Assembly (NCBI RefSeq): GCF_054482595.1 | Contig: NZ_CM137008.1 | Length of the DNA: 64,000 nt | Reading direction: 5' to 3' (one strand) | Notes under the pieces: generated by a model | The model's input: the letters and a program-made list of their open reading frames with translations, nothing else | What the model was told of the DNA's origin: nothing | Database searches by the model: none | Shown here: in pieces, positions 1 through 64,000 of the stretch | Numbering within the stretch: the first letter of the stretch is position 1 | Layout of the letters: every line of letters begins with the position of its first letter | Program-made: the position numbers and the translations under genes

Positions 1-770
<770 letters not shown>

Positions 771-1044
771 TTATAATTGAATTAATCCACGGATGCGATA
801 GTTGAGATCTTACATATTGTTGGTTAAAGAGATGTAGATCAAATTGATCGTAATTAAGCTTTTTTGATTATGTCCGAATTCGGACAAATGCTTTATAAAA
901 AAGGGTTTTAGCTTCATATCCTTCAAGTAATGAGGGAGAAAACAAGGCTGATAACCTTATTTTCCCGCCCTCATTTCGAGGCAGCATTTTGTGCTCTGTT
1001 TAAAATTTGTGATCACTGTGTGATTTTCACAAAAGCCACACTAT

Positions 1045-1938
<894 letters not shown>

Positions 1939-1974
1939 TTACCTCATCAATCGCTTGTAGTTATATGTTGTGTT

Positions 1975-2008
1975 GTGCACATCTATCCGTTTAGACGTCC
2001 AGATGTAA
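1975..2008 (-). promoter_or_regulatory. metF operator with tandem MetJ met-box-like octamers
   Basis: Minus-strand reading gives acatctGGACGTCTaaacggatagatgtg immediately upstream of metF, matching the AGACGTCT met-box consensus. Confidence 0.6.
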
Positions 2009-2283
2009 AGATGAAGGAAAAGCCGAAGGGCGTCAACCGAAAAATGACCAATGATGGTGAGGAAAAATCAGGGAAGATGAAAAAACTTCAGGATGGTAAG
2101 AAAAAGAAAATCCGGTATGCAAAGCAAACCGGACTGCAAATATTAACTAACCATGTACTTATTGCTTCTTGCCGGATTCGTCGTAAACGCTTCATCCGGC
2201 CTAATCCTATGATAATTCAATATATTTCATTAGAAACCATAGACCCGAAAACATGAGTACCGGACATTATTAAATTTCTGAAA

Positions 2284-4716
2284 TTACAACAACTGTGCCA
2301 GCCGGTTGATATCCGACTGAATCGCCCCGGCGGTGACGTCGCGCCCCGCGCCAGGCCCACGGATCACCAGCGGGTTATCGCGATACCAGCGGCTTTCGAT
2401 GGCAAAGACGTTGTCGCACGGCAGCAGTGATGCCAGCGGATGGTCTTCACGCACCGCCTCCACGCCCACACGCGCTTTGCCGTTGGCATCGAAACGCGCC
2501 ACGTAGCGCAGCACCAGCCCCATTTCGCGGGCCGCTTCCAGCCGTTGCACCATCTGCTCGTTAAGTTCATCGCCATTTTCAAAGAAATGGTCGATGCTGC
2601 CGCCTTCGCAATGAGCAGGCACCAGCGATTCCACACGTACCTGGTCCGGTTCAATGTTGTAACCCGCTTCACGCGCCAGAATCACCAGCTTGCGCATTAC
2701 GTCTTTGCCGGAGAGGTCGTCACGCGGATCAGGCTCGGTTAAGCCCTGCTGCCACGCCTGATCCACCAGCTCGGTAAACGGCACGCTACCGTCGAATTGC
2801 AGGAACAGCCAGGAGAGCGTGCCGGAGAAGATCCCACTGATCGACAAAATAGTATCGCCGCTGTCGATCAGATCGCGCACGGTGTGGTTGATCGGCAAGC
2901 CCGCACCGACGGTGGCGTTGTACAGCCAGTGACGCCCGGTTTTTTCGAAGGCGTCGTGGATCTGGCGATATTTATTGCTGTCGCTTGCTCCCGCCAGTTT
3001 GTTGGCACTGATGACGTGGAAACCGTGGCTGGCGAAATCAAGATACTGGTCAGCCAGCTGCTGGCTGGCGGTAACGTCCAGCACCACTAAATCATCATAC
3101 GGATGGGCGCGCATCCACAGGAAAAGCGACTCTTCATCCTGCTCGACCGCTTCATCGTTGAAGAAGGCTAACGCGCGGCTGGCGTCCAGCCCGTCATAAC
3201 TCAACAGACTGCGGCGGCTGTCCACCACGCCTGCCAGCACAAATTCAAAGCCGGTACGCGCCGAAAGCGAGCTCTGCTCGCGGGCGAACAGTTCCAGCCA
3301 GCGGGAACCGATATTGCCTTTGCCGAACAATACCAGGCCGATGCGTTTTTCTGCGCGGAAGACGGACTGATGCAGGCCCTGAATCAGGCTTTCGGTCGGG
3401 CCGGTGCGCAGTACTGCCACCAGGCTGATGCCGTCATCGGACTGCCAGGTAAACTCGACCGGCTGGCCTTTCAGTTGCTGCCAGAAGCGGTGGCAATGCA
3501 GCGGGTTACGGGTGACACCCGCCCCGACCATCGCCACCAGCGCCAGCCCCTGACGCAGGCGCAGTTCGCCAGGTAATCCCGCTTCGTCGAGGATTTTCAG
3601 CGCACTGTCGGCCACTTCTGAGGTGTAGCAAAATTGCAGCAACTGGCGATCGTTATGCACGCCAACCGCCAGTGGACGCACCTGGGCACGTTTCAGGATT
3701 TGGTCGATCTCTTTATGCGCCAGTTTGAAATCCTGACTGGCGGGCACCTGAAACTCAATCAAACAGACATCATCGTGGCTGGTGACAATACGCGCACCAG
3801 TACCGGAGGCCAGCACGCGTTCAATGCGCGTGGAACCTTGATCCGGCGTGTAGCTACAGCGCAGCTGCAGGTCGATTTCGCTGCCAGAAACTGGCTGTAA
3901 AGTACGGGCGTGAAGAACGGGAGCCGCCAGACGCGCCAGTTCGCTGGCCTCATCCAGACGCAGCAACGGCAGCAGGCAGGCATCTTTCACTTTACGCGGG
4001 TCGGCACTGTATACCCCGGCGACGTCGCTCCAGATGGTTACGCGAGAAACACCCGCCAGCGCACCGATTTGTGTCGCGGAATAGTCGGAACCGTTACGCC
4101 CCAGCAGCACCGTTTCACCGGCGTTGTTACGGCTGATAAACCCGGTCACCACCAGACGTTTACCCGGATGTTGTACCAGTAGCTGTTGCAGCAACGGGTA
4201 AGAAAGCCCTTCATCAACCTGCGGTTGCGCAGCGCGTTCAGCGCGTAAAAACTCGCGGGCATCAAGCCAGGCCGCTGGCAGCCCTTGTTGATTAAGTACC
4301 GCAGACATCAGTCGCGCCGACCACACTTCACCGTGGCCCACCACTTCCGCATACACTGCGTCGTTAATACCGCTGTCGAGCAGCGCCGCCAGGCGCTCAA
4401 GATCGCTGACAAAAGCGCTAATGAGGCTATCGGCTTCTTCGGCGGGTAGCAGGCCGCTAATCAGATCGCACTGATAGCGACGCAGCGTTTGTTGAACCTG
4501 ATGCGCAGAGAGACGATCGGTCTGGCTTAGTTTCAACCAGTTAATCAACTGGTTAGTGGTGCTACCGGCGGCGGAAACCACCATCATATCGTCAGGCTGA
4601 GAGTACTCCGCCATAATGCCCGCGACACGCAAATAACACTTCACATCAGCCAGACTACTGCCACCAAATTTATGCAGCTGACGACCTTTCGCCCCTGCCT
4701 GCGCAATCACACTCAT
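2284..4716 (-). CDS. metL: Bifunctional aspartokinase II / homoserine dehydrogenase II
   Basis: 810-aa ORF MSVIAQAGAKGRQLHKFGGSSLADVKCYLRVAGIMAEYSQPDDMMVVSAAGSTTNQL... recognised as MetL. Confidence 0.95.
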   Translation of the reverse strand: MSVIAQAGAKGRQLHKFGGSSLADVKCYLRVAGIMAEYSQPDDMMVVSAAGSTTNQLINWLKLSQTDRLSAHQVQQTLRRYQCDLISGLLPAEEADSLISAFVSDLERLAALLDSGINDAVYAEVVGHGEVWSARLMSAVLNQQGLPAAWLDAREFLRAERAAQPQVDEGLSYPLLQQLLVQHPGKRLVVTGFISRNNAGETVLLGRNGSDYSATQIGALAGVSRVTIWSDVAGVYSADPRKVKDACLLPLLRLDEASELARLAAPVLHARTLQPVSGSEIDLQLRCSYTPDQGSTRIERVLASGTGARIVTSHDDVCLIEFQVPASQDFKLAHKEIDQILKRAQVRPLAVGVHNDRQLLQFCYTSEVADSALKILDEAGLPGELRLRQGLALVAMVGAGVTRNPLHCHRFWQQLKGQPVEFTWQSDDGISLVAVLRTGPTESLIQGLHQSVFRAEKRIGLVLFGKGNIGSRWLELFAREQSSLSARTGFEFVLAGVVDSRRSLLSYDGLDASRALAFFNDEAVEQDEESLFLWMRAHPYDDLVVLDVTASQQLADQYLDFASHGFHVISANKLAGASDSNKYRQIHDAFEKTGRHWLYNATVGAGLPINHTVRDLIDSGDTILSISGIFSGTLSWLFLQFDGSVPFTELVDQAWQQGLTEPDPRDDLSGKDVMRKLVILAREAGYNIEPDQVRVESLVPAHCEGGSIDHFFENGDELNEQMVQRLEAAREMGLVLRYVARFDANGKARVGVEAVREDHPLASLLPCDNVFAIESRWYRDNPLVIRGPGAGRDVTAGAIQSDINRLAQLL

Positions 4717-4718
4717 TT

Positions 4719-5879
4719 TTACCCCTTGTTTGCAGCCCGGAAGCCATTTTCCAGGTCGGCAATTAAATCTTCGCCATCTTCAATACCGGTGGAGATACGC
4801 AGCAGCGTCTCGGAGATCCCGGCGGCAGCACGCGCTTCTGGCGCCATGCCTGCATGTGTCATGGTTGCGGCGTGAGAGATTAAACTTTCCACTCCCCCTA
4901 ACGATTCCGCCAGCGTAAACAACGACAGCCCGCCCAGGAAACGACGCAGCGTCTGCTCATCGCCATCCAGTTCAAAACTCAACATTGCGCCAAAGCCTTT
5001 TTGCTGACGCGCGGCAATTTCATGCCCCTGATTTTCCGGCAGCGACGGGTGATACAGTTTTTTCACCAACGGCTGGGTTTGCAGATATTTCACAATCGCC
5101 TGCGCGTTGCGCTGCGCCAGCTCCATACGCGGCACCAGCGTTCGCAACCCGCGTAGCAGCAGATAGCTGTCAAACGCGCCGCCCGTCACGCCAATATTGT
5201 TTGCCCACCAGGCAAGTTCAGTGACAACGTCCGGGTCTTTAGCAATCACCACGCCAGCCACCACGTCAGAGTGACCGTTCAGATATTTCGTACATGAATG
5301 CAACACCAGATCGGCACCCAATGCCAGCGGATTTTGTAATGCCGGGCTTAAGAAGGTGTTATCCACCACGCTCACCGCCCCGACTTCCCTTGCCAGATGG
5401 CAGATTTTCGCAATATCCACGACGCGTAACAATGGATTACTTGGGCTTTCTACCAGTACCAGTTTGGGGTTTTCTGCCAGCGCTGCCCGTAATGCCTGTT
5501 CATCGCCTTGATCAACAAACAACACGCGATAGCAACCGCGTTTCGCCAGGCTGTCGAACAGGCGATAGCTACCGCCGTAGCAGTCGTGCGGCGCAACCAG
5601 CAGATCGCCAGGTTTCAAAAAGACGGTCGTTACCAGGTGAATCGCGGACATGCCGGTATTAGTAAGTACTGCACCAGCACCGCCTTCCAGTTCTGCCAGC
5701 GCACGCTGAACCACATCGCGCGTTGGGTTGCCGCGACGCGAGTAATCATGCGCGCGCGGTTCATTAAATCCGGTAAAGTTATAGGTGCTGGAAAGATGGA
5801 TGGGAGGGACAACGCAACCATACTGTTCGTCGTCATTTAACCCGCTACGCACTGCGATGGTGGCCTGTTTACGCGTCAT
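4719..5879 (-). CDS. metB: Cystathionine gamma-synthase (PLP-dependent)
   Basis: ORF track gives 445 aa, but recognised MetB begins at internal MTRKQATIAVRSGLNDDEQYG...; ATG at 5879 gives 386 aa; 3 bp downstream of metL start (metBL operon). Confidence 0.9.
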   Translation of the reverse strand: MTRKQATIAVRSGLNDDEQYGCVVPPIHLSSTYNFTGFNEPRAHDYSRRGNPTRDVVQRALAELEGGAGAVLTNTGMSAIHLVTTVFLKPGDLLVAPHDCYGGSYRLFDSLAKRGCYRVLFVDQGDEQALRAALAENPKLVLVESPSNPLLRVVDIAKICHLAREVGAVSVVDNTFLSPALQNPLALGADLVLHSCTKYLNGHSDVVAGVVIAKDPDVVTELAWWANNIGVTGGAFDSYLLLRGLRTLVPRMELAQRNAQAIVKYLQTQPLVKKLYHPSLPENQGHEIAARQQKGFGAMLSFELDGDEQTLRRFLGGLSLFTLAESLGGVESLISHAATMTHAGMAPEARAAAGISETLLRISTGIEDGEDLIADLENGFRAANKG

Positions 5880-5940
5880 GTGATGAAGTTCCCTGGGCTT
5901 GGTCGGTGAAATGTCAGGCACCAGAGTAAACATTGTGTTA

Positions 5941-5976
5941 ATGGACGTCAATACATCTGGACATCTAAACTTCTTT
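5941..5976. promoter_or_regulatory. metB/metJ divergent control region with met boxes
   Basis: ggacgtcaatacatctggacatctaaac: tandem 8-bp units resembling AGACGTCT in the metB-metJ intergenic region. Confidence 0.6.
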
Positions 5977-6155
5977 GCGTATAGATTGAGCAAATCCCAA
6001 ATAGCCGTTAAAATTATATGCATTATCACGCCGACAGATGCATTACACGATGTCACGGTAACGCCTGTACGGTAAACTATGCGGGTTTACGGTCAGTACC
6101 CACATAAATTGTGTGGTCTGGTCTCAATTTATTGACGAAGAGGATTAAGTATCTC

Positions 6156-6473
6156 ATGGCTGAATGGAGCGGCGAATATATCAGCCCATACGCTGAGCAC
6201 GGCAAGAAGAGTGAACAAGTCAAAAAGATTACGGTTTCCATTCCTCTTAAGGTGTTAAAAATCCTCACCGATGAACGCACGCGTCGTCAGGTGAACAACC
6301 TGCGTCACGCTACCAACAGCGAGCTGCTGTGCGAAGCGTTTCTGCATGCCTTTACCGGGCAACCTTTGCCGGATGATGCCGATCTGCGTAAAGAGCGCAG
6401 CGACGAAATCCCGGAAGCGGCAAAAGAGATCATGCGTGAGATGGGGATTAACCCGGAGACGTGGGAATACTAA
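6156..6473 (+). CDS. metJ: Methionine repressor (ribbon-helix-helix)
   Basis: [62 protein letters not shown]... recognised as MetJ (105 aa); ORF-track start 6111 is an upstream extension. Confidence 0.95.
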
Positions 6474-6532
6474 AGCGGAAAAGAGCGGCGCGGAGTTAAC
6501 CTGCCGCTTTTTTCATACAAGGACGTTTAACG

Positions 6533-7141
6533 ATGAAAATCAGGCTACTGATCCTCAGCCTGCTGGTTTCTGTGCCTGCCTTTGCCTGGCAGCCGCAAAC
6601 TGGCGACATCATCTTTCAAATCTCTCGCTCATCGCAAAGTAAAGCGATCCAACTGGCGACCCATTCCGATTACAGCCACACCGGTATGCTGGTGATGCGT
6701 AACAAAAAGCCCTACGTTTTTGAAGCGGTCGGCCCGGTGAAATACACCCCGCTCAAGCAGTGGATTGCCCATGGTGAAAAGGGCAAATACGTTGTTCGCC
6801 GCGTTGAAGGCGGACTGAGTGTTGAACAACAGCAAAAACTGGCGCAAACGGCGAAACGTTATCTCGGCAAACCGTACGATTTCAGCTTCTCATGGAGCGA
6901 CGATCGCCAGTACTGTTCGGAAGTGGTGTGGAAGGTTTATCAGAATGCGCTGGGAATGCGCGTGGGCGAACAGCAGAAGTTGAAAGAGTTTGATCTCAGC
7001 AACCCGCTGGTCCAGGCGAAGCTCAAAGAACGCTACGGCAAAAATATTCCGCTTGAGGAAACGGTAGTTTCACCACAAGCCGTTTTCGACGCGCCACAAC
7101 TCACCACGGTCGCCAAAGAATGGCCGCTGTTTTCGTGGTAA
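6533..7141 (+). CDS. yiiX: YiiX family protein (permuted papain-fold/NlpC-P60-like putative lipid-binding hydrolase) with signal peptide
   Basis: 202-aa ORF MKIRLLILSLLVSVPAFAWQPQTGDIIFQISRSSQSKAIQLATHSDYSHTGMLV..., recognised as YiiX. Confidence 0.9.
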   Translation: MKIRLLILSLLVSVPAFAWQPQTGDIIFQISRSSQSKAIQLATHSDYSHTGMLVMRNKKPYVFEAVGPVKYTPLKQWIAHGEKGKYVVRRVEGGLSVEQQQKLAQTAKRYLGKPYDFSFSWSDDRQYCSEVVWKVYQNALGMRVGEQQKLKEFDLSNPLVQAKLKERYGKNIPLEETVVSPQAVFDAPQLTTVAKEWPLFSW

Positions 7142-7285
7142 TGGATGATAAAAAAAATAATTCCCGCCGTAGTCTGTTTGTTGCTTTGTAGTTGCACGAC
7201 CTTTCCGCAAGCTGTCGCTCCGGTAAACGGTGATGCCTCCAATTAGTTGAATTAAGGATATAATACTCGCTTTTAAGGTTGTTTC

Positions 7286-7558
7286 ATGGTCACAGTTAAC
7301 CTTCATTGTCCCCGTTGCCAGTCCGTTCAGGTTTACCGTCACGGGCAGAACCCCAAAAGACATGATCGATTCCGCGGCCGTGACTGTCACCGGGTATTTC
7401 AGCTCAGTTACTGTTACGAGCCCCGTAAACCGGGAGTTAAAGACCAAATCGCTGAAATGGCTTTCAACGGTGCCGGGGTTCGCTATACTGCCCGTACGCT
7501 GAAAATCGGCATTAATACAGTCATCCGAACTTTAAAAAACTCTCGCCACGAAGAATAA
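7286..7558 (+). CDS. insA: IS1 InsA-like protein (zinc-finger/HTH)
   Basis: 90-aa ORF MVTVNLHCPRCQSVQVYRHGQ...NGAGVRYTARTLKIGINTVIRTLKNSRHEE; CxxC...CxxC layout and C-terminal LKNS tail as in IS1 InsA, but strongly diverged. Confidence 0.8.
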   Translation: MVTVNLHCPRCQSVQVYRHGQNPKRHDRFRGRDCHRVFQLSYCYEPRKPGVKDQIAEMAFNGAGVRYTARTLKIGINTVIRTLKNSRHEE

Positions 7559-7990
7559 CGTCATCCCCGGTCGCTCATGCTGATGTGGCACTCATCTGCG
7601 AACTTAGTCAGCAATGGAGCTTTGTCGGCAGTAAAGCGCGACAGCACTGGCTCTGGTACGTGTACAACACGAAAACTGGTGGTGTTCTGGCCTACACTTT
7701 TGGCCCCCGGACTGATGAAACCTGTCGTGAATTGCTGGCGCTGCTTACCCTTTTACCATCGGCATGTTGACCACTGACGAATGGGGTAGTTACGCTAGAG
7801 AGTTACCAAAGGAGAAGCATCTGACTGGTAAGATTTTTACTCAGCACATTGAGCGTAACAATCTGACCCTGAGAACCCGAATCAAACGTCTGGCCCGCAA
7901 AACCATCTGTTTCTCGAGTTCTGTAGAACTTCATGAAAAAGTCATCGGTGCTTTTATCGAAAATATATGTTCTACTAATTGGAGTCATCA
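7540..7990 (+). pseudogene. insB: IS1 insB-like transposase region carrying an extra frameshift
   Basis: InsB-like similarity (QQWSFVGSKARQHWLWYVYN...) continues in one frame to a stop near 7770, then resumes in another frame (YPFTIGMLTTDEWGSYAREL...HEKVIGAF). Confidence 0.6.
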
Positions 7991-8047
7991 CCCTTCTGAT
8001 GAGCTTTCCTTGGATGATTACCAGACTGAATACACAGCCAAAGATTT

Positions 8048-8371
8048 TTACCTCATTCTGCTCTTTTTTCTCAAATGACATATATTATATTTTACATCAT
8101 ATTCATAGGCATATGACATTCCCCCGCCCCCCATTATGTCATTGTGGGTTGATGTTGGGCTTTCATAAAAAAATACATCTTTTTTTGAACTAGCATTAAT
8201 TATATTTACTTTATATATTAAAATATTTTCTCCATCTGGAAATATTTTAGCCACACAATATAAAGCAGCTAAATCCGAATTACTTAAAAATACATTGTCA
8301 TCACTCATAACTCCAGCCATTAAATGACTGGAGACTAAAGCAAGGAAATAACAACATTGTATTGCCTTCAT
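8048..8371 (-). CDS. Putative immunity protein for the adjacent Rhs C-terminal toxin; hydrophobic N-terminus
   Basis: ATG at 8371 lies 1 nt after the toxin stop (8373-8375) with GGGAG 8 nt upstream; product MKAIQCCYFLALVSSHLMAGV... about 107 aa; AT-rich. Confidence 0.65.
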   Translation of the reverse strand: MKAIQCCYFLALVSSHLMAGVMSDDNVFLSNSDLAALYCVAKIFPDGENILIYKVNIINASSKKDVFFYESPTSTHNDIMGGGGMSYAYEYDVKYNICHLRKKSRMR

Positions 8372-8372
8372 T

Positions 8373-9410
8373 TTAATTACTCCCTTGCCTGATAATTGTA
8401 ACTCCATTCCCTTTAGCTTTGGGATTATATTTTAGATAGGTGTTATTTGGTGTTCCCAAGTAACTACTGTATTCTTTTTTTCCCATTCCATTCATATAAG
8501 AATTCGTTAAATCTTTGCTTGAAAAATTTAGACTATCATAAACATCATTTTCTTTTGTTACTTTATTTCCTTTATCGTCAGAGTAAAAACCGTGAGTGTG
8601 ATAATCGCCTACTCTCTCTGAACCTTCAGGGCATTTTATATTTCGCAAGTCTACACTATCATTATCATTTGAACTTATCGGATTCATGGGAAAATATTCA
8701 CCTTGCTTCTTACATATTAGTCCACCATATTCTTTAATCTCGTTAATTGATTCTCCATTACACATTGCCAATGCAAATATTCCAATATCATCTATATTTT
8801 TTGATTTAAATTCATATAATCCCAATGGATCCATGCCATTCACCGGGCTCAGCGGATATGTATACAGGTTCCATCCCCCCTTCAGCCCAATCGGATCCTG
8901 AGTGATATACCGCCCCTGCAGCGGGTCATAATAGCGGTGGCGGTTGTAATACAGGCCGGACTCCTCATCATACTGCTGACCCGGCAGGCGGATGAGCTGC
9001 TGCAGCTGGTGCGGGTTCTCTTCATTCAGCAGGTTGCCCCATTCATCGTATTCTGCGCACCATTCTGTAGCCCCTTCCGTGCTGATAAGCGCCAGCGGCA
9101 GGCCGCGATGGTCGCAGTGGTACAGGTGGATTTTTCGCGCCGGCGTGTACACCGGGTCCATCTGGTTTTGCATCTGCTCCACCGTCAGGCCGCACGATGC
9201 CAGCCAGCGGCGACTTTCCTCACTCACCCGGTCAGCCAGGATTTCACTTTCCAGCCGGTCGAGCATCTGCACCAGCACCGGCGGGAACACCACACTGCCA
9301 CCGTCTTCGCCGCCGGACTGCTGAAGCGCATCCGCCAGGCTGCGGCGCTGCGTTTTCGCCAGCTCACCGGTGGCGGTTTCAACCCTGATGAGTGGCGTGA
9401 AGCCAGGGCA
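8373..9410 (-). CDS. Orphan Rhs core-end plus C-terminal toxin domain (5'-truncated, no native start)
   Basis: Frame is open from the H-repeat junction (about 9410): [32 protein letters not shown]...[17 protein letters not shown]...[10 protein letters not shown] followed by a 147-aa AT-rich variable domain (about 8373-8816). Confidence 0.8.
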
Positions 9411-10653
9411 AGATTACGAAAGCCCGCTCCCCGCAAGGACTGACGCCAGATAGTTTCTGTCCATGGCTGCTTTTCGCATCTTACGTCTTAACCCTGCCTT
9501 GAATACCTTATCATTCGTCAAAATATTAATAGCAATGTGCCGTATCCCTGAAAATAATTCTGCTGCATTTCCTCTTCTTATTTTGCAGTCGTCTTCATTC
9601 ATTACCACGTCCAGACGCCAGTGCAGCTTATTCTCCACGTGCCAGTGATTTCGGATCGCTGTGGCGAATTTCTCAGCGGTTAAATCAGCAGAACTGATAT
9701 AATATCTGACCGTCATTTCTGGCTCTTTCTTTTGCTCTGCTATTATGGACCGAAAGGAGACTGCCACGCATAATTTCTTCAGCCCTTTCCATTCAAACGT
9801 GAAATCAATAAGTTCATCAGGGACATCGCAAACAATATGAAGACGGATTTCTTCTCTGCCGTGACTCTTTTCACTAATTGCGTAACTGTCATGCTCTGGA
9901 TTATTTAATTCTTTCAGCGGAAATTTTTCCTCAAAGGCTTTATTAAGCCGCCCCTGGTTACCTTTTACCGCGAATAAATAATCACCGCCCTGTTTTTGTA
10001 TCTTCTCTGCGATATCTTTCTGGCAACCCATCGCATCAGTTGTGATAATTTTCCCTTTAATATCCAGCATGTTAAGAAGTTCAGGGATAGCTGTAATCTC
10101 ATTAGATTTCTCATCCGTCTTGATCTGTCCGATGACCAGACTGTGCATTGTTGAGAACGCACTAATGACATGAATCGCTCCCCTGCGGCGACTCTTGTCA
10201 TAAGAATGCCGGAGCGTTTTTCCATCAATTGCAATGACGTCTTTATCATCTGAAGAATGACAATCACGCATCCAGTTAATAAAGCACTCATGAAATTTTG
10301 TAGGGCTGATACAGGATACAACTCTGGCAATGGTATCGTGAACAGGAATACCATTTTCAAAATCACCATATTGCTTCAAAAAATCGAGATGTGTTTCCCC
10401 AAAATCCTCTATATCTTCCCAACCTTCTGCACCCGAAATAACGGCACAAATAGTCAACAGTAGAATATCTGATAATTTATGTTCCACTTTCTAGGCTTGT
10501 CTGTAATCGGGGATAATAGAAATATGTTCCATCAATTTTTTAAGTTCCATTTTGTTCTCCTTAATTATACAAGGAGTATTTGATCATGTATAAGCAATAA
10601 AAGACAGCTTTAGGTAATGAGGAATATCTCAATTTTTAAACATAAAATGCGAA
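9411..10653 (-). mobile_element. H-repeat (ISAs1-family) element inserted within the Rhs remnant; boundaries approximate
   Basis: Contains the ISAs1/H-rpt transposase reading frame; flanked by the Rhs N-terminal fragment on one side and the Rhs core-end on the other. Confidence 0.6.
9414..10550 (-). pseudogene. ISAs1-family (H-repeat-associated, YhhI-like) transposase with in-frame amber stop at codon 20
   Basis: ATG at 10550 reads MELKKLMEHISIIPDYRQA then TAG (10493-10491), continuing in frame as [37 protein letters not shown]... (357-aa ORF from GTG at 10487). Confidence 0.75.
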
Positions 10654-11076
10654 TTATTTAGTACAAAAAGTGTACTTCTGATGATCTTTCCCTGGAAACA
10701 GGTGCTCAAAATACAGGCTTCTGCCGCCGTTATCACTGAGTATCAGTGTGTTATCGCGCAGCTGTAAGCGGATATCCGCAGGCATTTTCCAGCCGGGGCC
10801 GAGGCTCCCCACCGGCGCGGGCGTTTTTGTCCGATAACTGCTGTAGGTGCGGGAGAGAATGAACGGCAGCGGGGCGGGCAGGGCGATGTCGGTTTCACCG
10901 GGAAGGACCTTTGCACCCAGCAGCGGATTGACCGGATGGCCGGACGTCACCCCGCCGGGGCACACCGAACAGGCCACGCCGGTGGGGGCACCGATGCGCA
11001 CCCCGGCTGAACCCTGGACAATGCTACCGCCATACTGCGTCATGTCGCCCTGACGCGCCGCCGGTTTTCCGCTCAT
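10654..11076 (-). pseudogene. Rhs N-terminal fragment (PAAR domain) truncated after about 125 aa of Rhs sequence
   Basis: MSGKPAARQGDMTQYGGSIVQGSAGVRIGAPTGVACSVCPGG...LRDNTLILSDNGGRSLYFEHL is the typical Rhs N-terminus; unrelated tail FPGKDHQKYTFCTK then stop. Confidence 0.8.
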
Positions 11077-11193
11077 CGTAAAATCCTTTTGAAATAAATA
11101 AGAACCAGAAGCCTAGCGCCAGTCAACAACAGGAAATGATAATGAGTTAACACCCCGGAATTTTTCAGAATTTATAAAAGGCAAATTACAGGC

Positions 11194-11223
11194 ACAAAAA
11201 AAGCGCCGTGCGGCGCTTTTTTC
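11194..11223. terminator. Bidirectional rho-independent terminator downstream of rpmE
   Basis: aaaaaaa GCGCCG tg CGGCGC tttttt: GC stem with A-run on one side and T-run on the other. Confidence 0.7.
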
Positions 11224-11235
11224 GGAAATCCGGTC

Positions 11236-11487
<252 letters not shown>

Positions 11488-11491
11488 CTAA

Positions 11492-13849
<2,358 letters not shown>

Positions 13850-14004
13850 ACCGCTCACGATGCGAGGCGGATCGAAAAATTCAATATTCATCACACTTTT
13901 CATGAAAATTCTGTAACCGTTTTCACGCGCTATCTGCTAAAAATGTTGCCGATGTGAAGTAAACATGGATGTAGTACGCCTGACGTGCCAGGCGAGGAGT
14001 GAGT

Positions 14005-27779: not shown

Positions 27780-28379
27780 ATGAAGCCAGGGTGTACGCTG
27801 TTTTTTCTCTTATGTTCTGCATTAACCGTTACAACAACGGCGCATGCACAAACACCAGATACGGCAACGACCGCGCCTTATCTGCTGGCTGGAGCCCCTA
27901 CTTTCGATCTCTCCATCAGCCAGTTTCGAGAAGACTTTAACAGCCAGAATCCTAGCCTGCCACTGAACGAATTTCGTGCCATCGACAGCAGTCCCGACAA
28001 AGCCAATCTCACTCGTGCTGCAAGTAAAATTAACGAGAACTTGTATGCTTCTACAGCGCTGGAGCGCGGTACCTTAAAAATCAAAAGCATTCAAATGACC
28101 TGGCTACCCATCCAGGGGCCAGAGCAAAAAGCAGCGAAAGCGAAAGCTCAGGAATACATGGCAGCAGTGATCCGCACACTCACCCCATTAATGACCAAAA
28201 CACAAAGCCAGAAAAAACTGCAGTCGCTACTAACGGCGGGGAAAAACAAACGTTATTACACCGAGACAGAAGGTGCACTGCGTTATGTTGTCGCGGACAA
28301 CGGCGAAAAGGGGCTGACCTTCGCTGTTGAACCGATTAAGCTGGCGCTATCTGAATCGCTTGAAGGTTTGAATAAATGA
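27780..28379 (+). CDS. yiiQ: YiiQ periplasmic protein (DUF1454) with signal peptide
   Basis: 199-aa ORF MKPGCTLFFLLCSALTVTTTAHAQTPDTATTAPYLLAGAPTFDLSIS... recognised as YiiQ. Confidence 0.85.
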   Translation: MKPGCTLFFLLCSALTVTTTAHAQTPDTATTAPYLLAGAPTFDLSISQFREDFNSQNPSLPLNEFRAIDSSPDKANLTRAASKINENLYASTALERGTLKIKSIQMTWLPIQGPEQKAAKAKAQEYMAAVIRTLTPLMTKTQSQKKLQSLLTAGKNKRYYTETEGALRYVVADNGEKGLTFAVEPIKLALSESLEGLNK

Positions 28380-28486
28380 CAAAAAGCAAAGCCTTTGTGC
28401 CGATGAATCTCTATACTGTTTCACAGACCTGCTGCCCTGCGGGGCGGCCATCTTCCTTTATTCGCTTATAAGCGTGGAGAATTAAA

Positions 28487-29254
28487 ATGCGACATCCTTT
28501 AGTGATGGGTAACTGGAAACTGAACGGCAGCCGCCACATGGTTCACGAGCTGGTTTCTAACCTGCGTAAAGAGCTGGCAGGTGTTGCTGGCTGTGCGGTT
28601 GCAATCGCACCACCGGAAATGTACATCGATATGGCGAAGCGCGAAGCTGAAGGCAGCCACATCATGCTGGGTGCGCAAAACGTGGACCTGAACCTGTCCG
28701 GCGCATTCACCGGTGAAACTTCTGCCGCTATGCTGAAAGACATCGGCGCTCAGTACATCATCATCGGCCACTCTGAACGTCGTACTTACCACAAAGAGTC
28801 TGACGAACTGATTGCGAAAAAATTCGCGGTGCTGAAAGAGCAGGGTCTGACTCCGGTTCTGTGCATCGGTGAAACCGAAGCTGAAAACGAAGCGGGAAAA
28901 ACTGAAGAAGTTTGCGCACGTCAGATCGACGCGGTACTGAAAACTCAGGGTGCTGCGGCATTCGAAGGTGCGGTTATCGCTTACGAACCTGTATGGGCAA
29001 TCGGTACTGGCAAATCTGCAACTCCGGCTCAGGCACAGGCTGTTCACAAATTCATCCGTGACCACATCGCTAAAGTTGACGCTAACATCGCTGAACAAGT
29101 GATCATTCAGTACGGCGGCTCTGTAAACGCGTCTAACGCTGCAGAACTGTTTGCTCAGCCAGACATCGACGGCGCGCTGGTTGGCGGTGCGTCTCTGAAA
29201 GCTGACGCTTTCGCAGTAATCGTTAAAGCTGCAGAAGCGGCTAAACAGGCTTAA
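28487..29254 (+). CDS. tpiA: Triosephosphate isomerase
   Basis: 255-aa [51 protein letters not shown]...IIGHSERR... recognised as TpiA. Confidence 0.95.
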
Positions 29255-29308
29255 GTCTGACAGGTGCCGGATTTCATATCCGGCACTTACTTTCCTTAAC
29301 TCCTCGCC

Positions 29309-30064
29309 TTAACGCAAAATCTCACACTGATGATCCTGGATTTCCTCGGCTGAAGCACGGTTCAGCGTCAGTAGATTTCGTTGTGTCGCCAGCAACACAA
29401 ACGAATTATCACTCTGCCGTACCATCGCCAGCCCGTAGCTTCCCATATGTTCCCGCGCCTCAGGTACTTCTTCTGCCAGCATCATAAATGGGCTGCGTTG
29501 TACCAGTTCGCTTTCCGTTACCCGACGCGCCAGGTATTCATGCCCGCGCAAACCACCTGGCAGTGGCAACCAGCGGCTGCTGATGTTCGCCAGATTGTTA
29601 TCCAGCTGTTCGCGCACATCAGGACGAATACAAGAGATATGAATATGAAAATGGTTTTGCGTACGTCCGGTGCGGGAGTTGATCGCCAAAGAAACCGCGC
29701 GATCGGGAACCGGCTGGCCGTATTTTTTGCTCATAAAATCACGCGCCTGCCAGGCCAACCAAAAGAAGTTCGGCGTTGAAGGATCGGTCAACAAAGGACT
29801 TTCAGTACCGTTAATACGATACGTTGGCATCAACAGATATTGCAGTGAGCCATTAAGATCTTTTAAAACCACGTATCCGGCATTGGGTTTGACTTCCGCA
29901 CATGGCGAAGGATTTTGATTTTGCTGCTGATTGGGCAAACATTCCTCAAGGACAATCTTACGTAATGTATCCGACTCTTCACCGGTTAATTTCCAGTAAC
30001 CAATACCGGCAGCCACAACGGCGATAACTATCATCACCAAAAAAAGAAGACCCGCTTTTTTCAT
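29309..30064 (-). CDS. cdh: CDP-diacylglycerol pyrophosphatase
   Basis: Recognised Cdh begins [47 protein letters not shown]... (251 aa from ATG at 30064); ORF-track start 30256 is an upstream extension. Confidence 0.9.
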
Positions 30065-30170
30065 CTTTTTTTCCCTGTACCTCAAAGAGATGCAAGGGTA
30101 ACGCAAAATCGTGACAAATAAAAAACCCGGTCGCGAGAAACCACCGGGTTTGATAATTATCCTGGGGAAA

Positions 30171-31160
30171 TCAGCGTTTGCTGATCTGATCGAACGTACC
30201 GCCGTTAGCAAAATGCTCTTTTTGCGCTTTCGTCCAGCCGCCGAACTCTTCATCAATGGTGAATAACTTCAGCTTTGGAAACGCATTTTCGTACTTTTTC
30301 GCTACCTCAGCGTCGCGCGGACGGTAGTAGTTTTTCGCGGCAATTTCCTGACCTTCTGGCGAGTAGAGATATTTCAGGTAGGCTTCCGCCACCTCTTTGG
30401 TGCCTTTTTTCTCGACCACTTTATCGACCACCGACACGGTTGGCTCTGCGAGGATAGACTCACTCGGCGTGACGATTTCGAATTTATCTTTCCCCAGTTC
30501 ATTCGCTGCCAGCAGAGCTTCGTTTTCCCAAGCGATCAGTACATCGCCAATCCCGCGCTCGACAAAGGTGTTAGTGGAGCCGCGCGCGCCAGAATCCAGA
30601 ACTTCGACGTTTTTATACAGTGCCCGAACAAAATCCTGTGCTTTTGCCTGATCGTTGTTGTTGTGATGCAGCGCGTAGCCCCAGGCAGCCAGGTAGTTCC
30701 AGCGTGCGCCACCAGAGCTTTTCGGATTAGGCGTGATCACCGAAACACCCGGTTTAATCAGATCGTTCCAGTCATGGATCTGCTTCGGATTGCCCTTACG
30801 CACCAGGAAAACAATGGTGGAAGTGTACGGTGCGGAGTTATCCGGCAGACGTTTGATCCACTCTTTATCAATCCGCCCGCGTTCCGCAATTGCGTCCACG
30901 TCATAGGCCAGAGCCAGAGTGACAACATCAGCTTCAATACCATTGATTACCGACGTCGCTTGTTTGCCTGAACCACCGTGTGACTGACGAATCACCACGT
31001 TATCGCCAGTTTGCTGTTTCCAGTGGGCGCTGAATGCCTTGTTGTACTGTTCGTACAATTCGCGCGTTGGATCATATGAAACGTTAAGAAGCTGAATATC
31101 CTTTGCCATAACGCTGGTTGCCGCCAGCAAAAATGTTAACCCTACGCCCCACTTGTTCAT
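30171..31160 (-). CDS. sbp: Sulfate-binding periplasmic protein
   Basis: 329-aa [57 protein letters not shown]... recognised as Sbp. Confidence 0.95.
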
Positions 31161-31329
31161 CGCCCGACTCTCTTATGTTGTGTTGTGATGAGCAAAGCGT
31201 GCCAGAAGGTTAACCAAACATTAAAGAATAAAAAAAGATTGGCTATAACTTGCGGGTATATGTTGGGGGATTAAAAAGGCGGAAGAAATCCGCCTCATAT
31301 TGCTGACAAAGTGCGCTTTGTCCATGCCA

Positions 31330-31425
31330 TATGCGGCGCGAACGCCTTATCCGGCCTACAAAAGTTTGCAAATTCAATAAATTGCAGAATTCATGTAGGC
31401 CTGATAAGCGAAGCGCATCAGGCAT
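31330..31425. repeat. REP/BIME element between sbp and pfkA
   Basis: tgcggcgcgaacgccttatccggcctaca ... tgtaggcctgataagcgaagcgcatcaggca: inverted REP pair. Confidence 0.85.
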
Positions 31426-31479
31426 TTTTGCTTCTGTCATCGGTTTCAGGCTAAAGGAATCTGCCTTTTTCCGAAATCA

Positions 31480-32442
31480 TTAATACAGTTTTTTCGCGCA
31501 GTCCAGCCAGTCACCTTTGAACGGACGCTTCATGTTTTCGATAGCGTCGATGATATCGTGGTGAACCAGCTGTTCGTTCTGGATACCTACACAACGACCG
31601 CCGTAACCTGCCAGCAGCAGATCGATAGCGTAAGCGCCCATACGGGAAGCCAGAATACGGTCGTAAGGCACCGGAGAACCACCGCGCTGGATGTGGCCCA
31701 GCACAGTTGCGCGGGTTTCACGACCGGTTTCTTTCTCGATGAAATGCGCCAGTTCGTCAACATCACACATATGTTCGGTAATCGCCACGATCGCGTGTTT
31801 TTTACCTTTCGCGATACCCGCTTTGATTTCGTTTACCAGGTCTTCACGGCTGAATTCAACTTCCGGAACTACAACGAATTCACAGCCACCGGCAATGGCC
31901 GCAGCCAGGGTCAGATCGCCACAATAACGACCCATCACTTCCACCACGGAAATACGCTGGTGAGAAGAAGAGGTGTCACGCAGACGGTCGATCGCTTCTA
32001 CAACGGTGCTCAGCGCAGTGAAGAAACCGATAGTGTAGTCAGTGCCTTTGATGTCGTTGTCGATAGTGCCCGGCAGACCGATGCACGGGAAGCCCATTTC
32101 GGTCAGACGCATTGCACCCATGTAGGAACCGTCACCGCCGATAACCACCAGCGCGTCGATACCACGTTTTTTCAGGTTTTCGATAGCCACGGCGCGGATG
32201 TTCTCGTCGCGGAATTCCGGGAAGCGCGCAGAACCGAGGAACGTACCGCCACGGTTGATCATGTCAGAAACGCTGTAACGGTCTAGCTGTACCATACGGT
32301 CTTCATACAGACCCAGATAGCCGTCATAAATGCCCATTACTTCCAGACCTTCTGTCAGCGCAGAACGAACAACCCCGCGAATTGCGGCGTTCATGCCTGG
32401 CGCATCACCGCCGCTTGTCAACACACCGATTTTCTTAATCAT
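31480..32442 (-). CDS. pfkA: 6-phosphofructokinase I
   Basis: Recognised PfkA begins [47 protein letters not shown]... (320 aa from ATG at 32442); ORF-track start 32538 is an upstream extension. Confidence 0.95.
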
Positions 32443-32622
32443 GACTACCTCTGAACTTTGGAATGCAAAATAAAATCTGTTGCCGGAAGTCTTCTTGCAC
32501 ATCGAAGTGATCCAACGAATGTGCAAATAGTATAACAATCACTTCCTGCTGAATTGATTCAGGTCAGGCCAAATGGCGGTATTTTATACACAAAATGCGG
32601 GTCTGGCTCTCTTTTATACTGA

Positions 32623-33525
32623 TTATGAAAGCATAGACCGTTTACCCTCCCTGGGTACGACGGAACAGGGGTCCTGATGGATAATTACATCCGATCCCGG
32701 AAAACGCCGTAAAATAGCCTGCTCTACCTGATCCGCCACCATATGTGCCTGAACCAAAGGCAGAGAGTCTTCCATTTCCAAATGAATCTGAATAAAGCGG
32801 GTCGGCCCTGACTGCCGCGTGCGAAGATCGTGAGCGCCGCTAACACCCGGCCAGGAAGTCACGATATCAATAATTTCTTGCCGTTCCTCATCAGGCAATG
32901 CGCGATCCAGTAATGACTGTACCGCCTCATATCCCATGCGTAACGCGCTATATAAAATATAGATGCCGATTCCCAATGCAAACAGAGCATCGGCGCGATG
33001 CCAGCCGTACCAGGACAACCCCAGCGCCAGCAGAATTGCGCCGTTCATCATAACATCAGACTGGTAATGTAGCATATCAGCCCGCACCGCCTGGCTTTGC
33101 GTCCGGCGCACCACCCAACGCTGAAACGAGACAAGGATAATCGTACAAATTAGCGCCACAATTGTCACGATAACCCCGACGCCTGGATCTGTCATCGGTG
33201 TTGGAGATATCAGATGTTGAATACCCGTCAAAAACAGGAATAGTGCCGAACCGGAGATAAACATACTTTGCGCCAGCGCCGCGAGGGACTCTGCTTTACC
33301 GTGACCAAACGAGTGATTATCGTCGGCAGGTTGCAGGGAATATCGCACCACCAGTAAATTCGTCAACGACGCGCCGATATCCACCAGCGAATCCACCAGC
33401 GCGGCGAGAATACTCACCGACCCGGTATACCACCATGCAAAAATTTTAATCAGCAATAGCAACGAAGCCATCGCCGTCGCAGCAATCGCCGCCCGACTGA
33501 CCAGCCGTCCATAAGATTGATTCAT
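32623..33525 (-). CDS. fieF: Cation diffusion facilitator (Fe/Zn efflux)
   Basis: Recognised FieF begins [49 protein letters not shown]... (300 aa from ATG at 33525). Confidence 0.9.
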
Positions 33526-33607
33526 AAATACTCCCGCTATCAACTGACGCTAGTATAACGGAAGCAAATCATCTGCAATGCATTAAGCAGCAGGCAAATT
33601 GAGGATA

Positions 33608-33668
33608 AAAAAAACCCCCACATCATGTGGGGGAAGACAGGGATGGTGTCTATGGCAAGGAAAACAGG
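33608..33668 (-). ncRNA. cpxQ: Probable CpxQ sRNA processed from the cpxP 3' UTR; 5' end approximate
   Basis: Minus-strand 3' UTR of cpxP ends in CCCCCACATGATGTGGGGG followed by a U-run, matching the reported CpxQ terminator; extent inferred. Confidence 0.5.
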
Positions 33669-33673
33669 GTTTA

Positions 33674-34174
33674 CTACTGGGAACGTGAGTTGCTACTACT
33701 CAATAGCTTCAACGATGAACTTTTTTGCCATTGCGTCACGTCACGCAACTGCTCCATTCGTTGTTGATGTTTCTCGTTTAAAACCGCTTGCTGCTCCGGC
33801 GTTAACAGGCGATACATTTGGTTGCGGACTTTTGCCATCTCAACCTGACGAGCAATTTGCTCATTCGCCATTTTTTCTGCCTGTGCGCGCACAGCGTTTT
33901 CATCAAAATTTTCTGCGGTGACAAGGCGATGCATTGTCTCCAGTTCGCTAACATTAACAGGAGGCTGTTCGTGCCGGGCCTGTTGCATAAGATCTCGCAT
34001 CTGCTGACGCTGATGTTCGGTTAAACTTATGCCGTCGAACATATGGCTCTGCGTACTGCGCTGCGTAAGTTCTTCACCCGGATGCCAGTTATCGCCTGAA
34101 CCGACTTCAGCAGCGTGGCTTAATGAACTGACTGCCAGCGTTGAGGCCATGACGGCAGCGGTAACTATGCGCAT
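33674..34174 (-). CDS. cpxP: Periplasmic stress adaptor CpxP
   Basis: [63 protein letters not shown]... recognised as CpxP (166 aa). Confidence 0.9.
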
Positions 34175-34253
34175 CATTTGCTCCCAAAATCTTTCTGTCG
34201 CGATTCAACGATAGAGAGTTTACGATTCAGGCTGCAAACATGCGTCAGGGGGT

Positions 34254-34268
34254 GTAAAACAACGTAAA
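34254..34268. promoter_or_regulatory. CpxR box (GTAAA-N5-GTAAA) in the cpxP/cpxRA divergent region
   Basis: gtaaaacaacgtaaa: exact tandem GTAAA pentamers with 5-bp spacer between cpxP and cpxR. Confidence 0.8.
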
Positions 34269-34323
34269 GTCATGGATTAGCGACGTCTGATGACGTAATT
34301 TCTGCCTCGGAGGTATTTAAACA

Positions 34324-35022
34324 ATGAATAAAATCCTGTTAGTTGATGATGACCGAGAGCTGACTTCCCTATTAAAGGAGCTGCTCGAGATGGAAGGCTT
34401 CAACGTGATTGTTGCCCACGATGGGGAACAGGCGCTTGATCTTCTGGACGACAGCATTGATTTACTTTTGCTTGACGTAATGATGCCGAAGAAAAATGGT
34501 ATCGACACATTAAAAGCACTTCGCCAGACACACCAGACGCCTGTCATTATGTTGACGGCGCGCGGCAGTGAACTTGATCGCGTTCTCGGCCTTGAGCTGG
34601 GCGCAGATGACTATCTCCCGAAACCGTTTAATGATCGTGAGCTGGTGGCACGTATTCGCGCGATCCTGCGCCGTTCGCACTGGAGCGAGCAACAGCAAAA
34701 CAACGACAACGGTTCACCGACACTGGAAGTTGATGCCTTAGTGCTGAATCCAGGCCGTCAGGAAGCCAGCTTCGACGGACAAACGCTGGAGTTAACCGGC
34801 ACTGAGTTTACCCTGCTCTATTTGCTGGCACAGCATCTGGGTCAGGTGGTTTCCCGTGAACATTTAAGCCAGGAAGTGCTGGGCAAACGCCTGACGCCTT
34901 TCGACCGCGCTATCGATATGCACATTTCCAACCTGCGTCGTAAACTGCCGGATCGTAAAGATGGTCACCCGTGGTTTAAAACCTTGCGTGGTCGCGGCTA
35001 TCTGATGGTTTCTGCTTCATGA
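34324..35022 (+). CDS. cpxR: Envelope-stress response regulator CpxR (OmpR family)
   Basis: 232-aa ORF MNKILLVDDDRELTSLLKELLEMEGFNVIVAHDGEQALDLL...; receiver plus winged-helix domains. Confidence 0.95.
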   Translation: MNKILLVDDDRELTSLLKELLEMEGFNVIVAHDGEQALDLLDDSIDLLLLDVMMPKKNGIDTLKALRQTHQTPVIMLTARGSELDRVLGLELGADDYLPKPFNDRELVARIRAILRRSHWSEQQQNNDNGSPTLEVDALVLNPGRQEASFDGQTLELTGTEFTLLYLLAQHLGQVVSREHLSQEVLGKRLTPFDRAIDMHISNLRRKLPDRKDGHPWFKTLRGRGYLMVSAS

Positions 35023-36392
35023 TAGGCAGCTTAACCGCGCGCATCTTCGCCATCTTCTGGCTGACGCTGGCGCTGGTGTTGATGTTGGTTTTGATGTTAC
35101 CCAAGCTCGATTCACGCCAGATGACCGAGCTTCTGGATAGCGAACAGCGTCAGGGGCTGATGATTGAGCAGCATGTCGAAGCGGAGCTGGCGAACGATCC
35201 GCCCAACGATTTAATGTGGTGGCGGCGTCTGTTCCGGGCGATTGATAAGTGGGCACCGCCAGGACAGCGTTTGTTATTGGTGACCACCGAAGGCCGCGTG
35301 ATCGGCGCTGAACGCAGCGAAATGCAGATCATTCGTAACTTTATTGGTCAGGCCGATAACGCCGATCATCCGCAGAAGAAAAAGTATGGCCGCGTGGAAC
35401 TGGTCGGTCCGTTCTCCGTACGTGATGGCGAAGATAATTACCAACTTTATCTGATTCGTCCGGCCAGCAGTTCTCAATCCGATTTCATTAACTTACTGTT
35501 TGACCGCCCGTTATTACTGCTGATTGTCACCATGTTGGTCAGTACGCCGCTGCTGTTGTGGTTGGCCTGGAGTCTGGCAAAACCGGCGCGTAAGCTGAAA
35601 AACGCTGCCGATGAAGTTGCCCAGGGAAACTTACGCCAGCACCCGGAACTGGAAGCGGGGCCACAGGAATTCCTTGCCGCAGGTGCCAGTTTTAACCAGA
35701 TGGTCACCGCGCTGGAGCGCATGATGACCTCTCAGCAGCGTCTGCTTTCTGATATCTCTCACGAGCTGCGCACCCCGCTGACGCGTCTGCAACTGGGTAC
35801 GGCGTTACTGCGCCGTCGTAGTGGTGAGAGCAAGGAACTGGAGCGTATTGAAACCGAAGCGCAACGTCTGGACAGCATGATTAACGACCTGTTGGTGATG
35901 TCACGTAATCAGCAAAAAAACGCGCTGGTTAGCGAGACCATCAAAGCCAATCAGTTGTGGAGTGAAGTGCTGGATAACGCGGCGTTCGAAGCCGAGCAAA
36001 TGGGCAAGTCGTTGACAGTTAACTTCCCGCCTGGGCCGTGGCCGCTGTACGGCAATCCGAACGCCCTGGAAAGTGCGCTGGAAAACATTGTTCGTAATGC
36101 TCTGCGTTATTCCCATACGAAGATTGAAGTGGGCTTTGCGGTAGATAAAGACGGTATCACCATTACGGTGGACGACGATGGTCCTGGCGTTAGCCCGGAA
36201 GATCGCGAACAGATTTTCCGTCCGTTCTATCGGACCGATGAAGCACGCGATCGTGAATCTGGCGGTACAGGTTTGGGGCTGGCGATTGTTGAAACCGCCA
36301 TTCAGCAGCATCGTGGCTGGGTGAAAGCAGAAGACAGCCCGCTGGGCGGTTTACGGCTGGTGATTTGGTTGCCGCTGTATAAGCGGAGTTAA
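35019..36392 (+). CDS. cpxA: Envelope-stress sensor histidine kinase CpxA
   Basis: 457-aa ORF; H-box LSDISHELRTPLTRL; overlaps cpxR stop by 4 bp. Confidence 0.95.
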   Translation: MIGSLTARIFAIFWLTLALVLMLVLMLPKLDSRQMTELLDSEQRQGLMIEQHVEAELANDPPNDLMWWRRLFRAIDKWAPPGQRLLLVTTEGRVIGAERSEMQIIRNFIGQADNADHPQKKKYGRVELVGPFSVRDGEDNYQLYLIRPASSSQSDFINLLFDRPLLLLIVTMLVSTPLLLWLAWSLAKPARKLKNAADEVAQGNLRQHPELEAGPQEFLAAGASFNQMVTALERMMTSQQRLLSDISHELRTPLTRLQLGTALLRRRSGESKELERIETEAQRLDSMINDLLVMSRNQQKNALVSETIKANQLWSEVLDNAAFEAEQMGKSLTVNFPPGPWPLYGNPNALESALENIVRNALRYSHTKIEVGFAVDKDGITITVDDDGPGVSPEDREQIFRPFYRTDEARDRESGGTGLGLAIVETAIQQHRGWVKAEDSPLGGLRLVIWLPLYKRS

Positions 36393-36490
36393 ACTCCGCA
36401 TTTGTAGGCAGGATAAGGCGTTTACGCCGCATCCGGCATTTGAGCAGGATGCCTGATGCGACGCTGATAGCGTCTTATCAGGCCTACACT
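36393..36490. repeat. REP/BIME element downstream of cpxA
   Basis: tgtaggcaggataaggcgtttacgccgcatccggca ... gcctgatgcgacgctgatagcgtcttatcaggcctac. Confidence 0.85.
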
Positions 36491-36497
36491 CCGAGGG

Positions 36498-37172
36498 TTA
36501 TTTTCCCCACAACCGGCGGGAAAAATCTTCGATCTTGCCGCTCAGTCGGCGCTTTTGCATCGTCCGCGTCCAGCTTTTCGATAACCCGGCGGCGGAGAGT
36601 AAACGGTGATACTGATCGTCATCAAACGGCATATGCCATGCGATGGCGGCAGCCTCCTGCACGGTCACATCGCTGACACGGGAAACCAACTCCAGCGGTG
36701 CGTCCGCAGACACTTTCCCTGGCGCTATCACGCTATACAACCATCCCACTTTACCCGTGTTTTGCATCAACTGCGCTATATCGCTGATATCAAAATGGTA
36801 ATTGAGTTTATAGCAAGGCGAGCGCGGCTGGCTGACCTGAATTAATGCCTCTCCCCAGCGGAAAATATCGCCCATATAAACATTACTTTCCGTCAGACCG
36901 TCGGTTGAGAGATTTTCACCAAACGCAGGCGCAACAAACAACTCCGCCTGTTCCGGAAATTCCCGCGCCCAGTAGAGATAGTGCTCACGAGGATAATGAC
37001 ACAGCGCTCTGTCTGGCCCGCCGTGAACCTTTTTCTCCGCCTGCTCGTCACCTTCCAGCCCCAGCTCCGTCAGCATCAACTCACCATCAACCTGGATTTT
37101 GGCAATTGCGCTGGGTTTGCCTTCGGGATAAGCCTGAATCTTGCCTGTGTATACATCAACCGGATATCGCAT
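36498..37172 (-). CDS. yiiM: MOSC-domain protein YiiM
   Basis: Recognised YiiM begins MRYPVDVYTGKIQAYPEGKPSAIAKIQVDGELMLTELGLEGDEQAEKKVHGG... (224 aa from ATG at 37172). Confidence 0.85.
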   Translation of the reverse strand: MRYPVDVYTGKIQAYPEGKPSAIAKIQVDGELMLTELGLEGDEQAEKKVHGGPDRALCHYPREHYLYWAREFPEQAELFVAPAFGENLSTDGLTESNVYMGDIFRWGEALIQVSQPRSPCYKLNYHFDISDIAQLMQNTGKVGWLYSVIAPGKVSADAPLELVSRVSDVTVQEAAAIAWHMPFDDDQYHRLLSAAGLSKSWTRTMQKRRLSGKIEDFSRRLWGK

Positions 37173-37320
37173 CTGTTCCCTCTCCACGAGAAATTTCCCC
37201 ATTAGACCATATTTATTTTATGTCAGGCGTGCTGTTTTCGCGGTAAGTATCCAGGCAGGAACTCAATAGCAAACCGGACGAACGTTAGTTCATCCGGCGG
37301 TGGGGATTAAGGAAGCAGGT

Positions 37321-38304
37321 TTATTTCACCGTACCTAAAATTTCGATTTTCGCCGCTCTGGCTTTGACTTTACGTGACCAGATAGAGGTAAGAATTGGCA
37401 CCAGAATCGAAGTCACAATGACTGCCGTCGCTACCAGCGAAGTTGCTGCCGGAGCCATCGGTTTAAACGCAGGCACCATTTCTGCAATCAGCACAGGTGT
37501 CGCTACCGCGGCCCCTGCGGAACTGGAAGCGGCAATTCCGGCAGTGCCATCGCCACCGCCAATCAATTTATCGGCGATAATCAACGGAATACCGGTCACG
37601 ATAATTACTGCCACACCCAACAGGATCCCCAGCAAACCTGTCTGGGCAATTACAGTCAAATCAATGGTATTGCCCAGTGCGAAGGCAAAGAATGGAATCA
37701 GCGTCTGCACCGCTTTGCTGAAAAATTCTCGTAATTCAGGGTCAAGGTTCCCCAGGGCAAAGCCCACCAGGAACGGTAATACTGCGCCGACGAAAACATG
37801 CGGTTCAAACGAGGCAATCCCGGCAGTGCCCAGAATAATCATCGTCATGAGCGGCCCGGACTCCAACGACATCAACACAAATGCCCCAGCTTCTTCTTTT
37901 GTGCCGTACTGCTGCATGATGGAAGCGTAAAGTCCGCCGTTGGTCATATCCATCGCCGCCACCAGCGCCAGCGTTGAAAGTCCGGCAAAGAATCCAACTT
38001 CAACACCATGTTCCGGAATAATGCGCGAGGCAATTGCCGCAACCACCCACGCGACGGCAATTTTAGTTACCACCAGCGTACCGGATTTACGCAGTACCGT
38101 TCCCGTCGCGCTTAATTTTATTGACGCCCCCATGCAAAAAAACCACACCGCCAGAATGGGCACCGTACCGGTAATCATCCCGTTGGTGAATGATCCAAAA
38201 TATTTCCCCGCCCCCGGCGAGAAGGTGTGGCACAGTGCGCCAAGGAATAGCGGGACGAGCATCATCCCCCCCGGGATTTTCTCAATCGAGCGTTTTATCT
38301 GCAT
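37321..38304 (-). CDS. kdgT: 2-keto-3-deoxygluconate permease
   Basis: Recognised KdgT begins [46 protein letters not shown]... (327 aa); polytopic membrane protein. Confidence 0.9.
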
Positions 38305-38563
38305 TTCCATCACCTGTCGGCATATTTTTAAGGGCTGATGCGTAATTCCTCAATGGAGCATCAGTGTTGATGGAAACGAAGATAGACATTCATTTAATCA
38401 ATAAAAGTGATCAAAACCACATCAATTGAAACGCTGTTTTATTTTTATCGGATCATTGTTTTTATTTTGAAATTGATCACAAAAAAACCACCGCCATTGG
38501 CGATGGTTCATTTTTTAAGCTGATATGCGGCGTAAACGCCTCATTGCAGCAGACGGCAAATGA

Positions 38564-39184
38564 TTATTTTTTCGCCGCGAAACGTGCCGCTGCTTCGTCC
38601 CAGTTCACCACGTTCCAGAACTCTTTGATGTAGTCCGGACGGCGGTTCTGGAATTTCAGGTAGTAAGCATGTTCCCACACATCCAGGCCCAGAATCGGGA
38701 AGCCGGAAGCGCCAGAAATAGCTTCACCCATCAGCGGGGAGTCCTGGTTAGCAGTAGAAACCACCGCCAGTTTATCGCCTTTCAGCACCAGCCATGCCCA
38801 GCCGGAACCAAAGCGGGAAGCTGCCGCTTTTTCAAATTCTGCTTTGAAGTTATCAACGGAGCCGAAGTCACGTTCGATAGCCGCTTTCAGGTCACCCTGC
38901 AGGGTGGTGCCTTTTTTCAGACCTTTCCAGAACAGGCTGTGGTTAGCGTGACCGCCAGCGTTGTTGCGCAGTACGGTTTTCTTGTCTGCTGGCAGCTGGT
39001 CCAGTTTGGTGATCAGCTCTTCAACCGGCAGGTTGGCAAATTCTGGCAGGCTTTCCAGCGCCGCGTTGGCGTTGTTTACGTAGGTCTGATGGTGTTTGGT
39101 GTGGTGGATTTCCATGGTCTGCTTATCGAAGTGCGGTTCCAGGGCATCGTAAGCATACGGCAGGGATGGCAGGGTATAGCTCAT
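38564..39184 (-). CDS. sodA: Manganese superoxide dismutase
   Basis: Recognised SodA begins [44 protein letters not shown]... (206 aa). Confidence 0.95.
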
Positions 39185-39468
39185 ATTCATCTCCAGTATT
39201 GTCGGGCGGCCGATTGTTAATGCCGCGTAAGCAGTTGGTTCATTATAGTTAATTAAATGATATTGAAAATGATTATCAATGCCGTACTTTTCGTAAGGGT
39301 ATGGTTTTGCAGGAAAATGCCCGAGATGTGAAGCAAATCACCCACTTAATGCCGTGATTGCCAGTAAATCGACAACGGCGGCAACAGGCGAAAGGTTAAT
39401 CGACAGCACGATTTTTACACTCATCTCGTCGGAGATGTGAAGCGACGAAAAATGATGAGGATAAGAAG

Positions 39469-40503
39469 ATGAGTAACGCGATTACGATGGGGATATTTTG
39501 GCATTTGATCGGCGCGGCCAGTGCAGCCTGTTTTTACGCTCCGTTCAAAAAAGTAAAAAAATGGTCATGGGAAACCATGTGGTCAGTCGGTGGGATTGTT
39601 TCGTGGATTATTCTGCCGTGGGCCATCAGCGCCCTGTTACTACCGAATTTCTGGGCGTATTACAGCTCGTTTAGTCTCTCTACGCTGCTGCCTGTTTTTC
39701 TGTTCGGCGCTATGTGGGGGATCGGTAATATCAACTACGGCCTGACCATGCGTTATCTCGGCATGTCGATGGGAATTGGCATCGCCATTGGCATTACGTT
39801 GATTGTCGGTACGCTGATGACGCCAATTATCAACGGCAATTTCGATGTGCTGATTAACACCGAAGGCGGACGCATGACGTTGCTCGGCGTTCTGGTGGCG
39901 CTGATTGGCGTAGGGATTGTAACTCGAGCCGGGCAGTTGAAAGAGCGCAAGATGGGCATTAAAGCCGAAGAGTTCAATCTGAAAAAAGGGCTGGTGCTGG
40001 CGGTGATGTGCGGCATTTTCTCTGCCGGGATGTCCTTTGCGATGAACGCCGCAAAACCGATGCATGAAGCCGCTGCCGCACTTGGCGTCGATCCACTGTA
40101 TGTCGCTCTGCCAAGCTATGTTGTCATCATGGGCGGCGGCGCGATCATTAACCTCGGTTTCTGTTTTATTCGTCTGGCAAAAGTGAAGGATTTGTCGCTA
40201 AAAGCCGACTTCTCGCTGGCAAAACCGCTGATCATTCACAATGTGTTACTCTCGGCACTGGGCGGGTTGATGTGGTATCTGCAATTCTTTTTCTATGCCT
40301 GGGGCCACGCCCGCATTCCGGCGCAATATGACTACATCAGTTGGATGCTGCATATGAGCTTCTATGTATTGTGCGGCGGTATCGTCGGGCTGGTGCTGAA
40401 AGAGTGGAACAATGCAGGACGCCGTCCGGTAACGGTGTTGAGCCTCGGTTGTGTGGTGATTATTGTCGCCGCTAACATCGTCGGCATCGGCATGGCGAAT
40501 TAA
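39469..40503 (+). CDS. rhaT: L-rhamnose-proton symporter
   Basis: 344-aa [47 protein letters not shown]... recognised as RhaT. Confidence 0.95.
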
Positions 40504-41348
40504 TCTTTCTGCGAATTGAGATGACGCCACTGGCTGGGCGTCATCCCGGTTTCCCGGGTAAACACCACCGAAAAATAGTTACTATCTTCAAAGCCACATT
40601 CGGTCGAAATATCACTGATTAACAGGCGGCTATGCTGGAGAAGATATTGCGCATGACACACTCTGACCTGCCGCAGATATTGATTGATGGTCATTCCAGT
40701 CTGCTGGCGAAATTGCTGACGCAAAACGCGCTCACTGCACGATGCCTCATCACAAAATTTATCCAGCGCAAAGGGACTTTTCAGGCTGGCCGCCAGCCGG
40801 GTAATCAGCTTATCCAGCAACGTTTCGCTGGATGTTGGCGGCAACGAATCACTGGTGTAACGATGGCGATTCAGCAACATCACCAACTGCCCGAACAGCA
40901 ACTCTGCCATTTCGTTAGCAAACGGCACATGCTGACTACTTTCATGCTCAAGCTGACCGATAACCTGCCGCGCCTGTGCCATCCCCATGCTACCTAAGCG
41001 CCAGTGTGGTTGCCCTGCGCTGGCGCTAAATCCCGGAATCGCCCCCTGCCAGTCAAGATTCAGCTTCAGCCGCTCCGGGCAATAAATAATATTCTGCAAA
41101 ACCAGATCGTTAACGGAAGCGTAGGAGTGTTTATCGTCAGCATGAATGTAAAAGAGATCGCCACGGGTAATGCGATAAGGGCGATCGTTGAGTACATGCA
41201 GACCATTACCGCGCCAGACAATCACCAGCTCACAAAAATCATGTGTATGTTCAGCAAAGACATCTTGCGGATAACGGTCAGCCACAGCGACTGCCTGCTG
41301 GTCGCTGGCAAAAAAATCATCTTTGAGAAGTTTTAACTGATGCGCCAC
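40500..41348 (-). CDS. rhaR: AraC-family activator RhaR
   Basis: Recognised RhaR region ...[46 protein letters not shown]... with C-terminal AraC HTH; start taken as GTG at 41348 (from memory of a 282-aa product); ORF-track start 41459. Confidence 0.8.
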
Positions 41349-41421
41349 CGTGGCTACCTCGGCCAGAGAACGAAGTTGATTATTCGCAATATGGCGTACA
41401 AATACGTTGAGAAGATTCGCG

Positions 41422-42258
41422 TTATTGCAGAAAACCATCCCGTCCCTGACGAATATCACGCGGTGACCAGTTAAACTCTCGGCGAAAAAGCGTCGAAAAG
41501 TGGTTACTGTCGCTGAATCCGCAGCGATAGGCGATGTCAGTAACGCTGGCCTCGCTGTGGCGTAGCAGATGTCGGGCTTTCATCAGTCGCAGGCGGTTCA
41601 GGTAACGCTGAGGCGTCAGTCCCGTTTGCTGCTTAAGCTGCCGATGTAGCGTACGCAGCGAAAGAGAAAATTGATCCGCCACGGCATCCCAATTCACCTC
41701 ATCGGCAAAATGGTCCTCCAGCCAGGCCAGAAGCAAGTTGAGACTTGATGCGCTGTTTTCCAGGTTCTCCTGCAAACTGCTTTTACGCAGCAAGAGCAAT
41801 AATTGCATAAACAAGATCTCGCGACTGGCGGTCGAGGGTAAATCATTTTCCCCTTCCTGCTGTTCCATCTGTGCAACCAGCTGTCGCACCTGCTGCAATA
41901 CGCTGTGGTTAACGCGCCAGTGAGACGGATACTGCCCATCCAGCTCTTGTGGCAGCAACTGATTCAGCCCGGCGAGAAACTGAAATCGATCCGGCGATCG
42001 ATACAGCACATTGGTCAGACACAGATTATCGGTATGTTCATACAGATGCCGATCATGATCGCGTACGAAACAGACCGTGCCACCGGTGATGGTATAGGGC
42101 TGCCCATTAAACACATGAATACCCGTGCCATGTTCGACAATCACAATTTCATGAAAATCATGATGATGTTCAGGAAAATCCGCCTGCGGGAGCCGGGGTT
42201 CTATCGCCACGGACGCGTTACCAGACGGAAAAAAATCCACACTATGTAATACGGTCAT
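41422..42258 (-). CDS. rhaS: AraC-family activator RhaS
   Basis: Recognised RhaS begins [50 protein letters not shown]... (278 aa from ATG at 42258). Confidence 0.9.
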
Positions 42259-45271
<3,013 letters not shown>

Positions 45272-45276
45272 ACACT

Positions 45277-45600
45277 GCCGGATGCGGCGCGAGCGCCTTA
45301 TCCGGCCTACAGGTCGGCAACAGTTGTAGGCCTGATAAGACGCGACAGCGTCGCATCAGGCATTGATTGCCGGATACGGCACGAGTGCCTTATCCGGCCT
45401 ACAGGTCGGCAATAGTTGTAGGCCTGATAAGACGCGACAGCGTCGCATCAGGCATTGATTGCCGGATGCGGCACGAGCGCCTTATCCGGCCTACAGGTCG
45501 GCAATAGTTGTAGGCCTGATAAGACGCGACAGCGTCGCATCAGGCATTGATTGCCGGATGCGGCACGAGCGCCTTATCCGGCCTACGGGTCGTGCATCCG
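45277..45600. repeat. Tandem BIME array: about 3.5 copies of a 92-bp unit built from REP palindromes
   Basis: gccggatgcggc recurs at 45277, 45369 (as gccggatacggc), 45461 and 45553, period 92 bp; each unit has an inverted REP pair (gccttatccggcctaca / tgtaggcctgataag...gcatcaggc). Confidence 0.9.
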
Positions 45601-45629
45601 ACAACACCGAATTTACAGGAACACAGAAC

Positions 45630-46454
45630 ATGCAAAATATTACCCAGTCCTGGTTTGTCCAGGGAATGATCAAAGCCACCACCGACGCCTGGCTAAAAGG
45701 CTGGGACGAGCGCAACGGCGGCAACCTGACGCTGCGCCTGGATGACGCCGATATCGCGCTTTATCACGACAACTTCCACCCACAACCGCGCTATATTCCG
45801 CTCAGCCAGCCCATGCCTTTACTGGCAAATACGCCGTTTATTGTCACCGGCTCCGGCAAATTCTTCCGTAACGTCCAGCTTGATCCTGCAGCTAACTTAG
45901 GCGTCGTAAAAGTCGACAGCGACGGCGCGGGCTACCATATTCTCTGGGGGTTAACCAACGAAGCCGTTCCAACTTCTGAACTTCCGGCTCACTTTCTCTC
46001 CCACTGCGAGCGTATTAAAGCCACCAACGGTAAAGATCGGGTGATCATGCACTGCCATGCCACCAACCTGATCGCCCTCACCTATGTACTGGAAAACGAC
46101 ACCGCGGTCTTCACTCGCCAACTGTGGGAAGGCAGCACCGAGTGTCTGGTGGTATTCCCGGATGGCGTTGGCATTCTGCCGTGGATGGTGCCCGGCACGG
46201 ACGAAATCGGCCAGGCAACTGCCCACGAGATGCAAAAACATTCGCTGGTGTTGTGGCCCTTCCACGGTGTGTTCGGTTCCGGACCGACGCTGGATGAAAC
46301 ATTCGGTTTAATCGACACCGCAGAAAAATCAGCGGAAGTGTTAGTGAAGGTGTATTCGATGGGCGGCATGAAACAGACCATCAGCCGTGAAGAGTTGATA
46401 GCGCTCGGCAAGCGCTTCGGCGTTACACCACTAGCCAGTGCGCTGGCGCTGTAA
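45630..46454 (+). CDS. rhaD: Rhamnulose-1-phosphate aldolase
   Basis: Recognised RhaD begins [47 protein letters not shown]... (274 aa from ATG at 45630); ORF-track extension 45459-45629 runs through the REP array. Confidence 0.95.
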
Positions 46455-46463
46455 GGAGCAAAC

Positions 46464-46778
46464 ATGATCCGCAAAGCCTTTGTCATGCAGGTTAACCCCG
46501 ACGCTCACGAAGAGTATCAGCGTCGGCATAACCCCATCTGGCCGGAACTGGAAGCAGTGTTGAAATCTCACGGTGCGCATAACTACGCCATTTACCTCGA
46601 CAAAGCGCGTAATCTGCTGTTTGCCACGGTAGAGATTGAATCTGAAGAGCGCTGGAATGCGGTTGCCAGTACTGATGTTTGCCAACGTTGGTGGAAATAT
46701 ATGACCGACGTCATGCCCGCGAACCCGGATAACAGCCCGGTGAGTAGCGAACTGCAAGAAGTGTTTTACCTGCCGTAA
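46464..46778 (+). CDS. rhaM: L-rhamnose mutarotase
   Basis: 104-aa [49 protein letters not shown]... recognised as RhaM (YiiL). Confidence 0.9.
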
Positions 46779-47090
46779 TTGCCTAATGTGCCGGAGACGC
46801 CTCCGGCACAATATTTTTAATTTCGATTTGAAAAATAAACATATTACACCTTCAGTTAATATATCCCGGTAACTTATATTTCCCCGATGCATTGTGAGTA
46901 AATCACAAAAATAATGAATAACTCATTAATGATTCATGTGGTTTATTTAAATAACCATTATGTGCATTACTCCGCAAATCTGACCTTTCACTCTGTCTCA
47001 AATTGTCATTGTTTACCGACATATCGCCTCTCATCACTTAATCGCTCCACCATTACAATTGATTAAAATATATTTCATGGAGTCCGATTA

Positions 47091-47537
47091 ATGGCAGCTC
47101 TTACTGCAAGCTGTATTGACCTGAATATTCAGGGCAATGGCGCTTATTCCATTCTGAAGCAGTTGGCGACAATGGCGTTACAAAACGGTTTTATCACCGA
47201 CTCACACCAATTCCTGCAAACCCTGCTGCTGCGCGAAAAAATGCACTCTACTGGATTTGGTTCCGGCATCGCCGTGCCGCACGGTAAAAGCGCCTGCGTT
47301 AAACAACCGTTCGTGTTATTCGCCCGCAAAGCGCAGGCTATTGACTGGAAAGCCAGCGATGGCGAAGACGTCAATTGCTGGATCTGCCTCGGCGTGCCGC
47401 AAAGCGGCGAAGAGGATCAGGTCAAAATCATCGGTACACTGTGTCGCAAAATTATCCACCAGGATTTTATTCACCAACTGCGACGAGGCGACGCCGACCA
47501 GGTGTTTGCCTTGTTAAATCAAACCCTCAGCTCATAA
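47091..47537 (+). CDS. frvA: PTS fructose-like EIIA component
   Basis: 148-aa ORF MAALTASCIDLNIQGNGAYSILKQLATMALQNGFITDSHQFLQTLLLREKMHSTGFGSGIAVPHGKS... recognised as FrvA. Confidence 0.9.
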   Translation: MAALTASCIDLNIQGNGAYSILKQLATMALQNGFITDSHQFLQTLLLREKMHSTGFGSGIAVPHGKSACVKQPFVLFARKAQAIDWKASDGEDVNCWICLGVPQSGEEDQVKIIGTLCRKIIHQDFIHQLRRGDADQVFALLNQTLSS

Positions 47538-47541
47538 GGAA

Positions 47542-48999
47542 GTGGCGATGGAGTCATCCTTACGTATTGTCGCGATCACCAACTGCCCCGCCGGGATCGC
47601 TCACACCTACATGGTGGCGGAAGCCCTGGAACAGAAAGCCCGTTCTCTCGGCCATACCATAAAAGTGGAAACTCAAGGGTCCAGTGGCGTTGAAAACCGC
47701 TTATCCAGCGAAGAGATTGCCGCTGCCGATTACGTCATTCTCGCTACCGGGCGTGGCCTGAGCGGCGATGACCGGGCGCGGTTTGCCGGGAAGAAGGTTT
47801 ATGAGATTGCCATCTCCCAGGCGTTGAAAAATATCGACCAGATTTTCAGTGAATTACCAACAAACTCGCAGCTTTTTGCCGCAGATAGCGGCGTGAAGCT
47901 CGGCAAACAGGAAGTACAAAGCGGCAGCGTAATGAGCCACCTGATGGCGGGCGTCTCTGCGGCGCTGCCGTTTGTTATCGGTGGCGGTATCCTGGTGGCG
48001 CTTGCCAACATGCTGGTGCAGTTCGGCCTGCCGTATACCGATATGTCGAAAGGCGCGCCGTCGTTTACCTGGGTGGTTGAATCCATCGGTTATCTCGGCT
48101 TCACCTTTATGATCCCCATCATGGGCGCTTATATTGCCTCGTCGATTGCCGATAAACCCGCTTTCGCTCCGGCGTTTCTGGTTTGCTATCTGGCGAATGA
48201 CAAAGCCCTGCTCGGCACCCAGTCAGGTGCGGGATTCCTCGGCGCGGTGGTGCTGGGGCTGGCGATTGGCTATTTCGTCTTCTGGTTCCGTAAAGTGCGC
48301 CTTGGCAAAGCATTACAACCGCTGCTCGGTTCAATGCTGATCCCGTTCGTTACTCTGCTGGTTTTCGGCGTGCTCACTTACTACGTTATCGGACCGGTAA
48401 TGTCCGACCTCATGGGCGGGTTGCTGCACTTCCTGAACACCATTCCTCCATCAATGAAATTTGCGGCAGCGTTTCTGGTCGGTGCGATGCTGGCGTTCGA
48501 TATGGGCGGCCCCATCAATAAAACCGCCTGGTTCTTCTGCTTCTCACTGCTGGAAAAACACATTTATGACTGGTACGCCATCGTCGGCGTTGTCGCGCTG
48601 ATGCCGCCCGTCGCGGCGGGTCTTGCGACGTTCATTGCGCCCAAACTGTTTACCCGACAGGAAAAAGAGGCTGCCAGTAGTGCCATTGTGGTCGGTGCCA
48701 CAGTCGCAACCGAACCTGCTATTCCTTACGCTCTGGCAGCTCCGTTACCGATGATTACCGCCAATACGCTGGCGGGCGGTATTACCGGCGTGCTGGTGAT
48801 CGCTTTCGGAATCAAACGTCTGGCACCTGGTTTGGGTATCTTTGACCCGCTGATCGGCCTGATGTCGCCGGTAGGTTCGTTTTATCTGGTGCTGGCGATT
48901 GGCCTCGCGCTAAACATTTCATTCATTATCGTCCTGAAAGGATTGTGGTTACGCCGCAAAGCGAAAGCCGCGCAACAGGAGCTTGTCCATGAACATTGA
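47542..48999 (+). CDS. frvB: PTS fructose-like EIIBC component
   Basis: 485-aa ORF; N-terminal IIB-like region (MAMESSLRIVAITNCPAGIAHTYMVAEALE) followed by polytopic IIC domain. Confidence 0.9.
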   Translation: MAMESSLRIVAITNCPAGIAHTYMVAEALEQKARSLGHTIKVETQGSSGVENRLSSEEIAAADYVILATGRGLSGDDRARFAGKKVYEIAISQALKNIDQIFSELPTNSQLFAADSGVKLGKQEVQSGSVMSHLMAGVSAALPFVIGGGILVALANMLVQFGLPYTDMSKGAPSFTWVVESIGYLGFTFMIPIMGAYIASSIADKPAFAPAFLVCYLANDKALLGTQSGAGFLGAVVLGLAIGYFVFWFRKVRLGKALQPLLGSMLIPFVTLLVFGVLTYYVIGPVMSDLMGGLLHFLNTIPPSMKFAAAFLVGAMLAFDMGGPINKTAWFFCFSLLEKHIYDWYAIVGVVALMPPVAAGLATFIAPKLFTRQEKEAASSAIVVGATVATEPAIPYALAAPLPMITANTLAGGITGVLVIAFGIKRLAPGLGIFDPLIGLMSPVGSFYLVLAIGLALNISFIIVLKGLWLRRKAKAAQQELVHEH

Positions 49000-50059
49000 G
49001 TTACTGCAACAGTTGTGCGAAGCCAGCGCCGTCAGCGGCGATGAACAGGAAGTTCGCGACATCCTGATAAACACGCTGGAACCTTGCGTTAATGAAATCA
49101 CCTTTGATGGTCTGGGCAGCTTTGTTGCCCGTAAGGGGAATAAAGGTCCAAAAGTTGCCGTTGTCGGGCATATGGATGAAGTCGGCTTTATGGTCACCCA
49201 CATCGACGAGAGCGGTTTTCTGCGTTTTACCACCATTGGCGGCTGGTGGAATCAGTCGATGCTCAACCACCGGGTAACCATACGCACACACAAGGGAGTG
49301 AAAATCCCTGGTGTGATTGGTTCCGTCGCGCCTCATGCGTTAACGGAAAAGCAAAAGCAACAACCGCTGTCATTTGATGAGATGTTCATTGATATTGGCG
49401 CGAACAGTCGCGATGAGGTGGAAAAACGCGGTGTGGCGATGGGCGATTTTATTAGCCCGGAAGCCAATTTTGCCTGCTGGGGCGAAGATAAAGTGGTCGG
49501 CAAGGCGCTGGATAACCGCATCGGCTGCGCAATGATGGCTGAACTATTGCAGACGGTGAATAATCCCGAAATTACGCTGTATGGCGTCGGCAGCGTGGAA
49601 GAAGAAGTTGGGCTACGCGGGGCACAAACCTCGGCGGAACACATTAAACCGGATGTGGTGATTGTGCTGGATACCGCTGTCGCAGGTGATGTTCCGGGCA
49701 TTGATAACATTAAATACCCGCTGAAACTGGGCCAGGGGCCGGGGCTGATGCTGTTTGACAAGCGCTACTTCCCCAACCAGAAACTGGTGGCGGCGTTAAA
49801 AAGCTGTGCCGCACATAACGATTTACCGCTGCAATTTTCCACCATGAAAACCGGTGCGACGGATGGCGGGCGCTACAACGTGATGGGCGGCGGGCGTCCG
49901 GTTGTTGCGCTGTGCCTGCCAACCCGCTATCTGCACGCTAACAGCGGCATGATTTCAAAAGCCGATTACGATGCTCTGCTCACGTTGATACGGGATTTTC
50001 TGACCACCTTAACCGCGGAGAAAGTCAACGCGTTTAGCCAGTTCCGTCAGGTGGATTAA
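48989..50059 (+). CDS. frvX: M42-family aminopeptidase/endoglucanase-like protein FrvX
   Basis: MNIELLQQLCEASAVSGDEQEVRDILINTLEPCVNEITFDGLGSFVARKG...VVGHMDEVGF... recognised as FrvX; start 48989 vs 48983 uncertain. Confidence 0.85.
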   Translation: MNIELLQQLCEASAVSGDEQEVRDILINTLEPCVNEITFDGLGSFVARKGNKGPKVAVVGHMDEVGFMVTHIDESGFLRFTTIGGWWNQSMLNHRVTIRTHKGVKIPGVIGSVAPHALTEKQKQQPLSFDEMFIDIGANSRDEVEKRGVAMGDFISPEANFACWGEDKVVGKALDNRIGCAMMAELLQTVNNPEITLYGVGSVEEEVGLRGAQTSAEHIKPDVVIVLDTAVAGDVPGIDNIKYPLKLGQGPGLMLFDKRYFPNQKLVAALKSCAAHNDLPLQFSTMKTGATDGGRYNVMGGGRPVVALCLPTRYLHANSGMISKADYDALLTLIRDFLTTLTAEKVNAFSQFRQVD

Positions 50060-51807
50060 TGCTAAACGAACGCCAGTTAAAGATTGTCGATCTGCTGGAG
50101 CAACAGCCGCGCACGCCTGGTGAGCTGGCGCAACAGACTGGCGTTTCAGGCAGGACCATCCTGCGTGATATTGACTATCTCAACTTTACCCTTAACGGCA
50201 AAGCCCGCATTTCCGCCAGTGGTAGTGCGGGCTATCAGCTGGAAATCTTCGAGCGCCGCAGCTTTTTTCAGTTGCTGCAAAAGCACGATAACGACGATCG
50301 GCTGCTGGCACTGTTATTACTGAATACCTTTACTCCCCGTGCGCAACTCGCCTCGGCGCTTAATTTGCCAGAAACGTGGGTCGCAGAGCGTCTGCCCCGG
50401 TTAAAACAGCGTTATGAACGCGCTTGTTGCCTGGCCAGCCGCCCCGGTTTGGGCCATTTCATTGATGAGACAGAAGAGAAGCGCGTTATCTTGCTGGCGA
50501 ACTTGCTGCGCAAAGATCCGTTTTTAATTCCGCTGGCGGGCGTAACACGAGACAACCTTCAGCATTTATCCACGGCCTGCGACAACCAACACCGCTGGCC
50601 GCTCATGCAGGGTGATTATCTCTCCAGCCTGATTCTGGCGATTTACGCCCTGCGTAATCAACTGACCGATGAGTGGCCGCAATATCCCGGTGACGAGATA
50701 AAACAAATCGTTGAACATAGCGGTCTGTTTCTTGGTGATAACGCTGTAAGAACCCTGACAGGTTTGATAGAGAAACAGCATCAGCAAGCGCAGATAATTT
50801 CTGCCGATAATGTGCAGCGGTTGCTGCAAAGGGTGCCGGGCATCGCGTCATTGAATATTATTGATACGCAGCTGGTTGAGAACATTACCGGGCATTTATT
50901 ACGTTGCCTTGCCGCACCGGTGTGGATTGCTGAGCACCGCCAAAGCAGCATGAATAACCTGAAAGCCGCCTGGCCTGCGGCCTTTGATATGAGTCTGCAC
51001 TTTATTACGCTACTGCGTGAACAGCTCGATATTCCCCTTTTCGACAGCGATCTGATCGGTTTGTATTTTGCCTGTGCGCTGGAGCGGCATCAAAACGAAC
51101 GCCAGCCGATCATTTTGCTCTCGGACCAGAACGCAATTGCCACTATTAATCAGCTCGCCATTGAGCGCGATGTTTTAAATTGTCGGGTAATTATTGCCCG
51201 TAGCTTAAGCGAACTTGTTGCCATTCGCGAAGAGATTGAGCCGTTATTGATCATTAACAATAGCCATTATTTACTGGAAGACGCGGTAAATAATTACATC
51301 ACCGTAAAAAATATCATTACGGCTGCCGGTATCGAACAAATAAAACATTTTCTGGCGACGGCATTTATTCGCCAGCAACCGGAGCGTTTTTTCTCTGCCC
51401 CCGGAAGTTTTCATTATTCGAATGTACGCGGTGAAAGCTGGCAACATATTACCCGGCAAATTTGTGCGCAATTAGTGGCACAACACCATATTACCGCCGA
51501 TGAAGCACAACGCATCATCGCCCGCGAAGGCGAAGGTGAAAACCTGATTGTTAATCGCCTCGCCATCCCACATTGCTGGAGCGAACAGGAGCGACGTTTT
51601 CGTGGATTTTTTATTACCCTCGCCCAATCAGTTGAGGTGAATAAAGAAGTCATTAACCATGTTTTGATCGCCTGCGCCGCCGCCGATGCGCGTCATGAGC
51701 TAAAAATATTCAGCTATCTGGCAAGCGTATTGTGTCAGCATCCGGCGGAGACTATTGTCGGACTAACGGGGTATGAAGGGTTTATGGCGTTACTTCGCCA
51801 GGGGTGA
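50059..51807 (+). CDS. frvR: frv operon transcriptional regulator with PTS regulatory domains
   Basis: 582-aa ORF MLNERQLKIVDLLEQQPRTPGELAQQTGVSGRTILRDIDYLNF... recognised as FrvR. Confidence 0.85.
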   Translation: MLNERQLKIVDLLEQQPRTPGELAQQTGVSGRTILRDIDYLNFTLNGKARISASGSAGYQLEIFERRSFFQLLQKHDNDDRLLALLLLNTFTPRAQLASALNLPETWVAERLPRLKQRYERACCLASRPGLGHFIDETEEKRVILLANLLRKDPFLIPLAGVTRDNLQHLSTACDNQHRWPLMQGDYLSSLILAIYALRNQLTDEWPQYPGDEIKQIVEHSGLFLGDNAVRTLTGLIEKQHQQAQIISADNVQRLLQRVPGIASLNIIDTQLVENITGHLLRCLAAPVWIAEHRQSSMNNLKAAWPAAFDMSLHFITLLREQLDIPLFDSDLIGLYFACALERHQNERQPIILLSDQNAIATINQLAIERDVLNCRVIIARSLSELVAIREEIEPLLIINNSHYLLEDAVNNYITVKNIITAAGIEQIKHFLATAFIRQQPERFFSAPGSFHYSNVRGESWQHITRQICAQLVAQHHITADEAQRIIAREGEGENLIVNRLAIPHCWSEQERRFRGFFITLAQSVEVNKEVINHVLIACAAADARHELKIFSYLASVLCQHPAETIVGLTGYEGFMALLRQG

Positions 51808-51814
51808 ATGATGT

Positions 51815-51895
51815 CGGATGCACCGCTAACACGGCTTAACGACGTTTAGGTCGGATAAGGCGTTTACGCCGCATCCGACCTTGTATTTCTCAGCA
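51815..51895. repeat. REP element downstream of frvR
   Basis: gtcggatgcaccgctaacacggcttaacgacgtttaggtcggataaggcgtttacgccgcatccgacc. Confidence 0.8.
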
Positions 51896-51908
51896 AAAAC
51901 AAAAACGT

Positions 51909-52964
51909 TTAACGCAGGCTATTATAGTCATCAACCATTTCGTTGTACTCGCGTAACGCTCGTGGAAATGAGTCTTCGACCATCCAGCTTGTGTTTGCAT
52001 CCTGAAGATGCTCTTTATCCCAGTCAGAGTACGGGACTTTATCTCTGACGCGGCGAACATATTTTTTAGTCTCGAGTTGATACTGGTCTGCCGAATTAAT
52101 GAACGAGAAATTCATACCGCCTTTATCCGCTTCTTTGGCCTGCGCTACCAGCGTTTCCAGTTCAGAGACTTTCTTCATTGCCGCATCAACATCAAACTTC
52201 TCTTGCGATATCAGGTTATTAATTTGTTTCGCTGAAATCATGACTGCCAGAGAGTAGTAGTGGAATGTTTTCCCTTCTCTTTCTTCAATATTTTTCAGTT
52301 CCGCAAGCTGGCGCTTATCATTAATTTCCTGAATCGCCGCATGATAAGATTCTGCTACAGGTTCAAAGGCTTCCAGATTTTTTAAGAATGTCTGGTGCAG
52401 CGTTTTCCCTTTCGCAAACGCATCGTCTTTATAATTTTCCTGGGTGTAATATTTATCCATTTCGTTAATGGTATTACCCAACGCCACGGCAGCATCGATA
52501 TAACTCACCGCCACGCCATCAATTGGTTGCAGCGCAGGCGTTAACGCCACAGCACTTTTTACGCCTTTTTCACACTCAGCGAGGCTGGATTCACTAATGC
52601 CGTAGATGCCATAAACAGTACGCTCTTCACCGGTAGGCCCCTGTTTAAAATCTTTCAGCCAGTCAGCATAACGCGCCAGACTGCTCTGTACCGGGATCTG
52701 TAACTTGTTGTAGCACTTGATATAGACATCCATTTTTTCGTCGAAAACCGCTTGTTCATCGACCACCGGTTGCGCAGGTGTTTCAGGTTTAGCATCTGCT
52801 TTTGCAACGGGAGCTTCAGTAGGTTTCGCTTCAGGAGCTGGTGCGGCAGGTTGACTATTGGCAGGCGGGGGCGTTTCTGTTTCGGCTTTTTTATCATCAC
52901 AACCCGTCAGACCGAGGGCCATGATGGCGACTATAATAGCGGAAGATAATAAATTCCTTTTCAT
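51909..52964 (-). CDS. yiiG: YiiG lipoprotein (DUF3829)
   Basis: 351-aa ORF MKRNLLSSAIIVAIMALGLTGCDDKKAETETPPPANSQPAAPAPEAK... with lipobox LTGC; recognised as YiiG. Confidence 0.85.
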   Translation of the reverse strand: MKRNLLSSAIIVAIMALGLTGCDDKKAETETPPPANSQPAAPAPEAKPTEAPVAKADAKPETPAQPVVDEQAVFDEKMDVYIKCYNKLQIPVQSSLARYADWLKDFKQGPTGEERTVYGIYGISESSLAECEKGVKSAVALTPALQPIDGVAVSYIDAAVALGNTINEMDKYYTQENYKDDAFAKGKTLHQTFLKNLEAFEPVAESYHAAIQEINDKRQLAELKNIEEREGKTFHYYSLAVMISAKQINNLISQEKFDVDAAMKKVSELETLVAQAKEADKGGMNFSFINSADQYQLETKKYVRRVRDKVPYSDWDKEHLQDANTSWMVEDSFPRALREYNEMVDDYNSLR

Positions 52965-53116
52965 TTAATTGCCTTATAAATATATAGATAAGAGAGTGAA
53001 CATAATAAATGAAAAAAGAAAACGCCACTACACGCATTTTGTTTATAAATAAAATAATAAAATTCACGAAATGAATAAGTCCTGCAATTTAATATATATC
53101 GCAGGACTTATTTTAA

Positions 53117-53950
53117 TTAATTGCTCAAACGCTGCGGATGGGTATAAACCGTTGCCCGACCCGGTTTACAAAAACCTACCAGTGTCAAATTACAGCGCTC
53201 AGCCACTTCTACAGCAAGCGTGGTCGCGGCAGACACCGCAAACAAAATCTCTACGCCGCACATCGCCGACTTTTGCACCATTTCATAACTGGCACGACTG
53301 GAAACCAGTACCGCACCTTGCTGCCAGCTTTCCCCTTCTTGTGACCGGCGGCCTAACAGTTTGTCCAGCGCCACATGGCGACCCACGTCTTCATGCCCGC
53401 CGACCAGTTCGCCAGATGGCAACATCCAGGCAGCGGCGTGAGTACAACCAGTCAGTTGCCCCACTGGCTGAAAATCGTTGAGATGACGTAATGCATCATC
53501 CAGTTTGTTGAGATCAAACGTCTGGGTGAACGGTAGCGGCTGCACCGGTTTTCCGATGTCATTAAGTTGCTCCACGCCGCATACGCCACAGCCCGTACGT
53601 CCCGCCAGCGCCCGGCGGCGCTCCTTCAACCCCATAAAGCGGCGGCTGGAAAGCTCAATTTGTACTTCAAGACCATTACAGGAAGGAACGACATCCATGC
53701 CGAAGATATCGCGCGGACTTTCTATTATCCCCTCGGAAAGCGAAAAACCGAGCGCAAAGTACTCAAGGTCTTTGGGCGACGCCATCATCACCACATGCGA
53801 AATGCCGTTGTAGACCAGCGCAACGGGAACTTCTTCCGCGACCTCATCCAACCGTGGGTGTTGTAAATCGTCACGCCGCCATAACTCAATTTGACGAACA
53901 CCTGTGATATTCATCACATTTTTGATTTCTTTTTGCTGTGTTTTTTTCAC
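53117..53950 (-). CDS. fdhD: Formate dehydrogenase accessory sulfurtransferase FdhD
   Basis: 277-aa [62 protein letters not shown]... recognised as FdhD. Confidence 0.9.
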
Positions 53951-54143
53951 TTTCTCTTAACCAGATAAGAACACACACACCAACATTATGGTATTCTGTT
54001 ACAAACCCTTCCTGGATGGAGGGAAATTGAGCCAATTCTGGACCTTTGCGGCCCCTTCCGCAAAGAAAAATAACTCCCACTCCCTGCACACTCAGCAAGC
54101 GAATGTAAATGGGACGTGACAATGTCGAAACAAGGAGCAATCC

Positions 54144-57100
54144 ATGCAGGTCAGCAGAAGGCAGTTCTTTAAGATCTGCGCTGGCGGTATGGCAGGCACC
54201 ACGGCAGCGGCACTGGGTTTTGCACCCAGCGTAGCACTCGCGGAAACCCGGCAGTATAAACTGCTGCGCACCCGCGAAACCCGTAATACCTGCACCTATT
54301 GTTCCGTAGGCTGTGGGCTGTTGATGTACAGCCTCGGTGACGGAGCAAAAAACGCCAAAGCATCTATCTTCCATATCGAAGGCGATCCGGATCACCCGGT
54401 CAACCGCGGTGCACTTTGTCCGAAAGGCGCTGGCCTGGTGGATTTCATCCACTCCGAAAGCCGTCTGAAGTTCCCGGAATACCGTGCCCCTGGTTCTGAT
54501 AAATGGCAGCAAATCAGTTGGGAAGAGGCGTTTGATCGCATCGCCAAACTGATGAAAGAAGACCGCGATGCTAACTACATTGCGCAAAACGCCGAAGGCG
54601 TGACCGTTAACCGCTGGCTCTCCACCGGGATGCTGTGTGCTTCCGCGTCGAGTAACGAAACCGGCTATTTAACGCAAAAATTCTCCCGCGCGCTGGGTAT
54701 GCTCGCGGTCGACAACCAGGCGCGTGTCTGACACGGACCAACGGTAGCAAGTCTTGCTCCAACATTTGGTCGCGGTGCGATGACCAACCACTGGGTCGAC
54801 ATCAAGAACGCCAACCTCGTCGTGGTGATGGGCGGTAACGCCGCTGAAGCTCACCCGGTCGGATTCCGCTGGGCGATGGAAGCCAAAATTCACAACGGCG
54901 CGAAGCTGATTGTGCTCGATCCTCGCTTTACGCGTACGGCGGCAGTGGCTGACTACTATGCCCCTATTCGTTCCGGTACTGACATTGCTTTCCTGTCAGG
55001 CGTATTGCTGTACCTGCTGAACAATGAAAAATTCAACCGCGAATACACCGAAGCCTATACCAACGCCAGCCTGATCGTGCGTGAGGATTACGGCTTTGAA
55101 GATGGCCTGTTCACCGGCTACGACGCAGAAAAACGCAAGTACGATAAATCCTCCTGGACTTACGAACTGGACGAAAACGGCTTCGCCAAACGCGATACCA
55201 CGCTGCAACATCCGCGCTGCGTGTGGAACTTGCTGAAACAGCACGTTTCCCGCTACACGCCAGATGTGGTTGAAAACATCTGTGGTACGCCAAAAGACGC
55301 GTTCCTGAAAGTCTGCGAATACATCGCAGAAACCAGTGCTCACGATAAAACTGCCTCGTTCCTGTATGCCCTCGGCTGGACGCAACACTCCGTTGGTGCG
55401 CAAAACATTCGTACGATGGCGATGATCCAGCTGCTGCTCGGCAACATGGGGATGGCAGGCGGCGGCGTTAACGCCCTGCGCGGTCACTCCAATATTCAGG
55501 GGCTGACGGACCTGGGCCTTCTGTCGCAGAGCCTGCCAGGTTACATGACGCTGCCAAGCGAGAAGCAGACCGATCTGCAAACCTACCTTACCGCCAACAC
55601 GCCAAAACCGCTGCTGGAAGGCCAGGTAAACTACTGGGGCAACTACCCGAAATTCTTCGTCTCCATGATGAAGGCTTTCTTTGGTGATAAAGCAACGGCG
55701 GAAAATAGCTGGGGCTTTGACTGGTTGCCGAAGTGGGATAAAGGCTACGACGTCCTGCAATACTTCGAGATGATGAAAGAGGGCAAGGTCAATGGCTATA
55801 TCTGCCAGGGCTTTAACCCTGTTGCCTCATTCCCGAACAAAAACAAAGTGATCGGTTGTCTGTCGAAACTGAAGTTCCTCGTCACCATCGACCCGCTGAA
55901 CACTGAAACCTCTAACTTCTGGCAGAACCACGGTGAGCTGAACGAAGTTGACTCGTCGAAGATCCAGACCGAAGTGTTCCGTCTGCCATCGACCTGCTTC
56001 GCGGAAGAGAACGGTTCTATCGTAAACTCAGGTCGCTGGTTGCAGTGGCACTGGAAAGGTGCGGACGCCCCAGGGATTGCGCTGACTGATGGCGAGATCC
56101 TCTCCGGTATCTTCCTGCGCTTGCGCAAGATGTATGCCGAACAGGGTGGCGCGAACCCGGACCAGGTGCTGAACATGACCTGGAACTACGCCATTCCGCA
56201 TGAGCCGAAGTCGGAAGAAGTAGCGATGGAGAGCAACGGTAAGGCGCTGGCCGATATTACCGATCCGGCAACCGGTGCGGTTATCGTCAAGAAAGGCCAA
56301 CAACTTAGCTCGTTTGCCCAACTTCGCGATGACGGTACAACTTCCTGTGGTTGCTGGATTTTCGCCGGTAGCTGGACGCCGGAAGGCAACCAGATGGCAC
56401 GCCGTGATAACGCCGATCCGTCTGGCCTCGGTAACACGCTGGGCTGGGCATGGGCATGGCCGCTTAACCGCCGCATTCTGTATAACCGCGCCTCCGCAGA
56501 TCCGCAGGGTAACCCGTGGGATCCGAAGCGTCAGTTGCTGAAATGGGACGGCACTAAGTGGACCGGCTGGGATATTCCGGACTACAGCGCAGCGCCTCCG
56601 GGTAGCGGCGTCGGGCCGTTTATCATGCAGCAGGAAGGCATGGGGCGTCTGTTTGCCCTCGATAAGATGGCGGAAGGTCCGTTCCCGGAACACTACGAGC
56701 CGTTTGAAACGCCGCTGGGAACTAACCCGCTGCATCCAAACGTTATCTCGAACCCGGCTGCACGTATCTTTAAAGACGACGCCGAAGCATTGGGTAAAGC
56801 CGATAAGTTCCCGTATGTCGGAACCACCTATCGTCTGACCGAGCACTTCCACTACTGGACCAAACACGCGCTGTTGAACGCGATTTTGCAACCAGAGCAG
56901 TTTGTGGAAATCGGGGAGTCGCTGGCGAATAAACTTGGCATTGCCCAGGGCGATACCGTGAAAGTCTCCTCCAACCGTGGCTATATCAAAGCCAAAGCGG
57001 TGGTGACCAAACGTATTCGTACGCTGAAAGCGAACGGCAAAGATATCGATACCATCGGTATTCCGATTCACTGGGGTTATGAAGGCGTAGCTAAAAAAGG

Positions 57101-57194
57101 CTTTATTGCCAATACGTTAACGCCATTCGTTGGTGATGCGAACACGCAGACGCCGGAGTTTAAGTCCTTCCTTGTGAATGTGGAAAAGGTGTAA
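54144..57194 (+). CDS. fdoG: Formate dehydrogenase-O alpha subunit; selenoprotein with in-frame UGA (Sec) at 54729-54731
   Basis: Two ORF-track pieces (54144-54731 and 54780-57194) share one frame across a single TGA; TAT signal MQVSRRQFFKICAGGMAGTTAAALGFAPSVALA; ...LAVDNQARV-U-HGPTVASLAPTFGRGAMTNHW...; 1016 codons in total. Confidence 0.9.
54732..54780 (+). promoter_or_regulatory. Putative SECIS element directing selenocysteine insertion at the fdoG UGA
   Basis: Stem-loop-capable sequence immediately 3' of the UGA (ggtAGCAAGtcTTGCTcc); bacterial SECIS elements lie directly downstream of the recoded codon. Confidence 0.5.
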
Positions 57195-57206
57195 CGGAGA
57201 CGACAT

Positions 57207-58109
57207 ATGGCTTATCAATCTCAAGATATCATTCGTCGTTCCGCGACTAACGGTCTGACCCCCGCGCCTCAGGCGCGGGACTTCCAGGAAGAAGTGGCGA
57301 AACTCATCGACGTCACCACCTGTATCGGCTGTAAAGCCTGTCAGGTGGCGTGTTCAGAGTGGAACGACATTCGCGATACCGTCGGCAATAACATTGGGGT
57401 GTACGACAACCCCAATGATTTAAGCGCCAAATCGTGGACGGTAATGCGCTTCTCGGAAGTGGAGCAGAACGACAAACTGGAATGGCTGATCCGCAAAGAC
57501 GGCTGTATGCACTGTTCCGATCCAGGCTGCCTGAAAGCGTGCCCGGCGGAAGGTGCAATTATTCAGTATGCCAACGGTATCGTCGACTTCCAGTCCGAGC
57601 AGTGCATTGGCTGCGGTTATTGCATTGCGGGCTGTCCGTTCGACATTCCGCGCCTCAACCCGGAAGACAACCGCGTCTACAAATGTACGCTGTGCGTTGA
57701 CCGCGTGGTGGTTGGGCAAGAACCAGCCTGCGTGAAGACCTGCCCAACGGGCGCGATTCACTTCGGTACGAAAGAGTCGATGAAAACGCTGGCGAGCGAG
57801 CGCGTTGCTGAGCTGAAAACCCGCGGTTACGACAATGCGGGTCTGTACGATCCGGCAGGCGTCGGTGGTACACACGTCATGTACGTGCTGCACCATGCTG
57901 ACAAGCCAAATCTGTATCATGGCTTGCCGGAGAACCCGGAAATCAGCGAAACCGTGAAATTCTGGAAAGGCATCTGGAAACCGCTCGCGGCTGTTGGCTT
58001 TGCGGCTACCTTTGCGGCCAGTATCTTCCACTACGTGGGTGTCGGTCCGAACCGTGCGGATGAGGAAGAGAATAATCTGCACGAAGAGAAAGACGAGGAG
58101 CGCAAATGA
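57207..58109 (+). CDS. fdoH: Formate dehydrogenase-O iron-sulfur (beta) subunit
   Basis: 300-aa ORF with multiple CxxCxxCxxxCP ferredoxin motifs; recognised as FdoH. Confidence 0.95.
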
Positions 58110-58741
58110 AACGACGTGACACCATCGTGCGCTACACCGCGCCGGAACGTATCAACCACTGGATCACCGCCTTCTGCTTCATCCTGGCGGCGGTGAGCGG
58201 GCTGGGCTTTTTGTTCCCGTCCTTCAACTGGTTGATGCAAATCATGGGCACACCGCAGCTGGCGCGAATTCTGCACCCGTTTGTCGGCGTGGTTATGTTT
58301 GCCTCGTTCATCATCATGTTTTTCCGTTACTGGCATCACAACCTAATCAATCGGGATGATATCTTTTGGGCGAAGAATATTCGTAAGATCGTCGTCAACG
58401 AGGAAGTAGGTGACACCGGGCGTTATAACTTCGGTCAGAAATGCGTTTTCTGGGCGGCGATTATTTTCCTGGTTCTGCTGCTGGTGAGCGGCGTGATTAT
58501 CTGGCGTCCTTATTTTGCGCCTGCTTTCTCAATCCCGGTGATCCGATTCGCGTTAATGCTGCATTCATTTGCCGCAGTGGCGTTAATTGTGGTTATCATG
58601 GTGCATATCTACGCCGCCCTTTGGGTGAAAGGCACGATTACCGCCATGGTGGAAGGATGGGTTACCAGCGCCTGGGCGAAGAAACATCACCCGCGCTGGT
58701 ACCGTGAGGTCCGCAAGACAACGGAAAAGAAAGCTGAATGA
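58106..58741 (+). CDS. fdoI: Formate dehydrogenase-O cytochrome b556 (gamma) subunit
   Basis: 211-aa polytopic [40 protein letters not shown]...; overlaps fdoH stop. Confidence 0.9.
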
Positions 58742-59667
58742 GTATTCGCATAATCCCGCAAGATGAGCTGGGTTCGAGCGAGAAACGTACGGCGGATATG
58801 ATTCCGCCGTTATTGTTCCCTCGGCTCAAGAATTTATACAACCGCCGCGCCGAGCGTCTGCGCGAGCTGGCAGAAAATAATCCGCTGGGTGATTACCTGC
58901 GCTTTGCTGCGCTTATCGCCCACGCCCAGGAAGTGGTGCTGTACGACCATCCGCTGGAGATGGATCTGACCGCGCGCATTAAAGAAGCCAGCGCACAGGG
59001 CAAGCCCCCGCTGGATATTCACGTTCTGCCGCGTGATAAGCACTGGCAAAAGCTGCTGATGGCGCTGATTGCTGAGCTGAAACCTGAAATGAGCGGCCCG
59101 GCGCTGGCAGTGATTGAGAATCTGGAGAAGGCATCAACTCAGGAGCTGGAAGATATGGCCAGCGCACTGTTTGCCTCTGATTTCTCATCCGTCAGCAGCG
59201 ATAAAGCGCCGTTTATCTGGGCTGCACTGTCGCTCTACTGGGCGCAGATGGCCAATCTGATCCCCGGCAAAGCCCGCGCTGAATACGGCGAGCAACGTCA
59301 ATATTGCCCGGTTTGTGGTTCTATGCCGGTGTCCAGCATGGTGCAAATTGGCACCACTCAGGGTCTGCGTTACCTGCACTGCAACCTGTGTGAAACCGAA
59401 TGGCACGTAGTGCGCGTAAAATGCAGCAACTGCGAGCAGAGCGGCAAACTGCATTACTGGTCGCTGGATGACGAACAGGCCGCGATTAAAGCCGAAAGCT
59501 GCGATGACTGTGGCACTTACCTGAAGATTCTTTATCAGGAAAAAGAACCGAAAGTTGAAGCCGTGGCAGATGACCTCGCTTCTCTGGTACTGGACGCGCG
59601 AATGGAGCAAGAAGGCTATGCCCGCAGTTCCATCAACCCGTTCCTGTTTCCGGGTGAAGGGGAGTAA
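58738..59667 (+). CDS. fdhE: Formate dehydrogenase formation protein FdhE
   Basis: 309-aa [51 protein letters not shown]... with paired CxxC motifs; recognised as FdhE. Confidence 0.9.
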
Positions 59668-59859
59668 TCTCTGACGTTTTCCGGGTGGCGCTGGTCGCCC
59701 GGATTACAGCTCATAGGGTGTGACGACACCATCTCTCGTATTCCGCGTTACCCATTCAAGATCATGCCGCAATTGTCTGTTTGCCTCGTTCTTCCCTCCA
59801 ACACATCGATAAGGTTATGGGTATGTCACTGATGACAAGCGTATGATTGCCTGATGCGC

Positions 59860-59950
59860 TGCGCTTATCAGCCCTACCAATAAACTTCAATATATTGAAT
59901 TTGCATGACTTTGTAGGCCGGATAAGGCGTTCACGCCGCATCCGGCATGA
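59860..59950. repeat. REP/BIME element downstream of fdhE
   Basis: gcctgatgcgctgcgcttatcagccctac ... tgtaggccggataaggcgttcacgccgcatccggca. Confidence 0.85.
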
Positions 59951-59996
59951 ACAACGCGCACGTTGTCAGCAATCTGATTGACATCATTTTTTCCCA

Positions 59997-60215
59997 TTAC
60001 CATTCCTCGCGCAGCTTACGCTGATATTCGACACCATCTTCCTCACACCCTTGCCAGATGCCAGGAACACTGGTTCTTGCTGTTTGCGATTGATTTATCA
60101 GGTATTGATCTACCGCTTCCCTTAATAGGTCCGCACGAGGAAGATTACGCTGCACCTCGAGATCATCAAGTTGCTTAATCACCTCATTCGATAAATCGAG
60201 TAAAATTCTGCCCAT
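59997..60215 (-). CDS. yiiF: Small ribbon-helix-helix (CopG/MetJ-like) putative regulator
   Basis: [42 protein letters not shown]... (72 aa from ATG at 60215); gene name assigned from position next to fdhE. Confidence 0.65.
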
Positions 60216-60458
60216 ATCTATACCTACCAGAGAGTTCATAAATATCTCGCCAATATCATTTTTGAATCTATGGAGAGAAAAGTACCCTTGTCGAATCTTT
60301 AAAGAAAGCTCATTTACGAATCATTTTTTATTTTTGCGAGGCGTTTTCCAGATATGATGTAACAGTTGCAGTTATTATAAGTTCAAGTAAAACAACCTTG
60401 TATTAATACCAGAATAAGGGCATCTGGTTTTTTATATTCAAGAATAAAAAAATTTTTG

Positions 60459-60677
60459 TCATTCCTTATGATCCTTACACTGATCATAAACACCTACTGT
60501 CTCACCCCTTTGCCTGCCTCTCTTTGCTTTACGCACCGGAAATTGCTGCCGCTCCAGATATTGCTCAACCGCTTCGCGTAAAATTGCAGATCGTGAAACC
60601 TTACGCCAGCCCCGAAGCTTGTTCAGCCGTTTAATTGCCTCTTCTGATAAATGAAGAAAAACCGTATTCATCGCCAT
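60459..60677 (-). CDS. yiiE: Small ribbon-helix-helix (CopG/MetJ-like) putative regulator, paralog of the upstream gene
   Basis: MAMNTVFLHLSEEAIKRLNKLRGWRKVSRSAILREAVEQYLERQQ... (72 aa from ATG at 60677); shares the LxxEAVxQYL RHH signature and a homologous upstream region with yiiF. Confidence 0.65.
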   Translation of the reverse strand: MAMNTVFLHLSEEAIKRLNKLRGWRKVSRSAILREAVEQYLERQQFPVRKAKRGRQRGETVGVYDQCKDHKE

Positions 60678-61262
60678 TACCACCACCTTACATATATTAC
60701 TCATTAATGTATGTGCGAAAATTACGCCGGAAAATCATTTAAAAAAAGCGGATTTTTGCATGTTGTTTTGTTTTTGCGAGGTGTTTTCCAGAAATAATAA
60801 GAGTGTTGCAGTTGTTTCATTTATTACTCAAAAATGGTTTAGTTATCGCCCAGGATGAGTTATGGATGCTATGAATATATTATATTCAGAGATATTTATT
60901 TGCATAATCTGAATGGTGTAGCCGAAAAACGTCAGCATCCTAACAGCACCAGGATTTAAGGTGAAATTAATCATCCATCACAGACCGGTCAGTACTGCCA
61001 CCAACCGGTCTTTACTTGTTCATCGTTATAATTTTGTTGGTAACAGTTCGGGAAACAAGGAATTCCTTCCGGAACCCCCCGGTATCATCCGATAGCATTG
61101 ACGTCAATCATCAGCGCGACGATGAGTTTTTTTAATCGCATCATAGGGTGGCGACGTTCAGCACGATTACGGGTCATAGCAAAACTCCTGGGCAGGCGAC
61201 CACTATGCCGCTTTCACAGGAGTTCTGAATGCTAGTGCTTTCTGTATGGCATAACCATGCCT

Positions 61263-61553
61263 CTAACGGTTAAGTGCTTGCAGCACATGTTGCGGATCAT
61301 TGGCAATCGCTCGCAGCAAAGCCTTTGCAGGCCCGGTCGGTGAACGTCGCCCCTGCTCCCAGTTACGCAACGTGTCTACGCTTACAGAAATAAGATCGGC
61401 AAATTTAGATTGTGACAACCCTGAAGCGCGGCGTATTTCTTTGATTTTCATAGCATCAACTTCAAAAGTCCGCGAAGGCTGTCGCGTTCCTTCAATAATT
61501 TCATTCATCTGGGCCATGCTGTGAGTCAACCGCTCAAAAAGTGCCTTATCCAT
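61263..61553 (-). CDS. XRE-family HTH protein, putative antitoxin (HigA-like)
   Basis: 96-aa ORF MDKALFERLTHSMAQMNEIIEGTRQPSRTFEVDAMKIKEIRRASGLSQSKFADLISVSVDTLRNWEQGRRSPTGPAKALL...; HTH_XRE signature; starts directly after the upstream toxin ORF stop. Confidence 0.8.
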   Translation of the reverse strand: MDKALFERLTHSMAQMNEIIEGTRQPSRTFEVDAMKIKEIRRASGLSQSKFADLISVSVDTLRNWEQGRRSPTGPAKALLRAIANDPQHVLQALNR

Positions 61554-61865
61554 TTACCACCTCGTATTTAACAACCGGAGCATTGCTTTTTCCTGGGGAG
61601 ACAGATCATCTTTAATACCCTTACGATAAATAAGCAGTAATCTGATCTCATAATGTTTAACCTGATGAAAGTAAATAACCCTGACACCAGCACGTTTCCC
61701 CTTTCCTCCTGAAACCCATCGAACCTTTCTTAACCCACCAGTTTCAGGTATTACCTCACCATAGTCAGGATTCAAGGCCAGGAAAAACTGAAAACGACTG
61801 AATTCATCGTCGGTCAGCAGTTTTTGAACATCTTCAGTAAAAATTTCCGTTTCGATGAAGAGCAT
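61554..61865 (-). CDS. RelE/HigB-like type II toxin (mRNA interferase family), toxin-first operon
   Basis: 103-aa ORF MLFIETEIFTEDVQKLLTDDEFSRFQFFLALNPDYGEVIPETGGLRKVRWVSGGKGKRAGVRVIYFHQVKHYEIRLLLIYRKGIKDDLSPQE...; small basic protein of RelE-like pattern upstream of an XRE partner. Confidence 0.7.
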   Translation of the reverse strand: MLFIETEIFTEDVQKLLTDDEFSRFQFFLALNPDYGEVIPETGGLRKVRWVSGGKGKRAGVRVIYFHQVKHYEIRLLLIYRKGIKDDLSPQEKAMLRLLNTRW

Positions 61866-62018
61866 AATTATACGCCATTGGCTTAGAGTAACAATCCTTT
61901 TTGTACGTCATTGACGTACCCTTGAAACCACTAGCTTACTGATAGTGCTCCAGCAAAACCACGTCTCTGCCGGGTTTGTCTTTAGATTTGCGAGGCGCTT
62001 TCCAGATTTTTCACGCCC

Positions 62019-63002
62019 GTGAATTTCCCTGTATCCATCCAGCAAAAACGGGTGTATAAGACTGTGCATTCATACAGCAAAATAAGTTCTACTATGGCAC
62101 TGGAAAAAGGAATTGCAGAGTTAGTCGAAAAGTTTATCGCTGCGGGTCGCCCCTCATCGCGTCAACAAAGTATTGCGCAGCGCAGGGAGGGCTATATCGC
62201 CAGCGCTGTCCTTGCGGGTGAGACAGAAACGCGGGTAGATATTCAGACTATCGAACTTGAAGGGATGACCTTACGAATAGTGTCGCCGCTGAATGCCCCG
62301 ACATTACTCCCGACGATAATTTATTACTACGGTGGCTGTTTTGTTAGCGGCGGGTTCGCAACTCACGACAACCAGCTGCGCCAGTTAGCCTATTACGGGC
62401 AATGTCGGGTTATTGCCGTCCAGTATCGGCTGGCACCGGAACATACTTTCCCCGCCGCCCATGATGATGCGCAACGAGGTGCAGAAATAGTCTGGCAACA
62501 CGCCGAACGACTCGGCGTTGATAAACAACGTATAACTCTTGCCGGTGACAGTGCGGGCGGACATCTGGCGCTGGTAACTGCTTTGCGATTAAAGCGTGCT
62601 GGCGAGTGGCAACCGGCACAACTCATCTTAATTTATCCTATGCTTGATGCGACTGCGCATTTCGAAAGCTACATACGCAATGGTCACGATTACATCATCA
62701 CACGCGACACTTTACTGAGCGGCTTTGAGATGTATCTGCCAGGCATTGAACGCAGGCATCCTGAAGCCAGCCCTCTTTGGCGCGATGATTTCAATGGCTT
62801 GCCACCTGTACATATCATTACCGCTGAATACGACCCACTTTGCGATGAAGGTGAAGCGTTGTATCACCGCATGACAGGGCAAGGAGTGCAATGCACCTGC
62901 CAACGCTACCTTGGCGTTATCCACGGATTTTTTCAGTTAGGTGGTATCAGCGAGGCCGCGCGATCGGCACTACGGGATGTTGCCTGGAGAGCGGGAAGGT
63001 AA
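62019..63002 (+). CDS. Alpha/beta-hydrolase, hormone-sensitive-lipase-family esterase (Aes-like)
   Basis: Oxyanion-hole region YYYGGCFVSGG, nucleophile elbow GDSAGG, C-terminal GVIHGFF; true start may be the internal ATG at 62094 (MALEKGIAEL...). Confidence 0.75.
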   Translation: MNFPVSIQQKRVYKTVHSYSKISSTMALEKGIAELVEKFIAAGRPSSRQQSIAQRREGYIASAVLAGETETRVDIQTIELEGMTLRIVSPLNAPTLLPTIIYYYGGCFVSGGFATHDNQLRQLAYYGQCRVIAVQYRLAPEHTFPAAHDDAQRGAEIVWQHAERLGVDKQRITLAGDSAGGHLALVTALRLKRAGEWQPAQLILIYPMLDATAHFESYIRNGHDYIITRDTLLSGFEMYLPGIERRHPEASPLWRDDFNGLPPVHIITAEYDPLCDEGEALYHRMTGQGVQCTCQRYLGVIHGFFQLGGISEAARSALRDVAWRAGR

Positions 63003-63065
63003 CTTCGGACCTGGGCCCTGAAAAGGTTTTCAGATTGAAAACCTTTTCAGTCAAGTAAAACGCCC

Positions 63066-64000
63066 CTACTCTTCTTCGTTCCCGCCCTCTTCATACGGGC
63101 CAAATGGCTTCGCGGGCAGAACGATATACGTGCCTTCAAACACTGCACCCGGCGTCTCGTCGCCAAAGATTTCAACTTGCATCTGCACCCGTGCTTTTCG
63201 TCCGCGCGCCAGACGGTCGAGATCGCCGCTTAAGGCACCAAGGTCGGCTACCGCATGAGGTTTACCGCTAATCGGCTTGCTGTAGCGGATATGCGCATCC
63301 GCCAGAATAATCGTTCCGCCGAGATGGCGTTCGCGCAGCATCAGCCAGATAAGCCCCCAACCGGTGAGCGTCGCCAGCGAGAATAAACTCCCGGCAAACA
63401 GCGTATGGTGCGGATTCTGATTGCCGGTTTCCGGCATGGTGGTGATAAATTTTTGCCCGGTATATTGTTGAATACGCACGCCCATTTTTTCACTAAGCGG
63501 GATATGTTCGTACCACGCCTGTTGCAGCTGCGCGCACCAGTCGCCGCGATGCAAAATATCATCCAGAGTGGCGACGGGCTTAATCATCAAAAAATGGCGA
63601 ATCGGCGTGGTGGTTGGCGTGGTGATTTCTCCCTGATTAACAAACCCCAGCTTGGCGAAAAACTCCACCGCGTCTTCACGGGCGCTACAGGTCACGCGCT
63701 TAACGCCTTCCTGACGCGCCACCGACTCCAGGGTCATCGCCATCAGCGTTCCTAACCCTTTGTCCTGCACGTCCGGGTGAACGGCCATAAAGCGAATGGA
63801 CGCTTCATTGTCGGCATTAATATACAGTCGGCCTACCGCCACCAGATTACCCTGCTCGTCGACGACCATCTGGTGATGCGCCATCGCATCCCACGCGTCG
63901 CGTTCCGAACCTTTTGGTTGATGCAGGGGCTTACGCAACATTTCCCAGCGAAACTGATAGTAACGCTCTAATTCTTCTTCTGTTTGTGGAACCCGAAGGT
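63066..64000 (-). CDS. yiiD: GNAT acetyltransferase / thioesterase fusion protein YiiD, C-terminal part (start beyond window end)
   Basis: Frame open to the window end; ...[64 protein letters not shown]... recognised as YiiD. Confidence 0.85.

What the first reader, a model, noticed from the sequence alone, without database searches (positions are those of the whole stretch)
61263..61865. Toxin-first RelE/HigB-like and XRE-antitoxin module inserted between yiiE and yiiD
A 103-aa basic protein with a RelE/HigB-like sequence pattern is followed directly, with no gap, by a 96-aa XRE-type HTH protein on the same strand. This is the classic HigBA-type organisation. It sits at a position where I recall yiiE and yiiD being adjacent in K-12, so it looks like a strain-specific addiction or defence module.
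Basis: partly seen in the sequence, partly recalled or inferred. Interest (0 to 1): 0.5.

Follow-up and report, generated by a model that had tools for sequence, protein, structure and literature searches.

The report
Ordinary HigB2/HigA2 toxin-antitoxin pair, ancestral
This is a real but ordinary and already catalogued toxin-antitoxin gene pair (the E. coli counterpart of Salmonella sehCD and Vibrio cholerae higBA-2); it is an old resident of this chromosomal spot that K-12 has lost, not a strain-specific insertion.

Summary
On the minus strand, a 103-aa basic ORF (61554-61865) abuts a 96-aa HTH ORF (61263-61553), with TAA followed directly by ATG.

The toxin is a HigB-2-type RelE-fold mRNase. 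It matches solved V. cholerae HigB2 at E 1e-19 with 42% identity. All four catalytic residues are kept, and the AlphaFold model matches HigB2 at TM 0.82-0.85. The antitoxin is a HigA-2/NadS-type XRE repressor. Two palindromes upstream (61903-61919 and 61871-61885) share the GTACG-N7-CGTAC core of the mapped VcHigA2 operator. Their two arms co-vary symmetrically across genera.

The "strain-specific insertion" reading is not supported. The pair is single-copy in 2636 of 5426 complete E. coli genomes. It sits next to fdhE in Salmonella (where it is sehCD), Enterobacter, Klebsiella, Cronobacter and Yokenella. Its synonymous sites are saturated between genera. K-12 and O157 carry replacement or deletion scars at the site.

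The module was already listed in AIEC strain NRG857c as relE-1/yiaG-1. Whether the toxin is strongly toxic remains uncertain, because the ortholog data conflict. Interest is low.

One incidental finding: a conserved LexA-box-like site lies in front of the neighbouring hydrolase gene.

The parts
61554..61865 (-). Toxin gene, 103 aa. HigB-2-type RelE-fold mRNA interferase and orthologue of Salmonella SehC. Predicted catalytic residues are R49, R62, Y80 and K82.
   Evidence: ORF. phmmer against PDB HigB-2 gives E 1e-19 over residues 2-99 without gaps. Catalytic residue mapping is; these residues are invariant or nearly invariant in homologues. AF2 pLDDT is 86.7. The top 11 Foldseek hits are all VcHigB2.
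61263..61553 (-). Antitoxin gene, 96 aa. HigA-2/NadS-type, orthologue of Salmonella SehD. It has an N-terminal helix (residues 3-21), a flexible linker and a C-terminal XRE HTH domain (residues 34-95).
   Evidence: NCBIfam NadS scores 60.7 bits against a cut-off of 60. PDB HigA-2 matches at E 2e-8. Pfam HTH_3 hit. AF2 model. The top 8 Foldseek hits are VcHigA2.
61903..61919 (.). Operator O1: a perfect palindrome, GTACGTCA-(A/T)-TGACGTAC, 38-54 nt upstream of the toxin ATG. It overlaps the candidate -35 element.
   Evidence: Found. It has the same GTACG-N7-CGTAC core as the footprinted VcHigA2 operator TGTACGC-N5-GCGTACA. It is conserved at the same distance from the ATG in six genera, with symmetric arm changes (G..C versus A..T).
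61871..61885 (.). Operator O2: a near-palindrome, TAAGCCA-A-TGGCGTA, directly upstream of the toxin ATG.
   Evidence: It is the only other match to TACGYCAWTGRCGTA (1 mismatch) in the 64-kb window. It is conserved in all genera aligned.
61885..61911 (-). Candidate operon promoter (inferred): -35 ATGACG (61911-61906), 15-nt spacer, -10 TACTCT (61890-61885). The Salmonella equivalent is TTGACG-16-TACTAT.
   Evidence: Read from the aligned upstream regions. No transcription start data are available.
61867..61894 (-). Consensus-like sigma-70 site TTGTTA-16-TATAAT (10 of 12 positions). Its expected start point (about 61860) lies downstream of the toxin ATG. It is therefore either spurious or the source of an antitoxin-only transcript.
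   Evidence: 1 site found against 2.8 expected in shuffles, so not significant alone. The TATAAT is present in E. coli and Enterobacter but not in Salmonella, Klebsiella or Cronobacter.
61558..61563 (-). Strong Shine-Dalgarno sequence GAGGTG for the antitoxin, inside the last toxin codons. The toxin itself has only a weak GGCG-type site.
   Evidence: Read directly from the sequence.
61180..61227 (-). Terminator-like hairpin downstream of the antitoxin stop codon.
   Evidence: Inverted repeat of 19-nt arms. The RNA fold gives -31.5 kcal/mol, z -2.2. The U tract is weak.

Best explanation
The two genes form a chromosomal type II toxin-antitoxin operon of the HigB-2/HigA-2 family. It is the E. 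coli orthologue of Salmonella sehCD.

Shown by sequence and structure comparison:
- The 103-aa protein has the fold and the four catalytic residues (R49, R62, Y80, K82) of V. cholerae HigB2, a ribosome-dependent mRNA endonuclease.
- The 96-aa protein has the C-terminal XRE DNA-binding domain of HigA2, preceded by an N-terminal helix and a flexible linker.
- Two palindromes with the HigA2-type GTACG half-site lie over the promoter region.

Inferred by homology:
- An antitoxin dimer binds O1 and O2 and represses the operon.
- The antitoxin's N-terminal segment folds onto the toxin and inactivates it. In VcHigB2 this works by shifting strand beta3 and flipping the Arg64 equivalent (here R62) out of the active site.
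- Antitoxin excess is secured by its strong ribosome-binding site, compared with the toxin's weak one.
- When the labile antitoxin is lost, free toxin cleaves A-site codons and arrests growth.

Evolutionary history:
- The module is an ancient, vertically inherited resident of the fabY-fdhE interval of Enterobacteriaceae.
- It was lost from K-12 and O157 lineages by cassette replacement and deletion.
For: Toxin:
- phmmer to PDB HigB-2 gives E 1e-19 over an ungapped 98 residues at 42% identity.
- R51/R64/Y82/K84 of VcHigB2, shown by mutagenesis in PMC5416850, align to R49/R62/Y80/K82.
- These residues are invariant or nearly invariant in 28 homologues.
- The AF2 model has pLDDT 86.7. Foldseek ranks VcHigB2 chains 1-11, with TM 0.75-0.85.

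Antitoxin:
- NadS model 60.7 bits; HigA-2 E 2e-8; HTH_3.
- The model shows an N-terminal helix, a low-confidence linker and an HTH domain.
- VcHigA2 chains are the top 8 fold matches.

Operators:
- O1 is a perfect palindrome. Its core and spacing match the footprinted VcHigA2 operator (PMC11006873).
- O1 and O2 are the only two motif matches in 64 kb.
- They are conserved with symmetric arm covariation in six genera.

Orthology and age:
- The typical S. enterica locus is fabY-sehB-sehA-hydrolase | sehC-sehD-fdhE (matching the description).
- Identity to the E. coli proteins is 71% (toxin) and 85% (antitoxin).
- The pair has the same position in Enterobacter, Klebsiella, Cronobacter and Yokenella.
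- Between genera, dS is saturated or very high (1.4 to >5) while dN is 0.10-0.23, so dN/dS is well below 1 for both genes.

Function:
- SehCD scored as toxic and neutralisable in S. Typhimurium (PMC4366850).
- The only one of 2636 E. coli genomes lacking the antitoxin gene carries a frameshifted toxin.
Against: - Nothing was tested experimentally in E. coli.
- A now retracted paper reported that SehC is not toxic in LB and that a sehD deletion has no phenotype (PMC3868539).
- A widely sampled Salmonella lineage (loci L005/L006; toxin P0110, seen on 641 contigs) and one locus fetched with the Enterobacter toxin P0064 (L009) have a frameshifted antitoxin gene beside an intact toxin. This argues that the toxin is not lethal at native expression there.
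- Pfam RelE PF06296 scores only 17 bits, i-E 0.006, and no NCBIfam model hits the toxin.
- The antitoxin's N-terminal 40 residues show no detectable sequence similarity to VcHigA2. The neutralisation mechanism is therefore inferred from architecture only.
- The promoter and transcription start are not mapped. The best consensus promoter would start transcription after the toxin ATG.
Confidence: 0.8

Rival explanations
1. The module is attenuated or domesticated. The toxin has little toxicity at native levels. What selection maintains is mainly the HTH protein (NadS/SehD) acting as a transcription factor, possibly with targets beyond its own promoter.
For: - The antitoxin protein is identical (WP_000356397.1) in four divergent E. 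coli alleles, while the toxin varies (T18N, G56W, frameshift).
- 132 genomes carry a +1G frameshift in the toxin; in the frameshifted allele examined (L004) the antitoxin gene is intact, and all but one TA-bearing genome keep a full-length antitoxin gene.
- The antitoxin evolves more slowly than the toxin between genera.
- Salmonella and L009 (Enterobacter-type) lineages have a frameshifted antitoxin beside an intact toxin.
- The retracted Salmonella study found no toxicity for SehC and no phenotype for a sehD deletion.
- The toxin has a weak ribosome-binding site.
Against: - The toxin is under purifying selection across genera, and its catalytic residues are invariant.
- SehCD scored as a functional toxin-antitoxin pair in PMC4366850.
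- The single E. coli genome without the antitoxin has a dead toxin.
- The operator motif occurs nowhere else in the 64-kb window.
Confidence: 0.2
2. One reading: a recently acquired, strain-specific genomic islet (addiction or defence module) inserted between yiiE and yiiD.
For: - K-12 and O157 lack the pair.
- The toxin's GC content (40.7%) is below the window average (51.2%).
- Relatives at about 73% nucleotide identity occur on Salmonella plasmids, and about 66% on Pantoea and Acinetobacter plasmids.
- PMC7232551 describes such TA loci as islets.
Against: - The pair is present in 2636 of 5426 genomes, always single-copy and at the same locus.
- It sits next to fdhE in six genera.
- dS between genera is saturated.
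- O157-type genomes retain a 26-nt stub of the antitoxin's 3' end, and K-12 is a deletion derivative of the O157-type cassette.
- No flanking direct repeats, integrase or transposase lie beside it in the window.
Confidence: 0.04
3. Its main role is anti-phage abortive infection, or anti-addiction against plasmid-borne relatives, rather than stress-induced growth control. This is not exclusive of the best explanation.
For: - Both proteins match phage protein families of unknown function (phrog_5869, E 6e-27; phrog_2104, E 8e-26).
- Relatives occur in Acinetobacter and Pseudomonas phages and on plasmids.
- RelE/ParE-superfamily toxins are discussed as defence toxins in bioRxiv 10.1101/2025.01.28.635273.
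Against: - No PADLOC model matches the toxin, and only generic HTH models match the antitoxin.
- The locus is not in a recognisable defence island. Its neighbours are fabY, an esterase and fdhE.
Confidence: 0.1

Closest known systems
Vibrio cholerae HigB-2/HigA-2 (superintegron higBA-2; PDB 5JAA, 5JA8, 8A0X)
   Same: - Toxin-first operon.
- The toxin is 42% identical over its full length, with the same fold and the same catalytic Arg/Arg/Tyr/Lys.
- The antitoxin has an N-terminal toxin-binding segment plus a C-terminal XRE domain (32-34% identity, rmsd 1.6-2.2 A).
- The operator is an inverted repeat with a GTACG core and the same 7-nt spacing between cores.
   Different: - Here there are two operator-like palindromes instead of the single mapped site.
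- Two of the four base-contacting residues differ: R68 corresponds to D60 and E71 to R63.
- No sequence similarity is detectable in the antitoxin's N-terminal region.
- The location is a fixed core-chromosome site, not an integron cassette.
Salmonella enterica SehC/SehD (STM4032.2N/STM4033)
   Same: - It is the orthologue: same position next to fdhE, transcribed divergently from the same alpha/beta hydrolase.
- Identity is 71% (toxin) and 85% (antitoxin).
- The operator architecture is the same.
   Different: - Most S. enterica carry a second module, sehAB (K-12 HigBA type), between the hydrolase and fabY. E. coli does not.
- E. coli has yiiE and yiiF between the pair and fdhE.
- The half-site is ATACG in Salmonella and GTACG in E. 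coli.
relE-1/yiaG-1 (TA27) of AIEC E. coli NRG857c (PMC7232551)
   Same: By its description it appears to be the same locus: between yiiD and fdhE, present in CFT073, absent from K-12 and HS. The AIEC strain LF82 carries the antitoxin gene at 99.3% identity.
   Different: That paper only catalogued it. It interpreted it as a pathogen-associated islet. The survey here shows it in about half of all E. coli, including commensal and environmental isolates.
HigBA of plasmid Rts1 and of E. coli K-12 (YgjN/YgjM); Salmonella SehAB
   Same: Toxin-before-antitoxin order, a RelE-superfamily toxin and an XRE antitoxin.
   Different: - The toxin belongs to a different subfamily (Pfam HigB-like, PF05015 or PF09907).
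- Those toxins lack the C-terminal helix alpha3.
- Their antitoxins are larger (138-148 aa) and organised differently.
- No such Pfam hit is found here.
E. coli K-12 RelE/RelB
   Same: The active-site layout and ribosome-dependent cleavage mode are reported as closest to HigB2.
   Different: - The gene order is antitoxin-first.
- The antitoxin is a ribbon-helix-helix protein.
- Sequence identity is only about 17% (figure from PMC5416850).

Membership tests
HigB-2-type toxins (VcHigB2; Pfam PF06296 'RelE') | Full-length sequence similarity to VcHigB2 | tested here: met
   E 1e-19, residues 2-99 ungapped, 41 of 98 identical
HigB-2-type toxins (VcHigB2; Pfam PF06296 'RelE') | Match to the Pfam PF06296 profile | tested here: inconclusive
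   i-E 0.0062, 17.2 bits, residues 43-101 only. Several 70%-identical homologues carry a precomputed PF06296 hit.
HigB-2-type toxins (VcHigB2; Pfam PF06296 'RelE') | RelE fold with two N-terminal helices, a beta-sheet and C-terminal helix alpha3 | tested here: met
   AF2 model elements are E2-5, H7-16, H19-31, E45-53, E59-70, E73-81 and H90-102. TM to HigB2 chains is 0.75-0.85, with rmsd down to 1.6 A.
HigB-2-type toxins (VcHigB2; Pfam PF06296 'RelE') | Catalytic residues Arg51, Arg64, Tyr82 and Lys84 | tested here: met
   They correspond to R49, R62, Y80 and K82. R62, Y80 and K82 are invariant and R49 is at least 90% conserved.
HigB-2-type toxins (VcHigB2; Pfam PF06296 'RelE') | Ribosome-dependent cleavage of A-site mRNA codons | not testable with these tools
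   Needs in vitro translation or primer-extension assays.
HigA-2/NadS-type antitoxins | NCBIfam NF041265 (NadS) above its curated cut-off | tested here: met
   60.7 bits against a cut-off of 60, so marginal. RefSeq names the gene nadS.
HigA-2/NadS-type antitoxins | C-terminal XRE HTH domain like that of VcHigA2 | tested here: met
   E 2e-8 to HigA-2. HTH_3 E 3e-9. rmsd 1.6-2.2 A to 5J9I chains.
HigA-2/NadS-type antitoxins | N-terminal disordered toxin-binding segment that folds into a helix plus a strand | tested here: inconclusive
   The model shows helix 3-21 at pLDDT about 67 and a linker at pLDDT below 50. The segment is conserved among orthologues. It has no sequence match to VcHigA2.
HigA-2/NadS-type antitoxins | Inverted-repeat operator over the promoter, with a GTACG core | tested here: met
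   O1 and O2, compared with the footprinted operator and conserved across genera. Actual binding was not tested.
Type II toxin-antitoxin system (functional definition) | Toxin arrests growth and the cognate antitoxin neutralises it | not testable with these tools
   Ortholog data conflict: PMC4366850 says functional, and the retracted PMC3868539 says non-toxic.
Salmonella SehCD orthologue group | Same chromosomal position (abutting fdhE, divergent from the STM4032-type hydrolase) and high identity | tested here: met
   71% and 85% identity, with the same intergenic architecture.
Rts1 / K-12 HigB family (Pfam PF05015 / PF09907) | Match to HigB-like profiles or structures | tested here: not met
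   No such Pfam hit. No K-12, Shigella or Proteus HigB chain appears among the PDB sequence hits or the listed fold hits.
Known anti-phage defence systems (PADLOC-DB 2.0) | Match of the toxin to a defence-system model | tested here: not met
   0 families for the toxin and only generic HTH models for the antitoxin.

The most novel reading that the evidence does not exclude
The pair, together with the divergent LexA-box-bearing hydrolase, is a positionally fixed three-gene unit. Enterobacteriaceae would have kept it next to fdhE since before the genera split. In this reading the HTH protein has been domesticated as a regulator. In E. coli and Enterobacter, a strong TTGTTA-16-TATAAT promoter overlapping operator O2 would start transcription just inside the toxin ORF. 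That would yield an antitoxin-only mRNA that buffers a still-active toxin.
Probability: 0.1. Interest if true: 0.4.

Novelty: already known. Interest (0 to 1): 0.15.

Why it matters
It matters little beyond annotation.

- **Annotation gap.** The result gives a precise family (HigB-2/HigA-2, sehCD orthologue) to a toxin gene that RefSeq labelled 'hypothetical protein' in most of the records sampled here. No NCBIfam model covers it, and the Pfam match is below threshold.
- **Polarity of the K-12 difference.** The difference is loss by replacement and deletion in K-12, not gain in this strain.
- **A small general point.** This toxin-antitoxin pair has stayed at one chromosomal site across several genera under purifying selection. 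That is less usual than the islet-like behaviour normally ascribed to such modules.
- **Natural knock-outs.** Frameshifted toxins in E. coli and frameshifted antitoxins in Salmonella offer ready-made material for testing whether the toxin is still active.

Tried and rejected
- **Pfam and NCBIfam for the toxin.** Only a sub-threshold RelE hit appeared, and no NCBIfam family. The assignment therefore rests on PDB sequence and fold matches.
- **PADLOC.** No defence-system match for the toxin, the hydrolase or the two proteins of the O157-type cassette.
- **Rfam over 59600-63200.** Nothing in the TA region. There are only two sub-threshold REP-associated hits at 59870-59952.
- **Papers naming WP_000897305 or WP_000356397.** None found. 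The name 'NadS' could not be traced to a characterised protein.
- **Antitoxin N-terminus (40 aa) against PDB sequences.** No hits.
- **Paralogues of the antitoxin in E. coli.** None found at blastn sensitivity.
- **The TTGTTA-16-TATAAT site as the operon promoter.** Considered and not adopted. Its start point would fall after the toxin ATG, and the TATAAT is not conserved in Salmonella, Klebsiella or Cronobacter.
- **SehAB as the Salmonella counterpart.** Considered and rejected. SehB is 142-148 aa and SehA hits Pfam HigB_toxin. The true counterpart is SehCD.
- **dS as a clock.** It is saturated, so it shows only that divergence is old, not how old.
- **The two E. coli 'plasmid' matches.** The E. 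coli records hit in PLSDB are 1.0-4.9 Mb replicons, so they are chromosomes or mislabelled records. The two E. coli genomes 'plasmid' places were not inspected but are probably of this kind.

Full report

Yes. The minus strand carries a 103-aa ORF at 61554-61865 and a 96-aa ORF at 61263-61553. The toxin's TAA stop codon (61556-61554) is followed at once by the antitoxin's ATG (61553-61551). The first protein is basic, with pI 9.3. The second has an XRE-type helix-turn-helix (Pfam HTH_3, E 3e-9, residues 37-74).

**2. What the toxin is**

A phmmer search of the Protein Data Bank returns only V. cholerae HigB-2 chains. The E-value is 1e-19, over residues 2-99 without gaps, and 41 of 98 positions are identical.

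Mutagenesis of VcHigB2 identified Arg51, Arg64, Tyr82 and Lys84 as active-site residues (PMC5416850). They align to R49, R62, Y80 and K82 here. In 28 homologues, R62, Y80 and K82 are invariant and R49 is nearly so.

An AlphaFold2 model (pLDDT 86.7) has HigB2 chains as its eleven best Foldseek matches, with TM 0.75-0.85 and rmsd down to 1.6 A. ParE toxins follow at much weaker scores.

The profile libraries lag behind this evidence. Pfam RelE (PF06296) scores only 17 bits, and no NCBIfam model hits the protein. That probably explains why RefSeq labels the intact gene 'hypothetical protein' in most of the records sampled.

**3. What the antitoxin is**

It reaches the NCBIfam NadS model at 60.7 bits, just above the cut-off of 60. 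It matches VcHigA-2 at E 2e-8 over the HTH domain.

Its model has an N-terminal helix (residues 3-21), a low-confidence linker and a five-helix domain. VcHigA2 chains are the eight best fold matches, with the C-terminal domain at rmsd 1.6-2.2 A.

The N-terminal 40 residues have no detectable sequence relative in the PDB. They are nonetheless strongly conserved among orthologues, with an amphipathic pattern.

**4. Control region**

A perfect palindrome, GTACGTCA-N-TGACGTAC, lies at 61903-61919. I call it O1. The footprinted and crystallised VcHigA2 operator is TGTACGC-N5-GCGTACA (PMC11006873). It has the same GTACG core and the same seven bases between cores.

The degenerate motif TACGYCAWTGRCGTA occurs only twice in the 64-kb window. 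One occurrence is O1. The other, with one mismatch, is at 61871-61885 (O2), just before the toxin ATG.

Both elements are conserved at the same distance from the ATG in Salmonella, Enterobacter, Klebsiella, Cronobacter and Yokenella. The outer base of the two O1 arms changes symmetrically: G...C in E. coli, Enterobacter and Cronobacter, and A...T in Salmonella, Klebsiella and Yokenella. That pattern is expected for a site read by a symmetric dimer.

Of the four base-contacting residues of VcHigA2, Asn72 and Arg77 are kept (as N64 and R69). Arg68 and Glu71 are replaced (by D60 and R63); this is read from the alignment.

The promoter is not mapped.
- The conserved candidate is a -35 inside O1 and a -10 (TACTCT; TACTAT in Salmonella) just before O2.
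- A better consensus match, TTGTTA-16-TATAAT, would start transcription after the toxin ATG. It is not conserved outside E. coli and Enterobacter. I treat it as unproven.

The antitoxin has a strong GAGGTG ribosome-binding site inside the toxin's last codons, while the toxin's own site is weak. A hairpin at 61180-61227 could terminate the operon.

**5. Where else it occurs**

The 603-bp pair is found once per genome in 2636 of 5426 complete E. coli genomes, at 95-100% identity. The antitoxin gene is full-length in 2635 of them, and there is no second copy elsewhere.

Carriers include O104:H4, O111:H8, LF82, ATCC 25922 and E. coli KO11FL, as well as soil, water and animal isolates.

K-12 lacks window 61056-63065 and has 474 bp in its place. 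Those 474 bp match the end of a different cassette found in O157:H7. That cassette has two genes of unknown function and 38% GC. O157-type genomes still carry a diverged copy of the last 26 nt of the antitoxin gene at the left junction. K-12 is thus a deletion derivative of a cassette that itself replaced the TA-hydrolase segment.

**6. Other genera**

The toxin (67-76% identical) and the antitoxin (79-88% identical) occur widely in Enterobacteriaceae.

In every locus read, the pair abuts the 3' end of fdhE:
- Salmonella
- Enterobacter
- Cronobacter
- Klebsiella
- Yokenella

In Enterobacter, Klebsiella, typical S. enterica and E. coli, an alpha/beta hydrolase is transcribed divergently from the pair, between it and fabY.

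Between E. coli and these genera:
- Toxin dN is 0.16-0.23 and antitoxin dN is 0.10-0.17.
- The flanking genes fdhE and fabY have dN of 0.03-0.08.
- Synonymous sites of the pair are saturated or very high, 1.4 to above 5.

The module is therefore old, evolves faster than its neighbours and is under purifying selection. This is the opposite of a strain-specific insertion.

**7. What is already published**

The typical S. enterica locus matches the description of sehAB and sehCD separated by STM4032 (PMC3868539). The window's pair corresponds to sehCD (STM4032.2N/STM4033), with 71% and 85% identity.

- That paper, which is marked as retracted, reported three things: about 10-fold self-repression by SehD, SehD binding to its own promoter, and no toxicity or phenotype for SehC or a sehD deletion.
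- An independent study scored SehCD as a functional toxin-antitoxin pair and detected SehC by proteomics (PMC4366850).
- In E. coli, what appears to be the same locus was catalogued in AIEC NRG857c as relE-1/yiaG-1 (TA27), lying between yiiD and fdhE and absent from K-12 and HS (PMC7232551).

The finding is therefore already known in kind and in place.

**8. Is the toxin active?**

Evidence for activity:
- The catalytic residues are conserved and the gene is under purifying selection.
- The one E. coli genome that has lost the antitoxin (through IS1) has a frameshifted toxin.

Evidence against strong toxicity:
- 132 E. coli genomes share a +1G frameshift in the toxin; the frameshifted allele examined (L004) keeps an intact antitoxin gene.
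- One allele has G56W at an invariant glycine.
- A widely sampled Salmonella lineage, and one locus fetched with the Enterobacter toxin P0064 (L009), have a frameshifted antitoxin beside an intact toxin.

I rate an active but mild, tightly repressed toxin as most likely. A domesticated regulator is the main rival.

**9. Other roles**

No PADLOC model matches the toxin. Relatives exist in a few phages and on plasmids of Salmonella, Pantoea and Acinetobacter. Anti-phage or anti-addiction roles therefore remain possible but unsupported.

**10. Verdict**

The toxin-antitoxin interpretation is confirmed and refined to the HigB-2/HigA-2 family, orthologous to sehCD. The insertion interpretation is rejected. 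Novelty is 'already known' and interest is low.

Noticed in passing
window 62062-62077: There is a LexA (SOS) box-like CTGT-N8-ACAG (CTGTGCATTCATACAG), the only such match in the 64-kb window. It lies 16 nt upstream of the ATG (62094) of the divergent alpha/beta hydrolase (62094-63002, hormone-sensitive-lipase/LipP1-like). It is conserved at the same distance in Salmonella (CTGTATGTATGTACAG), Enterobacter and Klebsiella, while the surrounding intergenic DNA has diverged. This suggests the hydrolase (STM4032 orthologue) is LexA-repressed. No paper in the library links the two.
   Followed up: partly
window 61056-63065 versus L002 (K-12) 1655-2128 and L003 (O157:H7) 1903-4193: The yiiE-fabY interval holds alternative cassettes. 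O157-type genomes carry two genes of unknown function (304 and 297 aa, 38% GC, with no PADLOC or PHROG match) in place of the TA pair and hydrolase. K-12's 474 bp, including its annotated pseudogene, are the remnant of that cassette after a 2-kb deletion.
   Followed up: partly
L004 4183-4495; L015 2499-2796 (E. coli TUM2830, EC5931): A +1G frameshift in a G-run at toxin nucleotide 165 is shared by 132 complete genomes. In the frameshifted allele examined (TUM2830, L004) the antitoxin gene is intact. In EC5931 an IS1 element has additionally removed the antitoxin. EC5931 is the only carrier genome without the antitoxin gene.
   Followed up: yes
L005 and L006 4313-4599 (Salmonella); L009 4313-4660 (fetched with the Enterobacter toxin P0064): The antitoxin gene is frameshifted near codon 10 in the Salmonella loci, leaving an 84-aa ORF without the N-terminal 12 residues. 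The antitoxin gene in L009 is also disrupted. In all three loci the toxin ORF is intact with all catalytic residues. The Salmonella toxin sequence (P0110) was seen on 641 contigs.
   Followed up: partly
window 59997-60239 and 60459-60704; repeats 60294-60376 and 60733-60816: yiiF and yiiE are tandem CopG/ribbon-helix-helix paralogues with 76%-similar upstream flanks. They have weak similarity to RelB-like antitoxins and to the LexA-regulated protein YbfE. They are absent from the Salmonella, Enterobacter and Yokenella loci, so they, rather than the TA pair, are the lineage-specific additions here. Some E. coli strains have extra genes (DUF6708 and others) between them.
   Followed up: partly
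window 61554-61865 (annotation): The intact toxin is labelled 'hypothetical protein' in most of the sampled RefSeq E. coli records. Frameshifted copies and a few intact ones are labelled 'RelE/ParE family toxin'. No NCBIfam model hits the protein, and Pfam PF06296 is sub-threshold.
   Followed up: yes
window 59870-59952: There are two sub-threshold Rfam matches to REP-associated small RNAs: ES036/CssrF at 35.9 bits against a gathering score of 37.6, and naRNA4 at 38.2 against 59.5. They lie between fdhE and yiiF.
   Followed up: no
L017 1383-1694 (E. coli ESBLEC_MG48): This toxin allele has G56W, at a glycine that is invariant in 28 homologues. It may be another inactivating change.
   Followed up: no

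What the first reader, a model, noticed from the sequence alone, without database searches (positions are those of the whole stretch)
61866..63002. Esterase-like alpha/beta hydrolase co-inserted next to the toxin-antitoxin pair
The ORF carries all three hallmark motifs of hormone-sensitive-lipase-family esterases (YGGCF oxyanion region, GDSAGG nucleophile elbow, C-terminal HGF). It lies divergently next to the HigB/XRE pair in what appears to be the same accessory insertion, and its start codon is ambiguous (62019 versus internal ATG at 62094). It may be cargo of a small island or a displaced paralog of aes.
Basis: partly seen in the sequence, partly recalled or inferred. Interest (0 to 1): 0.4.

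Follow-up and report, generated by a model that had tools for sequence, protein, structure and literature searches.

The report
SOS-controlled esterase that K-12 has lost
The gene is a real hormone-sensitive-lipase-type esterase, but it was not inserted: it has long sat between fdhE and fabY across the Enterobacteriaceae, carries a conserved LexA (DNA-damage) operator, and has been deleted from about half of E. coli, including K-12.

Summary
The ORF and its motifs are real. It is a 302-aa family IV (HSL-type) carboxylesterase that starts at ATG 62094, not GTG 62019. The predicted triad is Ser153/Asp247/His277.

The "co-inserted island cargo" and "displaced aes paralog" readings are not supported. 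Orthologs of 68-83% identity occupy the same fdhE–esterase–fabY slot in about 80 enterobacterial species. The toxin-antitoxin modules around them come and go.

Esterase-less E. coli still carry remnants. O157-type genomes keep the last 26 nt of the antitoxin gene, next to an AT-rich two-gene cassette. K-12 is a further 2-kb deletion of that cassette. A soil strain keeps about 100 bp of the esterase 5' end.

A canonical LexA box (62060-62079) follows an invariant -10 element and sits 14 nt before the ATG. It is conserved in 72 of 83 orthologous loci. The Salmonella ortholog (STM4032/STM14_4846, "nlhH") is published as induced 15-fold by nalidixic acid, with an expressing subpopulation that needs cleavable LexA and RecA.

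E. coli alleles uniquely carry Tyr in place of the invariant His of the HGG motif, yet evolve under purifying selection. The substrate and the role in the SOS response are unknown.

The parts
62094..63002 (+). Esterase coding sequence, 302 aa plus stop. RefSeq WP_001162704.1 'alpha/beta hydrolase'; ortholog of Salmonella STM4032 / STM14_4846 'nlhH'.
   Evidence: ORF. PGAP start in the 100%-identical strain XH990 maps to 62094. Pfam PF07859 at 5e-69. PDB homologs at about 1e-50. All 17 orthologs aligned start at this Met.
62328..62342 (+). Oxyanion-loop motif Y79-G80-G81-C82-F83, a variant of HGGG-F. Y79 is codon TAC, where orthologs have His.
   Evidence: Aligns with HGGG of 4ypv, 2yh2 and 6i8d. 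His in 84 of 84 non-E. coli orthologs; Tyr in 5 of 5 E. coli alleles and in the cluster representative. Cys82 in 83 of 84.
62544..62561 (+). Nucleophile elbow G151-D-S153-A-G-G156. Ser153 is codon 62550-62552.
   Evidence: Aligned to GDSAGG of solved HSL esterases; invariant in 84 of 84 orthologs.
62832..62834 (+). Predicted catalytic Asp247, in DPLCDEG.
   Evidence: Aligned to DPL(K/R)DEG of 4ypv and 2yh2; invariant.
62922..62924 (+). Predicted catalytic His277, in IHGFF.
   Evidence: Aligned to IHGF of solved homologs; invariant.
62060..62079 (.). LexA (SOS) box GACTGTGCATTCATACAGCA, ending 14 nt before the ATG. Core CTGT-N8-ACAG at 62062-62077.
   Evidence: Only match to the core pattern in the 64-kb window. 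CTG-N10-CAG occurs at the same place in 72 of 83 orthologous loci, as 58 distinct sequences, with consensus aACTGTATATcCATACAGat. The E. coli LexA consensus is TACTG(TA)5CAGTA (PMC9578287). In the Salmonella ortholog the box lies 13 bp from the ATG, has heterology index 7.63, and the gene is induced 15-fold (PMC8072944).
62055..62060 (+). Inferred -10 hexamer TATAAG (TATAAA in other E. coli alleles). TATAA is invariant across the 12 genera aligned.
   Evidence: Alignment A3; box-anchored conservation profile.
62032..62037 (+). Inferred -35 hexamer TATCCA (TTTTCA in most genera), 17 nt upstream of the -10.
   Evidence: Inference from the spacing and conservation profile. Weak match; not picked up by the consensus scan.
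61987..62006 (.). Conserved 20-nt upstream block TTTGCGAGGCGCTTTCCAGA of unknown function. Two further copies lie at 60333-60352 and 60773-60792, upstream of yiiF and yiiE.
   Evidence: Three copies in the window against 0.02 expected. Found in 59 orthologous loci (up to 7 mismatches allowed), 55 of them 105-108 nt from the esterase ATG.
62019..62093 (+). The in-frame 'N-terminal extension' from GTG 62019. It is not coding: it holds the -35, the -10 and the LexA box.
   Evidence: No ortholog has the extension. The conserved promoter and operator lie inside it.
63018..63050 (.). Perfect 15-bp hairpin between the convergent stops of the esterase (63002) and fabY (63066); likely a bidirectional terminator.
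   Evidence: Inverted repeat I1. RNA fold -22.5 kcal/mol, z = -4.0. No U-tract, so a terminator function is inferred only.
61554..61865 (-). HigB-2-family toxin, 103 aa; ortholog of Salmonella SehC / STM4032.2N / STM14_4847. A neighbour, not part of the esterase unit.
   Evidence: PDB HigB-2 at E 1e-19. Present next to the esterase in only 9 of the 69 species loci with fdhE upstream. Salmonella naming.
61263..61553 (-). HTH (XRE / NadS-type) antitoxin, 96 aa; ortholog of Salmonella SehD / STM4033.
   Evidence: Pfam HTH_3 at 7.5e-10. NCBIfam NadS 60.7 bits against a cut-off of 60.
61903..61919 (.). Palindrome GTACGTCATTGACGTAC, the likely operator of the antitoxin. It is about 140 nt from the LexA box.
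   Evidence: Conserved only in loci that carry the HigB-2 pair (alignment A3). Function inferred.
61289..63065 (.). Segment replaced in esterase-less E. coli. O157-type genomes have an AT-rich two-gene cassette here. K-12 lacks 61056-63065 and keeps only 475 bp of that cassette.
   Evidence: Pairwise blastn of the window against O157 (L089) and K-12 (L002) loci; junction alignment; K-12 sequence; population counts.

Best explanation
Window 62094-63002 encodes a cytoplasmic, monocistronic carboxylesterase of the hormone-sensitive-lipase family (bacterial family IV, Abhydrolase_3). It should hydrolyse small carboxylic esters through a Ser153-Asp247-His277 triad. The oxyanion hole is formed by the backbone of the (Y)GGC loop and Ala154.

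It is the E. coli ortholog of Salmonella STM4032 / STM14_4846 ('nlhH'). It is a long-standing resident of the fdhE–fabY interval in Enterobacteriaceae, not cargo of an insertion.

Its promoter (-35 TATCCA, -10 TATAAG) is directly followed by a canonical LexA box that covers the inferred transcription start. The gene is therefore most likely repressed by LexA and switched on by RecA-stimulated LexA cleavage after DNA damage, as published for the Salmonella ortholog.

About half of E. coli, including K-12 and O157:H7, lost the esterase together with the adjacent HigB-2/HTH toxin-antitoxin pair. The main event was replacement by an AT-rich cassette, which later decayed in K-12. At least one independent deletion also occurred.

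Shown here: family, fold-level homology, catalytic residues by alignment, start codon, synteny, remnants, and conservation of the operator. Inferred: LexA control in E. coli. Unknown: the substrate, the physiological role, and the effect of the E. coli-specific His79Tyr change.
For: Family and mechanism:
- Pfam PF07859 at 5e-69.
- 125 solved homologs, the best at about 1e-50, with the nucleophile elbow, Asp and His motifs aligned.
- These residues are invariant in 84 of 84 orthologs.
- No N-terminal signal-like sequence is seen (direct reading).

Start codon:
- PGAP uses 62094.
- All orthologs start at that Met.
- The conserved promoter and operator lie inside the putative extension.

Residency of the locus:
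- Syntenic orthologs occur in Citrobacter, Enterobacter and Salmonella and in 80 species loci.
- fdhE is upstream in 61 of 66 evaluable loci, fabY downstream in 58 of 73, and both in 48 of 63.
- The upstream occupant varies: none in 27 loci, PIN+RHH in 28, the HigB-2 pair in 9.

Loss in E. coli:
- The O157-type haplotype keeps homology up to window 61288, 26 nt into the antitoxin 3' end.
- K-12 equals the O157-type minus 2046 bp.
- Strain SC434 keeps about 100 bp of the esterase 5' region.
- Esterase GC is 52.7%, against 33-39% for the replacing cassette.

LexA control:
- The box is present in 72 of 83 loci, as 58 distinct sequences, always 12-17 nt from the ATG and usually right after TATAA.
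- It matches the published consensus.
- The S. Senftenberg locus shows that exact geometry.

Still functional in E. coli:
- Five alleles spanning 97.5-100% nt identity are all intact, and dN/dS between the deep alleles is 0.12-0.19.
Against: - There are no expression, LexA-binding or enzyme data for the E. coli gene itself.
- The window's box has 14 of 20 matches to the consensus. Other E. coli alleles have 15 of 20 and Salmonella 16 of 20. The window has G instead of the usual A right after CTGT.
- E. coli alleles have a weaker Shine-Dalgarno (AAATAAG or AAATGAG against AAAAGGA) and a weaker -35 than other genera.
- They replace the otherwise invariant His of HGG by Tyr, which could impair catalysis.
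- The esterase tree is not fully congruent with its flanks. Two Salmonella enterica alleles are only 77% identical while FdhE and FabY are 99-100% identical. No other Escherichia species appeared among the best 80 loci of the species-representative scan. Continuous vertical descent into E. coli is therefore not proven.
- The AlphaFold model was too poor (pLDDT 60) to check the active-site geometry.
Confidence: 0.75

Rival explanations
1. One reading: the esterase and the HigB/XRE pair were acquired together as cargo of a small accessory island inserted between yiiE and yiiD (fabY) in some E. coli.
For: Both are absent from K-12 and O157:H7, and each is present in about 2636 of 5426 complete genomes, so they are perfectly linked within E. 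coli. TA GC content is 44.6%, below the genome average. The TA block is less diverse among E. coli strains (0.2-0.8% nt) than the esterase (1.2-2.4%) or fabY (2.5-3.9%).
Against: The position is orthologous in about 60 other species. In 27 of them the esterase has no TA upstream, and in 28 it has a different TA. Esterase-less haplotypes retain TA or esterase remnants. Esterase GC content is host-like. There is no integrase, transposase or flanking repeat. The apparent 'plasmid' copies are mis-filed chromosomal fragments that carry fdoGHI-fdhE and fabY-dtd.
Confidence: 0.04
2. The gene is a recently displaced or duplicated paralog of the E. coli acetyl esterase Aes.
For: Both belong to the HSL family. 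NCBIfam's Aes model gives a weak hit, and solved Aes (4krx) matches at 5e-29.
Against: Identity to K-12 Aes is only 31% over 279 residues. The score of 138.6 bits is far below the Aes equivalog cut-off of 389. The gene has its own orthologous group at a fixed locus across the family.
Confidence: 0.02
3. In E. coli the gene is a decaying relic. The His79Tyr change in the oxyanion-loop motif, a weakened ribosome-binding site and a weakened -35 have largely inactivated it, which is why it is so readily lost.
For: His is invariant in 84 of 84 non-E. coli orthologs, and Tyr is found in all E. coli alleles sampled. E. coli has a weaker SD and -35. More than half of E. coli genomes lack the gene, through at least two independent events. 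In mycobacterial LipN, conservative Gly-to-Ala substitutions of the two oxyanion-hole glycines of this motif (Gly144, Gly145) cut kcat/KM 15- to 140-fold. In LipW an equivalent change mattered less than 4-fold (PMC10099132).
Against: All five sampled alleles are intact over 302 codons. dN/dS is 0.12-0.19 between alleles that all carry Tyr79, so purifying selection continued after the substitution. The LexA box and the -10 are retained in every allele. The His is not a triad residue.
Confidence: 0.15
4. The slot is ancient, but the particular E. coli allele (esterase with or without the TA pair) arrived by homologous replacement from another enterobacterial genus, through recombination in the conserved fdhE and fabY flanks. 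On this reading it is 'acquired' without being an island. This is compatible with the main explanation.
For: The esterase phylogeny disagrees with its flanks. S. salamae and S. Senftenberg esterases are 77% identical while FdhE and FabY are 99-100% identical. The E. coli enzyme is closest to Citrobacter sp. R56 and Pseudocitrobacter (82-83%) rather than to Salmonella (76-77%). No other Escherichia species appeared in the species-representative scan. Within E. coli, esterase dS (0.04-0.07) is about half that of adjacent fabY (0.12-0.18).
Against: No donor closer than 83% identity was found. Deep E. coli alleles (dS up to 0.07) imply long residence. GC content is host-like. Rate variation alone could produce part of the incongruence.
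Confidence: 0.3

Closest known systems
Salmonella enterica STM4032 / STM14_4846 ('nlhH', putative acetyl esterase), a member of the Salmonella SOS regulon (Mérida-Floriano et al. 2021, PMC8072944)
   Same: Same chromosomal slot: fdhE – HigB-2/HTH pair – esterase – fabY. Same divergent 103-aa toxin gene. A LexA box lies 13-14 nt before the ATG. Identity is 76-77% aa, and both are HSL-family enzymes.
   Different: The Salmonella subsp. enterica protein is 309 aa with HGGC. It has a second TA pair (sehAB) between it and fabY. SOS induction and LexA/RecA dependence were measured there. The E. coli protein is 302 aa with YGGC, has no downstream TA, and has a weaker SD and -35. It is untested.
Solved bacterial HSL-family (family IV) carboxylesterases: Est8 (4ypv), PestE (2yh2), EST2 (1evq), AFEST (1jji)
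   Same: Abhydrolase_3 fold by sequence (E about 1e-50 to 1e-43). GDSAG nucleophile elbow, DPL.D acid and HGF base motifs, and an N-terminal cap region.
   Different: Their oxyanion motif is HGGG(F/W/Y). Here it is YGGCF in E. coli and HGGCF in the enterobacterial orthogroup. None of them is known to me to be under LexA control (from memory, not tested).
E. coli Aes (YbaC, acetyl esterase; 4krx)
   Same: Same family and the same triad arrangement. Both are cytoplasmic.
   Different: Only 31% identical. Aes lies at the hemH-gsk locus, is core in E. coli, has the HGGGF motif, and fails to claim this protein under NCBIfam's equivalog cut-off.
Canonical E. coli SOS genes with an operator over the promoter (sulA, umuDC, dinB)
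   Same: A 20-bp CTGT-N8-ACAG palindrome sits immediately downstream of the -10 and close to the start codon. The Salmonella table lists sulA, umuD and dinP boxes at 15-21 bp from the ATG, and nlhH at 13 bp.
   Different: The product is a hydrolase with no known link to DNA metabolism. The gene is missing from K-12, so it is absent from the classical E. coli SOS lists.

Membership tests
Hormone-sensitive-lipase family / bacterial lipolytic family IV (Pfam Abhydrolase_3) | alpha/beta-hydrolase fold-3 domain detected above the curated threshold | tested here: met
   PF07859 at 232.6 bits against a cut-off of 25, covering profile positions 1-209 of 210.
Hormone-sensitive-lipase family / bacterial lipolytic family IV (Pfam Abhydrolase_3) | GxSxG nucleophile elbow (GDSAG subtype) with the catalytic Ser | tested here: met
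   GDSAGG at 151-156 aligns with GDSAGG of 4ypv, 2yh2 and 6i8d. Invariant in 84 orthologs.
Hormone-sensitive-lipase family / bacterial lipolytic family IV (Pfam Abhydrolase_3) | HGGG oxyanion-hole motif | tested here: inconclusive
   The aligned segment is YGGC. The two central Gly are kept, the His is replaced by Tyr (E. coli only), and the third Gly is replaced by Cys (83 of 84 non-E. coli orthologs and every E. coli allele sampled). The consequence for activity is unknown.
Hormone-sensitive-lipase family / bacterial lipolytic family IV (Pfam Abhydrolase_3) | Catalytic Asp (DPL.D) and His (HGF) in the C-terminal third | tested here: met
   D247 and H277 align with the corresponding motifs of solved homologs. 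Invariant.
Hormone-sensitive-lipase family / bacterial lipolytic family IV (Pfam Abhydrolase_3) | Measured carboxylesterase activity | not testable with these tools
   No biochemical data were found for this orthogroup.
Aes (acetyl esterase) equivalog, NCBIfam NF007547 | Score above the curated equivalog cut-off | tested here: not met
   138.6 bits against a cut-off of 389. 31% identity to K-12 Aes.
LipP1 and chloramphenicol-hydrolase equivalogs (NCBIfam NF058653, NF033149) | Score above the curated cut-off | tested here: not met
   239.2 bits against 350, and 163.5 bits against 500.
LexA (SOS) regulon | Operator matching TACTG(TA)5CAGTA at or next to the promoter | tested here: met
   GACTGTGCATTCATACAGCA at 62060-62079 has the perfect CTGT-N8-ACAG core and 14 of 20 matches to the consensus. 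It directly follows the -10.
LexA (SOS) regulon | Operator conserved in orthologous promoters | tested here: met
   Present in 72 of 83 loci, as 58 distinct sequences, at a fixed position. CTG and CAG are invariant while the flanking intergenic DNA is poorly conserved.
LexA (SOS) regulon | DNA-damage induction that depends on cleavable LexA and on RecA | not testable with these tools
Genomic island / mobile insertion | Absent from the orthologous site in related species; mobility genes, flanking repeats or atypical composition | tested here: not met
   The site is occupied by the ortholog in most Enterobacteriaceae. There is no integrase or transposase and no bracketing direct repeat. Esterase GC is 52.7% against 51.2% for the window.
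Type II toxin-antitoxin module (as a third component) | Obligate co-occurrence and co-transcription with the toxin-antitoxin genes | tested here: not met
   The gene is transcribed divergently. 27 species loci have the esterase with no TA upstream, and 43 have none downstream.

The most novel reading that the evidence does not exclude
The esterase is a genuine effector of the enterobacterial DNA-damage response, not merely a passenger of a LexA box. It might, for example, hydrolyse an ester-type genotoxin or a damage-generated metabolite. E. coli lineages that lost it (K-12, O157:H7) would then differ from the other half of the species in SOS physiology. The E. coli-specific His79Tyr change would mark a shift in activity or substrate.
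Probability: 0.2. Interest if true: 0.6.

Novelty: new member of a known kind. Interest (0 to 1): 0.38.

Why it matters
The E. coli SOS regulon was defined almost entirely in K-12, which lacks this gene. If the LexA box works as it does in Salmonella, about half of E. coli strains have an SOS-induced enzyme of unknown function that the model strain cannot reveal. These include many clinical, avian and livestock isolates.

The conservation of the operator across more than 15 genera argues that the link between DNA damage and this esterase is under selection. That gives a concrete, testable entry point to an unexplained branch of the SOS response.

The locus is also a clean example of how a K-12-centred 'absent, therefore inserted' inference can be wrong. 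Here the ancestral gene was deleted, and the truly foreign DNA is what replaced it.

Tried and rejected
- AlphaFold2 on an 18-sequence alignment of close orthologs gave a poor model (mean pLDDT 59.9). It was not used, and no fold search was run. The fold assignment rests on sequence matches to solved structures.
- An Rfam scan of 59600-64000 found only two sub-threshold REP-type sRNA matches (RF02564 naRNA4 and RF02751 ES036) at 59870-59952, and nothing near the esterase.
- The simple sigma-70 and terminator scan did not detect the esterase promoter or the 63018-63050 hairpin. Its one promoter-like hit (61894-61867, minus strand) abuts the toxin ATG and is probably not functional as placed.
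- A search for flanking direct repeats around the variable segment found none.
- Plasmid hits at 98% identity or more are chromosomes filed as plasmids. A 76% hit on a Salmonella 'plasmid' is a chromosomal fragment with fdoGHI-fdhE and fabY-dtd. There is thus no evidence of plasmid carriage.
- Literature searches for an E. coli study of this gene ('nlhH' with E. coli), for SOS-regulated esterases in Enterobacteriaceae, and for yiiE/yiiF found nothing beyond the Salmonella papers.
- I could not compute a formal heterology index for the E. coli box, because the frequency matrix was not available. Mismatch counts to the consensus are given instead.
- Pfam found nothing for the two O157-cassette proteins, for two small hypothetical ORFs of other E. 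coli haplotypes, or for a 30-aa ORF in the window.
Full report
**1. What is in the sequence**

The window ends in the E. coli region fdoH-fdoI-fdhE-yiiF-yiiE … fabY(yiiD). An ORF on the + strand runs from GTG 62019, or ATG 62094, to the stop at 63002. It matches Pfam Abhydrolase_3 at E 5e-69 over the full domain. It also matches 125 solved protein chains. The best are the family IV (HSL-type) esterases Est8 (4ypv) and PestE (2yh2), at E about 1e-50.

In those alignments GDSAGG (151-156), DPL.DEG (from 247) and IHGF (from 276) line up residue for residue. YGGC (79-82) lines up with their HGGG. The predicted triad is Ser153 (62550-62552), Asp247 (62832-62834) and His277 (62922-62924).

The neighbours on the minus strand are a HigB-2-family toxin (61554-61865) and an HTH antitoxin (61263-61553). 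The toxin matches Vibrio HigB-2 structures at E 1e-19. The antitoxin matches Pfam HTH_3 and NCBIfam NadS.

**2. Start codon**

Three lines of evidence point to ATG 62094.
- RefSeq annotation of the 100%-identical strain XH990 starts the gene at the position equal to window 62094 (302 aa, WP_001162704.1).
- Seventeen orthologs from other genera all begin at this Met with MALEKGI…, and none has the 25-residue extension.
- The stretch 62019-62093 contains the conserved promoter and operator described in section 5.

**3. Not an insertion: the gene is the stable resident of the locus**

Within E. coli the gene really is variable. At least 80% of it is present in 2636 of 5426 complete genomes, at 97.5-100% nt identity. 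It is absent from K-12 and O157:H7. The TA pair is present in the same number of genomes.

Outside E. coli the picture is different. Proteins of 74-83% identity are annotated in Citrobacter, Enterobacter, Salmonella, Leclercia, Lelliottia, Superficieibacter and other genera. In C. braakii, E. hormaechei and S. enterica subsp. salamae they sit between fdhE and fabY, convergent with fabY, exactly as in the window.

A scan of one genome per species returned 80 loci from more than 15 genera.
- fdhE lies upstream in 61 of 66 evaluable loci.
- fabY lies downstream in 58 of 73.
- Both are present in 48 of 63.

What varies is the company the esterase keeps.
- Between fdhE and the esterase there is nothing in 27 loci, a PIN+RHH (VapBC-like) pair in 28, the HigB-2 pair in 9, and something else in 5.
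- Between the esterase and fabY there is nothing in 43 loci and a second HigB/HigA pair (Salmonella sehAB) in 6-9.

The esterase is the constant and the toxin-antitoxin modules are the movable parts.

**4. How E. coli lost it**

O157:H7-type genomes align with the window up to 61288. That point is 26 nt into the 3' end of the antitoxin gene, and the remnant is already decaying, with substitutions and one indel. Beyond it they carry a 39%-GC cassette with two roughly 300-aa ORFs that have no family match. The cassette runs up to the fabY stop codon.

K-12 is identical to that haplotype except for an internal 2046-bp deletion. The deletion leaves 475 bp of the cassette (33% GC) and a pseudogene fragment. 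The full cassette is present in 1062 genomes. Most other esterase-less genomes have only the 475-bp remnant.

A soil isolate (SC434) shows an independent event. About 100 bp of the esterase 5' region remain next to a HigB/HigA pair.

Esterase GC content (52.7%) matches the window (51.2%). No mobility gene or bracketing repeat is present. 'Plasmid' copies are mis-filed chromosome fragments.

The E. coli polymorphism is therefore co-deletion or replacement of TA plus esterase, not co-insertion. The DNA that is really foreign is the cassette found in K-12 and O157.

**5.

I aligned the roughly 230 nt upstream of the esterase from 12 genera. The DNA is poorly conserved except for two islands.

The first island is an invariant TATAA (window 62055-62059). 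It is followed at once by CTGT-N8-ACAG. In the window this reads GACTGTGCATTCATACAGCA (62060-62079) and ends 14 nt before the ATG.
- It is the only match to that core pattern in the 64-kb window. Taken alone this is not significant, because 0.74 matches are expected by chance.
- A CTG-N10-CAG box lies 12-17 nt before the ATG in 72 of 83 orthologous loci. There are 58 distinct sequences, and CTG and CAG are invariant among them. The consensus is aACTGTATATcCATACAGat.
- The published E. coli LexA consensus is TACTG(TA)5CAGTA (PMC9578287).
- The loci without a box are mostly the most distant genera (Buttiauxella, Hafnia, Erwinia, Rahnella).

A plausible sigma-70 promoter (-35 TTTTCA, 17 nt, -10 TATAAA) sits just upstream, so the box covers the inferred transcription start.

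This regulation is already documented in Salmonella. Mérida-Floriano et al. 2021 (PMC8072944) list STM14_4846 'nlhH', a 930-bp gene described as 'putative acetyl esterase'.
- It is induced 15.1-fold by nalidixic acid.
- It has one SOS box, 13 bp from the ATG, with heterology index 7.63.
- The divergent 312-bp gene STM14_4847 'higB-2' is induced 8-fold and is credited with the same box at 184 bp.

The LT2 names are STM4032 for the esterase, flanked by sehCD (STM4032.2N-STM4033) and sehAB. These names come from a retracted paper and are used here only for gene names and gene order (PMC3868539). A S. Senftenberg locus shows this exact anatomy, with the box AACTGTACATACATACAGTC 13 nt from the ATG.

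I found no paper on the E. coli gene. LexA control in E. coli is inferred from orthology and from the retained operator.

**6. E. coli peculiarities**

All five E. coli alleles sampled keep the box. Four have AACTGTACATTCATACAGCA and -10 TATAAA. The window allele has two changes, GACTGTG… and TATAAG.

All E. coli alleles have a weaker Shine-Dalgarno and a weaker -35 than the other genera. All replace the His of the HGG motif by Tyr (TAC at 62328-62330). That His is present in 84 of 84 non-E. coli orthologs. Cys at the third Gly position is shared by 83 of 84 non-E. coli orthologs and by the E. coli alleles.

In mycobacterial LipN, conservative Gly-to-Ala substitutions of the two oxyanion-hole glycines of this motif reduce kcat/KM 15- to 140-fold. 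In LipW an equivalent change reduces it less than 4-fold (PMC10099132). The effect of Tyr79 therefore cannot be predicted.

Against inactivation: all alleles are intact, and dN/dS between deep alleles that share Tyr79 is 0.12-0.19.

**7. Caveats on history**

The esterase evolves faster than its flanks. Median identity to the E. coli protein is 75% aa, against 91% for FdhE and 93% for FabY.

Its tree is not congruent with the flanks.
- Two S. enterica alleles are only 77% identical, while their FdhE and FabY are 99-100% identical.
- The E. coli protein is closest to Citrobacter sp. R56 and Pseudocitrobacter (82-83%).
- No other Escherichia species appeared among the best 80 loci of the species scan.
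- Within E. coli, diversity rises from the TA pair (0.2-0.8% nt) through the esterase (1.2-2.4%) to fabY (2.5-3.9%).

The interval therefore behaves as a recombination hot spot in which whole alleles are exchanged through the conserved flanks. The slot is ancient. Unbroken vertical descent of the E. coli allele is not proven.

**8. Comparison with known families, and verdict**

The protein is a member of the HSL / family IV esterases, with an atypical oxyanion motif. It is not an Aes equivalog: it scores 138.6 bits against a cut-off of 389, and identity to Aes is 31%. It falls below the cut-off of every named NCBIfam esterase model. It is the ortholog of Salmonella nlhH/STM4032, a published SOS gene of unknown role.

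I file it as a new, E. coli member of a known kind. The island and paralog ideas do not. The substrate and the reason an esterase is wired to DNA damage remain open.

One conserved element is unexplained. A 20-nt block, TTTGCGAGGCGCTTTCCAGA, lies 107 nt before the ATG.
- It has three copies in the window against 0.02 expected.
- It was found in 59 orthologous loci, 55 of them 105-108 nt from the ATG.
- Read forward, it resembles a CRP-type half-palindrome centred near -70.
- Read on the reverse strand, it resembles a sigma-54 -24/-12 element pointing away from the esterase.
- Neither reading was tested.

Noticed in passing
window 61987-62006, 60773-60792, 60333-60352: A 20-nt block, TTTGCGAGG(C/T)G(C/T)TTTCCAGA, occurs three times in the window against 0.02 expected: upstream of the esterase, of yiiE and of yiiF. 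In 59 orthologous loci it was found upstream of the esterase ATG, in 55 of them 105-108 nt away. The reverse strand reads TGGAAAG-N4-TCGCA (sigma-54-like). The forward strand reads TGCGA-N6-TTCCA (CRP-like). Its function is unknown.
   Followed up: partly
window 59668-60239; L095 1816-2432; L003 5179-5795: yiiF is 71-75% identical to the RHH partner of a PIN (VapC) toxin that lies next to fdhE in 28 other species loci and in E. coli SC434. In this window the PIN gene is gone and the gap holds REP-like matches (naRNA4 and ES036, both below threshold). yiiF and yiiE therefore look like orphan antitoxin genes. The sequence upstream of each looks like a decayed copy of the esterase promoter region.
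   Followed up: partly
window 61903-61919: The perfect palindrome GTACGTCATTGACGTAC lies about 40 nt upstream of the toxin start. It is conserved only in loci that carry the HigB-2/HTH pair. It is probably the antitoxin operator, separate from the LexA box about 140 nt away.
   Followed up: no
window 61085-61177 (-): A 30-codon ORF (MTRNRAERRHPMMRLKKLIVALMIDVNAIG) is preceded by an AGGAG Shine-Dalgarno, just downstream of the antitoxin gene. It has no family match. The surrounding 60895-61123 region differs by a roughly 395-bp indel from other E. coli haplotypes, which carry two small hypothetical ORFs there.
   Followed up: partly
L089 1892-4182 (O157:H7); L002 2647-3121 (K-12): The DNA that replaces TA plus esterase in O157-type genomes is an AT-rich (39% GC) cassette. 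It has two roughly 300-aa ORFs with no Pfam match, one of which is annotated 'transposase' in some strains. At least 80% of the cassette is present in 1062 genomes. K-12-type genomes keep only its last 475 bp.
   Followed up: partly
L007 (S. enterica subsp. salamae) vs L097 (S. Senftenberg): Two Salmonella enterica esterase alleles are only 77% identical in protein sequence, while the flanking FdhE and FabY are 99-100% identical. This points to exchange of whole alleles between genera at this locus.
   Followed up: partly
window 61263-64000 vs L091-L094: Nucleotide diversity among E. coli strains rises across the block: TA pair 0.2-0.8%, esterase 1.2-2.4%, fabY 2.5-3.9%. The TA pair may have spread or swept more recently than its neighbours.
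   Followed up: no
H61 (NZ_CM166347.1) and H72 (NZ_CP104592.1): In some E. coli the toxin gene is interrupted by IS1 or is half deleted, so the TA pair is itself decaying in places.
   Followed up: no
window 63018-63050: A perfect 15-bp hairpin (-22.5 kcal/mol, z = -4.0) lies between the convergent esterase and fabY stops and has no U-tract. A similar GTTTTCAAGTTGAAAAC hairpin appears in the Salmonella primer sequence downstream of nlhH.
   Followed up: partly
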